From Thermodesulfobacteriota bacterium (GTDB taxonomy: Bacteria > Desulfobacterota_D > UBA1144 > Nemesobacterales > Nemesobacteraceae): a DNA stretch of 64,000 nucleotides. A program made the translations under genes and the position numbers. Shown here one piece after another: positions 1 through 64,000 of this stretch. The DNA lies in assembly GCA_965202785.1 (NCBI GenBank), contig OZ241855.1, forward strand, positions 736,001 to 800,000, in the 5' to 3' direction. Each line of letters starts with the position of its first letter. Positions within the stretch are counted from its first letter, which is position 1. The notes under the pieces were generated by a model. The model was not told the DNA's origin, did not search any database, and was given only the letters and a program-made list of their open reading frames with translations.

Positions 1-1304
1 TTTTTCCCGCCGAAGCGGTTCCCTATTTCCGGGAACGATGAAGACGTGTATTTTCTCGAAAGGAACATCGCTATCTGTCTGGGTTCTGAGACTTTTTTCT
101 GCTTCTGGTTGGATTTCAGGTCCTTTACGGTGAGGTCAAAGAAGGAACCTACCTCTTTCTGGATGAGATCTATGGTTATTATCTTGGGGGTCTCTTTTTT
201 CACCAGGTTGCTGAGAAGCTGTTTTGCCAGTTCTAGGGTTATCCTCTCTCTGAACATCTTGGAGTAGGCAAACAGCTTGTTCACCGAGCCTTCAAGTTCC
301 CTTATGTTGGAGAGGACGTTCTGGGCCACGAAGGAGGCCACGTCGGCCGGGATCTCGATTTTCTCCTCCTCGGCCTTTTTCTCTATGATGGCTATCTTGG
401 TTTCCACTTCCGGTGGCTGTATGTCGGCTGTCAGTCCCCACTCGAACCTGGATTTCAGGCGCTCCTCGAAATTCTTCATCACGCTCGGAGGCTTGTCGCT
501 TGTTATAACTATCTGCTTCTTCGCGGTGTAGAGGGAATTGAACGTGTGGAAGAACTCTTCCTGTGTGCTGTCTTTGCCGGCGATGAACTGTATGTCGTCT
601 ATTAGCAGGACGTCGCAGTTCAGCCTGTACAGGTTCCTGAACTTGTCCATTGAGCCCGTTTTTATGCTTTGCACCACCCCGTTTGTAAAGTGCTCGGCCG
701 AGATGCAGAAGGTATTCAGACGGGTTCCGTTCTTTTTGAGTATGTGGTTCCCTATGGAGTGGAGGAGGTGGGTTTTCCCGAGACCCACTCCGCTGTGTAT
801 GAAAAGCGGGTTGTAGGCCATTCCCGGGTTCTCCGCTATGGCGTATGAGGCTGCGTGGGCGAACTGGTTGCTCGGCCCGACGATAAAGTTGTCAAACGTG
901 TTGGATGAACTGAAAAAGCTCGCTGTCTGGGGGTCGTGTGATTCCGTGCTTCTATGGTTCTCCGGGGCGCTGTTTTTTTTGGTTTCCTTGGACAAGGAAT
1001 TTTCCTCGCCCACGTCTATGATTACTTCAAAACCGTCTTTTCCGTAGAGATTGCGCGCAGTGTCGTTTATCAGTTGCAGGTAGTGGTTTTTCACCCACAG
1101 GGCCTGGAAGTGGGTTTTCGCTTCAAGCGTGACGATTTTTCCCTCGGTCTTCGCGACTTTTATGGAGAAAAGCCAGGAAGGGGGAAAATAAAGGTCTTGC
1201 TTGACGCCGTCTAGAACTGCATCCCAGTCAAACTCTGTTTTTTGTTCCGATTTGTAGTTTTCAGCAGCTAGGTTGTCGTGCGCAACTTCCTCTGTTTTTT
1301 TCAA
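1..1304 (-). CDS. dnaA: Chromosomal replication initiator DnaA (3' end runs off the window)
   Basis: Not in the ORF track; translated manually. Walker A region YNPLFIHSGVGLGKTHL and domain IV motif SFPEIGNRFGGK at the window edge. TTG start at 1304 preceded by AGGAG. Confidence 0.97.
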   Translation of the reverse strand, partial: MKKTEEVAHDNLAAENYKSEQKTEFDWDAVLDGVKQDLYFPPSWLFSIKVAKTEGKIVTLEAKTHFQALWVKNHYLQLINDTARNLYGKDGFEVIIDVGEENSLSKETKKNSAPENHRSTESHDPQTASFFSSSNTFDNFIVGPSNQFAHAASYAIAENPGMAYNPLFIHSGVGLGKTHLLHSIGNHILKKNGTRLNTFCISAEHFTNGVVQSIKTGSMDKFRNLYRLNCDVLLIDDIQFIAGKDSTQEEFFHTFNSLYTAKKQIVITSDKPPSVMKNFEERLKSRFEWGLTADIQPPEVETKIAIIEKKAEEEKIEIPADVASFVAQNVLSNIRELEGSVNKLFAYSKMFRERITLELAKQLLSNLVKKETPKIITIDLIQKEVGSFFDLTVKDLKSNQKQKKVSEPRQIAMFLSRKYTSSSFPEIGNRFGGK

Positions 1305-1546
1305 CAGCTCTTCTCCTGAAAAGCAAAAAACAACCTTAAAACGGATATTTCAGAAAAAATCCCGACCCACCCTCGGAAAGCGGAAATTAAGTCTAATTGC
1401 ATCGGTTTTTGGTGTCAAGAAAAAACGGTTCTCCGCCCTCCTGAAATCCCCGTTTTCACGCCTGTGGACGGGGAGAAAAAATTTTTCTCGGACGCGGCGG
1501 CTCAATTGACACGCAACTGCCTTTACAATACAATTTCTAACTGCAA

Positions 1547-2524
1547 ATGGGTGAAGAAGACGCCTTGAGATTTTTGGCCGACAGGTTCAAGGCTACTCAA
1601 AAAGAAGTTTTGACGGGGATAGGGGACGATTCCGCTGTTGTAAAAATCAGAGACAAAGCATGCCTTGTCGTCTCGACAGACACTCTGGTCGAAGGCGTTC
1701 ACTTCCGCCTGGGAACCCAGACCCCGAGGCAGCTCGGCAGGAAGGCGGTCTGCGTCGCCGTAAGCGACATAGGGGCAATGGGGGCGGTGCCGAGGTACCT
1801 TCTCTGCTCCCTCGGCTGTCGGAGCGAGGACTCAATGGAGTTCATAGAGGATCTCTCGGAAGGAATCGGAGAGGGTTGCCGGGAGTTTGATGTTTGCCTT
1901 ATAGGGGGGAATCTCTCGGAATCCCAGACCGTTTTCATAAATATGACGGCGCTTGGGGAGGTGTCGGGGGATGATATCGTGCTTCGCTCGGGCGCTTCTG
2001 AAGGAGACGACATATATGTGACCGGAACCCTGGGGGATTCCGCCTTGGGCCTGAGGGTCCTGTCGGGTGATTGCGGGATTGACGGATGCGAGGACGCTGT
2101 TTCAAGACACATCGGGCCCACGCCGCGTCTCCAGATTGGCAAGATGGTCGCAGAACGCGGGATAGCCTCTTCGATGATAGACATAAGCGACGGGCTTTTC
2201 TGCGACCTTGAGAAGCTGACTTCCGAGCACGGACTGGGGGCCGATGTAAGCCTCGGGAATCTTCCGCTTTCCCCCGGTTTTCTTTCCCTCTGCGGCAGGT
2301 TCTCAGAGGACGGCTACCGCCTCGCGCTCTCCGGGGGGGAGGACTACGAGCTTCTTTTCACCTCTTCTGCGCGGAACCGCGCCTCGATAGAGGAGGTTTC
2401 ACGCCTCTGCGGGATTGCTATCTCGAAAATCGGTTCTGTTACCGCCGGGCGGAAAATAAGGTTTTTTGACGAGGAAGGAAAGGAAGTTTTTTACGATATC
2501 GCTGGGTTTGAGCACTTCTGCTGA
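1547..2524 (+). CDS. thiL: Thiamine-monophosphate kinase
   Basis: GIGDDSAV, DTLVEGVHF, SDIGAMG, IDISDGL and GGEDYELLF motifs. Confidence 0.95.
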   Translation: MGEEDALRFLADRFKATQKEVLTGIGDDSAVVKIRDKACLVVSTDTLVEGVHFRLGTQTPRQLGRKAVCVAVSDIGAMGAVPRYLLCSLGCRSEDSMEFIEDLSEGIGEGCREFDVCLIGGNLSESQTVFINMTALGEVSGDDIVLRSGASEGDDIYVTGTLGDSALGLRVLSGDCGIDGCEDAVSRHIGPTPRLQIGKMVAERGIASSMIDISDGLFCDLEKLTSEHGLGADVSLGNLPLSPGFLSLCGRFSEDGYRLALSGGEDYELLFTSSARNRASIEEVSRLCGIAISKIGSVTAGRKIRFFDEEGKEVFYDIAGFEHFC

Positions 2525-2547
2525 TTCACCCACGGGGGTAATATTTT

Positions 2548-3888
2548 TTGGGCGAAAATTTCATTCTGATTCTTTTGTTGCTGTGCTGCTCTGCGTTTTT
2601 CTGCTTCAGCGAGGGGGCGCTTTTCTCCCTCAGCCGTCCGCAGAGGGAAAGCATATCGAAGCAGGGAGGCAGGGTTTCTGCGGCCATAGAAAAGCTCCTT
2701 GCCAATTCCCACAAGCTCATCTCCACGGTTCTTCTTGCCGACGAGATATTCAACATAGCCTACTCAAGCGTAATAGGTCTTACGGCGAGAAAATATCTCC
2801 AGGATAGCCCCGAGCAGACAGTAGCCCTCGTATCCCTGGCCATAGCCTCTCCCACGCTCCTTGTGTTCGGTGAGATCGTTCCCAAGACCGCCGGGGTGAA
2901 ATTCCCGAGGACAATCTCCAAGGCGGTCGCTCTTCCCCTTTATTTCTTCCACGTCGCGGTCACCCCGATCAGGTGGGCGATACTGTTTGTCTCCGGTTTT
3001 TTCATAAGGGCCTTCGGGGCGGACCTGGGACACCGCGCGCAGGGAAACGACATTTCCTCTGACGAGCTTGAGATCCTGGTGGGGATGGGGAGGGACGAGG
3101 GAGTGCTCAACGAGGTGGAAAAATACCTTGCCGACGGCTTTTTCAGGCTTGAGGATCTGCCTGCCCACAGGATAATGACTCCCGCTATAGACTGCTTCAC
3201 GCTTCCCCACGATATTGAGGTGAGAGACGCCGTCGGCCGGGTCCGCCAGATGGGTCGCTCCCGGATCCCGGTTTACGAGGAGGAGAAGGACAACATAGCG
3301 GGCGTTCTCTACGGCAAGGATCTTCTGAAGTGGAATTTTACCGAGCACAACCTTGCGGCCACCGTGAGCGAGTGCCTCAGGAAGCCGTATTTCATCCCCC
3401 GCTCCAAGCCCGCGGTGGCGCTTCTGCGGGAGTTCCAGATGCGCAGGATTCACATAGCGATAGTGGTCGACGAGTATGGAAGATTCGACGGGCTGGTGAC
3501 CATGGAAGACATACTGGAGGAGCTTTTCGGGGAGATAGAGGATGAAAGGTCGGTGCCCAGCAGGATTACGCCCGCGGTCCGCGGGGGAGCAATCACGATT
3601 CCCGGGGGAATGAAGATAGAGGAATTCAACGACGACTATCTTTTCTCGGTCGCGCGCTCTGCGGGGCTTGAGAACCTGGGGGACATACTGGAGGAGGCCG
3701 TGATCCCGCTTCGGATGGAAAACGAGACTATGGGCGGTTTTGTGTTCGATCTTTTCGGGAGGCTGCCCGCCGAGGGGGAGAAAATAGGGTTCGGGGGGCT
3801 GGTTTTCACGGTAAAGGGAAGGGAAGGGAAAAGGATTTCTGAGATAAGGGTTGACGTTAATAAGGAGGCGCGCGGCGATGTCCATTGA
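2548..3888 (+). CDS. CNNM (DUF21) + CBS + CorC/HlyC domain membrane protein
   Basis: N-terminal TM helices with FGEIVPK; CBS motifs RSRIPVY and AIVVDEYG..TMEDILEELFGEI; C-terminal ETMGGF. Confidence 0.9.
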   Translation: MGENFILILLLLCCSAFFCFSEGALFSLSRPQRESISKQGGRVSAAIEKLLANSHKLISTVLLADEIFNIAYSSVIGLTARKYLQDSPEQTVALVSLAIASPTLLVFGEIVPKTAGVKFPRTISKAVALPLYFFHVAVTPIRWAILFVSGFFIRAFGADLGHRAQGNDISSDELEILVGMGRDEGVLNEVEKYLADGFFRLEDLPAHRIMTPAIDCFTLPHDIEVRDAVGRVRQMGRSRIPVYEEEKDNIAGVLYGKDLLKWNFTEHNLAATVSECLRKPYFIPRSKPAVALLREFQMRRIHIAIVVDEYGRFDGLVTMEDILEELFGEIEDERSVPSRITPAVRGGAITIPGGMKIEEFNDDYLFSVARSAGLENLGDILEEAVIPLRMENETMGGFVFDLFGRLPAEGEKIGFGGLVFTVKGREGKRISEIRVDVNKEARGDVH

Positions 3889-5104
3889 GTTAGTGGTTCT
3901 TCTTATTTTGCTGTTTCTGATTCTGCAGGCATTTTTCGCCGGTTCGGAAATAGCCCTCATCTCCTGCGACAAAATAAAGATGAGATCCCTTGCCGAGGAA
4001 GGCTCCGCCGCCGCGGGGCTGGTTCTTGACGCCTACTCGAAGATCGAAAGCTTCATCGGCACCACCCTTATAGGGGTTAACCTTTCGCTCATAATAAACA
4101 CCTTGGTGCTCACCTTTTATTTCGAGGAGAGCTTCGGGCAGCGAAGCGGTCTCTACACGGTGGCCGTGCTCTCCCCGCTCATCGTCGTTTTCGGCCAGGT
4201 GGTTCCCAAGGCGGTGTTCGAGAGCAAGCGAAACTCCATAGTGCTCTGGATCATCTACCCGCTCTGGGTTTTCTCCAAGCTTTTTTACCCGGTGCTTTTC
4301 TTCGTCAATCTCTTTACCCGGGGCATCTTGAGCCGCCCGGGTAAAAATATGAGCTCCATAACCCGTGAGGAGCTTGAGGACGTGATGGAGGAAGACGAGG
4401 ACAAGCCGAGCTCGGACTACAAAAGAAGGGTTCTTCGCAGGATTTTCGGCTACTCCGAGACCACGGTCGGGGAGATAATGATCCCGCTTGTCAAGGTGGA
4501 CGCGCTTGAAAGAAGGTCCACGCTTCGCGACGTCAGGGGGCTCATAGCGGAAAAAAGCCATTCGAGAATTCCGATTTTCAGTGACCGGGTCGACAACATA
4601 ACCGGCATACTCAACTCGTTTTACGTTCTCGGTGAGCAGGACCTTGACAAGAGCGTGGAGCAATATGCCCTTCCTCCCTTCTATGTTCCGGAGTCAAAGC
4701 TTGTGAACGAACTTATGGACGAGATGAAGGGAGGGCGCGCCGGAATGGCCGTTGTGGTTGACGAGTACGGGGGGTCGGTCGGAATCATAACCCTCGAAGA
4801 CATAATTGAAGAGGTGGTGGGGGAGATAGAGGATGAGTACGACACCGGCGAGACCCCATGGAGAAGGCTCGGTGCCGGGCAGTATCTCATAGACCCCACA
4901 GTCGAAATAGGGCGGCTTAACGACGGCCTCGGGCTTGCCATTCCGGAGGGCGAGGATTACGAGACGCTGGCAGGATTCCTTCTTTACACACACGGCTCGA
5001 TTCCCGACCCTGGAACCGTGATAGTTTTCGAAAGAAAAACTTTCACAGTGGTCTCTTCGACCCCGAGGATGATAAGCGAGGTTCACCTGCGGACGGGGAA
5101 ATAA
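3878..5104 (+). CDS. Second CNNM/CBS/CorC-family protein (tandem paralog)
   Basis: FFAGSEIAL, FGQVVPK, HSRIPIF, VVDEYGG..TLEDIIEEVVGEIEDEYD, YETLAGF. ATG at 3878 follows AAGGAGG. Confidence 0.9.
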   Translation: MSIELVVLLILLFLILQAFFAGSEIALISCDKIKMRSLAEEGSAAAGLVLDAYSKIESFIGTTLIGVNLSLIINTLVLTFYFEESFGQRSGLYTVAVLSPLIVVFGQVVPKAVFESKRNSIVLWIIYPLWVFSKLFYPVLFFVNLFTRGILSRPGKNMSSITREELEDVMEEDEDKPSSDYKRRVLRRIFGYSETTVGEIMIPLVKVDALERRSTLRDVRGLIAEKSHSRIPIFSDRVDNITGILNSFYVLGEQDLDKSVEQYALPPFYVPESKLVNELMDEMKGGRAGMAVVVDEYGGSVGIITLEDIIEEVVGEIEDEYDTGETPWRRLGAGQYLIDPTVEIGRLNDGLGLAIPEGEDYETLAGFLLYTHGSIPDPGTVIVFERKTFTVVSSTPRMISEVHLRTGK

Positions 5105-5129
5105 CTTCCTTTGCAGGCTTCGTTATAGG

Positions 5130-5729
5130 TTAGTGGAGGGGCTGCTCCCGCAGAAGTTCCCTTGCTATCAGTTTTCTGTATGATTCAAGCGGCTGGACCC
5201 CGTGTATCCTGAGTTCTCCAAGGTAAAGGGTAGGGACGCCGAGGACTATGTTTTCCCGGGCGCTTTCCATGTTCTTTTCTATTTTCTCTGAAAAGTTTCT
5301 TTTCCGAAGAGATTCCGAGAGTTCCTCGGGACAAAGACCCGACTTCTCGCCCGCCTCTAAAACGGTTTCGAGAAGACCTATGTTCTTTCCCTCCCTGAAA
5401 TAGGCCACGTAGCAGGCCTTGTGAAACTCCATGAACCTGTTTTTCTCCTTCGCAAACTCCGCCCCCTCAAGGCAGAGCCTCGAATTGGTTACGAATCCCG
5501 GGAGCTTTATCTCCACTCCGGCCTCGGCGGCCACGTTCTCAAGGGTTTCCGAGATACGGATGGTTCTCTCCGTTTTTTTCCGTTTTTTCCCCTCGGCCGG
5601 GTATTCGGGGTGAATCTCAACGCCGAGCCACTCCGCTTCGAGACTGAACTCCCTTGCGAGATCAAGCACCCTCTCGGTTGCCAGAAAGCAGAAAGGGCAA
5701 ATGTAGTCGTAGTAGAGAAAGATCTTCAC
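5130..5729 (-). CDS. DsbA/FrnE-family thiol oxidoreductase
   Basis: YDYICPFC active site and GVPT cis-Pro loop. GTG at 5729 chosen over the longer ORF start at 5843. Confidence 0.85.
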   Translation of the reverse strand: MKIFLYYDYICPFCFLATERVLDLAREFSLEAEWLGVEIHPEYPAEGKKRKKTERTIRISETLENVAAEAGVEIKLPGFVTNSRLCLEGAEFAKEKNRFMEFHKACYVAYFREGKNIGLLETVLEAGEKSGLCPEELSESLRKRNFSEKIEKNMESARENIVLGVPTLYLGELRIHGVQPLESYRKLIARELLREQPLH

Positions 5730-5883
5730 GTTCCTGTAAGAATACACGAGTGCGATTCTTTCGGAAAGAAAAGGTTTCTGTATAGGGTCAGGTCTTTCTA
5801 CCCCCAGCAGTTCGTTTCGCGCGGAACCGGTCATATTGCGCATGCAGCCCGGTTTTCACTCTGGAGAAAAGCAGTTGCGCGCA

Positions 5884-8427
5884 TCAGATCTCGAACTTTG
5901 CGGTCATAAACAACGTGCGTCCTAGGATCGAATCCAGATACAATATGTGATCCTCATCGGAATCAGGGCGGGACTGACCCTCGTTGCCGATATTCAGAAC
6001 GCCTCCCGTGAGTTCGAACCAGTTAAGGCCAAAAGCGTTTCTCCAGCTAAGTGCGATATCGTGCCCTATCCACCTTCTGAAGGTTTTGGTGTCAGTTTCA
6101 TTCCGGAAAGACGTAACTGCGTGCATGTTCCACTGCGCTGTCAGATCGTTTCGGTCTGCCCGGAGCAGAACATGAATACGGTTGCGCGGAATATCTCCGG
6201 GCTGTGTCTCTGCTCCTACGCGTCTGCCGTAATTCGTTATCCTGATCCAGTTGGCATTGAGCATGAAATTCGCTAGGTCGGTTTTCAGGTCGCTGCCGAG
6301 CCGAGCCGTAAACCCGTCCATGTCAGTCTCTCCGCTGTTGGTCAGCGGGTTGCGGATTTCTGTTAATCGACCGTCGGAACGCATCACGCTCAGTCCCGGA
6401 TACTCGCTAAGCCTCCCGCTTCTCTCTAGGCCGACGACGAACTGCGTGTTCAAAGTGGCCGGTGTTTCCTGAAGACGAAGGCGGAACCAGTCGAAGTCGG
6501 CTGAGAACGGACCCCAGCCTGCAGAGACACCGGCGCCGAAGCTTTCCGACTCGTCCGGTTCCAGTTCCGGGTTACCGTCTGTGACCACCCGCACTTGCTC
6601 TCTGGAACAATCGGGAGTCGGTGTGTCGGCGTCGCATACATACGGATAATAGACAAATTCCTCTGCATGTAGGGCTGCAAGTCCGGGCGCGCGCGCTCCC
6701 CCGCTCCATGATGCGCGCAGCGCAATATTGGGTATTACGCGGTAAAGCGTCGCTATCCTGTGTGAAAACGCTCCCCCGACATCGTCAAAATCATCGTGGC
6801 GGACGGCGAACGACACGTCCACCGCATCCCCCAAAGGCACCAGAATATCGCCGAAAGCTGAGAGGCGCCTCCGGTCACCCATCAACGACAACGAAGATCC
6901 CCCCAACACATCCTCCGCGTTAACCGGCTCACCGCGAAGATTAAAATATTCTCTGGAATTGCTTGTCTCTACTTTAGCGACCTGCAGACCGGCGCTCCAG
7001 CGAAGCTTGTTGCCCATGAACTCAAGCAGCGGGCCGTCAAGCGTCACCCCCGCCTCAAGGTGGTCATCTTTGTATTTAGACTTGCTCCGCACGCTGCTCT
7101 CGCTGATTGCTGCCTTATGCTCTTCGGCTTCGGAAAGCGGATTCTGGATGTCGTAATCTCCGCTTTCAATAGCGGCGTTTATTGCGGGTTCATTAATGAA
7201 TGTGTGGCCATCTACTCCATAGTCGTAGCGATTGTAGTGAACATAGCCGTCATATCTTATGTTGTCCTTAATGTCCCCTCGCAGCCCAAGCGTAATATCA
7301 TAATCTTTAAGGTCCGAAACCCATAGGCGGTTGCCGTGCCCCAAGAAACGGTGGCCTACCGTGATACTTTCGGGGAAATTGCTCTCGTCAAGACCCTCAA
7401 AATTTCCACTTTCAATGAGGCTGTTTCTCAGCATTTCGTCCGGCGCAAGGGAGAAAACATTTGGATCCGGCGCATACAGGAGTCTTAATTCTTCCTTGGT
7501 TACGCGTCCCTCAATATATATATCAGCCGCATCGCCTACCGGATAATTGAAATTCATAAACGCGCTGTCATTCTGCCGACGTAGCATGTGCCAGGCGATG
7601 TCCGCATAGGCAAACCCGCAGACGGTGCCGAAAAATCCGCCCGGGGGATCCGTGAGTTCTCCCGTATACACGCTTTCATCGCAGTCGCCTAGCGGCCCCG
7701 AGACCCGTCCTCCGTCGTCTTTTACTAGGAAAACCGTGTTGCCGAGAGACGACACTCCTTCGGTGTCGGCGAAGGAACTTCCGGCTTGATATCTGGCACG
7801 GCTGTAATCTCGGTCGACGTCGCGTACCTCGTCCCGCCGGAAGATATCCGCCCCGACAGTAAGATTTCCCTCCCCGACGCTTGTGCCCCAGAGAACGCTT
7901 AAGTGTTCGGAATCGCCGCCCTCACCGCGGGGGCGCCCGGCATTTAGCTGGATATCAAGGCCTTCATAGTTTTTCTTGAGAACAATATTTATGGTGCCGC
8001 CGATCGCTTTCCCGCCATGCAGAGCACTCGTGCTGTCACTGAAGATTTCAATGCGTTCGACAGCCGCGACCGGAATGGAGTCCGTGTCAACCCCTAAGTC
8101 TGAGACCCGCCGCCCGTTAATCAGGATCAGGGTACGGCCTACTCCAAGAACGAGCGGCCTTTCGAGGCCGAAATTGTTAAAAGCCGACCGACCCAACAGG
8201 TCAGTTATCCTTTTTACGCCTGAGAGCTCAATGTCCCGCCGGGTGATAACTTTCACGTGGTGCAGGCTGCCGGATATCGCTTCGGAATACGGCCGGTTAC
8301 CGACAGGGCTCTCTTCCTTTGCGCTTGCATCCCAGGCCATGGAGTGGCCCGTCGCCAGGACAAGCAGTGCGAGAATAATATTCCAGGGTGCAACTTGGTT
8401 GATTGCCTCATAAAATTTACGAATCAT
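5884..8427 (-). CDS. TonB-dependent outer-membrane receptor
   Basis: Plug motifs RTLILINGRR and IPVAAVERIEI..GGTINIVLKK; barrel motifs GNPELEPDES and VLNIGN; C-terminal GRTLFMTAKFEI. Confidence 0.92.
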   Translation of the reverse strand: MIRKFYEAINQVAPWNIILALLVLATGHSMAWDASAKEESPVGNRPYSEAISGSLHHVKVITRRDIELSGVKRITDLLGRSAFNNFGLERPLVLGVGRTLILINGRRVSDLGVDTDSIPVAAVERIEIFSDSTSALHGGKAIGGTINIVLKKNYEGLDIQLNAGRPRGEGGDSEHLSVLWGTSVGEGNLTVGADIFRRDEVRDVDRDYSRARYQAGSSFADTEGVSSLGNTVFLVKDDGGRVSGPLGDCDESVYTGELTDPPGGFFGTVCGFAYADIAWHMLRRQNDSAFMNFNYPVGDAADIYIEGRVTKEELRLLYAPDPNVFSLAPDEMLRNSLIESGNFEGLDESNFPESITVGHRFLGHGNRLWVSDLKDYDITLGLRGDIKDNIRYDGYVHYNRYDYGVDGHTFINEPAINAAIESGDYDIQNPLSEAEEHKAAISESSVRSKSKYKDDHLEAGVTLDGPLLEFMGNKLRWSAGLQVAKVETSNSREYFNLRGEPVNAEDVLGGSSLSLMGDRRRLSAFGDILVPLGDAVDVSFAVRHDDFDDVGGAFSHRIATLYRVIPNIALRASWSGGARAPGLAALHAEEFVYYPYVCDADTPTPDCSREQVRVVTDGNPELEPDESESFGAGVSAGWGPFSADFDWFRLRLQETPATLNTQFVVGLERSGRLSEYPGLSVMRSDGRLTEIRNPLTNSGETDMDGFTARLGSDLKTDLANFMLNANWIRITNYGRRVGAETQPGDIPRNRIHVLLRADRNDLTAQWNMHAVTSFRNETDTKTFRRWIGHDIALSWRNAFGLNWFELTGGVLNIGNEGQSRPDSDEDHILYLDSILGRTLFMTAKFEI

Positions 8428-8720
8428 TTTTTGTTACTCCTTTTTGCCGTTTGAACTTCTGGAACCCCTCCGTAACAGGGTTTCTGTACCCTTGATCAGG
8501 CATGTAAACACCCGCTCCGCTCAAATCGTCGCAAAAAACGGACTTTGTAAAACCCCGGCATTCACGAATCTAATCGAGCAGGAATCCGAATTATAAAAGT
8601 TATTTTATCCCAATTTCGTTTTTAACACCAACTAGGTATTATCACTTCGATAAAGAATTAAAATTTGCAGTTAAGCTCGAACTTGTATTTTGATCGTCAA
8701 AAAGGGAGGGATTTTAAGTC

Positions 8721-10181
8721 ATGAAAAAAGTCGCGGCACTCACTCTATTTTTCCTCTGTGTGTTCATATTAGTTTTTTCCGCTGCCCCGCCCGCTTTTGC
8801 GCATGAGATGCATAGAACAACTGCTAAACAAGCAAGTGATGCGAATATGGGGAGCGATGATCAGGAAGCCGAGAGGGCGGTGAAGGATTTCGTACTGCAC
8901 GTAAAAGAACACCGGGCGCGGGTCATGAGCGAAGACGCTCAAAGAGAATTCCGCAATGCCTTGAGAAGCAGCAACGGGGTGTGGAGACAGGGCGACATGT
9001 ACGTAATTACCGTTAACAAAGCAGGCAGCGGGGAACAAACCGGTACTTCTGTTCAATCAGGCGATATCGTGTTTTTTCATGGGAAATATCCTTCCTCCGG
9101 AAGCGGATCTTTAAGACACATCCCGATTTTCCGGAACCTGATCGACATGGTGGAGAGAGCGGGTGGAGAAGCGGTCTGCGTTCAGGACCGGACAAGGCAA
9201 TACGGCAACCATATCTGCGCCGTCGAGGATTCCCAGACGATCGGATCTGGAGCCCGGAATTCTTTTATACAGATTGCCGGTTTTAATCATGAGCGGGGTA
9301 ACGTGGATTTTTCCAAGGTCGAGTGTCCTGATTTCAGCGACGGATACTTTGGCCAACTTATAACAAACCCCGATGGAGAACAGTTCACGCGCACAAGGGC
9401 TGATATGGTCCGTGACGATGCGAGTCTTGAGAGTTACGTGAAAACGGTAAACGAGCACATTGCCAGCGAGCTTAATGACGCGCAGGGAAGACCTCCGCTG
9501 GAGAGAATGATTGAGCTTATGCCCTGCTGGAGGGATGAAAATGGGCCCTGGAAATCGGGTTCCATATATTTCTTTATATTCACTTATACGGATAAGCGGT
9601 TTGCGATTTTTAACGGAAACAACCCGGGGTCTCAGGATACGGCATTCCATGTCATAGACGATAACGGTCTCAACATTGCCCGGGCCATGCTGCAAGAGCT
9701 GCACAAACAGGATGATACCCCGGGCGAGGGTTTTCTCACTTACCTTTGGGACGATCCGACTGTCGACGGTGACGAGGTGCTCTGCAGGGAGACGGGATTT
9801 GTTTCTGTTGCGTCCCCCTTGGAGGATGAAGGTGAGGGTGAAGATGAAGAGACGTTTTTCTGCGACGAGGGAGCACCTATCCCCGGTAGGGCCCCCGGCA
9901 CCTCGGTTAAGCGCGGGTACTTCATGCTGACAGGCTTCGGCATAGAAGGAGATACCGACTATATCCTCGGTTCCGGCATTTATCCGAAGCCCCAGAGGGG
10001 CGGGGGTGGAGCTGGAGGATGCGCGATTGCTTCGGGGAGCGGGAACGAGCTTGAAGTTTCGGCCTTTAATCTGTTTTTGATCGCCGTAGCGTTGTTTCTG
10101 GCGACCTCGGGGAGGAGTCGCTTGGACGAAAAGCTTCTGACCAGGGGTCTGCGGGTGCGGCGAAAAGACAGGTGCCGGTAA
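8721..10181 (+). CDS. Exported Cache-like-domain protein with C-terminal Gly-rich Cys/TM/basic anchor
   Basis: Signal peptide ending AFA; two W-x-x-G-x-x-Y motifs (WRQGDMYV, WKSGSIYF); GFLTYLWDDP and LGSGIY resemble single-Cache domains; tail GGGGAGGCAIA + hydrophobic helix + Arg/Lys. Confidence 0.65.
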   Translation: MKKVAALTLFFLCVFILVFSAAPPAFAHEMHRTTAKQASDANMGSDDQEAERAVKDFVLHVKEHRARVMSEDAQREFRNALRSSNGVWRQGDMYVITVNKAGSGEQTGTSVQSGDIVFFHGKYPSSGSGSLRHIPIFRNLIDMVERAGGEAVCVQDRTRQYGNHICAVEDSQTIGSGARNSFIQIAGFNHERGNVDFSKVECPDFSDGYFGQLITNPDGEQFTRTRADMVRDDASLESYVKTVNEHIASELNDAQGRPPLERMIELMPCWRDENGPWKSGSIYFFIFTYTDKRFAIFNGNNPGSQDTAFHVIDDNGLNIARAMLQELHKQDDTPGEGFLTYLWDDPTVDGDEVLCRETGFVSVASPLEDEGEGEDEETFFCDEGAPIPGRAPGTSVKRGYFMLTGFGIEGDTDYILGSGIYPKPQRGGGGAGGCAIASGSGNELEVSAFNLFLIAVALFLATSGRSRLDEKLLTRGLRVRRKDRCR

Positions 10182-10424
10182 AGATTAAACCTGTCTGAGA
10201 AAGCACGCCGCGGGGGAGCGCGGCAGGAGTCTGTTTTTTGGCGAACAGAACCAAGTGCCGCCTCTTCGATCCCTTCGAAACAGGCGGTTTCTCCTCTTGG
10301 CGAACATGCCTCGGCGCCCGGATAGCGCTGGGGTCGGCACTCTCCACCCGGCTTGATTAAACCCCCCGGATTCAATATAATTTAAACCGCCTTTTTTTTT
10401 CATGTCTTGGTCAGGAGAGACTAG

Positions 10425-12425
10425 ATGAGCCCCAAATCCGCAATAATGCTTCTGCTGCTTATAGCGGCCTTCGGTTTTTTCGCCTACAACATCCGTCTTC
10501 TCTTAAGGCTTGTCACTCTCGGCAAAAAAGAGGACAACAGATTTGACAATATTCCCCAGAGGATAAGGAAGGTCATAGTCTACGTCTTCGGCCAGAGAAG
10601 GCTTTTCAAGTACCGTTTCGCCGGCATAGAGCACGCCATGATCTTCTGGGGCTTCGTCATAATAACGGTGGGGACGGTAGAGATGCTGATAAGCGGCGTT
10701 GTTCCCGGATTTCATTTCTTCCCGGGGTCCTTGGGGAAGGTCTACGAGCTGGTTCTTGACGTAGTGCAGGCCCTGGTTCTTGTGGCCATAGCAATGGGCA
10801 TAATAAACAGGCTCACCATAGGGAGAAGAAGGGAGGTTAACGGGCCCGACGCGGTCGTGATACTGGGTCTTATATTCGGCCTCATGATCACCGCCTTTCT
10901 CACCACCGGGGCGAAGATAGCGCTTGCCGAGACGAGTCCCGCGATGCTGCCGGTGTCCGGGGCTTTTTCCGGGCTCTACGAAGGCATGAGCACCGGGAGC
11001 ACCTTTTTCTGGAAGGAGTTTTTCTGGTGGTTCCACATTCTCATAGTGCTTTCCTTTCTCAATTACCTTCCCTACTCTAAGCACAGCCATGTCCTGACGG
11101 CCGTTTTCAATGTTTTTTTCCAGAGCCTGAAGCCCCGCGGGCAGCTCTCGGCGCTCGATTTCGAGGACATCCCCGAAGACCTTGATCACTTCGGCTCCTC
11201 GAAGATAGCCGATTTCAGCTGGAAGGACATACTTGACGCCTATACCTGCACCGAGTGCGGAAGATGCACGGACAACTGCCCGGCGTGGAACACCGAGAAG
11301 GTGCTCTCTCCGAGGGACATCGTCGTTAAACTCCGCCACTACGTCTCGAGCGAAGGGAAGGACATACTCGCCGGAAAGCCCCAGGAAGAGCAGCCCGACC
11401 TTCCCGACACCGAGTGGGTGACGCCCGAGGAGCTTTGGGCCTGCACCACGTGCAACGCGTGCGTCGAGCAGTGCCCGCTTTTCATTGACCAGATGGGCAA
11501 GATAATGGACATGAGAAGATTCCTTACCCTTGAGGGCCGCATGAGCGGAACCGCCACGAGGACTCTTCAGAAGCTTCAGAACAACGGAAACCCCTGGGGA
11601 TTCCCGGAAGCCGACCGCGGCGTCTGGCTTTCCGAGATGGAGGTTCCCATTCTCGGGGTCTCGGCCGAGAACGCAAGCGAATTTGACGTGATTTACTGGA
11701 CTGGATGCTTTGGGGGCTACGACCCGAGGGGCCAGGAAGTTTCAAGGGCGATAGTGACCCTGCTTAAGATTGCGGGGGTTAATTTCGCTGTCATGGGTCC
11801 CGGGGAGACCTGCACGGGTGATCCTGCAAGAAGGCTCGGAGAGGAAGCCCTCTACCAGATGCTCGCCGTCCAGAACATCGAGACTCTGAATGAATTGAAG
11901 GTGAAAAAAATTCTCGCAAACTGCCCCCACTGCTTCAACACCATGAAGAACGAGTATCCGCAGTTCGGCGGGCACTACGAGGTTGTTCACCACACCGATT
12001 TTCTCCTGCAGCTCATCCAGGAGGGCAAACTTAACCCCGACGCTCCGATCGAGGAGAAGATAACATACCACGATTCCTGCTACATCGGCCGCTACAACAA
12101 CGTTTATGATTCTCCAAGGGAGATACTGAGAAGCATTCCGGGGATTGATCTGGTGGAGATGAAGAGGAACAGGACAAAGAGTTTCTGCTGCGGAGCCGGA
12201 GGCGGAAAGATATGGATGGAGGAAGAGGCCCCCAGGGTTAACTGGAACCGCTTCGACGAGGCCGCGGATATTAACCCCGACACCCTGGCGACGGCGTGCT
12301 ACTTCTGCAACACGATGTTTGACGACGCCGCGCGATTCAAGGGCAAGGAGGAGGACATCGGCGTCCAGGACATAGCCGAAATCCTTAACCGTTCGGTTAA
12401 AACTGATGCGCCTCCCCCGTCGTAA
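10425..12425 (+). CDS. Membrane-bound Fe-S oxidoreductase, FadF/GlpC/HdrD-like
   Basis: TM N-terminus, two CxxCxxCxxxCP motifs, CCG domains (YHDSCYIGR, SFCCGAGGG). Confidence 0.9.
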   Translation: MSPKSAIMLLLLIAAFGFFAYNIRLLLRLVTLGKKEDNRFDNIPQRIRKVIVYVFGQRRLFKYRFAGIEHAMIFWGFVIITVGTVEMLISGVVPGFHFFPGSLGKVYELVLDVVQALVLVAIAMGIINRLTIGRRREVNGPDAVVILGLIFGLMITAFLTTGAKIALAETSPAMLPVSGAFSGLYEGMSTGSTFFWKEFFWWFHILIVLSFLNYLPYSKHSHVLTAVFNVFFQSLKPRGQLSALDFEDIPEDLDHFGSSKIADFSWKDILDAYTCTECGRCTDNCPAWNTEKVLSPRDIVVKLRHYVSSEGKDILAGKPQEEQPDLPDTEWVTPEELWACTTCNACVEQCPLFIDQMGKIMDMRRFLTLEGRMSGTATRTLQKLQNNGNPWGFPEADRGVWLSEMEVPILGVSAENASEFDVIYWTGCFGGYDPRGQEVSRAIVTLLKIAGVNFAVMGPGETCTGDPARRLGEEALYQMLAVQNIETLNELKVKKILANCPHCFNTMKNEYPQFGGHYEVVHHTDFLLQLIQEGKLNPDAPIEEKITYHDSCYIGRYNNVYDSPREILRSIPGIDLVEMKRNRTKSFCCGAGGGKIWMEEEAPRVNWNRFDEAADINPDTLATACYFCNTMFDDAARFKGKEEDIGVQDIAEILNRSVKTDAPPPS

Positions 12426-12475
12426 GCGCGTTCCCAAGCGCTTGGCCGGGCTTTGAGTCTCGGGGGGAGGAGGCG

Positions 12476-13699
12476 ATGAAGCTTAATAGACCAAAATCCC
12501 TTTTGATAGACTCGGGTGCAGGATGGTTCGATTCGGGTTCTTCTGCCACAGCCGGGATTTTCGGCGATCCTGCTCTCACCCTCTGCTTCTCGAGCGATGG
12601 GACCAAAGTGTTTTCCGAATCCGGGGAGAGGACTTTTTCAGAAGACCCTCTCGATTTGGTCGAGAAACTGGCTGCCGAGGGATACACAGCTCTTGGCTAC
12701 ATAAGCTACGACTACCTGAGCTACACGACTCCCGGGGTTGCGACCTCGAACGCAAAGCAGGGAGAGAGGCTCCCTTTCCTTTTTTTCCATTTTTACGAAA
12801 AAGACGGTTTTTACACAGCCCCTTGGGAAGAAGTTCTCTCTGCCCTCTCGCAGGAAAGGACGGGTCACGGACCCCTTCCCCGCTCAAATATTGAGAGGGA
12901 AGAATACGCCAGGAAGATTTCGGCGATAAAGGAACATATAGCGGCGGGAGACGTTTACCAGGTGAACCTTTCGCGAAAGTTCCGCTTCGAGCCTCTGGGT
13001 GAGCCGATTTCGTGGTTTCTGGATTTTTACCGCGCCCAGCCGGTTCCCTTCGCCGCCTTTATCGGTTTTCCGGGTTTTGAACTTGTAAGCGGCTCTATGG
13101 AGCTTTTTCTTAAGAAAAGGGGCGACAGCATTACCACGAGACCAATAAAAGGGACCGTCCGCAGGGATCCCGATCCACGACGCGACAGGGAGCTTGCCGA
13201 GGCGCTCGGGAAAAAACCCAAGGAGCGGGCCGAGAACCTCATGATAGTCGATCTCATGAGAAACGATCTCGGGAGAATATGCGGGTATGGTTCCATAGGA
13301 GTAAGGGAACTTTTTGCCGTCAGGCGCTACAGTACGCTTTTCCAGATGGAGTCCGAAATCGAGGGGTGCCTTCGCCCGGGAGTCGGACTCTCTCAAATAA
13401 TTGCCAGCACCTTTCCCCCCGGATCCGTTACCGGGGCCCCGAAAAGGGAAGCTATTCGCATAATAGACAGCCTTGAGCCCCACGAGAGGGGTCCTTACTG
13501 CGGAGCGATCTGCCTGTTATCTCCGAGCGGGGACTTCACCATGAGCGTCGCGATCCGCACCGGGGTGAACAGTTCCGAGGGCGCGGATTTCTGGTTCGGA
13601 GGCGGAATTGTGTGGGATTCGGAAGCGGACGACGAATACGGGGAGACGGAGCTCAAGGCAAAGGCTCTCACATCGATTGCGTCCCGGCAGATGCTATAA
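12476..13699 (+). CDS. pabB: Aminodeoxychorismate synthase component I
   Basis: GDVYQVNLS, the PabB-type [31 protein letters not shown]. Confidence 0.9.
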
Positions 13700-13702
13700 T
13701 CA

Positions 13703-14518
13703 TTGGATATGGAGGAACTTTTCTTTCTCGACGGGAAAAGGCTTGAGGATGTGCCCGCGCTTCGCTCTCTTTTTTACGGGGAAGGGGTTTTCGAGAGTTT
13801 CAGGTGGAAGGGGTCCCCGCCCGTTTTCCTCTCCATGCATCTTGAGAGAATGAGAAAGGGAGCCTGTTTTCTCGGCATTCCTTTCCCCCCGGAATCCCAG
13901 GTGAGACTCAGAATCGAGGATGCCGCGGGGGGGTTCCCCGGGGAGGACCTGCACGTAAAAGCTTGTCTTCTCGCCCAAGGAGACGCGGTTTATCACTCAC
14001 AGCCCCGGGCGGCCGCGCTTCTTGTGTCCGTAAGACCCCGCGCGCAGAGTCCGGATACCCTCTCTCTCTGGGTCTGCAGAGAGAGAAGACCCCCGCAGAA
14101 CAGCCTTTTTTCTCACAAGACGCTTAATTATCTGGGAAACATCGTGGCGAAGAGAGAGGCTGTCGGGAGGGGTTTTGACGAAGCCCTTTTTCTCGATACC
14201 GACGGCAGGGTGGCCGAGACTTCGTGCCACAATGTTTTCTGGGCGAAAGGGAAAAGGCTTTTCACTCCGTCTTCTGAATGCCCGGTTTTGCCTGGAGTGA
14301 CCAGGGAAATCGTTTTGCGTTCGGCCAGGCAGCTTGGTTACGAGCCCGTCTGTGGGGATTTTCCCCTTGAGGAGCTTTTATCAAGTGATTACGCTTTTCT
14401 TACCAACGCTGTTGCGGGTATTGTTTATGTAAGCGGGGTGGGCGGCGACGCGATGCCTTCTGTTCCTCAGAGTTACAAGGTTATGAGGGAATCGCTTCTT
14501 TCAGAGTTCGGGTGGTAG
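13703..14518 (+). CDS. pabC: Aminotransferase class IV, probable 4-amino-4-deoxychorismate lyase
   Basis: YGEGVFES, HKTLNY, FDEALF, LPGVTR; directly after pabB. Start is TTG 13703 or ATG 13709. Confidence 0.8.
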   Translation: MDMEELFFLDGKRLEDVPALRSLFYGEGVFESFRWKGSPPVFLSMHLERMRKGACFLGIPFPPESQVRLRIEDAAGGFPGEDLHVKACLLAQGDAVYHSQPRAAALLVSVRPRAQSPDTLSLWVCRERRPPQNSLFSHKTLNYLGNIVAKREAVGRGFDEALFLDTDGRVAETSCHNVFWAKGKRLFTPSSECPVLPGVTREIVLRSARQLGYEPVCGDFPLEELLSSDYAFLTNAVAGIVYVSGVGGDAMPSVPQSYKVMRESLLSEFGW

Positions 14519-14581
14519 AATTAAGGGGACGGAAAAAACTTTAGGGTTTGTTGTGGGCGCTAAGAAGCCGAGGGTGGTTTT

Positions 14582-14920
14582 ATGTCTGGCGAGATAACAG
14601 TCAGGGAGTATCAGCGGGAGGTTGACGAGTGGATAAGGGAAGTGGGAGTGCGGTACTTCTCCGAACTTACCAACCTTGCGCAGCTTGTCGAGGAGGTGGG
14701 GGAGGTAGCGAGGATCATGTCCAGGAAATACGGGGAGCAGAGCTTCAAAGGGGATGAAAATCGCCGGGAACTCGGGGACGAGCTTGCTGACGTCTTCTTC
14801 GTCTTGACATGTATAGCGAACCAGACGGGAGTTGATCTTACGGAGGTTTTGAGAAAGAATTTTGAGAAGAAAACACAGAGAGATGGAAAGCGACACGCGG
14901 ATAATCCCAAACTTCGCTGA
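14582..14920 (+). CDS. MazG-like (YpjD-type) nucleotide pyrophosphohydrolase
   Basis: LVEEVGEVAR..YGEQSFK..ELADVFFVLTCIANQTGVDL. Confidence 0.9.
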   Translation: MSGEITVREYQREVDEWIREVGVRYFSELTNLAQLVEEVGEVARIMSRKYGEQSFKGDENRRELGDELADVFFVLTCIANQTGVDLTEVLRKNFEKKTQRDGKRHADNPKLR

Positions 14921-15047
14921 AGACCCTGTTGCGGGCTCTGGTTGTTGCAAAGGGCTTTCATTGTGGTATTCTTCCCCGTCCTGAGAAGAATCCGCCTTTA
15001 ATCTGCGGCAGTTACTCTATCGAATAAAGAGGAAAAATGCTTTGAAA

Positions 15048-15878
15048 ATGAAACTTGAAGAAAAGCCTATTGAAGACATACAGGCGAGAAAGGACTACAG
15101 GAATATCTCCATAGACAGAGTCGGCGTCTGCGACCTCAAGATCCCGCTTAAGATAAAAGGGTGCGAGATCGATTCTGAGAAGGACCAGAGCATTCAGGCT
15201 TCCCTGAGCCTGAGCGTTAACCTCGGTCCCGACCAGAAGGGAATTCACATGAGCCGGCTGCTTGAGACTGCCCTTGATTTCAACGGATCCTTCTCCTTGG
15301 AAAATATGGCTTCTTTCCTGATCGCTCTCTGCGACAGGCAGGGCTCAAAAGATTCCGACGTCAAAATAGAGTTTGATTACTTTTTCAACCGTCACGCTCC
15401 GGTAAGTGGCAAGATATCCCCACAGCCTTACAAATGCACGTATCACGGCGAGATGCACCCGGAGGGCATACGCCTTACCCAGAGCGTAGTGGTTCCGGTC
15501 AAAACCCTTTGTCCCTGCAGCAAGGAGATAAGCGATTACGGGGCCCACAACCAGCGCTCCAAGGTTTTCATAACTATTACGCACGAGGGAAAGAAGGAAA
15601 ACGATCCGATAGACATATGTCTTGAGGAAATAATCGGGATTGCGGAAAGGGGGGCCTCCTCCCCGCTTTACCCGCTTTTAAAAAGGGAAGATGAGCGCCA
15701 CGTTACCATGAGCGCCTACAACAAGCCGTGCTTTGTCGAGGATGTAGTGAGAAATATAGCTTCTGAACTCCACGGTAACCTCAGTTTTGACTCTTACGAA
15801 CTCAGAGTTCTTAACTACGAAAGCATTCACAGTCATAATGCCTTTGCCAGCATCGGCAAAAGATTCTCGGGCAAGTAA
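15048..15878 (+). CDS. folE2: GTP cyclohydrolase IB
   Basis: KGIHMSR, TLCPCSKEISDYGAHNQRS, FVEDVVR, ESIHSHNA. Confidence 0.95.
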   Translation: MKLEEKPIEDIQARKDYRNISIDRVGVCDLKIPLKIKGCEIDSEKDQSIQASLSLSVNLGPDQKGIHMSRLLETALDFNGSFSLENMASFLIALCDRQGSKDSDVKIEFDYFFNRHAPVSGKISPQPYKCTYHGEMHPEGIRLTQSVVVPVKTLCPCSKEISDYGAHNQRSKVFITITHEGKKENDPIDICLEEIIGIAERGASSPLYPLLKREDERHVTMSAYNKPCFVEDVVRNIASELHGNLSFDSYELRVLNYESIHSHNAFASIGKRFSGK

Positions 15879-16029
15879 ACCGGCGTAAAACCCCGGATTG
15901 GTGCCTGTTTCCGGCTGTTTTTTGGGCACGGCCAGTTCGTACCCCCTAGCTAATAATGAATGCACGGGATTCTGCTCTTGGTGCCTTTCTGAGGATTGTA
16001 CCGTGCCTTGAACCTTGAAAGCCCTAGGA

Positions 16030-16138
16030 TTTCGTAATTGCTTGATATCAAACAATTTTTTCCTGTTGATAGATTGTGAAATATTCTGATCCAGCATGGT
16101 TCAAAAGATGTAATTACCTGAAATTGCTTGATAATTTT
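16030..16138 (+). repeat. Copy A of an AT-rich ~110-bp element with IHF-like and DnaA-box-like motifs
   Basis: Aligns to the reverse complement of 21290-21397 in two blocks separated by 30 nt in both copies. TAATTGCTTGATA matches the reverse IHF consensus YAANNNNTTGATW. Confidence 0.7.
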
Positions 16139-16333
16139 TTTCGGCCCCCAAAGGCCTCTTTTAACCCTGTGTGAAATTGTTACTAGACAGTACCAACTCT
16201 TTTCTTATCTGTCGTAATGTGTTCTTTTCCCTTGTTTTTCAAGCAATCAGGGAGGATTTCAGTTTGTTTTTAAAGCGTGGAAAACCTGTGTAATTTTATC
16301 TCCTGACTGTTATTTTCCGTATGCGGAGGAAAA

Positions 16334-17461
16334 GTGCATACACTTTTGGAAATCATAAAAGAGGAAATACGGGAATCCGGCCCGATTTCCTTCCGCAGAT
16401 TTGTTGAACTCTCCCTTTTTCACCTGGAGCACGGCTATTACTCATCGGGCAAGGCGAGGATCGGGAAAAAGGGTGATTTTTACACCGCTCCATCGGTTCA
16501 CCGCTCTTTCGGGGAGACTATCTCGCAGTTCCTTGCCGAGGCGTCGCTTCTGCTCGAAGGAGAGAGTTTCACCGTTGTGGAATTCGGGGCCTCCGGCGGT
16601 CAGCTTGCCTTTGATATACTTGAGGCTCTTAGCCGAAATCACCCCGAGCTTTACTCAAAGACCGACTACGTAATGAGTGAGACGAGCCCGGCGGCGGTCC
16701 TGGTGGCTAAGGAAAGGCTCAAGGGGCACCGCGGGAGGGTTCGGTGGATAGATAATCTGCGGGAAATCGAAAAAGGCGGTTTCCGTGGAGTGGTGATCGC
16801 CAACGAATTTCTCGATTCCCTGCCCTTTCACAGGCTTAGGTCGGACGGAGAGGAAATCCGGGAGATTTTTCTTTCCCTTCGTAACGGGGAAATCGAGGAA
16901 GTTCTGCGGGATCCTGAAGCGGAAGGGGTTTCTGGCTTTTCAAAACGATATCTGGAAGGATACGCTCAAGGCGAAGAGGCGGAAGCTTGTCTGCTGGCGG
17001 GGAAATGGCTTGCCGAGGTGGGAAAGGCGCTTCAAAAAGGGTTTGTTCTATGTATTGACTACGGATATCTCGCTTCCGAGCTTTACTCCCCCGGAAGACG
17101 AAAAGGTACTTTCAGGTGCTTTTATCACCATGAACTGAGTTCCGACCCCTACATGAGAGTTGGAGAGCAGGATATAACGGCTGACGTTAATTTTTCCGAA
17201 CTTATGAGGATCGGAGATACCTTGGGCCTTTCCACCGTCAAGTATACAACGCAGGGGCAGTTCCTTGTTGACTGGGGAATTCTCGAAATTTTCAAGACAT
17301 ACGACAAACCCCAGAACCAGGGAGACCGTCTTGCGGCCAAGACGCTTTTTATGCCTGAATTCATGGGGAGAAGATTCAAGGTTCTGCTCCAGTCGAAGGA
17401 TTTTTCGCCCGAAGAACTGGCTGGGTTCGACAAGGACCGACCGTTCCGTATCATGTTGTAA
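16334..17461 (+). CDS. SAM-dependent methyltransferase, MidA/NDUFAF7 (DUF185) family
   Basis: GYYSS..GDFYTAP, VEFGASGG, ANEFLDSLP, IDYG, GEQDITADVNF. GTG start after GGAGGA. Confidence 0.9.
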   Translation: MHTLLEIIKEEIRESGPISFRRFVELSLFHLEHGYYSSGKARIGKKGDFYTAPSVHRSFGETISQFLAEASLLLEGESFTVVEFGASGGQLAFDILEALSRNHPELYSKTDYVMSETSPAAVLVAKERLKGHRGRVRWIDNLREIEKGGFRGVVIANEFLDSLPFHRLRSDGEEIREIFLSLRNGEIEEVLRDPEAEGVSGFSKRYLEGYAQGEEAEACLLAGKWLAEVGKALQKGFVLCIDYGYLASELYSPGRRKGTFRCFYHHELSSDPYMRVGEQDITADVNFSELMRIGDTLGLSTVKYTTQGQFLVDWGILEIFKTYDKPQNQGDRLAAKTLFMPEFMGRRFKVLLQSKDFSPEELAGFDKDRPFRIML

Positions 17462-17513
17462 TCACTCCTAAATTTATCCAAAACAGGCTTGACAACGGAT
17501 TCTTTTAAAGGTT

Positions 17514-17530
17514 TAGTACCTTTAGTACTA
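17514..17530. promoter_or_regulatory. Putative TetR autoregulatory operator overlapping the promoter
   Basis: TAGTAC-N5-GTACTA just upstream of tetR; TTGACA at 17489-17494. Confidence 0.55.
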
Positions 17531-17546
17531 GGAGCGATTAACCGTT

Positions 17547-18182
17547 ATGAGCAATAAAGATAAAATTATGGATGCCGCCACCGAGCTTTTCCATCTCTAT
17601 GGGTATGACGGAACTTCTATAGATATGCTCATAAAGAAAGCCGGTGTTTCCAAGAGCAATTTCTACTACTACTTCGAAGGCAAAGAAGAGCTGGGATTGA
17701 GTGTTCTCACAAAACTTGCCGATGATCAGATCCGTGAGTTCTCGGAAATCATGCAGACTGATCGCAATCCTGTTGAACAGGTTCTGGAAGCATACAAAAT
17801 GCTGATTTTTTCTCACCAGAGTCTTCTCGATCAGCCCATATACCCAGGTTCTTTTTTCGGAAACATTACCTTGGAACAGAGTTCCATCAACGAGAAATTC
17901 CGTCTTGTTCTGGATAAGTATTTTCAGGAATGCGAAGCTCTGGTTGAGGAATGGTTAAAAAGAGGAGTCGAACAGGGGTTTTTTAAAGAGGATATTAATC
18001 CGAAAGAGTTGGCCAGATTCATGGTTTCTCAGTTTGAAGGATCCATACTTCTGGCTAAAGCCAAGAAATCTCTTTCTCCTCTAGAAGATATGGTATGGCA
18101 GGGAAAACACCTCCTTTTTAAAGACGAGTGGATGCACTTAACCGACGAGTGGATTCGCCTAACCAGTGAAACCGAAAGCTAA
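17547..18182 (+). CDS. TetR/AcrR-family transcriptional regulator
   Basis: N-terminal HTH GYDGTSIDMLIKKAGVSKSNFYYYFEGKEEL. Confidence 0.93.
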   Translation: MSNKDKIMDAATELFHLYGYDGTSIDMLIKKAGVSKSNFYYYFEGKEELGLSVLTKLADDQIREFSEIMQTDRNPVEQVLEAYKMLIFSHQSLLDQPIYPGSFFGNITLEQSSINEKFRLVLDKYFQECEALVEEWLKRGVEQGFFKEDINPKELARFMVSQFEGSILLAKAKKSLSPLEDMVWQGKHLLFKDEWMHLTDEWIRLTSETES

Positions 18183-18351
18183 CCCACATCCTTACCACCT
18201 AGGCAAAACCTATTTCCACTGGTACCCGACCTGTTGATTTTACGGCCTGAAGCAGTTACTCTACGCACGAGGATTTGGAGTTTCTGTGCTTTGGTCAAGC
18301 GCAGTTCTTTAAAAGACGGGGAAACAATAATCAAGGAGAGGTATAACCGGT

Positions 18352-19035
18352 ATGTCTGATACTATAATGAAGGCCCAGATCGGTGGGGATATAGCCCATC
18401 TCAGAAAACTGAACCCAGATCTTTACGACTCTTGGATGGCTTACCATGATTCGGTTTTTACCGACGGAGCTCTCACCGCAAAGGAAAAACAGCTCATCGC
18501 GGTAGCCGTAGCGCATATTACGGCTTGTCCCTACTGCATAAGGTCGAGGGTTAGAGCCAGCAAAAAAGAGGGAGCGACCGACCAGGAAATAGTCGAATCG
18601 ATATACGTGGGACTTAGGCTCAATATGGGGGGCCCTTTCGCGTTTTCGAGCCTGGCTTTTGAAGCCTGGGACACCCTCGAGAGCGGAATCCCGCTTACCG
18701 AGGGACATTTCTTCAAAAAGGACATAGCGAAGGAAATTGCCAGCTTCAGGGAATGCAGCGGTGATATTTCTCCCCACTTCATGGAGCTTCACAAGAAAAT
18801 CTTTGCCGACGGAGCCCTCAGCAAAAAAATGAAAAGAGGCATAATAGGTCTTGCCTGCGCCCACGCGACTAAATGCCCTTATTGCATAAGGGGAACAGTG
18901 AAGGACGCGCATACCGACGGAGTGACTGCGGAGCAGATGGCTGAGGCCATAAACGTTGCCATGGTCATGACTGCCGGTTCCTGTTACGCTCACACCAGCA
19001 TTGCCATGGATACGCTTAAGAGTCTCGAGAAGTAG
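18352..19035 (+). CDS. Two-domain carboxymuconolactone-decarboxylase/AhpD-like protein
   Basis: Two repeats of VF/IF-x-DGAL..K..I...AH...CPYCI. Confidence 0.88.
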   Translation: MSDTIMKAQIGGDIAHLRKLNPDLYDSWMAYHDSVFTDGALTAKEKQLIAVAVAHITACPYCIRSRVRASKKEGATDQEIVESIYVGLRLNMGGPFAFSSLAFEAWDTLESGIPLTEGHFFKKDIAKEIASFRECSGDISPHFMELHKKIFADGALSKKMKRGIIGLACAHATKCPYCIRGTVKDAHTDGVTAEQMAEAINVAMVMTAGSCYAHTSIAMDTLKSLEK

Positions 19036-19068
19036 TTTTAACGGTTTTTTTGAAAATCTTCCTTATGT

Positions 19069-19108
19069 GCCCTGAATGTTTCACGTGAAACATTCAGGGC
19101 TTTTTTTT
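19069..19108 (+). terminator. 32-bp perfect palindrome plus T8 (intrinsic terminator) with parS as its core
   Basis: GCCCTGAA-TGTTTCACGTGAAACA-TTCAGGGC followed by TTTTTTTT, downstream of the CMD gene. Confidence 0.75.
19077..19092. other. parS: parS centromere site 1
   Basis: Perfect match to TGTTTCACGTGAAACA. Confidence 0.93.
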
Positions 19109-19157
19109 AGCTTTTTTCCTCTGACCGAATACGGCTTTATATGGTAGATTCTCTTTC

Positions 19158-20552
19158 ATGTCGTCACTTGTGCCCGAGCGCGAAAGCACCATAGCAGCCA
19201 TTTCCACCCCGACTGGAGAGGGAGGAGTTGCCGTAATCCGCATAAGCGGCGGTGAATCTCACTCGATTGCGAGAAAGATCTTCGTTCCCGCAGGGAAATC
19301 GGGTTTTTCCGAGAGAAAACTCTGTTTCGGGAAGATAATCAACCCCGAAACAGGCGGGACGGTGGATGAAGTCCTGTGCGTTCTCATGAGTTCCCCCGAT
19401 ACCTATACGGGGGAGGACATAGCCGAGATACATTCTCACGGGGGACATATGGTTCCCCGGAAGATACTTGAAATTCTGATCGGCCTCGGGGCGACCCTCG
19501 CCGCCCCGGGCGAGTTTACCCAGAGGGCGTTTCTTAACGGAAAAATGGACTTGGCGCAGGCCGAAGCGGTTTCCGACATTATAAGCGCCCAGACCGAACA
19601 GAGCCTCCGGTACGCCGAGGCTCAGCTTGAAGGCACCCTTTCGGGCAAGGTTAACGAACTTAAGGATCAAATTCTTGACGTTCTGGCGGAAATAGAGGCG
19701 AATCTCGATTTTCCTGAGGAAGATATAGATCCCATTGCGAAAAACCGCCTGAAGGAAGCGTCCGGATCCGTGGAAAAAGAACTTTCGGCACTCATCGATA
19801 GCTACGACACGGGCAGAATGTTCAGGGACGGGGTGACGATGGTAATACTGGGTAAGCCTAATGTCGGGAAATCGAGCATACTTAACTGCCTGCTTGAGAC
19901 TCAGAGGGCTATAGTGAGCCCGATAGCCGGAACCACCAGGGATTTTATCGAAGAGAAAATAAATGTCGGGGGAATTCCCCTCGTTATAACGGATACGGCC
20001 GGCATAAGGGATACGGAGGACCGGATAGAAAAGCTAGGGGTGGAATTTTCCCTGAAAAAAGCCGAGGAATCCGAGTTCGTGCTCGTCGTTTTGGACCAGA
20101 GCACGGAACTTGATGCCCTGGACAGGAAAATCCTCAAAACCGCCGCCAAAAAGAAGCATCTTGTCGTAATCAACAAGATGGACCTTGAAGAAAAACTAGA
20201 AAGATCGAAACTGCGACGGATTCTTGGGCGAAAAAAGCCGGTTGAAACCTCGGCACTTGCGAAAGAGGGGATAGTGCGGCTCAGGCAGACCATGTTTGAG
20301 ACCCTTGTGGGCTCGCCTCGTGCCTCAGATGCCTCGGAACTGGTGCTTACAAATCTTCGCCACAAAAAATCCATGGAGAAAGCCCGCGACCAGCTGCACA
20401 TGTTCCTTGAGCTTCTTGAGCGGAACGAGTATCCAGAGATCCTCTCGATAGAGTTGCGAAACTCAATGAATTCGCTCGGCGAGATTACGGGAGAAGTGAC
20501 CACGGAAGATCTTCTGGGCAGAATTTTCTCCAGGTTCTGCATTGGGAAGTAG
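19158..20552 (+). CDS. mnmE: tRNA modification GTPase MnmE
   Basis: TIAAISTP, GEFTQRAFLNGKMDL, GKPNVGKSS, GTTRD, DTAGIR, terminal FCIGK. Confidence 0.97.
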   Translation: MSSLVPERESTIAAISTPTGEGGVAVIRISGGESHSIARKIFVPAGKSGFSERKLCFGKIINPETGGTVDEVLCVLMSSPDTYTGEDIAEIHSHGGHMVPRKILEILIGLGATLAAPGEFTQRAFLNGKMDLAQAEAVSDIISAQTEQSLRYAEAQLEGTLSGKVNELKDQILDVLAEIEANLDFPEEDIDPIAKNRLKEASGSVEKELSALIDSYDTGRMFRDGVTMVILGKPNVGKSSILNCLLETQRAIVSPIAGTTRDFIEEKINVGGIPLVITDTAGIRDTEDRIEKLGVEFSLKKAEESEFVLVVLDQSTELDALDRKILKTAAKKKHLVVINKMDLEEKLERSKLRRILGRKKPVETSALAKEGIVRLRQTMFETLVGSPRASDASELVLTNLRHKKSMEKARDQLHMFLELLERNEYPEILSIELRNSMNSLGEITGEVTTEDLLGRIFSRFCIGK

Positions 20553-20565
20553 AAGCGGGGCGGAA

Positions 20566-20581
20566 TGTTTCACGTGAAACA
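20566..20581. other. parS: parS centromere site 2
   Basis: Perfect match to TGTTTCACGTGAAACA, 13 bp after the mnmE stop. Confidence 0.93.
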
Positions 20582-20584
20582 TTG

Positions 20585-21236
20585 GGGAATTACCAAGTTA
20601 AGCCGGTAATTCCCTTTGTATACACAGAGGAGATGAATAATGAAGAAATTTAGTCTTGTTTTCATGGTTTTTGTTTTAGCGATATTTCTTGCTTGCGATG
20701 ATAACGATAGTGACACTATGGAGATGGAGTCGGAACCGACATCAGTGCCGATGAAAGGGTTTTTCGCCAGCATTGATGAAAACAACATGAACGACTGTCA
20801 AAGTGAAGACCTGACTCTGATGGTGGAAGATGAGTTGGTCATTGGCAGTAGCAACGTTACGGCACTAGGTGCGGGCGAAGCATTTGATGAAGCGGTATTC
20901 GGATATATAGGTATAAAGACGGAAAGCCATATAGCTGCTTCTTATGTAACGTCAACAAGGGAAGGCAGTCTTGTCAATCCCGGCGTTCTTTACCTAAGGA
21001 AGAAAGGGGATATATACGTTGGATTCTGGGGTGGCGAAGCTACACGCCCAGAAGGCAATCCATCCGTTGTTTGTCCTTACATAATGGTTCCGGCAGGTAT
21101 GGCGGAAGAAGATGGTTGTGAAGCGGAAGCGTATTCTGAATATCTCAAGAACGAAGATGGTTTATTAAAGACTTGTACCGCAGCACCAAACAATTAATGC
21201 ACAAAAAGATTTCGTCAACTTAATTTGGTAAGTCCC
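20585..21236. mobile_element. Non-autonomous TIR-bounded cassette (IS1595-like) carrying a lipoprotein gene
   Basis: Left end GGGAATTACCAAGTTAAG; right end GTCAACTTAATTTGGTAAGTCCC (reverse complement GGGACTTACCAAATTAAGTTGAC); flanks AAACATTG and AAACATTT form a 7/8 direct repeat. Confidence 0.7.
20640..21197 (+). CDS. Hypothetical lipoprotein
   Basis: Lipobox FLA-C19, acidic mature domain, visibly more AT-rich than neighbouring genes; family not recognised. Confidence 0.75.
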   Translation: MKKFSLVFMVFVLAIFLACDDNDSDTMEMESEPTSVPMKGFFASIDENNMNDCQSEDLTLMVEDELVIGSSNVTALGAGEAFDEAVFGYIGIKTESHIAASYVTSTREGSLVNPGVLYLRKKGDIYVGFWGGEATRPEGNPSVVCPYIMVPAGMAEEDGCEAEAYSEYLKNEDGLLKTCTAAPNN

Positions 21237-21289
21237 AAACATTTCACAGGGCACTCGGCGAAATGAGTTAGAGGAATCGGACTGTTTGG

Positions 21290-21397
21290 AAGATTATTCA
21301 GTTATTTAAGGTAGTTAGAATACAGTCTGCGGAGTTCTGAGAATCCATTCACAATCTATCGACAAGAAAAAGTGTTTCATATCAGTGAATTAAGAAA
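21290..21397 (-). repeat. Copy B (inverted) of the AT-rich element at 16030-16138
   Basis: Shares the core TGT(T/C)GATAGATTGTGAA and block spacing with copy A. Confidence 0.7.
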
Positions 21398-21670
21398 CTC
21401 CAAACGAATTTTTAATAATTTGTTAACAGCTCAAAAATTCTCTGAGAATTTTTCGTGCGGACACGCTTCTTTGCCCGCCTCGGGGATAACGTTTTTTCTC
21501 TTCGCCCGGTTAAAATTCCTGCCCGTTTGCGACAACGGTTCCGCGGTCGGCCGGATTTGGTCAAGGATGTTTGAGAGGTATTTTTAATTTCTTAAATAAT
21601 CTTTTGTTTTCAGCGGGTTAACTGTTGACCAGTTTTTTATACCGTGTAACCTAACTCGCCGGGTGAATTT

Positions 21671-24085
21671 ATGATTTTTCCTCTTGGATGGCTTACCGAC
21701 TACCTCAAAATTGACGTTTCTCCAGAAGAACTGGGAGAAATGCTCACCATGGCAGGCCTGGAGCTTGAAGCCCTTGAAGACAAGGGCAAGGCTCTTGCCG
21801 ATGTCTGTGTCGCCCAGATAAGCAGCATCGAAAAGCATCCGAATGCCGACAGGCTGAGTGTCTGCGAGATTACGGACGGAGAAACCCGCTACACGGTTGT
21901 CTGCGGTGCGGACAACATGAAAAAAGGGGATAAGGTCGCTTTTGCCAAGGCCGGAACCGTTCTTCCCGCTACCCCGAAGTTTCCGGAAGGCCTCCAGATA
22001 AAATCCTCCAAGATCCGCGGAGAGAATTCCGAGGGGATGCTGTGTTCTGCGGATGAAATGGGTCTCTCGGGCGACGAAGACGGGATAATGATTCTTTCCC
22101 CCAAGGCCGAGCTTGGAACCAGCATGAACGAGCAGATCGGTTACGACGGCGTTATCTTCGAGGTAGGGATTACCCCTAACCGTCCTGACTGCATGAGTAT
22201 TTTCGGGATCGCCAGAGAAGTCTCGGCAATACTGGGTGAGAATCTTCAGAAACCGGTTTTCTCCGTAAAAGAGCAGGGGGAAAACATTTCGGAAAAGGCC
22301 GCTGTAGTTGTTGAGGATGCGGAATCATGCCCCAGATACTGCTGCCGCCTCGTTGAAGGAGTCAGAATCGGTCCTTCTCCCGCGTGGCTTCAGGAGAGGC
22401 TTGAGTACTGCGGAATCCGTTCAGTTAACAATGTTGTTGACGTTACGAACTTCGTTTTGCTTGAGCAGGGACAGCCTCTTCACGCTTTTGATTACGACAA
22501 GCTTGATCAAGGCCAGATCTCCGTCAGAAAAGCCAGGGACGGGGAAACGATAGAAACGCTAGACGGGGTCGAAAGAAAACTGCTCGTTGATGACCTGGTT
22601 GTCTGCAGCGGGGACCATCCCGTCGCACTTGCCGGGGTCATGGGTGGATCCGGCACCGAAATAGAGGATGCGACGAGCAATGTTCTGCTTGAAGCCGCCT
22701 ACTTTTCTCCCGTGGGAACAAGGAAAACGTCCAAACGAACTGGTCTCAAGAGCGAATCTTCGAGCAGGTTTGAAAAAGGCATAGATATAAACAACGTTTC
22801 GTTTGCGCTTGACCGCGCCGCCGAGCTTATAAGCCGCTTATCCGGAGGAACAGTCGCCAAGGGGATTATCGACGTGTATCCCGAACCTGTTAGCCCGAGG
22901 GAGATCTCCATGTCAGTCGACAAGGTCTGCAATCTGGTCGGAATATCCACCGATTCCCAGGAGATAGCGGAACTTCTCGAGAGTCTTGGGTTTGAGGTTC
23001 TAAGCATCTCGGCCGGGGAGCTTTTGCTTCGGGCTCCGACTTTCAGGGTGGATATAGAGCGCGAGGTGGATATAGTCGAGGAAGTCGCCCGTCTTCTGGG
23101 TTATGACAACATTCCCTCCGTCCTGCCGGAGGTTCCTATGGTAGCCAGGAAAACCAACGTGATAACCGTTATGGAGAAAAGGCTCAGGGACATTTTCGTC
23201 TCCTACGGTTTTCTTGAGGCTATAAACTACAGTTTCGAGTCTCCTGAACTTCTCAGGACGTTCGGCTTCGAGGAGTCGATCCGCATTATGAACCCGATAT
23301 CACGGGAGCTTTCGGAGATGAGGATGAGCCTTCTTCCCTCGCTGGTGAAAAACGTGAGGCTCAACCTCTCAAGACAGAATCAGGACGTAAGACTTTTCGA
23401 GTCCGCGAAGGTTTTTTACCCCAAGGACATGGACCAGCTGCCGAACGAAGTGAAGAAATTCGCGGCGATTGCCACCGGAAAAAGGGCGCCCGAGATATGG
23501 GACGGGGAGAAATTCGACTTCTTCGACATAAAAAGCGTGCTTGAAAGAAGCCTGGAGGTACTTTCGGTGGATTCAAGGATAGAGTTTGAGTCCGTTTCCC
23601 CCGATCATGGATTCCTTTGGCCCGGAAAATCTTCCGCCGTGCTGGTTGACGGAAACGTTCTTGGGATGGTAGGGGAGCTTCATCCGCATCTTCTGGAGAA
23701 GCTCGAGATAAGCGAAAGCGTGTACGTGCTTGAACTCGATCTGTCACTTCTCTCGGTCGTCTACACGAGTTTCGAGAGGAAATTCTCCCCGCTTCCCAAA
23801 TTTCCTTCTCTTCGTCGCGACATAGCGCTTGTGGTCGATGATGCGGTTCCGGTACGGGAAATTCTTTCGGTTATAAAAAAGGCGGATTCCGGTATAATAG
23901 AAAACGCTTGGGTGTTTGACGTTTACAAGGGAGATTCCCTTGAGGAAGGAAAAAAGAGTGTCGCGCTTTCCCTGATTCTTCGAAACAGGGAAAGGACCCT
24001 TACCGACGAGGATGCAAACAGGGTTCAACAGGATGTTCTTAAGAGTTTGGAAAAAACGATAGGGGCCGAATTGCGTTCGATTTAA
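21671..24085 (+). CDS. pheT: Phenylalanine-tRNA ligase beta subunit
   Basis: HPNADRL, GMLCSADE, ITPNRPDC, NNVVDVTN..GQPLHAFD, PTFRVDI, C-terminal FDX-ACB domain (RDIALVV, GAELR). Confidence 0.97.
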   Translation: MIFPLGWLTDYLKIDVSPEELGEMLTMAGLELEALEDKGKALADVCVAQISSIEKHPNADRLSVCEITDGETRYTVVCGADNMKKGDKVAFAKAGTVLPATPKFPEGLQIKSSKIRGENSEGMLCSADEMGLSGDEDGIMILSPKAELGTSMNEQIGYDGVIFEVGITPNRPDCMSIFGIAREVSAILGENLQKPVFSVKEQGENISEKAAVVVEDAESCPRYCCRLVEGVRIGPSPAWLQERLEYCGIRSVNNVVDVTNFVLLEQGQPLHAFDYDKLDQGQISVRKARDGETIETLDGVERKLLVDDLVVCSGDHPVALAGVMGGSGTEIEDATSNVLLEAAYFSPVGTRKTSKRTGLKSESSSRFEKGIDINNVSFALDRAAELISRLSGGTVAKGIIDVYPEPVSPREISMSVDKVCNLVGISTDSQEIAELLESLGFEVLSISAGELLLRAPTFRVDIEREVDIVEEVARLLGYDNIPSVLPEVPMVARKTNVITVMEKRLRDIFVSYGFLEAINYSFESPELLRTFGFEESIRIMNPISRELSEMRMSLLPSLVKNVRLNLSRQNQDVRLFESAKVFYPKDMDQLPNEVKKFAAIATGKRAPEIWDGEKFDFFDIKSVLERSLEVLSVDSRIEFESVSPDHGFLWPGKSSAVLVDGNVLGMVGELHPHLLEKLEISESVYVLELDLSLLSVVYTSFERKFSPLPKFPSLRRDIALVVDDAVPVREILSVIKKADSGIIENAWVFDVYKGDSLEEGKKSVALSLILRNRERTLTDEDANRVQQDVLKSLEKTIGAELRSI

Positions 24086-24100
24086 AAAGGGGGGCTTTTC

Positions 24101-24388
24101 ATGACAAAGAAGGATCTGGCAGGCGTTTTGTACGAGGAAATAGGGTTTTCGAGAAGGGAATCCGCTGAGATAGTAAACTTTTTTTTCGACTTGATGAGAG
24201 AGAAGCTTATAGCCGGTGAAGAGGTTAAACTCCCGGGGTTCGGAACCTTCAGGGTCACGAGAAGGAAGTCCCGGATAGGAAGAAATCCTTCCACTGGAGA
24301 GGAAGTAGACATACCTTCCCGCCTCACGGTCGTTTTCAAGCCGAGCAGGTTTCTCAGGAAAAAGATTGACCAGAAACGGGGGGATTAA
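24101..24388 (+). CDS. ihfA: Integration host factor alpha subunit
   Basis: VKLPGFGTF..GRNPSTGEE..VVFKPS; canonical position after pheT. Confidence 0.88.
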   Translation: MTKKDLAGVLYEEIGFSRRESAEIVNFFFDLMREKLIAGEEVKLPGFGTFRVTRRKSRIGRNPSTGEEVDIPSRLTVVFKPSRFLRKKIDQKRGD

Positions 24389-25067
24389 AATACCGGACTC
24401 AAAAACGCCCCAATCTTCTTTTTTCAAGCAGAGCTTCATTGCCGGCATCCTGATTATCGTCCCTTTCGGGGTGACTATTTTTGTTCTCTACAAGCTGATA
24501 AAGTGGATGCTTTTCTTTTTCAGCACAGGCCCCGCCGGGATACTCCGCCACTTCATAGACGTTCCGCCTTACGTGTTTCAGGGGCTCTCTTTCGTCATAG
24601 GGATCCTGGCCACGCTGCTGCTGATCATTTTCCTGGGAGCCGTTACCAGGAACTTCGTTGGCAGAAGGATGCTTCTGTTCGGCGAGTCTCTTATCTCGAA
24701 GATTCCGCTTGCGAGAACTTTCTACGTGAGCGTGAAGCAGGTCGTGCAGACGCTTTTTTTCACCTCCCAGATGCAGAGCATGAGTAGGGTAGTGATGGTT
24801 GAATACCCGAGAAAAGGGATTCATGCCATAGCTTTCGTGACGGGAGTTACGGAGCCAAGGAGGGGCCATAACACGACGGACAATAAGCTTGTCAGCCTGT
24901 TTGTCCCCACGACGCCGAATCCGACAAGCGGCATTTACATTATGGTTCCGGAAGAAGATCTGCAGGAGCTGGATATTTCCGTAGAAGATGCGTTTCGGCT
25001 TATAGTTTCCGCCGGGATATCTCAAAGCGACTCCGATGTTTCTGGGCAAGATAAGAAAAACGGTTGA
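24366..25067 (+). CDS. DUF502-family membrane protein (start uncertain)
   Basis: AGILIIVP, IPLARTFY..KQ, VEYPRKG, FVPTTPNPTSG. Confidence 0.88.
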   Translation: MTRNGGIKIPDSKTPQSSFFKQSFIAGILIIVPFGVTIFVLYKLIKWMLFFFSTGPAGILRHFIDVPPYVFQGLSFVIGILATLLLIIFLGAVTRNFVGRRMLLFGESLISKIPLARTFYVSVKQVVQTLFFTSQMQSMSRVVMVEYPRKGIHAIAFVTGVTEPRRGHNTTDNKLVSLFVPTTPNPTSGIYIMVPEEDLQELDISVEDAFRLIVSAGISQSDSDVSGQDKKNG

Positions 25068-26451
25068 TTCCTTCGGGATGATCGCTCCTGGGGACGTGAT
25101 CGTCGCGGGAGTATCCGGTGGGTCAGACTCCATGGCGCTTCTCTTTGCTCTTTGGGACCTGCGGGAGTTTTATCCGGGCACAGATGTGATCGTTTCCCAC
25201 GTCAATCACGGGTTAAGGGGTGCCGAGTCGGATGAAGACGCCGAATTCGTCAGGGAAGCGGCCCGGCGGCTCGGCTTTCCGTTTGAGTGCGTGCGGGTAG
25301 ACACGGAGGGCTTCAGAAAAAAACACGGACTCTCACTCGAGGATGCCGCCAGGGAGCTTCGCTACGGCTTTTTCAGCGATATTCTGACGAAACATTCCGC
25401 CCAGAGGATCGCCACGGCGCACACGCTTAACGATCAGGCGGAGACGGTCATAATGAGACTTATAAGGGGAAGCGGTTCCCAGGGGCTTGCCGGCATAAGA
25501 CCGTCGGTCGGCAACATAATACGTCCGCTCATAAACGTCGCCAAGCATGAAGTCCTCGAGTACCTCCGGTCAAAAGGAGAGTCCTGGAGGGAGGATTCGA
25601 CCAACAGTTCGGATGAATTTCTGAGAAACAGGGTAAGAAACGAACTTATTCCCCTGCTTGAGAGCTATAATCCGGCCGTCGAGCAGGTTCTCTCCCGCGT
25701 GGCGGCGGTCTGTGCCACGGAGGCGGATTTCATTTCGGCCGAAGCCGAGAAAAGATTCGGGAAAATTGCCCGCGTCGTGGCGGGAGGCGTGCTGGGAGAC
25801 GCGGAAGAACTTCTTCGCGAGCCCGCGGCGATCAGGTTTTCGGTGATGAGAAAATCTATTCTGGCCGCAAAAGGAGACCTGAACTCGGTTTCCGCCAAGC
25901 ATCTTTTCTCGATTGACGAGGTGCTGCGCTCCGAGGAGTCCTCTTCGGAGATAAACCTTCCCGGTCGAGTCGTTTTTCATGTGGGACACGGGGTTTTCTT
26001 TTTTGTGCGCGAGGAGAAGCTTCGCGAGTTCCCGCGAACCGAGATAAAAACCCACGGGACTCACACAATCTCCCGGGATCTTGAGGTCACTGTTGAGCTT
26101 ACGGATGACGCCTCCCTCTGGGGCGCGGCCGACGTCGGATACTTCACGCCCGAGAAAGTCGGTTTTCCTGTAACGCTCAGAAGCTTTTCCGAAGGAGACA
26201 GGTTCGTTCCGCTCGGAATGAAGGGGGCCAAGAAGCTCAAGGATTTTTTCATTGACGAGAAAATCCCGAGATTTCTTAGGAAAAAAGTGCCGGTTTTCGA
26301 AACCCGAGACGGAATAATCTGGGTGGGAGGGTTAAGAACAGACAACAGGTTCAAGGCGGATAAGAGGAAAGGACCGTGGCTCAGGATAAGGATTTGCGGC
26401 TCTTCGCAGAAGCTGCTTGACCTTGCGATAAAAAGTTCCTGGGAGTCCTAG
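25036..26451 (+). CDS. tilS: tRNA(Ile)-lysidine synthase
   Basis: VSGGSDSMAL, HVNHGLRG, ARELRY, AHTLNDQAET, EDSTN, RNRVR. Confidence 0.96.
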   Translation: MFLGKIRKTVDSFGMIAPGDVIVAGVSGGSDSMALLFALWDLREFYPGTDVIVSHVNHGLRGAESDEDAEFVREAARRLGFPFECVRVDTEGFRKKHGLSLEDAARELRYGFFSDILTKHSAQRIATAHTLNDQAETVIMRLIRGSGSQGLAGIRPSVGNIIRPLINVAKHEVLEYLRSKGESWREDSTNSSDEFLRNRVRNELIPLLESYNPAVEQVLSRVAAVCATEADFISAEAEKRFGKIARVVAGGVLGDAEELLREPAAIRFSVMRKSILAAKGDLNSVSAKHLFSIDEVLRSEESSSEINLPGRVVFHVGHGVFFFVREEKLREFPRTEIKTHGTHTISRDLEVTVELTDDASLWGAADVGYFTPEKVGFPVTLRSFSEGDRFVPLGMKGAKKLKDFFIDEKIPRFLRKKVPVFETRDGIIWVGGLRTDNRFKADKRKGPWLRIRICGSSQKLLDLAIKSSWES

Positions 26452-26456
26452 CATAG

Positions 26457-26517
26457 CAATAGAAATGTATTAAATTCCATACATTTCTATTGACAAAAAA
26501 ACAAACATCTTTATATT
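26457..26517 (+). promoter_or_regulatory. 14-bp perfect inverted repeat overlapping the -35 of the TA promoter
   Basis: CAATAGAAATGTAT-N8-ATACATTTCTATTG (26457-26492); TTGACA 26490-26495; TATATT 26512-26517. Confidence 0.55.
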
Positions 26518-26599
26518 TGTATATTGTTGCCGTCTAAGAAACTGGCATTGCTTACATTTTTTGTTGTAATCATTGATTTTATCGTGGGGTGACTAAAGA

Positions 26600-27379
26600 A
26601 TGCTTGGAAATTTCATACGTGAACAACGGAAAAAGCGCCGTATTGGGCAGGGAGAGCTTGCTTCAGAACTCGGTGTATCTCGTGCCACTTACGTGCAGAT
26701 TGAGCTTGGAAAGCGTGAGCTTAAGGTAAGTGAAGCCAGAAAACTCGCTGAAGTTTTTGACATGTCTCTTGAGGATTTTCTTAATGAGGAAGAACAGCCG
26801 TCTCCAGATATTGAGATTAAAAAATCAGGGAAGAAAAAACCAGCTAAAAAACACAATATCCGTATCAGCGTTCCTCAGGAAAAAGCAGAGAAGTTCAAAC
26901 AGGTTCTTTTGTATGTTCTGGCTCAAATAGGTGCCCAACCAAATATAGGCCAGACAGTGCTCTATAAGATTCTCTATTTTATTGACTTTGATTACTATGA
27001 AAAATACGAGGAGCAACTAATCGGTGCGAAGTATATTAAAAATACTTATGGACCTAGCCCTGTAATGTTCGCCAAAATCATTGAAGAACTTGAGGAAGAA
27101 AACAAAATCAAAGAAGTAAAAGCCAAGTTCCACAACTATGACCAAGTGAAATACTTAGTCAATTCAAGGGAACTGGATCTATCGTCTCTTTCATCCAAAG
27201 AACTTGAACATATCAACTGGGAAATACGGAGGTTAGGCCATATGACTGCTACGCAAATCAGCGAATTGTCGCATCTTGATACTCCTTGGATTGCGGCCGA
27301 AGACAAGGAGCACCTTGAGTATGAACATGTGTTCTACCGTCCTGGACTGACTTCCGTCAGAGAATATGAAGAACTTTAA
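26600..27379 (+). CDS. XRE-HTH + Panacea (DUF4065/SocA-like) antitoxin
   Basis: N-terminal HTH; LYKILYFIDF, YGPSP and SHLDTPW motifs; AT-rich. Confidence 0.82.
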   Translation: MLGNFIREQRKKRRIGQGELASELGVSRATYVQIELGKRELKVSEARKLAEVFDMSLEDFLNEEEQPSPDIEIKKSGKKKPAKKHNIRISVPQEKAEKFKQVLLYVLAQIGAQPNIGQTVLYKILYFIDFDYYEKYEEQLIGAKYIKNTYGPSPVMFAKIIEELEEENKIKEVKAKFHNYDQVKYLVNSRELDLSSLSSKELEHINWEIRRLGHMTATQISELSHLDTPWIAAEDKEHLEYEHVFYRPGLTSVREYEEL

Positions 27380-27713
27380 TTCCCTGCCTGAATTCAAGGG
27401 GGAATTAAAAAAACTCTCTAAAAAATACGGCACTCTTGACAGCGATTTAGAGACATTCAAACAGGTTCTTTCAAGTTCTCCTGGTGGTTTCGGAAAGAAT
27501 TTTGCAGTTATCCATTCAACTGAAGTTGTCAAAATAATAAAAGCGCGTATGGCGTGTCGCTCTCTTCGCAACAGATCTCTTCGAATTATTTACGCATATG
27601 TTGAACACGAAGAGAAGATTGAATTCATTGAAATCTATTACAAGGGAAATAAAAAAAACGAAGACTTTAGCAGGATTAAGGGCTACTTAAAATCAGTTGC
27701 CGGGCCTGATTAA
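27366..27713 (+). CDS. RelE/ParE-like toxin
   Basis: EFKGELKKLSKKY, KARMAC..LRIIYAY, FIEIYYKG; overlaps the antitoxin stop. Confidence 0.72.
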   Translation: MKNFNSLPEFKGELKKLSKKYGTLDSDLETFKQVLSSSPGGFGKNFAVIHSTEVVKIIKARMACRSLRNRSLRIIYAYVEHEEKIEFIEIYYKGNKKNEDFSRIKGYLKSVAGPD

Positions 27714-27809
27714 AGCAATCTACTTTGGAACTCATGAAATTGTCAGATTATGGATGCTGTTACAAATTGTCTGGCAGAAAAAATTTTGGGACTTATATAC
27801 GATGCTATA

Positions 27810-28754
27810 CTAGTAACTTTCCCCGAGCCCGTTTTTAGCCACGTAGCACGCTCCAAGCACCCCTGAGTCGTCTCCCAGAGCGGCTCTCTTTATCTGAAGT
27901 CCCCTCTCCATTCTCCCAAGACACCTTGTTTCGGCTTCCTCAAGCGTTTTCCCGATAAAAAGTTCCCATGCGCCTGAGAGCCCCCCGCCCACGACCACCG
28001 TTTTTACATCGAGAATGTTTACGAGAATTGATATTCCCACCCCCAAATTCGCCCCGAAGTCGTTCCATACCGATATGGCTGCTTGGTCTTTTTCGCGCGC
28101 GAGTTCCGCTAGGCTCTCGGGGAGGGCTGATTCTTCGGTTCCAGCAAGCCTTTCGCGGAGTTGCGGGTCCTCGCGGACGATTCTCCTTATCGCTACCTGC
28201 GAAACATAGGTTTCAATGCAGCCCCTCGCTCCGCAGGCGCAAAGGGGTCCTGACGGGTTAATCGTCATGTGCCCCAACTCTCCGGCGAAGCCGTTTTCCC
28301 CCGACCAGAGCTTGCCGTCGAGGATTATTCCGCCCCCGAATCCGGTTCCCAGGGTTATCATTACCATCGAGTTTGAGCCTCTACCCGCCCCCGCCCGGTA
28401 TTCTCCGAGAGCCGCGCAGGAAGCGTCGTTTTCTATAAAAACGGGGGTTGCGGTTCCGATTTTCTCCGAAAGGACTTCTGTAAACGGGAAATTCTTGGTG
28501 TTTGCTATGTTCGGGGCCTGGACGAGAGTACCGCTTGCGCGGTCAATGGTTCCCGGTATTCCTATCCCGATTGCGGATACCCCTTCCCCGGCTAATCCTT
28601 CTATTAAGCCAGCGAGGTTCTCCATGAGCCGGGAGATACCCATGTGGGCGTCCGAGAGGGTTTTTCTCTCCCCGAGGGTTTCCCCCTCCTCGGAGATAAT
28701 TTTTCCCCTGATGTTGGTCCCCCCTATGTCTATGCCAAGGAATTTCCGCTTCAT
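27810..28754 (-). CDS. ROK-family sugar kinase (glucokinase-like)
   Basis: GIDIGGT, ENDASCAALGE, GTGFGGG, GELGH, CACGARGCIE. Confidence 0.92.
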   Translation of the reverse strand: MKRKFLGIDIGGTNIRGKIISEEGETLGERKTLSDAHMGISRLMENLAGLIEGLAGEGVSAIGIGIPGTIDRASGTLVQAPNIANTKNFPFTEVLSEKIGTATPVFIENDASCAALGEYRAGAGRGSNSMVMITLGTGFGGGIILDGKLWSGENGFAGELGHMTINPSGPLCACGARGCIETYVSQVAIRRIVREDPQLRERLAGTEESALPESLAELAREKDQAAISVWNDFGANLGVGISILVNILDVKTVVVGGGLSGAWELFIGKTLEEAETRCLGRMERGLQIKRAALGDDSGVLGACYVAKNGLGESY

Positions 28755-28981
28755 TTTCCGTTATTAAGCTGTGAAAAACCGTCCAGAAAACTCTATTTTA
28801 CCCTGTCTTTTCAGAAAATATTGACTGCGGTGGCGGATGAAGACACCGGATTTTTGCGCAAGCCGCATGTAACAAGGTATAAATTTATCCTGATTAGCGG
28901 GCGTTTCGCGTCGTGTATTTTTCGGGATTTATGTATTTAAGTTGACGGATTAGATTCAAGCTGTAAACCGGGTATAATGCA

Positions 28982-30178
28982 GTGATGATAAGAACTTACA
29001 AGTGCAGGGTGAAGCTGTCCAAGGCTGGTCATGAACGGTTGACCGAGATATTCGCGATGTCTGCGGAGCTGTACAACGCAGGCTTGGAATCCCGCATTGA
29101 CTGCTACAAAAAGACAGGAGAAAGCCGCAGTCTTTATGACCAGTACAAGGAACTTGTGCAGGTAAGAGCGGAGTTGCCGGAGTTTGAATCTATATCCAAT
29201 ATTGTGTTTCGTGGCGTACTCTCAAGGCTTGACAAGGCGTACAAATCGTTTTTTCGGAGGGTGAAGGCAAAGGAGAAAGCCGGATTCCCCCGTTTCAAGA
29301 GCCGGAAACGCTGGCGAACCATAGAGATAAATGACAGGGCATGGAGTATGCTCAAGCGTGAGGGGAACAAACTGATTCTAAAGGTCAAAGGGTTTCCTCG
29401 GATCGAGGTAAGGCCGTCGAGGGAGCTTCCCCCGAATGCCCTGCTCAAGGCGATTCGGATTACCAGAAAGCCTCTGCGGACGGAAGTGGCGTTATCGTAC
29501 GAATTGGCGACTCCCGAGGCAAAACCATTTACCAGCCCCGTTGGAATAGATATGGGCATATCGAAGCGCCTGACCTTGAGCGATGGGGGAACCGTGGAGA
29601 AGCGGGAGATAGACAGAAAGAAACTGATACGCCTTCAACGCTCCGCATCCCGCAAGGTGAAGGGAAGCAAAAACAGGCGTAAAGCGGTGCGTCTGCTCGC
29701 AAAGGAATGGCAGAGGGTATCGGACGGGGAGAGAGATTATCTTCACCGCCTGACCAGAGAGATAGTCAAGATGTACGACTTCATTGCGGTAGAGAAACTG
29801 AAGACAGAAAACATGCTTCGCGACGGGAATTTAGCAAAGAGTATTTCCGAGCAGACTTGGGGCAGTACCATTACGCTGCTTAACGAGAAGGCCGAGAGTG
29901 CTGGCGTTAAGATGGTGGCAGTGAACCCCGAGGGAACTTCGCAGGAATGTTCTGCCTGCGGAGCAACAGTAAAGAAAGACTTGAGCGTGCGTGTCCATAA
30001 ATGCGACTGTGGTTATGTCGCCGACAGGGACATAAACGCTGCAATTAATATCCTTCATCGAGGTATCTCGATTGCGGGCGGGAATGTTACCCGCATGGTC
30101 GGAAGGATTAAAGAGAAGTCAGAAGTTGTTCTGACTCGGCCAAGAACAGTGTACGAAAGTGTCAACTTAAATACATAA
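28982..30178 (+). CDS. tnpB: TnpB RNA-guided endonuclease
   Basis: GFPRFKS; RuvC-I VGIDMG, RuvC-II IAVEKL, zinc finger TSQECSACG..HKCDCG, RuvC-III DRDINAAINI. Confidence 0.95.
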   Translation: MMIRTYKCRVKLSKAGHERLTEIFAMSAELYNAGLESRIDCYKKTGESRSLYDQYKELVQVRAELPEFESISNIVFRGVLSRLDKAYKSFFRRVKAKEKAGFPRFKSRKRWRTIEINDRAWSMLKREGNKLILKVKGFPRIEVRPSRELPPNALLKAIRITRKPLRTEVALSYELATPEAKPFTSPVGIDMGISKRLTLSDGGTVEKREIDRKKLIRLQRSASRKVKGSKNRRKAVRLLAKEWQRVSDGERDYLHRLTREIVKMYDFIAVEKLKTENMLRDGNLAKSISEQTWGSTITLLNEKAESAGVKMVAVNPEGTSQECSACGATVKKDLSVRVHKCDCGYVADRDINAAINILHRGISIAGGNVTRMVGRIKEKSEVVLTRPRTVYESVNLNT

Positions 30179-30183
30179 TTCCC
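30065..30183 (+). ncRNA. Putative TnpB omega-RNA (scaffold plus possible guide); boundaries approximate
   Basis: Stems TGCGGG/CCCGCA (30073-30095) and TGGTCG/CGGCCA (30096-30142) enclosing AGTCAGAA/TTCTGACT, then GTGTCAA; overlaps the tnpB 3' end as expected. Confidence 0.6.
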
Positions 30184-30188
30184 TTTAG

Positions 30189-31481
30189 ATGAACCAAAGA
30201 ACCGCAGCTGTCCTGTCAGCCGTTTTCCTGCTCTTTTTCTACCTTTCCTGTGAAAGACCCCCGGAGATTCCGAGCCCCGAGTCCATGCGGGAGGTTCCCG
30301 CGTTCCCCGAGATGGACGACGACCTTTTCCCTGAGGGACTGAAGGAATCCATCGGCGCAAGCGTCGAGAAACTTTCGCAGAAAAAGGATTCCCAGCTTGT
30401 TTTCGGACAGAAAACCGTCTCCGCAGGGGACTACGCGCTCGCACTCGGTTATCTTCTCGCCAAGCTTGAAGCGGGCGTTACCAAGGATGATTTCATAAAG
30501 GACGTAAGGGAAAATTTCGATTTCTACGGCTTTCCGGGAAAACCCTGGGGCAAGGTTTTTATAACATCTTACTTTTCTCCGGTGCTTTCCGCTTCCCGAA
30601 CCAGGACACCGCAGCATACCCAGCCGCTATACGGGGTTCCCGCCGACCTGGTGCGCCTGAGGATAGACAGGTTCGTCGAGCGATTCGAGAGATTTTCGTT
30701 TCTTGAGGACGACAAGATCGCCCGGGGAAAGCTTCAGTCCCTTTACGGCAGAGTCGCCTCCGGAGGCCCTGGCAGGACGTCGGAGCTGGTTCCCTATTAT
30801 TCTCGAAGCGAGATAGACTCCGGGGGAAGGCTCAGGGGGAAAAGGCTTGAGATCGCGTGGGTAGACCCTGTTGATGCGTTTTTTCTTCAGGTTCAGGGCT
30901 CGGGTAAAATAAGGTTTGCGGACGGAGAAGAGCGGGTCGTGGGCTACGCCGCCCAGAACGGACACGATTACGTGGCGATAGGGAAATTTCTCTTCGAGTG
31001 GATTCCGAAGGAAAAAATGAGCCTTTGGGCCATAGAAAGCCACCTGAGATCCCTCTCCTACGCGGAGAGGATGAAGATTCTTTACAAAAACCCTAGTTAC
31101 ATTTTCTTCCGCGGACTTGCGGGCAAGCCGGAAACTTCTTTCGGAACGGAAGTCGTCGACGGCAGGACTGTAGCGACCGACAAGGCTTTTTTCCCCAGGG
31201 GGGCGCTGGCGTTCATGGAGTTTGAGAGACCGGTTTTCGAAACTCCCTCTTCAGTTGAGCCGTCGCAGTGGGAACCGGTTTCCCGCTTTGTCGTTAACCA
31301 CGACAGCGGCGGAGCCATAAAAGGGGCCCGGCGCGTCGACCTTTTCTGGGGGGAGGGAAAAGACGCCTCCCGGCACGCGGGTGTGATGAAAAACTGGGGA
31401 AAGTTCTTCTATCTGGTGCCGAAGGGGGAATTCCTGACGGTGCTTAGGGCAAAAAACGGCGGCCAGGGCCAAGGAGGATGA
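30189..31481 (+). CDS. mltA: Membrane-bound lytic murein transglycosylase A
   Basis: Lipobox LSC, ITSYFSP, FFLQVQGSG, NPSYIFF, TVATD, DSGGAIKGARRVDLFWG. Confidence 0.92.
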   Translation: MNQRTAAVLSAVFLLFFYLSCERPPEIPSPESMREVPAFPEMDDDLFPEGLKESIGASVEKLSQKKDSQLVFGQKTVSAGDYALALGYLLAKLEAGVTKDDFIKDVRENFDFYGFPGKPWGKVFITSYFSPVLSASRTRTPQHTQPLYGVPADLVRLRIDRFVERFERFSFLEDDKIARGKLQSLYGRVASGGPGRTSELVPYYSRSEIDSGGRLRGKRLEIAWVDPVDAFFLQVQGSGKIRFADGEERVVGYAAQNGHDYVAIGKFLFEWIPKEKMSLWAIESHLRSLSYAERMKILYKNPSYIFFRGLAGKPETSFGTEVVDGRTVATDKAFFPRGALAFMEFERPVFETPSSVEPSQWEPVSRFVVNHDSGGAIKGARRVDLFWGEGKDASRHAGVMKNWGKFFYLVPKGEFLTVLRAKNGGQGQGG

Positions 31482-31482
31482 G

Positions 31483-32418
31483 ATGACCGACGAAAAAACA
31501 CTTGCATGCTCCCAGATGTCTTCCCAGAGCGGAGAACATCTCTACGGAACCGCTCTTGAGGTGAAAAACTGGTTTTTGCTTGAGTACTCCGGAGTATGGA
31601 AAAGGGATGCTTTTCCGGAAAGTGCGCTGCCGGAGGAGGTAAAGGAGCATCTTGGAGGCTTTCTCTCGTCTTTTGAGGAATCCAGGATTCAGCTGATAGG
31701 GGGGCCGGGCCCAAGCAAGGGAAACCCCGCTTTTTACTACGCGCACTCCTCTGAGTTTTCCCCGAAACTCTACAGGTTCGAGATAGAAACATACGAAGAC
31801 CTCCTCTCGATAGACCTCCCCGAGCTTGTCCGCACCGGGGAGATAGAGAAATTCTCCTGCGAAGAAACGCTCGTTCTGGTCTGCACCCATGGAGCCCGCG
31901 ACGGATGCTGCGCGGTCACAGGGGCTGAAGTTTACAGGGAGCTTCTAAAAAAAGAGGGGATTTCCGCGTGGAGAACCACCCACGTCGGGGGCCACCGCTT
32001 CGCCGCCAACATGATCATGCTTCCCGAGGGGATATATTACGGGAGGGTAAACGGCGGAAATCTCGATGATGTCGTTTCCTCTCACCTTCGCGGCGAGATA
32101 TTTCTTGACTGCTACAGGGGGAGGTCGTGTTATTCCCAGACTTCGCAGGTTTCCGACTATTTTCTGAGAAGGGAGATAGAAAAACTCGGCATTTACGATA
32201 TAAGATGGGAATTCGAAAAAGACAACGAGGATTATACCGCGGTCGAGTTCGGGGTCGAAGGAGAAACCACGGTTTACGCCATAGGCACGGTGGTTATGAA
32301 CCATAGCGTAAAGCTCCGGACGAGCTGCGATTCACAGGAAGTAAAGGGCATGCCTCAGTTCTTTTTCTACAGCATCGTACCCTACGAGCCTCAGAAGAAG
32401 GAAGAAGAGGATTCCTGA
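31483..32418 (+). CDS. Sucrase/ferredoxin-like (thioredoxin-fold 2Fe-2S) protein
   Basis: LVCTHGARDGCCA, WRTTHVGGHRFAAN, YYGRV, YRGRS. Confidence 0.88.
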   Translation: MTDEKTLACSQMSSQSGEHLYGTALEVKNWFLLEYSGVWKRDAFPESALPEEVKEHLGGFLSSFEESRIQLIGGPGPSKGNPAFYYAHSSEFSPKLYRFEIETYEDLLSIDLPELVRTGEIEKFSCEETLVLVCTHGARDGCCAVTGAEVYRELLKKEGISAWRTTHVGGHRFAANMIMLPEGIYYGRVNGGNLDDVVSSHLRGEIFLDCYRGRSCYSQTSQVSDYFLRREIEKLGIYDIRWEFEKDNEDYTAVEFGVEGETTVYAIGTVVMNHSVKLRTSCDSQEVKGMPQFFFYSIVPYEPQKKEEEDS

Positions 32419-32426
32419 TCGCCCGC

Positions 32427-33380
32427 CTAGGGCGAAGCGCGCCGCCGTCCCAGAGATTCTGTGAAATCAAGAATTTCCTGCGAAAGACGCATAGAGCTTT
32501 CCTCGTCGGGGATTAGAGTGTCCGTGACGAAAACACTTACTCCCAGGGCTTCTATGGCTGCCGCCTCTCCCGCATCCGAGCGGTCAATAACGAGCACGTC
32601 CAGAAAATCGGCGTAAAGCCTGGCCACCTGGGTAGAAGAAGCCTCCATTCCAAGTCCCCTCATGAGCTTGTCTGCCGGACCCTTAAGGGGTTTTCCGCGC
32701 ATAAGGGGACTTACGGCAACCTTGAGTCCCGGCGCGCCGACCAGCCTTTCTCTCACTTCCTTTATCTCGAGTATGGGACCTATGCTGATTATCGGGTTGC
32801 TCGGGCATATGATTACAAGGTCGGCGCCATCTATCGAGTCAAGAACCAGCGGGGCCGGAGACGCCTCGCGCGCCCCTTTTATCTTGACTCCGCGCACCTC
32901 GGGACGCATCGCGTGCTTTATGTAGTATTCCTGGAAGTGCATCTCGCCCGCGTCCGTCTCTATCCATGTCTCGACCCTGTCGTCGCTCATGGGCAGTATG
33001 CGCAGTTCCCCGAGGCCGAAGCGTTGCGCTATCTTCGAAGTGGATTCGCTGAGGGTCCCGCCCCCGTCGGTAACGGCTTTTCTGAACAGGTGAGTGGCGA
33101 GATCCCTGTCCCCGAGCCCGAACCACGTCGGAAAACCGAACCTCGCGGCGGCTCCCAGGAACTCGAACGTGTCGCCTCGGAGCCCCCACCCTTTTTTTTC
33201 GTCTATGCTTCCCGAAAGCCTGTAGATTATGGTGTCTATGTCCGGAGAAACCCTCATTCCGTAAAGATCCATGTCGTCCGCAGTGTTCACTATTACGGTG
33301 AGTTCCGACGGGGGAATTATCCCCGTGAGTCCTTTAAGGAATTTCGCGGCTCCGCTTCCGCCGCCAAGTGCCGTTATCAT
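32427..33380 (-). CDS. cofD: 2-phospho-L-lactate transferase (F420 biosynthesis)
   Basis: LGGGSGAAKFL, NTADD..SPDIDT, WFGLGDRDLATH, HFQEY, PSNPIISIGPIL, KGPADKLM. ATG at 33380. Confidence 0.92.
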   Translation of the reverse strand: MITALGGGSGAAKFLKGLTGIIPPSELTVIVNTADDMDLYGMRVSPDIDTIIYRLSGSIDEKKGWGLRGDTFEFLGAAARFGFPTWFGLGDRDLATHLFRKAVTDGGGTLSESTSKIAQRFGLGELRILPMSDDRVETWIETDAGEMHFQEYYIKHAMRPEVRGVKIKGAREASPAPLVLDSIDGADLVIICPSNPIISIGPILEIKEVRERLVGAPGLKVAVSPLMRGKPLKGPADKLMRGLGMEASSTQVARLYADFLDVLVIDRSDAGEAAAIEALGVSVFVTDTLIPDEESSMRLSQEILDFTESLGRRRASP

Positions 33381-33530
33381 CTGAGTTTCTCCGTGCCCCG
33401 GATATTTCACCTGTAAGCTATTTAAGCCCCTTATCCGTGTCAAGCCGGGAACTGCGCGGCCCCCTGCGGCGGCTTGAAAGTTAGTACCGGCTCATATAGA
33501 GTTTAGTTCGTCTTTTCAAGGAAAACCCCG

Positions 33531-35120
33531 TTGGCATTCGATATCATAAAAGACAAGCGGAGCCTTCTCACTAAGGCCCTACTTCTGCTGCTCGCCCTTA
33601 CTTTCGTTATCGGTTTCGGATACGTTGGGGGAATAAGCATAGGAGGGAGAGGTCCCAGCGGCGGAGTTGCGGTTGAGGTCAACGGGGACAAGGTTTCCCT
33701 CGCGGAGTTCTATAACCTCAGGGATTCGATGCTTGACCGCCTGCGCCGCAGCGACCAGCAGATCTCGGACGAGCTTTACGAATACGTGAATTTTTCCGTG
33801 ATCGACTCGCTGGTTAACAAGAAGCTGCTCGCCCAGAAGGCCGAAGAACTGGGAATCAGGGTAAGCCAGGAGGAGCTTTCAGACGCAATAAGAAACGACC
33901 CGGGTTTCCAGGTGGACGACGCTTTCGTGGGGTTTGAGCGCTACCGGGACTTTATTTCAAGGGGACTTAACCGCACCGTGAAGGATTTCGAGGACTCCTA
34001 CAGGGAGGATCTTCTTGTGGCCAAGCTCGTTTCGGTCCTTGACAGTTCCGTAACGGCGAGCGAAGAGGAACTTTTAAGCATCTACAGGGCGCGCGAGGAG
34101 AAAATCGATCTTCACTACGTCTCGTTTGCGGCACGGGATTACCTTGAAGGCCAAAAACCGGGCGAAGAGGAAATCGCACGGTATTACAGAAAAAACACCG
34201 ATCTTTTCTGGGAACCTGAGAAACGCGTGGCGCGCTACGTGAAACTCGCTCCCGGGGATTTCACCGAGGATGCCGAGGTTTCCGACGAGGAAATCGAGGC
34301 CTACTACACGACTTACCCGGAGGAATTTCTTTCCGAAGGGACCCCGAAACCGTTTGACGACGTAAAGGGGGATATAAAAAAGCAGCTCGTGGATGGCAAG
34401 TCCAAGCTTCTCTACGACCAGTTCCTTGAGGAGTTCCTCCAGAAACGCTCCTTCTCGGACCTTCTTTCCGAAAAAAGCTCGCTTGAGGTGAAAGAAACCG
34501 CGGAGTTTGCCCTCGGAGGCGTGAGCGGAGACGTTCCCGGCGCCGTAAGAAGAGAGGCTTTTTCGGTGAAGAAAAAGAGGCTTTCAAGCGTGGTGCTTCG
34601 GGATTTCACCTGGTTTTTCGAGGTAACCAGGGTCAAGTCCTCAAAGCGGTCGGGAATTGAGCCCGCGCGCGGGGAGATTATAGAGGCGCTGAAAAGGGAA
34701 AAGGCCGTTGATCGGGCCAGAGAATCCGCCGGGGGCAGTCTCGCGAAAATAACCGCCTCTGGCAAAGGTTTCTCCGGGGCAGCCAAGTCCCTGGGTCTTT
34801 CGGTGGAGCGCACCGGTTTTTTCTCACGGTCCGAGGATCCCCTGGAAGTCGAATCCGGGGATTTCATCTCAGATGTCTTCGGCCTTAGAAGCAACCGTTC
34901 TACCCCCAATCGTGTCTACAAGTCGGGGGAGACTTTCTACATAGTGTCGCTTGCGAAGACAAAGCCCGCCGACAGCGGGTACTTCGGGAACGAGAGGGAT
35001 TCTCTTAGGCGCCAGGAGGTTTCGTTGCGAAAAATGCTTGTGATCGAACGCCTGCTTGAGAGCCTCAGAGAAAGCTCCAAGATCTCGCCCAACAAGAACC
35101 TTCTTTCCCAGGGAGGATAA
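33531..35120 (+). CDS. SurA-N/PpiD-like periplasmic chaperone
   Basis: N-terminal TM anchor, VEVNGDKVS, LLAQKAEELGIRVS..IRNDPGFQ; degenerate rotamase region. Confidence 0.82.
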   Translation: MAFDIIKDKRSLLTKALLLLLALTFVIGFGYVGGISIGGRGPSGGVAVEVNGDKVSLAEFYNLRDSMLDRLRRSDQQISDELYEYVNFSVIDSLVNKKLLAQKAEELGIRVSQEELSDAIRNDPGFQVDDAFVGFERYRDFISRGLNRTVKDFEDSYREDLLVAKLVSVLDSSVTASEEELLSIYRAREEKIDLHYVSFAARDYLEGQKPGEEEIARYYRKNTDLFWEPEKRVARYVKLAPGDFTEDAEVSDEEIEAYYTTYPEEFLSEGTPKPFDDVKGDIKKQLVDGKSKLLYDQFLEEFLQKRSFSDLLSEKSSLEVKETAEFALGGVSGDVPGAVRREAFSVKKKRLSSVVLRDFTWFFEVTRVKSSKRSGIEPARGEIIEALKREKAVDRARESAGGSLAKITASGKGFSGAAKSLGLSVERTGFFSRSEDPLEVESGDFISDVFGLRSNRSTPNRVYKSGETFYIVSLAKTKPADSGYFGNERDSLRRQEVSLRKMLVIERLLESLRESSKISPNKNLLSQGG

Positions 35121-35374
35121 CTTTCCGCCCGGAAAGTTGAAAAACCACTTCATCTTGTGGTATAATTTAAATTGACCGGAAGGCCTTGATCGATAAGGGA
35201 TCTTTTTCACGTACCGCCGAAGAGTTATCCCGGCGGCTTTCTTCAGGATTCTGGCCCCTTCAGGACTTCTATATATAGATGCGGGAGTTTTAACTTTCCC
35301 GGCCACGGCGAGGGTTTTGCGTGAAACGGGCGGCGGCGCGCGTGGACGCAACGATGCCGGGCCGCGGTTCTCCC

Positions 35375-38300
35375 ATGAGAATTAAAGCACTTGAAATAGC
35401 AGGTTTTAAATCTTTTTACCTGAAGACGAGAATAGACTTCTCCGAGGGCATAACCGCGATAGTCGGTCCCAACGGCTGCGGAAAATCCAATATTCTCGAC
35501 GCCATCAGGTGGGTAATCGGCGAACACAACCCGAGACAGCTGCGCGCGGGGGGGATGGAAGACGTTATCTCCAACGGGAGCGCCGAGCTCAAGCCCCTGG
35601 GCATGGCCGACGTGTCCATGGTCCTCGAGGAGGTCGAGGGCTTCGGTTTCGAGGAAGTCAGGATCCGGAGGAAACTTTACCGCTCGGGAGAGAGCGAATA
35701 CAGCATAAACGGGGTCAAGTGCCGCCTCAAGGACATAACCGAGATGCTTCTTGACACCGGAGTGGGCGCGAGGGCCTATTCGATCGTCGAGCAGGGCCAG
35801 GTCGAGTCCTTCATAATGTCGAAGCCCGAGGAGAAAAGAAAATTCATAGAGGAAGTCGCGGGGATCGAGAAGTACAAGCTCAGAAGAAAGGAAACCCGAA
35901 GCAGGATAGAGTCGACGAGGGAGAACCTCTCCCGCGTTCTTGACATGAAGCGCGAGGTCTCGGACCGCATTGAGGCCGTGGCGCTTCAGGCAAAGCGCGC
36001 TAGGCAGTACGAGGAGCTTACCGGGCGGGCCCGCTCGCTTGAATTTGATGTTCTCTCGGCCAAGCTCTCAGGCTCGCAGCAGCGCAAAGAAGCGCTTGTT
36101 GAAAAAAAGCTCGGGGCGGAGCAGTTCGTCCGCTCAGCCGACGCCGAGCTGGAGCAAAAGCGCGGACTGCTTCAAGAGGCGAGGGAGAAAAACTCCGTTT
36201 CAGGCCAGGATCTGGGTTCCCTTGAGAAGGAGATCTACGAGCTTCGGGCGCAGAAAAGGGAAAACGAGTACCGCAGGTCGTCGATCGAACGGGAGACCGC
36301 CGGTATTTCAAGCTACGTAAGGAACATTGAAGCCGAGATAGAGAGCCTCGGGCGCGAAGTCTCGGAGATGGAGGAGAAAAGCAGCCGCGCGGGGCGCCAG
36401 TCAGAGGAACTTAAAAACACGCGTCTTTCGGCTTCCGAGGAGATTTCGCACGAGGAACAGAACCTTGTGACCTTAAAAAGCGAATGGGAGCGGAGCAAAA
36501 AGGAACTCGAGGAAACTGCGGAGCTGGTCTCTGAAGTGATGACCAGAAGAAGCTCGCTTGGAAGCACCATAGGCGCTTTCTCAAAGGAGCTTGAGGAGCT
36601 TGCGGAGAAAAAAGAGGTACTTGAGGGGGAGGCTTCCGCCTTGGGACTTGAAAAACTCGAGTGCGAGAGAAGGCTTGCCTCGCTTCGCAGCCGGGAAGGG
36701 GAAATAAAAGACGAATTCACCTCGGCCACCAGAGAAAAAGAAGAGATCGATTCGCGTCTTTACGACCTTAGGGTCGAGCACGAGAAGAAACTCGGCGAAC
36801 TGAGAGGTCTTGAAGGCAGAAAAAAAGACTGCGTCTCCAGAGTGGAGGCCCTTAACAAAATACAGAGCAACTACGAATGGCTTCCCGACGCCACGCGCAA
36901 GTTCGTGCTCGAGCGCAAGCAAAGGGGCGTGCTGGGGGTCGTTTCCGATTTCGTTTCCGTTCCGAGAAACTACGAAAGAGCGGTCGAGGCAGCCTTCGGG
37001 GAAAAACTCAACTGGATAGTTGTCGAAGGGAGTACGGAGGCGGTCGCCGCGGTTGAGCTTCTAAGGGAGTTTGACGCGGGAAGGGGAACCTTCATACCGG
37101 CAACCGACCAGTTCGCGGCAAACGGTTCAGAGAACGGAAACGGCAGGGCCAACGGACACGGCAAGCCGGATGCCACCTCCCTTAACAGCCTCCTTGACGT
37201 GAAAGTGATAGAGAAGAGCCTTGTTGACTCGATGCTGCAGGAAGTTTACGTCGCTTCCGATCTGAGGGAAGCCATCAGGCTTAAGAGCCGGACGGGAAAC
37301 GGTGCGTGCTTTGCCACTCTGGAGGGAGACTACGTCGATTCCCAAGGGGCTGTGACGGGCGGAAAATCCCTGGCAGGTGTGTTTGAGAGAAAAAGGGAAA
37401 TCGAGGAGCTTGAGGGGCAGACACAGACCCTTTTGGCCAACATAGAGAAACTCGAGTCCGCCTGCAGGGCGCTTAAAGAGGAGATGGATGCGCTTGCGGG
37501 CCGCCGGACGCAGGTCGAGGAACTTCTTCGGCGCTGCGAGATAAACTCGGTTGAGAACGCAAAAGACCGCTCGAACGCGGAGACCAGGATTGAAGAGCTG
37601 GGAACGAGAATCGCGAGCCTCGAGGTGCAGCGCGACGAACTTGAGGGCAAGCTCGGGAGCAAGAACCGCACCGTCGAGGAAATGGAACTGCTCATAGGGC
37701 AGCTTGACGGCCAGAGAGGCGAGCTTGAGTCAAGATACGGGGAAATCGAAAAGCGGGCTCTTGGGTTTGCGGAGGAGGAAAAAGCGCTTCAGGAGAGGAT
37801 AACGAAACTCAGGATAGAGAACGCCGGGGTTCTTGAAAGGGAAAAGGCTCTTGAGCACGAGATATCGGAAGCCGAGAGAATAAAGGCGGTTATAAACGAG
37901 AAGCTTTCGCTCAGAAGAAAGGATGGAGAGCTTAAAAAACAGGAGGCCGAAGCGCTTGCCCTGTCGGGACGCCAGGCGGAAGAGGAGTTTGAGAAGATCT
38001 GCCGCGACCTCGACTTAAGAGAGGAGTCCTTCGGGGAACTCAGGGAAAGGGTGTCGCGCTACGCGGAGGAACTCCGCGGAAGCGAAGAGGAATTCGAAGC
38101 CGCCTCACAAGAACTTTCCTCGCGAAGAGAGCAGCTTGCCTCGGCCCAGGCGCGGCTTGAACGCGCGGAGGACGAGTTTGAGTATCTGAGCGAACGGTAC
38201 GCAGAGACGTTCGGCGATGATCCCCCCGATACCTCGCAAAGCCAAAATCTCTCCCATGTTTCGATACCCGATGCGGAAAGGGAGCTTAAGACGCTTCGGC

Positions 38301-38911
38301 GGCGCGTAGAGAATTTCGGTCCCGTGAACCTGCTTGCGCCCGAGGAATACGAGCAGCTTGAGGAGAGAAACGTGTTTCTCCAGCGCCAGACCGATGACCT
38401 CGCCCGGGCGCTTGATTACTTGGAAGGCGCCATAAGGAAACTCGACAGGGAGTCGGTTTCAAGGTTCCGGGAGGCGTTTGAAACCGTAAACGGGAAATTC
38501 AGCGAAACCTTCTGCAAGCTTTTCGAAAACGGAGAGGCTCGCCTTGAGCTTATAGACCCCAGGAACCTGCTTGAAACCGGAGTGGAGGTCATGATAAGGC
38601 CCGGAGGAAAGCGGTTCCAGCCGATAAACTTGCTCTCGGGAGGGGAAAAGGCGCTTTCGGCCATAGCGGTCATAATCTCCGCGTGCCTGGTAAAGCCCGT
38701 TCCCTTTGTGTTCCTGGATGAAATAGACGCCGCGCTTGACGAAGTGAACACGGTGAGGTTCAACAAGATCCTGAGCGAGATATCGGCCCATTCCCAGGTG
38801 GCCGTCATCACGCATAACAGAAAAACCATGCACGAGGCTGACGCGCTTATAGGAATAACCACAGACGGTACCGCCGCTTCTAGGGTCGTAAGCGTGAAGC
38901 TTGACGCCTGA
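35375..38911 (+). CDS. smc: Chromosome segregation protein SMC
   Basis: GFKSF, GPNGCGKSN, coiled coils, hinge GRGTFIP, LSGGEK, LDEIDAALD. ATG at 35375. Confidence 0.96.
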   Translation: MRIKALEIAGFKSFYLKTRIDFSEGITAIVGPNGCGKSNILDAIRWVIGEHNPRQLRAGGMEDVISNGSAELKPLGMADVSMVLEEVEGFGFEEVRIRRKLYRSGESEYSINGVKCRLKDITEMLLDTGVGARAYSIVEQGQVESFIMSKPEEKRKFIEEVAGIEKYKLRRKETRSRIESTRENLSRVLDMKREVSDRIEAVALQAKRARQYEELTGRARSLEFDVLSAKLSGSQQRKEALVEKKLGAEQFVRSADAELEQKRGLLQEAREKNSVSGQDLGSLEKEIYELRAQKRENEYRRSSIERETAGISSYVRNIEAEIESLGREVSEMEEKSSRAGRQSEELKNTRLSASEEISHEEQNLVTLKSEWERSKKELEETAELVSEVMTRRSSLGSTIGAFSKELEELAEKKEVLEGEASALGLEKLECERRLASLRSREGEIKDEFTSATREKEEIDSRLYDLRVEHEKKLGELRGLEGRKKDCVSRVEALNKIQSNYEWLPDATRKFVLERKQRGVLGVVSDFVSVPRNYERAVEAAFGEKLNWIVVEGSTEAVAAVELLREFDAGRGTFIPATDQFAANGSENGNGRANGHGKPDATSLNSLLDVKVIEKSLVDSMLQEVYVASDLREAIRLKSRTGNGACFATLEGDYVDSQGAVTGGKSLAGVFERKREIEELEGQTQTLLANIEKLESACRALKEEMDALAGRRTQVEELLRRCEINSVENAKDRSNAETRIEELGTRIASLEVQRDELEGKLGSKNRTVEEMELLIGQLDGQRGELESRYGEIEKRALGFAEEEKALQERITKLRIENAGVLEREKALEHEISEAERIKAVINEKLSLRRKDGELKKQEAEALALSGRQAEEEFEKICRDLDLREESFGELRERVSRYAEELRGSEEEFEAASQELSSRREQLASAQARLERAEDEFEYLSERYAETFGDDPPDTSQSQNLSHVSIPDAERELKTLRRRVENFGPVNLLAPEEYEQLEERNVFLQRQTDDLARALDYLEGAIRKLDRESVSRFREAFETVNGKFSETFCKLFENGEARLELIDPRNLLETGVEVMIRPGGKRFQPINLLSGGEKALSAIAVIISACLVKPVPFVFLDEIDAALDEVNTVRFNKILSEISAHSQVAVITHNRKTMHEADALIGITTDGTAASRVVSVKLDA

Positions 38912-39014
38912 AGCCAGAAATTCCTTGTCTATTTCCCACGGATTATTAGACTGTTTTAGGAGAGCTGTTCCCGAGCATTGCGGGAACCGTTAGCAAAGGA
39001 GACCGCTTCGGCGC

Positions 39015-41870
39015 ATGATTTCTTACGTCCTGAAAAAAATAGTCGGCTCGCAGAACGAAAGGGAGGTAAAGAGGCTCGGCGTTTTTGCAGAGCGGATAAA
39101 TACCCTTGAAGAAACCCTGGTTAAGGTTCCCACGGCGGAGCTTCGCGCGAAAACCTCGCAGTTCCGGGAACTGATACATTCCCGCCTCGGTACAAACGGA
39201 AATCCGTCCGACGAGAAATATTTCGCTGAGATGGAGCGGGTTCTCGAGGAGATCCTGCCGGAGGCGTTCGCCGCCGTAAGGGAAGCGTCAAGAAGAACGA
39301 TAGCCATGAGGCATTTTGATGTCCAGATGATAGGGGGAATGGTTCTTCACAGAGGCAGAATAGCCGAGATGAGAACCGGGGAGGGAAAGACACTGGTCGC
39401 CGTCTTGCCCCTTTACTTAAACGCCCTCACCGGGCTCGGTTCCCACCTTATCACGGTAAACGATTACCTGGCTGCAAGGGATGCCACCTGGATGTCGCCG
39501 ATTTTTATGGTCCTAGACATGAAGGTGGGAGTTATAAATCACGACGCCTCCTACGTACTTGCCTGGGAGGACCCCAAGCGGGCCGAAGAGTCGGTAGAGA
39601 AAAACCTGACCGCGTGGCCAAACGAGTATCTGGCGAGCGATGTTCTTCCCGAAAAAAACCTCGACATCATAAATTCCTTCAAGACCTGCCTCGAGCCTTC
39701 ATCCAGGCAGGATTCCTACCAGGCGGATATTACCTACGGTACCAACAACGAGTTCGGTTTCGACTACTTGCGCGACAACATGAAGTTCTCTCTTGAGAGC
39801 TACGTTCAGCGCGGCCACAATTTCGCCATAGTGGACGAGGTCGACAGCATTCTCATAGACGAGGCTAGAACCCCGCTTATAATCTCAGGGCCTTCGGAGG
39901 ACTCGACCGATCTTTACTACAAGGTGGACAAGGTGGTGAAGACGCTCTCCGGGAAGACCGATTTCACGGTGGACGAGAAAACAAGGCAGGTGGATCTTAC
40001 CGAGGAGGGGGTTTCCAAGGTGGAGAGGGACCTCGACGTTGCGAACCTCTACGATCCCGTCAGCCTCAAGATTCTCCACCACGTTAACCAGTCGCTTCGT
40101 GCCAATGCCCTTTTCAACCTCGACGTCGACTACATGATGCAGGACGGGAAGGTGGTTATAGTCGACGAGTTCACGGGAAGGCTCATGCCGGGGCGCAGGT
40201 GGAGCGACGGGCTTCACCAGGCGGTTGAGGCCAAGGAAGGGGTGGAAATCGAAAGCGAGAACCAGACGATGGCCACCATAACCATCCAGAACTATTTCAG
40301 GATGTACAGAAAGCTTGCCGGTATGACGGGTACCGCCGACACAGAAGCGTTTGAGTTTAAGCACATATATGATCTTGACGTCACCGTGATACCGACCCAC
40401 AAGCCGCTTGTAAGGAAAGATTACGAAGATGTTGTCTACAGGACCGAGCGCGAGAAATTCAACGCCGCGTGTGCGGAGATAAAGGAAATGAATTCCGCCG
40501 GCCGGCCGGTGCTTGTCGGCACCTCGTCGATCGAGCAGTCGGAAAAACTGGGCGAGTACCTTGAGAAGATAGGTCTTGGACACAACGTGCTTAACGCCAA
40601 ACAGCACGGAAAGGAGGCCGAGATCGTCGCCCAGGCGGGCAGAATAGGGTCCATAACCATAGCGACCAACATGGCGGGTAGGGGAACGGACATACTGCTC
40701 GGCGGGAATCCCGAATTCCTTGCAAGGGATATTCTCAGGAAAGAGCTCAGGGTCCAGCCCGAGGAAGCAGATCCCAAGCAGTACGAGGAAGCGCTTTTCG
40801 AGGCGAAATCGATCTGCGATTCGGAAAAGGAGAAAGTTAAGGAACTCGGCGGACTTCATATCCTTTCGGTCGAAAGACACGAGGCTAGGAGGATAGATAA
40901 CCAGTTTAGGGGAAGAGCGGGAAGGCAGGGAGATGACGGATCTTCTAGGTTCTATGTTTCCCTTGAAGACGACCTGATGCGTATTTTCGCCTCGGAGAGG
41001 ATAACGGGAGTCATGGACAAGCTCGGATGGGAGGAAGGGGAGCCGATTGAGCACTCGATGATAAGCAAGTCGATTGAGAACGCCCAGAAAAAGGTCGAGG
41101 GAAGGAATTTCGACATCCGCAAGCATCTTTTGAGGTACGATGATGTTCTCAACACGCAAAGGGACGTTGTCTACAGCCAGCGCCGCGAGATACTTGAAGG
41201 CGGTGAGAGCCTCAGAGAGATAGTTTTTTCGTCTTCAGAAGACATCGTTCGGGAAGTTGTGAGCGACTACTTGGCAGGGCGGGACGACCGCCCGGAATCT
41301 GATTTCTCCGAGCTCTGCGAAGTTATCGGGAGAATTTTCGGAACGGAAATCGAGATAGAAGCCTCCGGCAAGGCGGACGGGGAAGTCATAACGGAAGAAG
41401 TCACCGGAAAACTGATTGCCGCATACCGGGAAAAAGCGGAGAAAATAGGCCCTGAGCACCTCTCGCAGGTCGAACGCTACGTCATGCTTCAGCACATCGA
41501 CTACCTCTGGAAGGATCATCTTCTTAACATGGATCACCTTAGGGAAGGGGTGGGACTCAGGGGATACGCACAGAAAGACCCCCTTCGGGAATACACCAAA
41601 GAGGGCTTTGACATGTTCACTCTCATGATGGACAAGTTCAGGATGGATGTCTGCTCGAATCTTTTCAGGATACAGCCCGCGAGTGAAGAACAGATCGAGG
41701 AACTTGAGAGAAAAAGAGAGCTTGAGGAAAAAAAGATGGTGCTCGGGCGGGGAGAAGGGTCGGAAGAAAAGGCCAAGACGCCGGTCAGGAGAACGCAGAA
41801 GAAAGTCGGTCGGAACAGCCCGTGCCCTTGCGGCAGCGGCAAGAAATACAAAAAGTGCTGCGGTCGGTAA
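39015..41870 (+). CDS. secA: Preprotein translocase ATPase SecA
   Basis: [47 protein letters not shown]-terminal SEC-C motif [13 protein letters not shown]. Confidence 0.98.
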
Positions 41871-41892
41871 TAATATTGGATAGGGTGTCTTA

Positions 41893-42159
41893 ATGGCTGG
41901 GAAAATCTATGTTCGCAGGGGAAGAGTTCCTTTTTTCTCTCTTCCTTTCATCGCACTTTTCGTGGTCGTGGCCGTCTGCCTTTTCGCATTTTTCGGCTTT
42001 CTGGCTCTGGTTGCATTAGGAGTGCTCGGAGCAGGGGCCTCGGTTTTGAGGAAGCTGTTTCCGGGCAAGGATAGAAAACCCGGTCCCCGCGCGGGCGAAC
42101 CCGGAGGGGATACTATTACCCTCGGAGAGGACGATTACGAAGTAAGAGATGTAGACTAG
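41893..42159 (+). CDS. Small hypothetical membrane protein
   Basis: Hydrophobic hairpin followed by an acidic tail (ITLGEDDYEV); follows secA. Confidence 0.6.
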   Translation: MAGKIYVRRGRVPFFSLPFIALFVVVAVCLFAFFGFLALVALGVLGAGASVLRKLFPGKDRKPGPRAGEPGGDTITLGEDDYEVRDVD

Positions 42160-42187
42160 CTTCCCCGGACGGCGCGTGGAACTCGCG

Positions 42188-42466
42188 TCAGAGTGCCTTT
42201 TCTATTTCCTCCGCCAGACTCAGGTCTTTTTCCGTGATTCCACCCTCGCTGTGGGTTGAAAGGGTGATGGAAACCTTGTTCCACCGTATGAGAATGTCGG
42301 GGTGGTGGTCTGCCCTTTCGGAAAGAAGGGCGACCTTGTTCACAAAACCCATGGAATCGACAAAATTTCTGAGAACGAAGGTTTTTTCTATCTCTTCTCC
42401 CTTCCTCTGCCACCCCTGAAGGCCGTCGAGTGCGGAAGAAATTTCTTTTTCGGTTAGAAGTGCCAT
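42188..42466 (-). CDS. phhB: Pterin-4-alpha-carbinolamine dehydratase
   Basis: ERADHHPDI..LSTHSEGGITEKD signature. Confidence 0.92.
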   Translation of the reverse strand: MALLTEKEISSALDGLQGWQRKGEEIEKTFVLRNFVDSMGFVNKVALLSERADHHPDILIRWNKVSITLSTHSEGGITEKDLSLAEEIEKAL

Positions 42467-42490
42467 ATATTTTTTCATTATATATTAACC

Positions 42491-43024
42491 GTGATGAGTA
42501 TTCCATTGAATGACTCTGAAGCTTCGCCAAGTGTTGTTTTCATAGGTATCGGCGGCAACATCGGCCCCGTCCGCGAGAATTTCGCCAAGGCCCTTAAAAG
42601 CATCGAAAAGCGCGCGCGCGTGGCGGCCGTATCCTCCCTTTACGAATCGGATCCCGTGGGACCGCAGGACCAGCCGAAGTTCACAAACGCTGTCGTTAAG
42701 GCGGAAACGGAACTCTCCCCTTTTGAGCTCCTTGATTACCTCAAGACAATCGAAAAGGAGATCGGGAGAAAAAAAACGAAGAGGTGGGGACCCAGGGTGA
42801 TAGATCTTGACATAATCTTCTACGGAGACCTCGTAATAAGCACGGATTCCTTGGTAATTCCTCACCCGAGGGCGCACGAAAGAAGATTTGTCCTGGAGCC
42901 CCTGCTCGAGATAGAACCGGACGCCTGGCATCCCGCAAAGAACATGGCGGTAAGGGATATATGTTCCGGGCTAGGGGATTCGCAAGGGATTTCGAAAACT
43001 GACGGCCCAGGGGTGCTTCGCTGA
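42491..43024 (+). CDS. folK: 6-hydroxymethyl-7,8-dihydropterin pyrophosphokinase
   Basis: IGIGGNIG, SSLYES, FTNAV, RWGPRVIDLDI, PHPRAHERRFVLEPL. Confidence 0.95.
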   Translation: MMSIPLNDSEASPSVVFIGIGGNIGPVRENFAKALKSIEKRARVAAVSSLYESDPVGPQDQPKFTNAVVKAETELSPFELLDYLKTIEKEIGRKKTKRWGPRVIDLDIIFYGDLVISTDSLVIPHPRAHERRFVLEPLLEIEPDAWHPAKNMAVRDICSGLGDSQGISKTDGPGVLR

Positions 43025-43036
43025 CCCGGTTTGGGG

Positions 43037-43894
43037 CTACTTGTTCTGCGCAAATATCTCCGCCGCCTCAAGCGTGTTCCAAAGAAGCATGGTTACGGTC
43101 ATCGGACCCACCCCGCCGGGAACGGGGGTTATGTAGGAGGCCTTTTCCTTTACGTCCTCAAAGTCAACGTCGCCAACGATCTTTCCTCTCTCGTTCCTGT
43201 TGATTCCGACATCGACTACTACAGCTCCGTCTTTTATCATCTCTTTCTTTATGAACTGCGGGTCGCCTATCGCGACTATCAGTATGTCAGCCATGGTGGT
43301 TATGGACGGCAGGTTTTGAGTTTCGATATGGGCTATGGTGACGGTGGCGTCCCTGTTGAGCATCAAGGCCGCCGCGGGTTTTCCAACTATGTTGCTTTTT
43401 CCCACGACCACTACGTGCTTGCCTAATACCTTTATGTCGTAGTAATCGAGAAGTTTTTCTATTCCGTACGGAGTACAGGAGATGGCGCTAGGGTTTTCTT
43501 GGAACAGCTTTCCGGTGTTCTCGGGGTGAAATCCGTCGGCATCTTTGTCCGGGGATATCTTTCTTATCACTCTTGCTGGATTCATATGGGAAGGAAGGGG
43601 AAGCTGTACCAGTATGCCGTGAATCTTTTCATCCAGGTTGAGGCGCTCGATCAGAGAAAGAAGCTCCTCTTCTGAGGTTTCCTCAGGAAGATTGTGTTCT
43701 TCTGAAAGCATTCCGCATCTTCCGCATGCCCTTCTCTTGTTCCTCACGTATATTTCGGACGCGGGATCGGTGCCGACCAGGATGGAAGCAAGACCGGGCA
43801 CTACGCCCGTGCGGTCTTTAAGTTCCTTGGTCTTTCGGATGATCCATTCTTTAATGTCTTGAGAGACCTTTTTGCCATCCATGATTTTAGACAT
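43037..43894 (-). CDS. folD: Methylenetetrahydrofolate dehydrogenase/cyclohydrolase
   Basis: YVRNK, GILVQLPLP, KDADGFHP, CTPYG, DVGIN, TPVPGGVGPMT. Confidence 0.97.
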   Translation of the reverse strand: MSKIMDGKKVSQDIKEWIIRKTKELKDRTGVVPGLASILVGTDPASEIYVRNKRRACGRCGMLSEEHNLPEETSEEELLSLIERLNLDEKIHGILVQLPLPSHMNPARVIRKISPDKDADGFHPENTGKLFQENPSAISCTPYGIEKLLDYYDIKVLGKHVVVVGKSNIVGKPAAALMLNRDATVTIAHIETQNLPSITTMADILIVAIGDPQFIKKEMIKDGAVVVDVGINRNERGKIVGDVDFEDVKEKASYITPVPGGVGPMTVTMLLWNTLEAAEIFAQNK

Positions 43895-44099
43895 GTTCAG
43901 TTCCCTTTTTTTCGAAAGATGGCCGGTTGGAAAATTATTAGTATAATCGACTCCGGCGGGTTAATCCACATTGGACCAGATTTATCTGGATAGTTTCGAC
44001 AAGGTTGGTCAACTATGCACTTAGGCAGCAATAGAAATTTTGGAGTTTCAGACCTTTTAGGCGACCGGCCCGATCAGAGCCGAACCTTGGGAAGCGTTA

Positions 44100-44834
44100 T
44101 CAATAACCCAGAACGCTGTAGTCGCCGTTCACGATCAGACGAATGGAGACGTAGAGTCCCAGTAGCGCGAAAAGCACCCATGGAGAATTCATCCCCCAGA
44201 TGTAGATGTACATATCCCCTCGGCTGATCTGGGTTTGCCGGTTGGCCGAGAAGAAACTGACCCAGTAGACTGAGGTTATGTATGTCAACTGCCAGAACAG
44301 CATCACTCCGACGATGCCCGCGACGGGGGCGGACAAAATATCGAAGGTGAAGGCGGCGTAGAGAATTAACGTCGGGATCGGGCTCACAAAGCCGTTGGCA
44401 ATATCCACAATGTATCCGTATGTGCGCCGGTCTGCGTAGGAACCGTCGAATTGGGAATACGTCGCCCAGACATCTGCCCATACCGTCGGCGACAACACCC
44501 TCGTCAACGGAATCTTTGTAATAAGAAATTCGGTGGATGGTTTTCGGCCCGTTTCCCGCCAGCGCTTGCGCCAATATCCGGTACGCTGCTCAATATAGTC
44601 GCGTCTGAGGAACAGGCATATCTCCCAATAGCAGATCACCAGATTAATCGAAAGAAACAGAATCAACAGGGCATGAATAACGTTGAAATCCCCGCGGGTC
44701 CAGTAACGCGCGCCAATGCCCGCCAATGTCAGAATCGCAATAACCAGCACCGTGAACAGCATCGCCGAAATTGCCAGCCGGGTCTGGCGTTCCCTAGGTT
44801 CGGAATGTGCTCGGTCGGTTCGGTTTTCGGGCAT
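44100..44834 (-). CDS. EXPERA/emopamil-binding-protein-like membrane protein
   Basis: Multi-TM; WATYSQFDGSY and YIWGMNSPW resemble the EBP motifs WKEYAKGDSRY and YFVFMNALW (recalled). ATG at 44834 with AAGGA upstream. Confidence 0.6.
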   Translation of the reverse strand: MPENRTDRAHSEPRERQTRLAISAMLFTVLVIAILTLAGIGARYWTRGDFNVIHALLILFLSINLVICYWEICLFLRRDYIEQRTGYWRKRWRETGRKPSTEFLITKIPLTRVLSPTVWADVWATYSQFDGSYADRRTYGYIVDIANGFVSPIPTLILYAAFTFDILSAPVAGIVGVMLFWQLTYITSVYWVSFFSANRQTQISRGDMYIYIWGMNSPWVLFALLGLYVSIRLIVNGDYSVLGY

Positions 44835-44943
44835 GTGTTCTGATCCTTGCAAAAAGTCCGGCGTTACGGCTCGCTGCATTGCACCCTTCGGAGTGTTCCA
44901 CGTCCCGGGCAAACGTGCCGTGCTCCAGACAGACACTTTCGAT

Positions 44944-45969
44944 AGGGAAATTATATACAATAGTCAAGAAAAAACCTGACTTCCCTGCCGAAATCCTTCG
45001 TCCTATACTCTTTTGCGGTGCGAAAGCTGTAACGGTGCGCAACAGGCGAAATCGGTTAGCCTTGTGGTTCAGGTTTTTCCGAGGTGATTAAGGGGTCCGT
45101 GTCCCTTTCCTATCTCCAGAGAATTTCTTATCGCCTCCGTGACAAAGGCTTTCGAATTCTCAAGGGAAGTTGAAAGAGGCATTCCCTTTGCCAAAAAAGC
45201 GCACACGGCCGCCGAAAATGTGCAGCCCGTTCCGTGGGTGTTCTTCGTTTCGATTCTCTCGCTAACCAGTTCTTCAAATATCTCCCCGTCGAAAAAAATA
45301 TCTACCGCCGGGTGTTCTTTCGCAAGATGTCCCCCTTTTACAAGAACCGCCTTCGCTCCAAACGAGAGGATCTTCTCGGCTGCGGTCTTCATATCGCTTA
45401 TGCCGCTTATGCTGACAGAACTCAGTATTTCTGCCTCGGGTATGTTCGGAGTTACTATGAGTGCCCTGGGGAGAATCTCTTTTTTTAGAAGTTCCGTCGA
45501 GTTTTTTAAAAGGGCGGTTCCACCTTTTGAGCTCATCACAGGGTCGACAACGAGCTTCTCAATTGCATACAGGTCTATTTTTTCCGCCACGGCCTCAATG
45601 ATTTTTTCGTTGGAAAGCATCCCGAGCTTAGCGGCGTCGCAGCCTATATCGCTCATCACGGCGTCAAACTGCAGCCCCACGAACTGCTCGGGAAGGTCGT
45701 GGATTGCGCTTACCTCCAGCGTATTCTGGGCGGTAACGGAGGTGAGCACCGAAAGTCCGTACACTCCCAGGGCAGTGAAAGTCTTAAGGTCAGCCTGGAT
45801 TCCTGCCCCTCCTCCTGAATCGGACCCGGCAACGGTAAGCGCTCTTGGGATTTTTTCCGCCACGTAAGGATTCTACAAATTCACCTGTTTTTTACAAACC
45901 CGGACAAGGGCTTACGCCGCGGGTCTTTACTGGAATTGAAAACTGTTTTCAGTTGTATATAATTTCCCT
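44944..45969. repeat. Perfect 17-bp inverted repeat pair enclosing thiD
   Basis: AGGGAAATTATATACAA (44944-44960) and TTGTATATAATTTCCCT (45953-45969). Confidence 0.85.
45069..45863 (-). CDS. thiD: Hydroxymethylpyrimidine/phosphomethylpyrimidine kinase
   Basis: [44 protein letters not shown]. Confidence 0.96.
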
Positions 45970-46002
45970 TCACGTTAAGCGATCGTTTAAGGAGAGAGTG
46001 TC

Positions 46003-46410
46003 ATGAGCGAAGATATTTTCAGACAGGATTTGTTTTCAACCGACGATGAGGGCAGAGTGAGACTGATTGCGGGTTACTGCAAGGAATCCGACAACTGGAC
46101 CTTTCCAAGGTATCTTGCGGATCCAGTGAGTTTTACAGACGATGTGGAAGAGAAGTTTCTAAGCCCCACAGGCATTCTGCATTCCTTCACGGTTGTGAGA
46201 AGAAGCATGCCGGAATTTAAGGTGCCCTACGTTCTCGCTCTTGTTGATTTTCCGGAGGGGGTAAGGGTCATGGCGCAGGTTGAAACGGAAGATCCCGATT
46301 CTCTTGAGTTCGGCGAGGAGATGGCCGTGACGATCGGTGTGATAAAAACGGCGCCCGACGGAACGGATGTAAGCTCCTACAAGTTTATTCCCGTAAGAGA
46401 GTGCTCCTGA
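46003..46410 (+). CDS. DUF35 OB-fold (ChsH2-like) protein
   Basis: Degenerate Zn-ribbon (AGYCKES..FPR) then GILHSFTVV..PYVLALVDFPEGVRVMAQ. Confidence 0.85.
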   Translation: MSEDIFRQDLFSTDDEGRVRLIAGYCKESDNWTFPRYLADPVSFTDDVEEKFLSPTGILHSFTVVRRSMPEFKVPYVLALVDFPEGVRVMAQVETEDPDSLEFGEEMAVTIGVIKTAPDGTDVSSYKFIPVRECS

Positions 46411-46542
46411 TCAGTAGCATTTTCCGTGCTACAAAACTTTTTACTTTCTGCAACACTCTGCTTGTTTATTAATTTTAGCCGTACACGCAGATTCTAGGTT
46501 TTTTTGGAGGGTTAGGGGTGTGGAGGGATCCTTAAAAATTTC

Positions 46543-46572
46543 TTGCGTAGTGTACTGTAATACCGTACAGTA
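46543..46572 (+). promoter_or_regulatory. higBA promoter with palindromic operator
   Basis: TTGCGT-N17-TACAGT overlapped by TACTGTA-N6-TACAGTA (46553-46572). Confidence 0.6.
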
Positions 46573-46579
46573 GATAAAG

Positions 46580-46871
46580 ATGGTCATTCGTTCTGTCCGC
46601 CACAGAGGATTGCGTCGGTTGATTGAGGATGACAATTCCCGGTTCTTGGGGCGTGACTTGGTGGACCGTGTACGCAAGATACTAACGGCACTTACTTCTT
46701 GCTGAGAACATGGATAGTTTTATCACAGATGCACCACCTAGATGGCGTGTTCATAGGCTTTTAGGCGATAGGCGAGACGAATGGAGCGTTTCGGTATCCG
46801 GTAATTGGAGGATCACTTTTAAAGAAGATGAAGGCGACATTTACCGCTTGAACTTGGAGGATTATCACTAA
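46580..46871 (+). pseudogene. higB: HigB (RelE-family) toxin with a +1 frameshift
   Basis: MVIRSVRHRGLRRLIEDD..KILTAL, then a shift near 46695 (stop TGA 46703-46705); continues in another frame as ..WRVHRLLGDRRDEWSVSVSGNWRITF..LEDYH*. Span is 292 nt = 97 codons + 1. Confidence 0.88.
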
Positions 46872-47176
46872 TGACTGCTAAAAGCATTGAAGTGAATATG
46901 ACCCCTTCGCATCCAGGTGACTTCATCCGCACGGAGGTTGTTGAGGAGTTGAGCCTGACCGTGACTAAAGCAGCTGAGATTCTAGGGGTTCGCCGTGCAA
47001 CGCTTTCCGATCTGCTGAACGGCAAAACCGCACTGTCGCCGGAAATGGCCCTTCGCATTGAAAAAGCTTTCGGGGTGGGCATGGAAATGCTGTTACGGAT
47101 GCAAGCATGGTACGATGCTTCACAAATGCGAGCCCGCGCAAGCGATATCAGTGTGCAGCGCTACGAACCCTCCTAA
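46871..47176 (+). CDS. higA: HigA antitoxin
   Basis: PSHPGDFIR, LGVRRATLSDLLNG, SPEMALRIEKAFG, LRMQAWYD; TAATG overlap with higB. Confidence 0.93.
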   Translation: MTAKSIEVNMTPSHPGDFIRTEVVEELSLTVTKAAEILGVRRATLSDLLNGKTALSPEMALRIEKAFGVGMEMLLRMQAWYDASQMRARASDISVQRYEPS

Positions 47177-47212
47177 TGAGCACAGCTTTTCCACTGGGGA
47201 TTCATTGGTTTT

Positions 47213-48574
47213 TCAGGAAAATTTGGCGATCGTTTCTTTAAGCGTTCTCTCCACGATTTCCCTTATTTCCGCAAGCCTAGATTCGGTCTGAGCTTCGAAC
47301 CGGAGCACAAGGGCAGGCTGGGTGTTGGATGCGCGGAGAAGTCCCCATCCGTCCGGGTACTCAACCCTGACTCCATCTATGTCAACCACTTCGTTTTGCT
47401 CCCCGAGCTTTTTCTTTACCGCTTCCGTTACCTGAAACTTGATCTCATCGGGACAATCAATTCTTATCTCCGGGGTTGCGAAGGTCTTAGGTAACCCTGT
47501 AAGCAGTTCCGAAGCCTTCTTTCCCGTTTTTGAGAGGATTTCAAGAAACCGAAGTCCTGCGTAAAGAGCATCATCGTATCCGAAAAACCTGTTTTTAAAG
47601 AAAATGTGGCCGCTCATCTCCCCTCCGAGTTCCGCACCCTCCTTTTTCATCTTGTCCTTGATTACCGAGTGGCCGGTTTTCCACATGATGGGATTCCCGC
47701 CGGCTTCCCGTATCTTGGAGAAAAGATTTCCCGAACACTTAACGTCCCCTATTATGGTTGCTCCCGGGTTCGTTTCGAGAAGATCGAGCGAATAGACAAG
47801 GAGAAGCATATCTCCGCTCATTGAGTTTCCCTGCTCATCGACAATTCCTATCCTGTCCGCGTCCCCGTCAAATGCCAAACCCACGTCAAGGCCGGCCTCC
47901 AAGATCTTTTTCTTTATGTCAGAGAGGTTCTCCTCGACCGTGGGATCCGGGTGGTGGTTCGGAAAATCCCCATCAGGATCCATGTAAAGCTCATGAACTT
48001 CGCAGCCGAATCTCCTGAGTATCTGCGGGCAGGCCACTCCGGCGGTTCCGTTGCCGCCGTCAGCTGCGACTTTTATTCCCGGTTCTATATGAAGATTCTG
48101 CTCTAAAAACCCGAGGTAGCGCTCAACTATGTCCGACTGTCTCTTTCTCCCCGTTCCCGTTTTGAACTTGCCCTCTTCGACCGATTCTCTTATTTTCTGT
48201 ATGCCTTCGCCGAAAAGGGAATTCTGACCGACGCACATTTTAAGCCCGTTGTACTCGGAGGGATTGTGACTGGCAGTTACCATCACCCCGCCGTCAACGC
48301 CCGATGTGAAGGTGGAGAAATAAACCATCGGGGTCGTTACCATCCCTATGTCGACCACACTAACGCCGGTTGAGGTTATTCCTTCGCAGAGTGCGTCCCG
48401 GAATGCCGGGGAGGATTTCCTGCAGTCGTATCCAACGGAAACCTCTGTCCCCCCGTCCTCGGCCACCATGGTTCCATAGGCTTTTCCGATTCTCTCGACG
48501 ACCTCTTCTGTGATGCTCTCTCCCGCTATGCCCCTTATGTCGTATTCTCTGAATATAGCTTTGTCGGCAACCAA
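47213..48574 (-). CDS. algC: Phosphomannomutase/phosphoglucomutase
   Basis: FREYDIRG, TASHNP, FPNHHPDP, DGDADR, GEMSGH, RASNTQP. Confidence 0.93.
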   Translation of the reverse strand: MVADKAIFREYDIRGIAGESITEEVVERIGKAYGTMVAEDGGTEVSVGYDCRKSSPAFRDALCEGITSTGVSVVDIGMVTTPMVYFSTFTSGVDGGVMVTASHNPSEYNGLKMCVGQNSLFGEGIQKIRESVEEGKFKTGTGRKRQSDIVERYLGFLEQNLHIEPGIKVAADGGNGTAGVACPQILRRFGCEVHELYMDPDGDFPNHHPDPTVEENLSDIKKKILEAGLDVGLAFDGDADRIGIVDEQGNSMSGDMLLLVYSLDLLETNPGATIIGDVKCSGNLFSKIREAGGNPIMWKTGHSVIKDKMKKEGAELGGEMSGHIFFKNRFFGYDDALYAGLRFLEILSKTGKKASELLTGLPKTFATPEIRIDCPDEIKFQVTEAVKKKLGEQNEVVDIDGVRVEYPDGWGLLRASNTQPALVLRFEAQTESRLAEIREIVERTLKETIAKFS

Positions 48575-48680
48575 CCTTAACGTACCCCTTTATTTTTAAG
48601 CCCTTAATTATAATATCCACGGGGATTTATAAAAGGCGTTTTTCTTGACTTTAGTTTTTCGAGTCTTATCATTTCCTTCC

Positions 48681-50168
48681 ATGGTTTCTCCCTCCTACGA
48701 ACAATTTCTCGAGAACCTCGAGCACGGGAATCTCGTACCCGTGTGGGAGGAAGTTCTGGCCGATTACGATACTCCGGTTTCGGTTTTCAGGAAGATAGAC
48801 TCGCCCGATTACTCTTTTCTATTCGAAAGCGTGGAGGGCGGAGACAAATGGGCGCGCTACAGCTTTCTGGGCACGGAACCCTCGGTGGTGTTCCGCTCTA
48901 AGGGCCGAAACATCGAGATAATCCGCTCGGACGGGGAAACCGAAACGTTCACGGGCGACCCGATTCTGGCGTTGCGGGACCTGCTTTCACTATACAGGCC
49001 GGTTTCCTCGGAGGAGCTTCCGAGATTTCACGGCGGAGCGGTCGGTTACTTCGGTTACGACATGATCAGGTTTATAGAGGATATTCCCGATACTTCTCCT
49101 GATGAGCTTAAGCTCTGGGACTCCGTTTACATGGTAATGGATACCGTTTTGGCGTTCGATAACGTTACGAGCAAGATAAAGATCATCTCAAATGCCTATG
49201 TTCCCGACGTTAAAAATGCGAGGGAGGAGTACGAAAAGTCCCTTGCGAAAATAGCCGAGCTTAAAAACAGGCTTAAAAGTTCGCTTAGTGAAAAGTTTAC
49301 CAACGGTATTCCTCAAGATGTTGGCGAGGGAGAATTCAAGCTCGAGCCCAATTTCGAACCCGCACACTTCAAGGATGCGGTTCTCAGGACCAAGGAATAC
49401 ATAAAATCAGGGGACATAATACAGGCCGTAATATCCCAGAGATGGAAGACGGACCTGAGAGTCGATCCTTTTGATCTCTACAGGGCGCTCAGGATACTAA
49501 ACCCTTCTCCGTACATGTTTTTCCTGAGGATGGGTGATGAGATACTCACCGGATCTTCTCCCGAGGTAATGGTGAGGGTCGAAGGGGAAAGAATTACGAG
49601 CCGGCCGATAGCCGGAACGCGGCCGAGAGGAAGAACCGTCTCCGAGGACGAAGGACTCGTGGCCGAACTCATTGTGGACCCTAAGGAGAGGGCCGAACAC
49701 ATAATGCTTGTCGATCTTGCGAGAAACGATCTGGGAAGAGTTTCCAATACGGGCTCGGTCAAAGTAGACGATTTCATGATCGTAGAGAGATATTCCCACG
49801 TGATGCATATAGTTTCGAACGTGACGGCCCTGCTTGCCGAGGGGGCAGATGCCTTTGACGTCATAAAGGCGACTTTCCCCGCGGGCACTCTTTCCGGGGC
49901 GCCAAAGGTAAGAGCGATGGAAATAATTGAAGAGACCGAACCGGCGACTAGAGGGGCATACGGGGGATGCGTCTGCTACTTCAGTTTCTCGGGCAACATG
50001 GACAGTTGCATAACCATAAGAACGTTTGTGATAAAAGACGGCAAAGTCTACATACAGGCGGGAGCTGGCATAGTGGCAGATTCGAATCCCGAAACCGAGT
50101 ATCAGGAAACGGTTAACAAGGTAAAGGCCTTGGTGAAATCGGTTGAGCTTGCGGAGGATGGACTCTGA
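48681..50168 (+). CDS. trpE: Anthranilate synthase component I
   Basis: LFESVEGG..RYSF, NPSPYM, the TrpE-type RPIAGTRPRG, EHIMLVDLARND, FPAGTLSGAPK. Confidence 0.95.
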   Translation: MVSPSYEQFLENLEHGNLVPVWEEVLADYDTPVSVFRKIDSPDYSFLFESVEGGDKWARYSFLGTEPSVVFRSKGRNIEIIRSDGETETFTGDPILALRDLLSLYRPVSSEELPRFHGGAVGYFGYDMIRFIEDIPDTSPDELKLWDSVYMVMDTVLAFDNVTSKIKIISNAYVPDVKNAREEYEKSLAKIAELKNRLKSSLSEKFTNGIPQDVGEGEFKLEPNFEPAHFKDAVLRTKEYIKSGDIIQAVISQRWKTDLRVDPFDLYRALRILNPSPYMFFLRMGDEILTGSSPEVMVRVEGERITSRPIAGTRPRGRTVSEDEGLVAELIVDPKERAEHIMLVDLARNDLGRVSNTGSVKVDDFMIVERYSHVMHIVSNVTALLAEGADAFDVIKATFPAGTLSGAPKVRAMEIIEETEPATRGAYGGCVCYFSFSGNMDSCITIRTFVIKDGKVYIQAGAGIVADSNPETEYQETVNKVKALVKSVELAEDGL

Positions 50169-50758
50169 TGACCGAAGGGAAAAAGAAAATGATTTTAATG
50201 ATCGATAATTACGATTCCTTTACCTATAACCTGGTCCACTACCTGGGGGAACTCGGTCAGCAGATCGAGGTGAGGAGAAATGACTGTCTTGATTTCGGTT
50301 TCGTGGATGATCTTGACCCTGACATAATCGTAATCTCTCCCGGACCCTGCACGCCCAAAGAGGCAGGGCTTTCGGTCGACATAATAAAGAGGTATGTAGG
50401 AAAAAAACCCATTCTCGGCGTTTGCCTGGGTCACCAGGCGGTGGGTTATGCGTACGGGGCGAACATAGTCCAGGCTGAGAGGCTTCTGCACGGAAAAACC
50501 TCCCCGATCATTCACGACGAGAAAACTATCTATAAAGATCTTCCGAATCCTTTTGAAGCTACGAGATATCATTCACTTTTGGTGGAAGAGGCATCCCTTC
50601 CGTCCGACTTCGAGATTTCCGCCTGGACCGAGGAAGGTGAAATCATGGGGATAAGGCACAGGGAGTTTCCTGTTGAAGGCGTGCAGTTTCACCCCGAGTC
50701 CATCCTTACGGAGTGCGGGAAGGATCTTCTCAGAAACTTTATCGACTACTATGGATAA
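50168..50758 (+). CDS. trpG: Anthranilate/aminodeoxychorismate synthase glutamine amidotransferase
   Basis: IDNYDSFTYN, SPGPCTP, GVCLGHQ, RYHSL, QFHPES. Confidence 0.93.
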   Translation: MTEGKKKMILMIDNYDSFTYNLVHYLGELGQQIEVRRNDCLDFGFVDDLDPDIIVISPGPCTPKEAGLSVDIIKRYVGKKPILGVCLGHQAVGYAYGANIVQAERLLHGKTSPIIHDEKTIYKDLPNPFEATRYHSLLVEEASLPSDFEISAWTEEGEIMGIRHREFPVEGVQFHPESILTECGKDLLRNFIDYYG

Positions 50759-51030
50759 AGCCGATACGGCTTCCCCGTTTCTTTTTTCCTGTTTGAGAAA
50801 CCCTTTCGACTTATTAAGATATTTAGAGCATAGGACCGCATTTTAACCAGCTTTTCCCCCAAATGCGGTCCTGAACCGAAAAAGCGGTTTACGGTCTGTT
50901 TTTGCTCGCTCACATTTCAGTGTGAGCGCAAAGTCCCGAAGCAGTTAAGTCTGTCAAGCTATGTATGAGTTAGTTAAACAAAGAGAGGTTTTAAGGGAGC
51001 AGGGTTCGAATCTGTTTCGCGGGAGGTCAG

Positions 51031-52806
51031 ATGGGCCTTCTGGTTGAAGCTTTCATTTTTCTGCTGGCGACGATTGTCGTTGTTCCTGTCTGCCGTAAGT
51101 TCGGATTGAGCAGCGTGCTTGGCTACCTGCTTGTTGGATTGCTGATTGGCCCAAGCGTGTTCGGGCTTGTGGGCAATGCAACGGAAGTTCTGCACTTTGC
51201 TGAGTTCGGAATCGTTTTGTTGATGTTTCTCATCGGTCTTGAACTTCGTCCGCATCGCCTGTGGACCATGCGGAGATTTCTCTTCGGGCTTGGTACAACC
51301 CAGATACTCATAACTTCAGTCGTCATTGCGGTGTTCTGCTTTATGTTGCTGGGGATGGGCACGCCTGCGTCAATACTGATCGGGTTTTCTCTTGCTCTTT
51401 CAAGCACGGCATTTGTCGTGCAGTGGCTCGGAGAGCACAGGGAGTTCAACAGGCCCCATGGACGTGCGGCTTTCGGTACGCTGCTTATGCAGGATGTCGC
51501 CGTTATCCCTGCAATAGCCTTGATAGGTATCTTGTCTTCTAAGCCCGGGGATTCGGTGTCGTTGAACTTGATGCTTCTTATCGCTGTTGTGGCTGGATTC
51601 GTGGTTGCTCGGTTTACGCTTCGCCCCGCCCTGCGTTTTGTTGCCTCCACGGGAATCCATGAACTTTTCACAGCCGCTGCGCTTACACTCGTGACAGGTG
51701 CCGCCTTGGCAATGCACAGCATTGGTTTTTCAATGGGGCTCGGGGCTTTCGTAGCGGGGGTTATGGTTGCCGATTCTGAGTATCGCCACCAGCTTGAAGC
51801 GGACATAATGCCCTTTAAGGGGTTGCTTTTGGGCCTTTTCTTCATTGCGGTCGGCATGTCGGCCAACTTGGGCTTGCTGATCAGCAAGCCGCTTTTGATC
51901 ATCGGACTGACTGCGGTTCTCATGGTCGTAAAATCGCTCGTTATATACCCGCTTGCCAGATTGCAGGGTCTTGAGCACGATGAAGCGGTGCGGACGGGGC
52001 TTGTGCTTTCCCAGGGCGGGGAGTTTGCCTTTATTCTGTTTACCATAGGCGTTTCGGCGCAGCTTGTAGATCAATTCGTCGTCGATGTTGCCGTTTTGGT
52101 GGTAACGTTGTCAATGGCAGCAACACCTTTTCTCGTTGCGATCGGTTCCCGGTTCGGTGCCGAAAAGGACAGCGCACCTGCGCCGGCAGAGGAAACCCAT
52201 GGATCGCAGAATTCCGTTATCATCGTGGGCTTTGGTCCGTTCGGCCAGACTGTAGCCCGGATACTGACCATACTTGAAATTCCGTTCACGGTGATTGAAC
52301 TTGATCCCAAGAGGGTTGACTTCGTTCGTCAGTTTGCAAGTGAAACATACTATGGCAACGCATCGAGCCTGCGGGTTCTGCTGTCCGCTCATATTGACCG
52401 GGCTCCTGCGATCGTCGTGGCGATCGACGATGTCGAATCGTCTCTGAAAATAGTCGGTCAGGTATCTAATGCTTTTCCGAACCTTAAAATTATGGCGCGT
52501 GCTAGGAATCGTTTTCACGAAATAAAGCTCCGCGAGCTGGGGGTGACCTCCGTGATTCGCGAGACTCTGCTTTCAAGCCTTGCTCTTTCAACCCAGCTGC
52601 TTGAGCACCTGGGGGTTCCACCGACCGATTCAGCGGGGATAATTCAGGCGTTTCGTGAACATGATGCCCAAACTCTGGATAGCCAGATGGCGGTTTACCA
52701 CGATAAAACCGGGTTTCCTGAAGAGGTGTTTGATCCTACGCAGGAACTAAAGGAGTTGTTCAAGGAAGACAAAAAAACCAGTCTACGCACCGAAAAGGAA
52801 ACTTGA
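51031..52806 (+). CDS. KefB/KefC-like CPA2 K+/H+ antiporter with KTN domain
   Basis: LGYLLVG, AEFGIVLLMFLIGLEL, ALSSTA, LLMQD, PFKGLLLGLFF, SQGGEFAF, GFGPFGQ. Confidence 0.92.
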   Translation: MGLLVEAFIFLLATIVVVPVCRKFGLSSVLGYLLVGLLIGPSVFGLVGNATEVLHFAEFGIVLLMFLIGLELRPHRLWTMRRFLFGLGTTQILITSVVIAVFCFMLLGMGTPASILIGFSLALSSTAFVVQWLGEHREFNRPHGRAAFGTLLMQDVAVIPAIALIGILSSKPGDSVSLNLMLLIAVVAGFVVARFTLRPALRFVASTGIHELFTAAALTLVTGAALAMHSIGFSMGLGAFVAGVMVADSEYRHQLEADIMPFKGLLLGLFFIAVGMSANLGLLISKPLLIIGLTAVLMVVKSLVIYPLARLQGLEHDEAVRTGLVLSQGGEFAFILFTIGVSAQLVDQFVVDVAVLVVTLSMAATPFLVAIGSRFGAEKDSAPAPAEETHGSQNSVIIVGFGPFGQTVARILTILEIPFTVIELDPKRVDFVRQFASETYYGNASSLRVLLSAHIDRAPAIVVAIDDVESSLKIVGQVSNAFPNLKIMARARNRFHEIKLRELGVTSVIRETLLSSLALSTQLLEHLGVPPTDSAGIIQAFREHDAQTLDSQMAVYHDKTGFPEEVFDPTQELKELFKEDKKTSLRTEKET

Positions 52807-53089
52807 TAAGTTTTTTTTCTGCCCCTGCTTATAGAAGCTGTCTCTCTTTTTTGAACAATAGCAGTAACATCCCTTGAAGTTCTTTATTTTCTTAAACCGA
52901 GGGCACGCACCTCCGATCTTCCTTATTTCACTAATTGGTATGGTTTCATCAATCGTTGAAAAGAGCTATGTACTGAAAAACTTGAGGTTAGCTCATAAAC
53001 GGTATTTACAAAAGCCATCGTTTAAGTCTCATCCGTGACTGGAAATTCTAGTTTTTTTAATTCAACTGTTCATGATGACTGGGGTCTTT

Positions 53090-53124
53090 TGCACAATTTG
53101 AAAGTACTACTTTCAAATTGTGCA
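53090..53124. repeat. 35-bp palindrome in an AT-rich intergenic region
   Basis: TGCACAATTTGAAAGTA-C-TACTTTCAAATTGTGCA. Confidence 0.85.
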
Positions 53125-53311
53125 TTATTGGGGCAAGTTTCTCGGGCAATATTTTTGTCAGTTGTCTCTTTTTTAATGTCCAAATGTATGTGCGCAGGGT
53201 CCCGTTAACAGTTTTTTTTCAGGTAAACTAAAATGTTCAGAATAGACAACGGTTAAAAACCGTCAAAACTGCCAATTTGTATTCTGAAACTAAAATACGC
53301 AAGAGGAAAAA

Positions 53312-55030
53312 ATGAAACTGCCTTTACGTCCGAGAGACGAAAAATACATAGGAAAAGGGACTCTTCCCAACGGTCCCTTAGACGACACCGACAACTGGCT
53401 TCCCATAACCAGGTACCTTGAGGCGGGGGCAGAGTCCTATCCCGAAAAAACAATGTTCAGCCTCGGGGATTCAGACGGCAAAGTAGCGGAAAGCTACAGC
53501 TACGGGGAAACAAATGCCTGGGCAAACAGGGTTGCGAATGGCCTCGTCGGGGAGTTCGGCATAAAAAGGGGGGACAAGGTCGGCATGTACATGCTCAACT
53601 GTTCCGAATATGTCATATCAATCATCGCCGCGCACAAATCGGGCGCCGTCCAGGTCCCTATAAACAAGGATGAAAAAGGCGATAGGCTGGCTTACGTAAT
53701 AAACTACTCCGAGATGCGGGTGCTCGTTGTTGATACCCAGAGCCTTCCCTACATAGGTGAAATAGCGGATAAGCTTGAGAATCTCGAAGCGATTTTTCTT
53801 GTCTCGGAGGAGGTTCCGGCGGACATAGGGGGTATAAAGGCATTTCCTTTTTCTGTCTTTGAGCAGTTCTCATCCGAAAACCCCGGGGTCGACGTGACGA
53901 TTGCCGACAAGGAAAGATGCATGTTCACTTCCGGCACCACAGGGATGCCTAAGGGAGTTATACGCGATCACGGGGGAGTGATCATGACGGTCCGCTCCTT
54001 CATACAGCAGCAGGGACTCAGAAGCGAGGACGTCTTGATGACGGTTCTTTCCCTTGGACACGCAAACGCCCAGGTGATGTGCCTTTTTGTTTCAATAGCC
54101 GTTGGCGGCTCTGCAGTTTTCTTCCCGAGGTTCTCCGCTTCCAATTTCTGGAAGTGGGCTGCCGGCTGCGGGGCGACCGGGGCTAACATGCTCGGGGCGG
54201 TGCCCGAGTACATATGGTCTTCTCCGTTGTCTGAGTGGGATTCAAGGCACGGAATAAGGATGATGCTCTCGGGGCCCGCGCCTAAAAAGCTTCGCGAGTT
54301 CGAGGAAAGGTTCAACACGAAGATAGTGGAAGGCTACGGATCTACCGAAATGGGAATGCCGCTCTGGAAAGACCCCGAGGATGAAAATCCGGGTTCATGC
54401 GGACTTCCCGTCGAGGGATACCACCTCGAGATAAGAGATCCCCTGAACACAGACGAGATCATAAACAAACCTTGGGACGTGGATAAGAATCCCGCTCCTG
54501 CAGAGGAGGAAAAGGGGCTTCTTTTCATAAAGCCTCTGGTTCCGCACACGACCCTAGATGAATATTTCAAGGACGAGAGAAGAACGAAAAACGCTTTTGA
54601 CGACCAAGGCTTTTTCAATTCGGATGACCTGTTTGCCGTTGGAACCGATGGGAGATACTACTTCATGGGCCGCTACAGCAGAATACGCGTGTCGGGAGAG
54701 AATGTGGATCCGGTAGCCGTGGCAGATGTCTCGGAGGAACATCCTTCAGTTCGGGAGGCTGTGGCCGTAGGCCTTAGACTGCCCGACATATCGGATGACG
54801 AGATCAAACTTAACCTGATACTTAAGGAAGGGGCGGATTTCGATCCTGTGGGGTTCTGCGAGTGGATGGCCGAGAAAGTTATGGTGGCAATGGTTCCCAG
54901 GTTTATCGAAATCTACGAGGAATTTCCGCTTACCTCGACCCAGAAGATTGCGGTTTCAGAACTTAAAAAGATATCCGATTCCACCTGGGACAGGCACAAA
55001 AGCGGGCTCAAGCTCAGGTCAAGAAAGTGA
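53312..55030 (+). CDS. AMP-forming acyl-CoA ligase (CaiC-like), copy 1
   Basis: FTSGTTGMPKG, EGYGSTE, FNSDDL, SGENV, TQKI. Confidence 0.9.
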   Translation: MKLPLRPRDEKYIGKGTLPNGPLDDTDNWLPITRYLEAGAESYPEKTMFSLGDSDGKVAESYSYGETNAWANRVANGLVGEFGIKRGDKVGMYMLNCSEYVISIIAAHKSGAVQVPINKDEKGDRLAYVINYSEMRVLVVDTQSLPYIGEIADKLENLEAIFLVSEEVPADIGGIKAFPFSVFEQFSSENPGVDVTIADKERCMFTSGTTGMPKGVIRDHGGVIMTVRSFIQQQGLRSEDVLMTVLSLGHANAQVMCLFVSIAVGGSAVFFPRFSASNFWKWAAGCGATGANMLGAVPEYIWSSPLSEWDSRHGIRMMLSGPAPKKLREFEERFNTKIVEGYGSTEMGMPLWKDPEDENPGSCGLPVEGYHLEIRDPLNTDEIINKPWDVDKNPAPAEEEKGLLFIKPLVPHTTLDEYFKDERRTKNAFDDQGFFNSDDLFAVGTDGRYYFMGRYSRIRVSGENVDPVAVADVSEEHPSVREAVAVGLRLPDISDDEIKLNLILKEGADFDPVGFCEWMAEKVMVAMVPRFIEIYEEFPLTSTQKIAVSELKKISDSTWDRHKSGLKLRSRK

Positions 55031-55981
55031 GCCCGAGATAAAGTAGAGAAACGCCGCGTAAACTACGAGAAGAAGGGCACCTTTCTTTTTTCCGATCCTG
55101 TTTTTACCAATCTGGGTTTTTCCAATTAGTAATACGAAAAGAACTGTAAGCAGCAAAAAAAATGTGAATTCAGGAGTGGTTCCGAACATCTTCGGATTTA
55201 CGTTTACGGGACGGATAAGTGCAACGAGACCCAGATACCCGAGGTTAAAGAAGTTGCTTCCTATGATGTTGCCGACGACTATGTTCTGTTCCTTCCTCCA
55301 TGCGGCCACGAGCGAAGCGGAGAGTTCCGGAAGGGAAGTTCCGAGGGCAATTGCCGTTACGCCTATGAACAGTTCGCTTATTCCAATTTGTGTGGCAATT
55401 TCTACTGCGCTACTGACCAGAAAGTGGGCACTGCCCGCTAGAAGCACTGAACCCAAGACCACATAAAGAAGAAGTTTCCACCCGCTGTCGTCTTGCGATG
55501 CGGAAAAAGCCTCGTTTTCTTCTGTGGATTTTTTATAGGGTAGAAACAAAAGGACGCCAAGCAAGAGAAACAGCAGCACTCCTTCGCCTCTTCCGAGGGA
55601 GAATCCGGTGCGACTGAGACCGTAAGTGGCAAAAGTGATGAGCATCAAGAATAGAAGCGGGAGTTTCAGTTCTTTCCATGCTTTCCTGTTTATCACTATG
55701 GGACTTATAAGGACTGTCAGGCCGAAAATAAGCCCGACGTTGGCGATATTGCTCCCGACCATGTTTCCGACTGCTATGTCGCTTGAACCCTCTATAACCG
55801 CTACTAGACAGACTACGAACTCAGGAACGGATGTTCCAAGTGCAACCACAATAAGTCCCGCAAAAAAGGGCCCCATGCTGGTTAGTTTTGAGATTCCTGC
55901 TGCGCCTTTAACGAGAAAAAGGCCACCTTTCCAGAGAAACGCGAAACTTAAGATAAAAATCAGCAGATTCGAAATTTCCAT
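55019..55981 (-). CDS. Calcium/sodium antiporter (YrbG-like, CaCA family)
   Basis: Two alpha repeats: GTSVPE..GNMVGSN and GTSLPE..GNIIGSN. Confidence 0.92.
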   Translation of the reverse strand: MEISNLLIFILSFAFLWKGGLFLVKGAAGISKLTSMGPFFAGLIVVALGTSVPEFVVCLVAVIEGSSDIAVGNMVGSNIANVGLIFGLTVLISPIVINRKAWKELKLPLLFLMLITFATYGLSRTGFSLGRGEGVLLFLLLGVLLFLPYKKSTEENEAFSASQDDSGWKLLLYVVLGSVLLAGSAHFLVSSAVEIATQIGISELFIGVTAIALGTSLPELSASLVAAWRKEQNIVVGNIIGSNFFNLGYLGLVALIRPVNVNPKMFGTTPEFTFFLLLTVLFVLLIGKTQIGKNRIGKKKGALLLVVYAAFLYFISGSLS

Positions 55982-56148
55982 AAGGTCAGAAGCGGGATTC
56001 GGGCCGCATAGGGCAGGTCAAGGGGTTTTTCAGGAACCGTGAAAAAACAGGGTTTGCAATGAAGCACCGATTAACCTATAATAGTGTGGATTTTTACAGC
56101 GCCTTTTCATTTTCAAGCGCTATAAGACTGTTCAGGAGGTTACAGTAA

Positions 56149-57870
56149 ATGCAATTATTATTCAAACCGCGCGATGGCGTATATCTAGGAAGCGGAGATC
56201 TTCCCTTCGGTAAATTTGAAGACACTTCGCAGTGGGAACCGATAACCACAAATCTTGAGAAGGGTGCCGAGATGTTTCCCGACAAGGCAATGTTCAAGGT
56301 CGGAGACAGAGACGGAAACATCGTGGAGAGCTACACTTATGCGGAAACCAACGCGTGGGCCAACAGGGTGGCAAACGGTCTTGCCCAAGGGTTCGGAATA
56401 AATAAAGGGGACAAGGTCGGCATGTACATGCTCAACTGTTCTGAGCACGTGATATCTATTATCGCCATACACAAGTGCGGCGGTGTGCAGGTTCCGGTAA
56501 ACAAGGACGAGAAGGGGGAGAGGCTCGCTTACGTAATCAACTACTCGGACATGAGGGCCCTCATTATTGACGAGGGGAGCATTCCTTTCATAGAGGAAAT
56601 CGGCGACACCCTTGAGCATCTTGAAGTGGTTTTCGTGACGGTTGACAGTCCACCTGAAAACATCGGAGGCATAAAGGCGCTTCCTTTTTCGGAATTTGAT
56701 AATTATGACGATACTAATCCCGGGGTGGACGTTACCACTGCCGACATGGAGAGGTGTATGTTCACGTCCGGTACCACAGGGATGCCAAAAGGGGTTGCCA
56801 GAGACCACGGAGGAGTGATCATGACAGTCCGTTCCTATCTGCAGCAGCAGGGAATAAGGAGCGATGATGTGCTCATGAGCATACTTTCACTCGGTCACGC
56901 CAACGCGCAGGTAATGTGCCTTTTCAGTGCCATGGCGTCCGGTGCGACTGCCGTGTTTTTCCCCAGGTTCTCGGCTTCCAATTTCTGGAAATGGGCGGCC
57001 GGGTGCGGCGCGACATGCGTTAACATGCTGGGAGCGGTAGCCGAGTACCTCTGGGCGGCGCCCGAGAGCGAGTGGGATCAGAAGCACAGCATAAGGATAA
57101 TGCTGGGCTCCCCAGCCCCGAGAAACTTGAAGGAATTCCAGGAAAGGTTCGGAGTCAGGGTGATAGACGGATACGGTTCGACCGAGATGGGCATGGTTCT
57201 CTGGAAAGACCCCGAAGATCACCGCCCGGGTTCATCCGGTTTCCCCATGGAGGGATATTACGTCGAGCTCAGAAATCCCGAAGACATCGATACGGTGGTA
57301 AGACCGTTCTGGGACTCTACCGACGATATTACTCCTCCCGACGACGCCAAGGGACTTCTTTTCGTAAAGCCGCTTGTTCCGCATACGACCCTGAATGAAT
57401 ATTTCAAGGATGAGAGAAGAACCAGAGAGGCCTTTGACGATGATGGCTTCTTCAATTCGGACGATCTCTTCGCTAGAGGTATCGATGGGAGATACTATTT
57501 TGTCGGAAGGTTCAGCCGCATCAGGGTTTCAGGCGAAAACGTGGACCCGGTAGCCGTCGGGGACGAGGCGATGCAATACCCCGCAATTCAGGAAGCCATT
57601 GCGGTCGGTATAAGGCTCCCGAACGTTTCGGATGACGAGATCAAACTCTGCGTTACGCTCAAGGCGGGCGAGGAATTCGATCCGATTGAGTTCTCCAAAT
57701 GGATGGCCGAAAGGGTTATAGTGGCCATGGTGCCTAGGTTCATAGAGGTTTACGAGGATGGATTCCCGGTAACCGCGACCCAGAAGGTCAAGGTCGCCGA
57801 GATAAAGGAAATTACCGAGAATACCTGGGACAGAAACGAGACGGGCCTCAAGTTCAGCGCCAGGAAGTAG
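56149..57870 (+). CDS. AMP-forming acyl-CoA ligase (CaiC-like), copy 2
   Basis: Same motifs as copy 1 with long identical stretches. Confidence 0.9.
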   Translation: MQLLFKPRDGVYLGSGDLPFGKFEDTSQWEPITTNLEKGAEMFPDKAMFKVGDRDGNIVESYTYAETNAWANRVANGLAQGFGINKGDKVGMYMLNCSEHVISIIAIHKCGGVQVPVNKDEKGERLAYVINYSDMRALIIDEGSIPFIEEIGDTLEHLEVVFVTVDSPPENIGGIKALPFSEFDNYDDTNPGVDVTTADMERCMFTSGTTGMPKGVARDHGGVIMTVRSYLQQQGIRSDDVLMSILSLGHANAQVMCLFSAMASGATAVFFPRFSASNFWKWAAGCGATCVNMLGAVAEYLWAAPESEWDQKHSIRIMLGSPAPRNLKEFQERFGVRVIDGYGSTEMGMVLWKDPEDHRPGSSGFPMEGYYVELRNPEDIDTVVRPFWDSTDDITPPDDAKGLLFVKPLVPHTTLNEYFKDERRTREAFDDDGFFNSDDLFARGIDGRYYFVGRFSRIRVSGENVDPVAVGDEAMQYPAIQEAIAVGIRLPNVSDDEIKLCVTLKAGEEFDPIEFSKWMAERVIVAMVPRFIEVYEDGFPVTATQKVKVAEIKEITENTWDRNETGLKFSARK

Positions 57871-57885
57871 GTTTCCCTTTTATCC

Positions 57886-58350
57886 GTGACGGGGCAGTCC
57901 GATGAAAGCATTATGGCCTTGGCTATCGGGGAAGCCGAGCGGGCCGCTTCGGCAGGCGAGGTTCCCGTCGGGGCGGTCATAGTTGATGAGGGCGGAACCG
58001 TAATTTCGGCCGCCCATAACCTGAGGGAATCAATTTCGGACGCTACCGCTCACGCCGAAATTCTGGCTATACGCCGCGCGTGCGAAGTTATCGGAAACTG
58101 GAGACTTTCCGGCACTTCTATCTACGTCACTCTAGAGCCCTGTGCCATGTGCATGGGAGCCATAGTCAACGCGAGAATAGACAGAGTGGTGTTCGGCGCT
58201 CCCGATCCCAAGGGCGGGGCGCTTGTAAGCAACTTTGGAATCGGCACAGGAGGGGATCTCAATCACCAGGTGGAATTCTCGGGGGGAGTCTGCGGCGAGC
58301 GGTGTGCGCGCATTCTTGAGGATTTTTTCAGGACGCTTCGAGATTCCTGA
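57886..58350 (+). CDS. tadA: tRNA adenosine(34) deaminase
   Basis: GEVPVGAVIV, HAE, TLEPCAMC, FGAPDPKGG. Confidence 0.93.
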   Translation: MTGQSDESIMALAIGEAERAASAGEVPVGAVIVDEGGTVISAAHNLRESISDATAHAEILAIRRACEVIGNWRLSGTSIYVTLEPCAMCMGAIVNARIDRVVFGAPDPKGGALVSNFGIGTGGDLNHQVEFSGGVCGERCARILEDFFRTLRDS

Positions 58351-58352
58351 AC

Positions 58353-59003
58353 TCAGGCCTGAGGGCTAACGACGATTTTTTTCGAGTTACCCTTGCTTGG
58401 AACCGTCTCGTATTTTATGTCCTCTTGCTTCTTGAGTTCTATGTAGGCCATTTTCCTTTCGTAGGACGAGAGCCGCTCGATTGAGTGAGAATTTCCGCTT
58501 TCTTTTACTTTCTGTACGGTCTCCGCAACTTTTCTCGGCACGTCAGAGTCCTTTTTCTTTCCGTCGTGCCCGCCGATATTTATGGCGACCCGCTTGCTTT
58601 TTCCCTCGTTGCTGTTTCTCGAAGCTATCTTCCCTACTATGTACTCAAGGGACTTTATTACTTCCCCGTTTCTCCCTATGAGGAATTTCTTGTCTTTAAC
58701 GGGCCAAACTTCAAGTATTATCCTGTTTTCAGTTTCTTCGGCCTTTACGCTCTGCGGGGCTGGAAACAGAAAACCTAGCAGGTTTTCAAGAGTTTTTTTC
58801 GCCCGAAACGCCTTTTCGCTCAGTCCGCCAGTTTTTACTTCCACTCTCACTATGGCGTTTTTGCTTCCTATGCCCAAAACCCCCTTGGAGTCTTCCCTTA
58901 TAACTTCGATTTCCACTTCTTCTTTTGAGACTCCGAGTTCCTCACAGGCGTTCACTACGGCTTCGGAAATGGTTTTTCCTTCCTTTTCTATTACGGTGGC
59001 CAT
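58353..59003 (-). CDS. jag: Jag/EloR/KhpB RNA-binding protein
   Basis: Jag_N (EGKTISEAV..KGVLGIG), KH (LIGRNGE), degenerate R3H (SSYERK); downstream of yidC. Confidence 0.85.
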   Translation of the reverse strand: MATVIEKEGKTISEAVVNACEELGVSKEEVEIEVIREDSKGVLGIGSKNAIVRVEVKTGGLSEKAFRAKKTLENLLGFLFPAPQSVKAEETENRIILEVWPVKDKKFLIGRNGEVIKSLEYIVGKIASRNSNEGKSKRVAINIGGHDGKKKDSDVPRKVAETVQKVKESGNSHSIERLSSYERKMAYIELKKQEDIKYETVPSKGNSKKIVVSPQA

Positions 59004-59005
59004 TG

Positions 59006-60676
59006 TTATCCTCCTTCTGGATCCGGGACCTGTCGATTGATGTATAGTTGCTGACCGACGGAGAGAATGTTGCTTACGGTCCAGTAAAGGATAAGACCGG
59101 AAGGCAGGCCCCAGAACATTACGGTAAAAATTATAGGCATAAACTGCATAAGTTTCATCTGCAGTTCCATCGTCTCGCTTCCCGGGGCAGTCATTGGGGT
59201 AAGTCTCTGCGAGAGAAACCACGAGACACCCATCAAAAGGGGCAGCACACGAAACGGTATCCCCAGCACGTCAAACAGGTGCTCGGGCTGGGAGAGGTCG
59301 TTTACCCAGAGAAACGAGCTGTGTCTTAGATCTATCGAATACAGAAGCGCGAAATAAAGAGCTATGAAAACGGGAAGCTGTATGAGCAGGGGGAGACACC
59401 CTCCGAGACTGCTGAGCGGGTTTATGTTATTGCTTGTGTAAAGCTTCATCATCTCTGCCTGCTGTGTCGATTTGTCGTCCTTGTATTTTTCTTTCAGCGC
59501 GTCGATTTCAGGTTTCAGACTCTTCATCTTGTTCTGCATTGCCTTCATCGATTTCATGCTTTTCACGGTAAGGGGGAAGAATATCACCCTGAGGGCGATC
59601 GTAAGCACTATTATGGAGATTCCGTAGTTGCTGAAAAAGTCGTTGACGAACTTAAGCAGCACGACGGCAATTTTGGTAAGTACTCCCGCATAGCCGTAGT
59701 CAATCGATTTCTCAAGCTTGTACCCCGCTTCCTTGAGGTCCAGTTCATTTTTCGGACCGAAATACGATTTCCACCCGACTTTGTAGTTTTTTCCTGCGGC
59801 TATTTTTTGCTCTGGATAGGAAAAACTCGCCCCGGCAAGACCTTTTTCATCAAGGGGCTGCAGGTAGACTCCCCGGTCTCCCCCTATTTCCGGCAGAAAT
59901 GCACCGAGAAAGTACTTGTCACCGAACCCGAACCAGTTCGTCTCTCCATTGTACGCCTTGGTTTCCTTAAGGGGTTTCTTGGTCCGCTTGACCTCGCCGC
60001 CGACCATTGAGATAAACTCGTAGAGACTGCTTGAGCCGCTCTCGTATACCGTATTTTCCCAGCCGACGTAAACTTTCTGGTTTATCTGTCCCCGCGTTCC
60101 GTTGAGAACCTCTAGGTTTTCCCTGATAAAGTATTTCCCGGGGTAAAAGGAGATGGTTTTACGTACCGTAAGCCCGCCGGGCTTTCTCCAGACCAGATTG
60201 ACATCAAGCCCCTCGGGGCCCACGACCAGATTCGTGCCTCCCTTGTAGGAAAAGGGGATGAGTTCCGGCATTTTTTCGTTTTTGACTCTGAGTATGGTGT
60301 CAAATGACTTTTTCTCTTCATCTATCACCGCCACAGGCACCGAGTCCATCTCGACCGTCTTGTTGTATCCCAGAAGCTCCCAGCCGACAATCTTTCCTCC
60401 GAGAGTGTCTATCTCGGCAACATAAAGGTCGGATCTGACTTTTATGATCTTGGAAGCGTAGGAAGATTTTATTGGTTCAAATTCCGCGGGAAGTTCCTGT
60501 GGGGAACCTGGTTCTTCGGAAAGATTCCCTGCAGCGGCGGGCGCCGATGCGGGCCGATCTATTTTTGCGGACTGCTTTTCCTCGGGGGCTTCTGCGAAAA
60601 ACGCCGAGTAACCGACGATTACCAGTACCGACAATACCAGAAATAAAATGTAGTTTCTCTTGAGGTCGCTGTTCAT
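59006..60676 (-). CDS. yidC: Membrane protein insertase YidC
   Basis: DKYF, NYGISIIVLT, GGCLPLLIQLPVF, WVNDLSQP, LPSGLILYW. Confidence 0.96.
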   Translation of the reverse strand: MNSDLKRNYILFLVLSVLVIVGYSAFFAEAPEEKQSAKIDRPASAPAAAGNLSEEPGSPQELPAEFEPIKSSYASKIIKVRSDLYVAEIDTLGGKIVGWELLGYNKTVEMDSVPVAVIDEEKKSFDTILRVKNEKMPELIPFSYKGGTNLVVGPEGLDVNLVWRKPGGLTVRKTISFYPGKYFIRENLEVLNGTRGQINQKVYVGWENTVYESGSSSLYEFISMVGGEVKRTKKPLKETKAYNGETNWFGFGDKYFLGAFLPEIGGDRGVYLQPLDEKGLAGASFSYPEQKIAAGKNYKVGWKSYFGPKNELDLKEAGYKLEKSIDYGYAGVLTKIAVVLLKFVNDFFSNYGISIIVLTIALRVIFFPLTVKSMKSMKAMQNKMKSLKPEIDALKEKYKDDKSTQQAEMMKLYTSNNINPLSSLGGCLPLLIQLPVFIALYFALLYSIDLRHSSFLWVNDLSQPEHLFDVLGIPFRVLPLLMGVSWFLSQRLTPMTAPGSETMELQMKLMQFMPIIFTVMFWGLPSGLILYWTVSNILSVGQQLYINRQVPDPEGG

Positions 60677-60854
60677 GTGTTGTTTCTTAGGGCTTTATTG
60701 AGGATGTGGGGCGCTATCGTGATTTCTGCGAGACACCTGTGAGACTGCTCCCGTTTTCTGTGCGTAGTTCTAGCATGTAGCAGGAAACCAAAGAGTAAGA
60801 ATTCATGGGAGCAATGATACACGATAAGTTTTAATAGGAATAGAGGATTTTTAT

Positions 60855-61106
60855 TCACTCTTTTGCCTGCTTATCGCCTTTTTTCTTTACGGGATCATAC
60901 CCCCCCGCGCTCAGCGGATGACATTGCAGTATTCTTCTTATGGTCATCCAAATTCCCCTGAAAGCTCCGTGTTCCCTGAGGGCCTCAATTGAATACGCAG
61001 AGCAGCTGGGGTAGAACCTGCAGGTTTGGGGGAGCAGGGGAGAAATGGTTCTCTGGTAGCCCCTTACCAGAAAAACGAGGAACCTGACTGCGGGGTTTTC
61101 TTTCAT
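60855..61106 (-). CDS. yidD: Membrane protein insertion efficiency factor
   Basis: [29 protein letters not shown]. Confidence 0.95.
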
Positions 61107-61462
61107 TTGATGCGGCCTGCGAGTTTTTTTATCTCCGAGTAAAGTTCAGAGAACTTCTTGCCCGATACGTCGTTCTTTATTACGAACACCACGTCGTTTG
61201 AGGAAAACGCGGGCTTGTTCCTCCTGAAAACTTCCCTCAGCATCCTTTTCATCCTGTTTCTCCTGACAGAACTTGCCGACGCTTTTTTGCCCACGGACAC
61301 TCCTAGGCGGGGAAACCCAAGAGTGTTGGGCTTCGCGTAGAGTATGAAGTTTTCCGAGTGGGTTTTAGTGCCTTCTGAGAGTATGTTGCGAAAGTCGCGG
61401 GATGTTTTTATCTTGAATTTTGAGGGAAACGAGTTGTCGAACTCAAACGCTACTTTTTCCAT
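61103..61462 (-). CDS. rnpA: Ribonuclease P protein component
   Basis: [22 protein letters not shown] (RNR motif). Confidence 0.93.
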
Positions 61463-61599
61463 CTCCCAACTGTGAGAACGTATCTTCCCTTGGCAGTCCT
61501 TCTCCTAAGTATGCTCCTGCCTCCCCTTGTGCTCAGCCTGGCGCGGAAGCCGTGCGTTCTGAGCCTCTTTTTTACGTGCGGTTGATAAGTCCTTTTCAT
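61450..61599 (-). CDS. rpmH: 50S ribosomal protein L34
   Basis: Manual translation: [49 protein letters not shown]. Confidence 0.96.
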
Positions 61600-61774
61600 A
61601 GTGGGGGGTCAGAATAACACGTAAGGATTTGAAGGTCAAGGGAAAACAGGGAACTCGGGAATCCGCGGCGTGGGCACGACACTGGAGGCTTCGCCGCAGA
61701 TTGACAACAAACAAGTTCTTGTAAATAATTGATACCCATCAAATTCAAACGGTTTTTGAGATTCTTCGTCCACT

Positions 61775-61999
61775 ATGATCCTTGAAGGCGTAAAACTCAT
61801 GGTCATTGGTATGACCATAGTATATGTTTTTCTGCTTGTATTGATGATAAGCGTGATGCTGTCTGCGAAGCTTTTTAAAGACAGCGATGTGCATGCGCCC
61901 TCGGATTCCGGGGCGTCCAAAAAATCCAGAAGGGACGTCATTCCAGTCATAGCCGCGGCAGTTGCGGCCTACAAGGCGAAGCATGCCGGCGACGGCTAG
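61775..61999 (+). CDS. oadG: Na+-translocating decarboxylase gamma subunit (OadG family)
   Basis: LMVIGMTIVYVFL and VIAAAVAAY; precedes the alpha subunit. Confidence 0.85.
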   Translation: MILEGVKLMVIGMTIVYVFLLVLMISVMLSAKLFKDSDVHAPSDSGASKKSRRDVIPVIAAAVAAYKAKHAGDG

Positions 62000-62024
62000 A
62001 TCTTGAAAATCTCAGGGTCTTGTC

Positions 62025-63842
62025 ATGAAAAAAATATTATTTCAGGATACATCCTTTCGCGACGGGTTTCAGTCCGTTTTCGGCGCGAGGGTGCTTACAG
62101 AAGACTTCATCCCGGCTGTCGAAGCCGCCAGGGAAGCCGGGATAACCCACTTTGAGGCTGGCGGGGGAGCCAGGTTCCAGAGCCTGTTTCTTTACTGCGG
62201 GGAGTCCGCTTTTGATATGATGGACCGCTTCCGGGAGGCAGCGGGACCGGATGCTAACCTGCAGACCCTTGCAAGGGGGATCAATGTTGTTGCCCTGTCC
62301 CAGCAGCCCAAGGACATGATAGATCTCCACGCCAGGATGTTCAAAAAACATGGCATAACTCACATAAGAAACTTCGACGCCTTAAACGACGTAAGAAATC
62401 TCGAGTACTCGGGTCAGTGCATAAGAAATGCAGGCCTGCACCACCAGGCCGTGGTAACGCTCATGGAGCTTCCTCCAGGCTGCGAAGGAGCCCACGACGT
62501 GGATTTCTATATAGACAGGCTGAGGAAAATACTTGATTCGGGGCTTCCCTACGATTCCATATGCTTCAAGGACGCTTCCGGGACCTCGAATCCCAAAAAG
62601 ATTTACGAGACCGTGAAGGCCGCGAGAAAGCTTGTCGGAGAGGACGTCATTCTCTGGGTGCACACCCATGAGACGGCCGCCCAGGGAGTCAACCAGTACA
62701 TGGCCGGCATAAACGGCGGTTGCGACGGGATCTGCGTCGCGAGAGCCCCCGTTTCCGGGGGAACCTCCCAGCCCGACCTTATATCCATGTGGAACGCACT
62801 TAAGGGGACGGAGTACACCTTGGATGTGGACATAACCAAGGTTCTCGAGGCGAATTCCGTGTTCAGGGAATGCATGTCCGGCTATTATTTCCCGCCCGAA
62901 GCCCTTCGGGTCTCCTCGGAGGTTCTTCTCTCTCCGATGCCCGGCGGAGCGCTTACCGCAAACACCATGATGATGAGAGACACGGGCACCCTTGATCTTT
63001 ATCCGCAGGTGATCGAGGCTATGAGCGAATGCGTTGCCAAGGGTGGATTCGGAACATCGGTTACCCCGGTTTCCCAGTTCTATTTCCAGCAGGCTTACGC
63101 CAACGTCACCCAGGGGACTTGGAAGAAGATCACCGACGGTTACGGGAACATGGTGCTCGGCTATTTCGGACGCACGCCCGTCGATCCCGACCCCGAAGTC
63201 GTGGCGATAGCGGAAGAGCAGATGGGCAAGCCCCGCTTTGATGGCGACCCGCTCGACATACTTGAGCCCGGCATTCCGAAGGCAACCGAGATTCTCGAAA
63301 AAGAAGGCCTTCCCGTCACCGAGGAAAACATATTCATAGTCGGGGCGCTTCAGACTCAGGGCGGAAACAAGGGCCTTGACTTTCTCAAGGGGAATTTCAG
63401 CGTCAACGTAAGAAAAGACAAGCCTGAAGAGCAGCCTCAGCAGGGACGCGGTCTCGGTACGAGCGTAGCGTCGAAGGTGTCCGGTACCGGGGAAAACTTC
63501 GTCATTACGGTTGACGGGAGAAGCTACAATGTGACCGTAAAGGAAGGAACTTCGGAGGTTGCCTCGGTAACTGAAGCTCCCGCTCCTAAGACATCCTCTG
63601 TGATGGATGAAGATTCTCCCGATGTTGTGGCCGTTACGGCGAGCGTGCCCGGCAACATATACAGGGTGCAGGTCAGCGTGGGTGACAAGATAAAGGAAAA
63701 TCAGACGCTGATCATGCTTGAAGCCATGAAGATGGAAACTCCGGTTGCCTCTCCGTGCGACGGGGAAGTGGTATCCATAGAGGTCGAACAGGGACAGGTA
63801 GTAGAGACGGGTCAGCTTATCCTCACCATTCTTCCCTCTTGA
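62025..63842 (+). CDS. oadA: Oxaloacetate decarboxylase alpha / pyruvate carboxylase B (carboxyltransferase + biotinyl domain)
   Basis: FRDGFQS, RNFDALND, HTH metal motif, MPGG, VTPVSQ, biotin motif EAMKME. Confidence 0.88.
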   Translation: MKKILFQDTSFRDGFQSVFGARVLTEDFIPAVEAAREAGITHFEAGGGARFQSLFLYCGESAFDMMDRFREAAGPDANLQTLARGINVVALSQQPKDMIDLHARMFKKHGITHIRNFDALNDVRNLEYSGQCIRNAGLHHQAVVTLMELPPGCEGAHDVDFYIDRLRKILDSGLPYDSICFKDASGTSNPKKIYETVKAARKLVGEDVILWVHTHETAAQGVNQYMAGINGGCDGICVARAPVSGGTSQPDLISMWNALKGTEYTLDVDITKVLEANSVFRECMSGYYFPPEALRVSSEVLLSPMPGGALTANTMMMRDTGTLDLYPQVIEAMSECVAKGGFGTSVTPVSQFYFQQAYANVTQGTWKKITDGYGNMVLGYFGRTPVDPDPEVVAIAEEQMGKPRFDGDPLDILEPGIPKATEILEKEGLPVTEENIFIVGALQTQGGNKGLDFLKGNFSVNVRKDKPEEQPQQGRGLGTSVASKVSGTGENFVITVDGRSYNVTVKEGTSEVASVTEAPAPKTSSVMDEDSPDVVAVTASVPGNIYRVQVSVGDKIKENQTLIMLEAMKMETPVASPCDGEVVSIEVEQGQVVETGQLILTILPS

Positions 63843-63846
63843 GCGC

Positions 63847-64000
63847 ATGAAAAAATTCATACTTATTTTCGCAGTCCTTGCGTTTTCCCTGGGAATGTTC
63901 ACCGGGGCACCCGACTGTCTCGGGGAGACGGTAAGCGACGCGGCGGCCGTCGCGGAGCAACCCAACGAGCTTGCATCTTTTTCCCAGCTTTTGAAAAACG
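63847..64000 (+). CDS. Probable Na+-translocating decarboxylase beta subunit (N-terminus only)
   Basis: Open frame from ATG 63847 with a hydrophobic N-terminus. Identity inferred only from oadG-oadA synteny. Confidence 0.5.
   Translation, partial: MKKFILIFAVLAFSLGMFTGAPDCLGETVSDAAAVAEQPNELASFSQLLKN

Follow-up and report, generated by a model that had tools for sequence, protein, structure and literature searches.

A tnpB and omega-RNA cassette between IS1595-type inverted repeats, with a probable flank-derived guide

At positions 28924–30183 of the stretch analysed here (the window, 64,000 nucleotides in all), a 1260-bp unit consists of an intact tnpB gene between 23-bp inverted repeats; its features, given below, lie on the forward strand. 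The unit is very probably a non-autonomous, ISNwi1-like element of the IS1595 family that is moved in trans, non-autonomous because it has no DDE transposase gene of its own, and the IS1595-family lineage concerned is of Candidatus Dadabacteria. On balance we favour a fuller explanation, in which this IS1595-type cassette carries a rebuilt omega-RNA, takes its guide from the flanking DNA and undergoes homing. The former IS605 right end (GTCAA) and the former TAM position (TTGAC) now form the inner margins of the two repeats. The omega-RNA would have had its 3′ module rebuilt, with loss of the old TnpA-type hairpin. An unoccupied allele would be cut by TnpB at a short, G-containing TAM to the left of the 8-bp target, and recombination with an occupied copy would bring the element back, a restorative homing as in IS605.

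The left (28924–28946, GGGATTTATGTATTTAAGTTGAC) and right (30161–30183) terminal inverted repeats (TIRs) are identical at 22 of 23 positions, as the original prediction had it, and their 18-nt outer part matches twice in the window against 0.08 matches expected, with two or more in 0/100 shuffles. The outer part of the left repeat, GGGAnTTAT, is an end of the IS1595/ISNwi1 type. Both GGGAATTAT and GGGATTTAT fit the pattern ggnnatTAT, which we take to be the end consensus of the ISNwi1 group (ISfinder); an 8-bp target duplication is a further trait of IS1595/ISNwi1 elements.

Empty sites, which the original prediction had proposed to look for, define the borders of the unit. In at least 13 of 24 same-genus genomes, matches to the two flanks break at 28923/30184 and lie 17–55 nt apart; the sequence ...TTTTTC CTTTAGRGAACCAACAGG TTTAGATG... 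stands at 7 of 11 loci examined in relatives, and contigs from three metagenome runs link 28923 to 30183/30184 through the same CTTTAGRGAACCAACAGG TTTAGATG letters. One RNA library, used in the form of contigs, which do not register transcription or RNA ends, contains the empty site together with part of the tnpB of a relative. Homology to the empty sites stops exactly at 28923/28924 on the left, and at the right junction these sites read ...AACAGG followed directly by TTTAGATGAACC..., with no TIR sequence inside them. This bears on a different origin that had been considered from the start, a pre-existing hairpin: an ordinary IS605-type tnpB would have inserted after a TTGAC in the loop of a palindrome, and the supposed TIRs would be host sequence. 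The inner repeat edges are indeed reverse complements (TTGAC/GTCAA), and joining the flanks gives an 18-bp stem whose loop is TTGAC. However, no part of the repeats is found in the empty sites, the repeats occur with 8-bp duplications in 21 copies at unrelated sites, and the transposase-bearing IS1595 elements L041, L182 and L183 carry GTTGAC at both ends, which makes such an insertion extremely improbable. For the window copy it is refuted by the empty sites, although the distant origin of the lineage could still have been of this kind.

The left junction of the window copy (28916–28923) is without a target duplication. Set against the empty site with the expected duplication added, the window copy lacks 26 nt, namely CTTTAGRGAACCAACAGG and the left TTTAGATG, from which we infer a loss at this junction of the left duplication and 18 further bases; the AGG that serves the downstream gene as ribosome-binding site is part of the missing stretch. 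TTTAGATG at 30184–30191 is presumably the surviving right copy of the 8-bp duplication. The IS1595 transposase content of the genome amounts to one 44-codon PF12762 remnant with an internal TGA; with no duplication and no transposase in the genome, the window copy is stranded.

Close homologues, which might have lacked the TIRs, have kept them: the right end is present at 36 of 38 related loci, and 20 of those 36 loci have perfect 8-bp target duplications, giving 21 copies with L181. Nor is the TIR confined to elements without a transposase, as its types are shared by elements with DDE_Tnp_IS1595 and Zn_ribbon_IS1595. PF12762 is present in 30 of the 35 other genomes of the genus. Elements with PF12762 and PF12760, near-identical ends and 8-bp duplications were found at L041, L051, L124, L128, L164 and L172 (where PF12760 lies alongside PF12762), and further at L179, L180, L182, L183 and L184. 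In L041, L172, L180, L182, L183 and others, PF12762 lies between ends matching cassette subfamilies over ~23–26 bp, and the ends of two cassette subfamilies are matched by L182 (GGGAATTATCCCTTTAAGTTGAC) and L180 (GGGAATTATAGCGATAACTAGAC). Perfect 8-bp duplications flank at least 11 transposase-bearing or other-cargo elements, and the target duplications of the IS1595-moved cassettes are at AT-rich sites. By coordinates across the genus genomes, no tnpB adjoins any PF12762 match. Automatic repeat finding at 28 PF12762 loci was mostly uninformative, the windows used being too short for passenger-bearing elements. A census of GGGAATTAT in genome G021 yielded 33 further sites; because no matching second repeat lies within 5 kb of any of them (best 17/26), most of these motifs are not transposon ends, and they may be promoter-like TATAATTCCC.

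The same TIR consensus was said to bound an unrelated cassette elsewhere in the window, and this second cassette is real (20585–21236, ends fitting GGGAnTTAnnnnnTTAAG[TTGAC]). Its cargo is a 185-aa lipoprotein-like ORF (20640–21197) with no Pfam match, and its left end is a collapsed 30-bp TIR–TIR stub. At the same position downstream of mnmE, two relatives, G010 (L041) and G011 (L168), have a full IS1595 element.

The tnpB gene (28985–30178) encodes an ISDra2-like protein of 397 aa from ATG 28985, its likely start, in a frame open from GTG 28982. It is the sole long ORF of the unit, and its stop codon (TAA 30176–30178) falls within the right repeat, as claimed. A TATAAT box of −10 type at 28973–28978, 6 nt upstream of the tnpB start, is conserved, with GGTATAAT-like boxes at the equivalent position in most of 20 related copies compared. 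It is probably an internal tnpB promoter and may give rise to a leaderless mRNA; a strict sigma-70 scan of the forward strand found no full −35/−10 pair. The ORF (28982–30178) matches the Pfam families OrfB_IS605 (E 2.6e-17) and Cas12f1-like_TNB (E 2.1e-21). The three RuvC acidic motifs that had been read from the translation are there as D190, E271 and D350, and this triad and four zinc-finger cysteines (CxxC...CxC) are kept in 34/34 intact relatives, tnpB being intact in 34 of 37 copies. Among natural proteins in the PDB the closest match is to ISDra2 TnpB (E 7e-36), whose residue Q80 contacts TAM base −2 (PMC10097598). The equivalent position is R77 here, and the column holds Arg in 34/34 cassette TnpBs as against Gln in 6/6 canonical relatives; ISDra2 K76 and F77 are not conserved in the cassette TnpBs.

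There is no tnpA in the unit, as noted originally, and the sole Y1_Tnp match in the genome is weak and unlinked: it scores 31 bits in a single-copy frame of ~290 aa, 140 kb past the window end, and this frame is found once per genome in 35 of 36 genus genomes, with no cassette linkage. TnpB relatives at 36–41% identity do adjoin Y1 tnpA, and their ends have the form ...hairpin-AGTGTCAA. The canonical relatives L093–L096 terminate at ...AGTGTCAA and diverge from each other straight after, and the left flank of L095, L096 and L098 is TTGAC or TTGAT. In the cassette, the TTGAC at the inner edge of the left repeat is at the TAM position of these relatives, and the GTCAA at 30161–30165 is the ancestral IS605-type right-end terminus, now in the loop of the terminal hairpin of the omega-RNA; the IS200/IS605 right-end hairpin of the canonical relatives is absent. 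These comparisons show that the tnpB and omega-RNA cargo descends from an ISDra2-like IS200/IS605 element.

The omega-RNA scaffold (30057–30183) was delimited in an alignment of 34 copies, with helix coordinates taken from position mapping. It comprises a first helix (30057–62/30067–72), stem A (30074–78/30090–94) with a near-invariant GGGAA (30080–84) in its loop, a long-range helix (30096–30101/30137–42), stem B (30117–24/30129–36) and a terminal hairpin (30149–53/30172–76) whose 3′ strand is within the right TIR. Across the alignment, the 30 pairs in 6 helices are paired in 97.3% of cells, with 0/500 shuffles as high, and both sides have changed in 13 pairs; the minimum free energy of the fold is −43.6 kcal/mol (z −2.76). 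An Rfam scan of 28700–30400 in E-value mode gave zero matches. The structured RNA was predicted to run into the right TIR, and the covarying terminal hairpin does reach the repeat: its helix is paired in 92.4% of cells, and among its 5 pairs there are 3 in which both partners have changed (pair types GC 15/AU 14/GU 3/CG 2 and UA 20/GC 10/CG 2), a covariation that represents about four independent sequence versions, not 34. The companion statement, that no IS200/IS605-type subterminal hairpin is seen at either end, holds on the left (DNA fold z 0.36); the right end does have a hairpin, partly TIR-built.

By analogy with ISDra2, we propose that the terminal bases of the right repeat, UUCCC (30179–30183), would pair with GGGAA 30080–84 as a guide-proximal pseudoknot, alongside the new hairpin that 30149–53 would form with 30172–76. 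The strands of the pseudoknot are invariant or nearly so, which makes covariation impossible to test, and no equivalent partner was found on reading the right-end sequence of the canonical relative L093. Counting the first flank base as −1, UUCCC is at −6..−2, GGGAA at −105..−101, stem A at −111..−107/−95..−91 and the hairpin loop at −24..−20; the ISDra2 RNA has its pseudoknot at −6..−2 with −102..−106, stem 1 at −116..−111/−91..−86 and its tetraloop at −20..−17 (PMC10097598). With −1 placed at 30165, none of the ISDra2 positions fits. We put the scaffold end at the last base of the right repeat because the ISDra2 omega-RNA architecture maps only then. The 3′ strand of the long-range helix lies farther from the end than its ISDra2 counterpart, by 12 nt in the window copy and by ~6 nt in copies without a 6-nt insert. 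With the hairpin and the pseudoknot at the TIR end, the guide would therefore be transcribed from the flank, from the duplicated target and the bases that follow; its predicted template is 30184–30203, in the right flank, at the start of an mltA-like gene (ATG 30189).

Two guide models had been set out originally, and the one in which the scaffold includes the TIR and the guide is flank-derived is, in our judgement, probably correct; the hairpin into the TIR and the ISDra2 mapping make it the better supported of the two. In the other, the scaffold would end at GTCAA (30165) and the outer 17–18 nt of the right repeat would serve as a guide against repeat sequence, which we consider improbable; equally so its proposed targets, whether the left end of the element itself or the ends of other IS1595 members, and a role in regulation or end cleavage. 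Part of that model stood up, as its GTCAA anchor is genuine: AGTGTCAA is precisely where canonical relatives end, the TTGAC of the left repeat is at their TAM position, and the distance from GTCAA to the element end is 17–18 nt in all subfamilies, a normal guide length. The match of the TIR "guide" to the left end is also true, but a trivial consequence of the inverted repeat. The use of the TIR as a guide is nevertheless disfavoured. The guide-matching sequence in both repeats is preceded by GTCAA, the non-TAM terminus, rather than by TTGAC, and TTGAC plus repeat has 0 matches genome-wide, so that there is no TAM-preceded target. The AGTGTCAA motif is not kept, L090 and two subfamilies having GTATGTCAA, GTGTAG or GTCTAG; the putative guide bases 30172–76 are locked in a covarying helix with scaffold bases; and the ISDra2 architecture is unmappable with a scaffold end at 30165.

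A TAM-like signal lies beside the target duplication. The base directly left of the duplication is G in 21/21 copies; the mirror position is C in 3 of the 20 tabulated copies. Among elements that share these ends but carry different cargo, G is present on 8 of 26 sides (Fisher's exact test against 21/21, 4e-7), and a transposase preference was rejected on this basis as the source of the one-sided G. A TAM consisting of G alone would be unusually weak for a TnpB. Many insertions fall just behind the start codon of a co-oriented gene or in the interval that separates this codon from its ribosome-binding site, and the invariant G may instead be the final base of a GG or NTG.

In a further reading, tnpB and its RNA are mere cargo, either slowly decaying or retained on grounds unrelated to homing. 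We think this unlikely, and likewise its two components: that an ORF near the element end enables coupled translation of the downstream host gene, and that the one-sided G marks surviving insertions at translation starts, not a TAM. The stop codon is 5, 13–14 or 17 nt from the element end in 34/34 intact copies, as coupling would have it, and most of 20 insertions are between co-oriented genes. At least four, L075, L076, L079 and L081, immediately follow a start codon, and the repeats of these four have an ATG in frame, 15 nt before the end; in the window, TAA 30176 is 10 nt upstream of the ATG of the next gene, whose AGG was lost. Intact catalytic residues in 34/34 copies of just 70–91% identity, however, argue for a selected nuclease function; replacement of Gln by Arg at the residue that reads the TAM is fixed (34/34); and the G also occurs without an evident start codon or ribosome-binding site (L055, L056, L060, L074, L082).

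Our preferred explanation, a homing cassette with a flank guide, can be given a more specific form, which we advance tentatively. A G-type TAM with restorative homing is a serious possibility, though we would not call it likely. Held with the same reserve is the molecular arrangement, a TnpB in an IS1595 shell with a TIR-built pseudoknot and hairpin, a guide that would begin at the second base of the duplication, and a Gln-to-Arg change by which a single G would suffice. A 2026 review (PMC13565253) argues that DDE elements gain little from homing, as cut-and-paste excision already leaves a break.

TnpB inside DDE transposons was published in 2023 as branches DDE-1 to DDE-6 (Altae-Tran et al. 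PNAS, PMC10691335). Like the cassette, those units are inverted-repeat DDE transposons with the tnpB 3′ end near the transposon end, and the solo TnpBs among them, whose ends recur in elements that do have a transposase, are presumed to move in trans (PMC10691335). In contrast, the available text of that paper names IS630, not IS1595, which the supplementary branch lists may include, and it does not describe a rebuilt omega-RNA 3′ module, a one-sided G or a Q80-to-R change (PMC10691335). The part of the 2026 review that lists ISL2, IS630 and IS1031 associations leaves IS1595 unnamed (PMC13565253). Literature searches judged by titles and abstracts returned nothing on a TnpB-in-IS1595-ends architecture for TnpB with IS1595, and nothing concerning the IS group for ISNwi1.

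In the IS1595 family, Siguier and colleagues are said to have described in 2009 an ISNwi1 group that includes members with passenger genes. The cassette shares with this group ends that we take to be of ggnnatTAT form, 8-bp duplications, and DDE_Tnp_IS1595 with a zinc ribbon in partner elements, several of which (L164, L166, L180, L183) carry passengers such as methyltransferases and lipoproteins. It differs in having no transposase, and in that the RNA of its passenger nuclease overlaps the transposase-binding end. With ISDra2 TnpB (PDB 8bf8, 8exa, 8h1j; Nakagawa et al. 2023, PMC10097598) it shares the catalytic triad, the zinc finger and the predicted order of the RNA elements: stem 1, whose loop contains the pseudoknot partner, is followed by a long-range stem 2, a terminal hairpin, five pseudoknot bases and one spacer base ahead of the guide. 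Unlike ISDra2, it has TIRs and target duplications but neither Y1 TnpA nor a left-end hairpin, its terminal hairpin and proposed pseudoknot strand are made of IS1595 repeat sequence, and Q80 is replaced by Arg. Fanzor1 is likewise a TnpB-family nuclease that forms the sole ORF of a non-autonomous element with TIRs and target duplications, its ends being shared with DDE transposons, and the duplications are 8 bp long in one case (Bao and Jurka 2013, PMC3627910); the available text of that paper has 0 mentions of Merlin and IS1595. The cassette differs from Fanzor1 in being prokaryotic, in its compact 397-aa TnpB and in having IS1595 as its partner family.

To our knowledge, the service of TnpB to a transposon is understood only for the scarless IS605 and IS607 elements. 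Its rare DDE associations are treated as unexplained in the 2026 review (PMC13565253). The cassette family described here offers more than 35 diverged copies, mostly intact, together with empty sites and partner transposases, and it leads to definite predictions: that the guide starts in the flank, that the TAM is the G next to the target, and that Arg77 reads that G. If the tentative reading is true, RNA-guided restorative homing would work on behalf of a cut-and-paste DDE transposon whose choice of targets is loose, and this would explain why every surviving copy has the G. If the predictions are true, the family would show an RNA-guided nuclease re-tuning its RNA and its TAM on changing host transposon, and would provide a TnpB that is compact and has a very relaxed TAM.

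Between the two 23-bp inverted repeats of the cassette (28924–28946 and 30161–30183, pairing at 22 of 23 positions), whose outermost 18 nt have two matches within the window versus 0.08 expected by chance, we found only one long open reading frame (28982–30178). Its Pfam matches are OrfB_IS605 and Cas12f1-like_TNB, and its top natural match among solved structures is the TnpB of ISDra2 (E 7e-36), an IS200/IS605 system with a published omega-RNA. Translation probably starts at ATG 28985, since relatives begin MIRTYKC, and the stop codon (TAA, 30176–30178) falls 5 nt before the right repeat ends. The original prediction of a tnpB between these repeats, with its stop inside the right one, therefore stands at the same coordinates.

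The full 1260 bp, repeats included, were found again elsewhere in relatives at 70–83% DNA identity. The right end is present in 36 of the 38 loci found with the TnpB protein, and in 20 of those 36, if a one-base shift of the boundary is permitted, AT-rich flank sequence is perfectly duplicated as 8-bp direct repeats; L181 is a 21st copy with a duplication, and L075 and L076 represent a single orthologous insertion. These cassettes move as DDE elements do. Proteins of at least 370 aa are encoded by 34 of 37 copies, and all 34 intact copies, 70–91% identical to the window protein, keep D190, E271, D350 and the four Cys and place the stop codon 5, 13–14 or 17 nt short of the element's terminus.

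To find the empty site, we searched 24 same-genus genomes with a 3.7-kb query spanning the locus. Both flanks were present in all 24, with matches stopping at window positions 28923 and 30184, and in at least 13 genomes the flanks were spaced 17–55 nt apart. The empty junction, read in 7 of 11 fetched loci as ...TTTTTC CTTTAGRGAACCAACAGG TTTAGATGAACC..., held no repeat sequence in those seven. Contigs from three public runs, one of which may come from the same population as the genomes, join 28923 to 30183/30184 with the same 16–18 letters between. The repeats are thus part of the mobile unit, and because the empty sites lack repeat sequence, the alternative raised earlier, insertion into a pre-existing hairpin, is excluded for the window's copy. 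No target duplication was found at this copy. Its right flank starts TTTAGATG, which in the empty sites comes after ...AACAGG, and the simplest reading would be that the window once had a TTTAGATG duplication, of which the left copy and 18 further bases have since been lost. The window's genome, a single contig of 1.64 Mb, contains only a remnant of PF12762 (DDE_Tnp_IS1595), with an internal stop. The window's cassette has an intact gene but is unable to move, given the missing duplication, the deletion in its left flank and the lack of a transposase in the genome.

PF12762 was detected in 30 of the 35 other genomes of the genus. Elements there encoding a PF12762-type transposase have 8-bp duplications and ends of the same type as the cassette (L041, 1794 bp, end GGGAACTACATATTTAGGTTGAC; L051 and L184, 1337–1354 bp; L124, L128, L172, L179 and L183; L164, 3283 bp, carrying a methyltransferase; L180, end GGGAATTATAGCGATAACTAGAC; L182, end GGGAATTATCCCTTTAAGTTGAC), bearing out the suspected pairing of these repeats with IS1595 transposases; the L172 protein matches both PF12762 and the IS1595 zinc ribbon. 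The inner part of the repeat varies among three cassette subfamilies (TTAAGTTGAC, ATAACTACAC and CAACTAGACAG), each matched by a transposase-bearing element whose ends are almost identical. Comparison of hit coordinates across the genus genomes placed no tnpB beside a PF12762 hit, so the cassettes rely on a transposase provided in trans.

Several loci show what else such ends can enclose. IS1595 elements of 3.3–5.8 kb (L164, L166 (G011), L180 (G051), L183 (G023)) carry DNA methyltransferases, lipoproteins and what may be a restriction-modification pair as passengers, and an IS30-like gene interrupts one of these elements. The second cassette that had been noted, a lipoprotein cassette at 20585–21236, occupies a site downstream of mnmE that holds a full IS1595 element in G010 and G011. 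Its left end is a 30-bp stub (20585–20614, GGGAATTACCAAGTTAAG-CC-GGTAATTCCC) that resembles a collapsed element, in which 18 nt from the outside of a left repeat have been fused to the final 10 nt of a right one. Three further IS1595-like end pairs in the window's genome (G000:C1:265712–266931, 269759–271899 and window 44946–45967) have small unannotated ORFs as cargo, one with a TATTCTTA duplication; the pair at 44946–45967 encloses a thiD-like gene fragment and may be non-mobile. The motif GGGAATTAT occurs 34–69 times per genome versus 3–7 for a reversed control (G011, G021, G023, G048, G051, G010, G042), a partner repeat was found at 0 of 33 sites outside known cassettes in G021, and the motif may also be promoter-like TATAATTCCC. 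A second, unrelated TnpB family of ~410 aa (OrfB_IS605 + TNB; L171 (G010:C17), L175 (G042), L178 (G051)) occupies IS1595 shells of this type, which have 8-bp duplications and left flanks GATGG, GATGA and GATGA; it is 28% identical to a second tnpB of the window's genome (G000:C1:1452090–1452947).

TnpBs 36–41% identical to the window's were found in Nitrospirota, Omnitrophota, Anaerolineae and Deinococcus; cassette-type repeats are absent from these relatives, and four have a Y1 tnpA immediately upstream. Right ends of canonical, IS605-type relatives read GAGAAnC-[hairpin with TTTA loop]-AGTGTCAA, or AGTTGTCAC in Deinococcus. The sequences of L093, L094 and L095 part from one another immediately 3' of GTCAA, in agreement with the earlier reading of GTCAA as an IS605-type scaffold terminus, and the left end is preceded by TTGAC or TTGAT in L095, L096 and L098. 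By this comparison, GTCAA at 30161–30165 is the former right-end terminus, and TTGAC at 28942–28946 lies at the former TAM position. Since GTTGAC also occurs at each end of transposase-bearing IS1595 elements (L041, L182, L183), these bases now double as repeat sequence. Separately, 35 of the genus's 36 genomes conserve a ~290-aa single-copy open frame with a weak Y1_Tnp match (27–37 bits; G000:C1:939596–939856 here, and a single site in 34 further genomes). It resembles a domesticated or REP-associated Y1 protein, not an IS200 transposase.

The original prediction offered two models, in which the scaffold either ends at GTCAA (30165), making the repeat the guide, or includes the repeat, with the guide read from the flank. 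We argue that the scaffold probably no longer ends at GTCAA, because the old terminus is not kept, a hairpin covaries into the repeat, and the ISDra2 structure fits one end only. L090 reads GTATGTCAA at this point, and GTGTAG or GTCTAG stands there in two subfamilies. Aligning 34 copies revealed a five-pair helix between 30149–53 (GTGTA, outside the repeat) and 30172–76 (TACAT, inside it), with 92.4% of cells paired and three pairs changed on both sides (GC 15/AU 14/GU 3/CG 2; UA 20/GC 10/CG 2; AU 21/UA 2), representing about four independent changes, not 34. Across the six-helix omega-RNA structure 97.3% of cells pair, a level reached by 0 of 500 shuffles.

When the window is numbered with the first flank base (30184) as −1 and compared with the coordinates in the relevant passages of PMC10097598, the pseudoknot 3' strand lies at −6..−2 in both ISDra2 and the window (UUCCC), and its 5' partner at −102..−106 and −105..−101 (GGGAA), respectively. 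Stem 1 of ISDra2 (−116..−111/−91..−86) corresponds to stem A (−111..−107/−95..−91), stem 2 (−85..−80/−36..−31) to a long-range helix (−89..−84/−48..−43), and the tetraloop of the last hairpin (−20..−17) to the loop motif GTCAA (−24..−20). With −1 at 30165 the stems and hairpin do not fit, stem A falling at −92..−72 and no last hairpin existing. The near-invariant GGGAA is located in the stem A loop; by its position match to ISDra2, UUCCC/GGGAA is a putative guide-proximal pseudoknot, and no equivalent pairing was found in canonical L093. By hand count, GAGAA lies 33–34 nt from the element end in canonical relatives, and AGAAC in the cassettes lies 35–41 nt from the repeat's end and only 17–23 nt from GTCAA. 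These distances and the three lines on the scaffold end lead us to favour the model in which the repeat would be scaffold and the guide would come from the flank, over the repeat as guide. In metatranscriptome run X20, of a library type that can contain DNA, a 790-nt contig over window 29609–30118 runs on from the 3' part of a relative's tnpB into omega-RNA-like sequence.

Immediately left of the duplication, all 20 tabulated copies have G (21/21 with L181), preceded by T or G in 17/20 and, at the third base, A in 11/20; duplication bases 1–3 are A or T in 19–20 of 20, and the mirror position on the right is C in only 3/20. Thirteen same-type-end elements with a transposase or other cargo have G on only 8 of 26 sides (Fisher's exact test, 4e-7); the one-sided bias is therefore not a transposase property. 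Assuming a single spacer base after the pseudoknot, as ISDra2 has, the invariant G would be TAM −2, the position at which ISDra2 residue Q80 contacts A according to the passages of PMC10097598. The Q80 alignment column holds Arg in 34/34 cassette TnpBs versus Gln in 6/6 canonical relatives, and together with the invariant G marks a candidate TAM change.

Insertion near translation starts could offer another source for the G, as the final base of GG or NTG. Co-oriented genes flank most cassette insertions, which often lie between the ribosome-binding site and ATG of such a gene, the window among them (AACAGG|TTTAGATG, ATG of ORF 30189–31481), or directly after the start codon (L075/L076, L079, L081). 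In the latter copies the repeat supplies an ATG in frame with the host gene, 15 nt before the repeat ends, and repeats with this ATG occur in two subfamilies. However, the G is also found at sites without such context (L055, L056, L060, L074, L082). In the window, the AGG site of the mltA-like gene is gone, and 10 nt separate the tnpB stop from the start of that gene. In the window (30176–30191) and at L061, L065, L075, L076, L078, L079 and L081, the right repeat invariably contains the tnpB stop.

A full-text literature search for TnpB with IS1595, judged by the listing, returned no paper on a cassette-like architecture. The passages of Altae-Tran et al. 2023 (PMC10691335) describe six branches of TnpB that are associated with DDE transposases and have inverted terminal repeats, along with solo TnpBs that share those ends and are presumed to be mobilised in trans; those of a 2026 review (PMC13565253) list ISL2, IS630 and IS1031 as DDE associations and note that what DDE elements gain is unclear. 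Neither set of passages names IS1595. Since its architecture matches the DDE-associated and solo TnpBs described in those passages of PMC10691335, the cassette is one more member of a reported kind, to which the window adds evidence on the location of the guide, the rebuilding of the RNA and a candidate TAM change.
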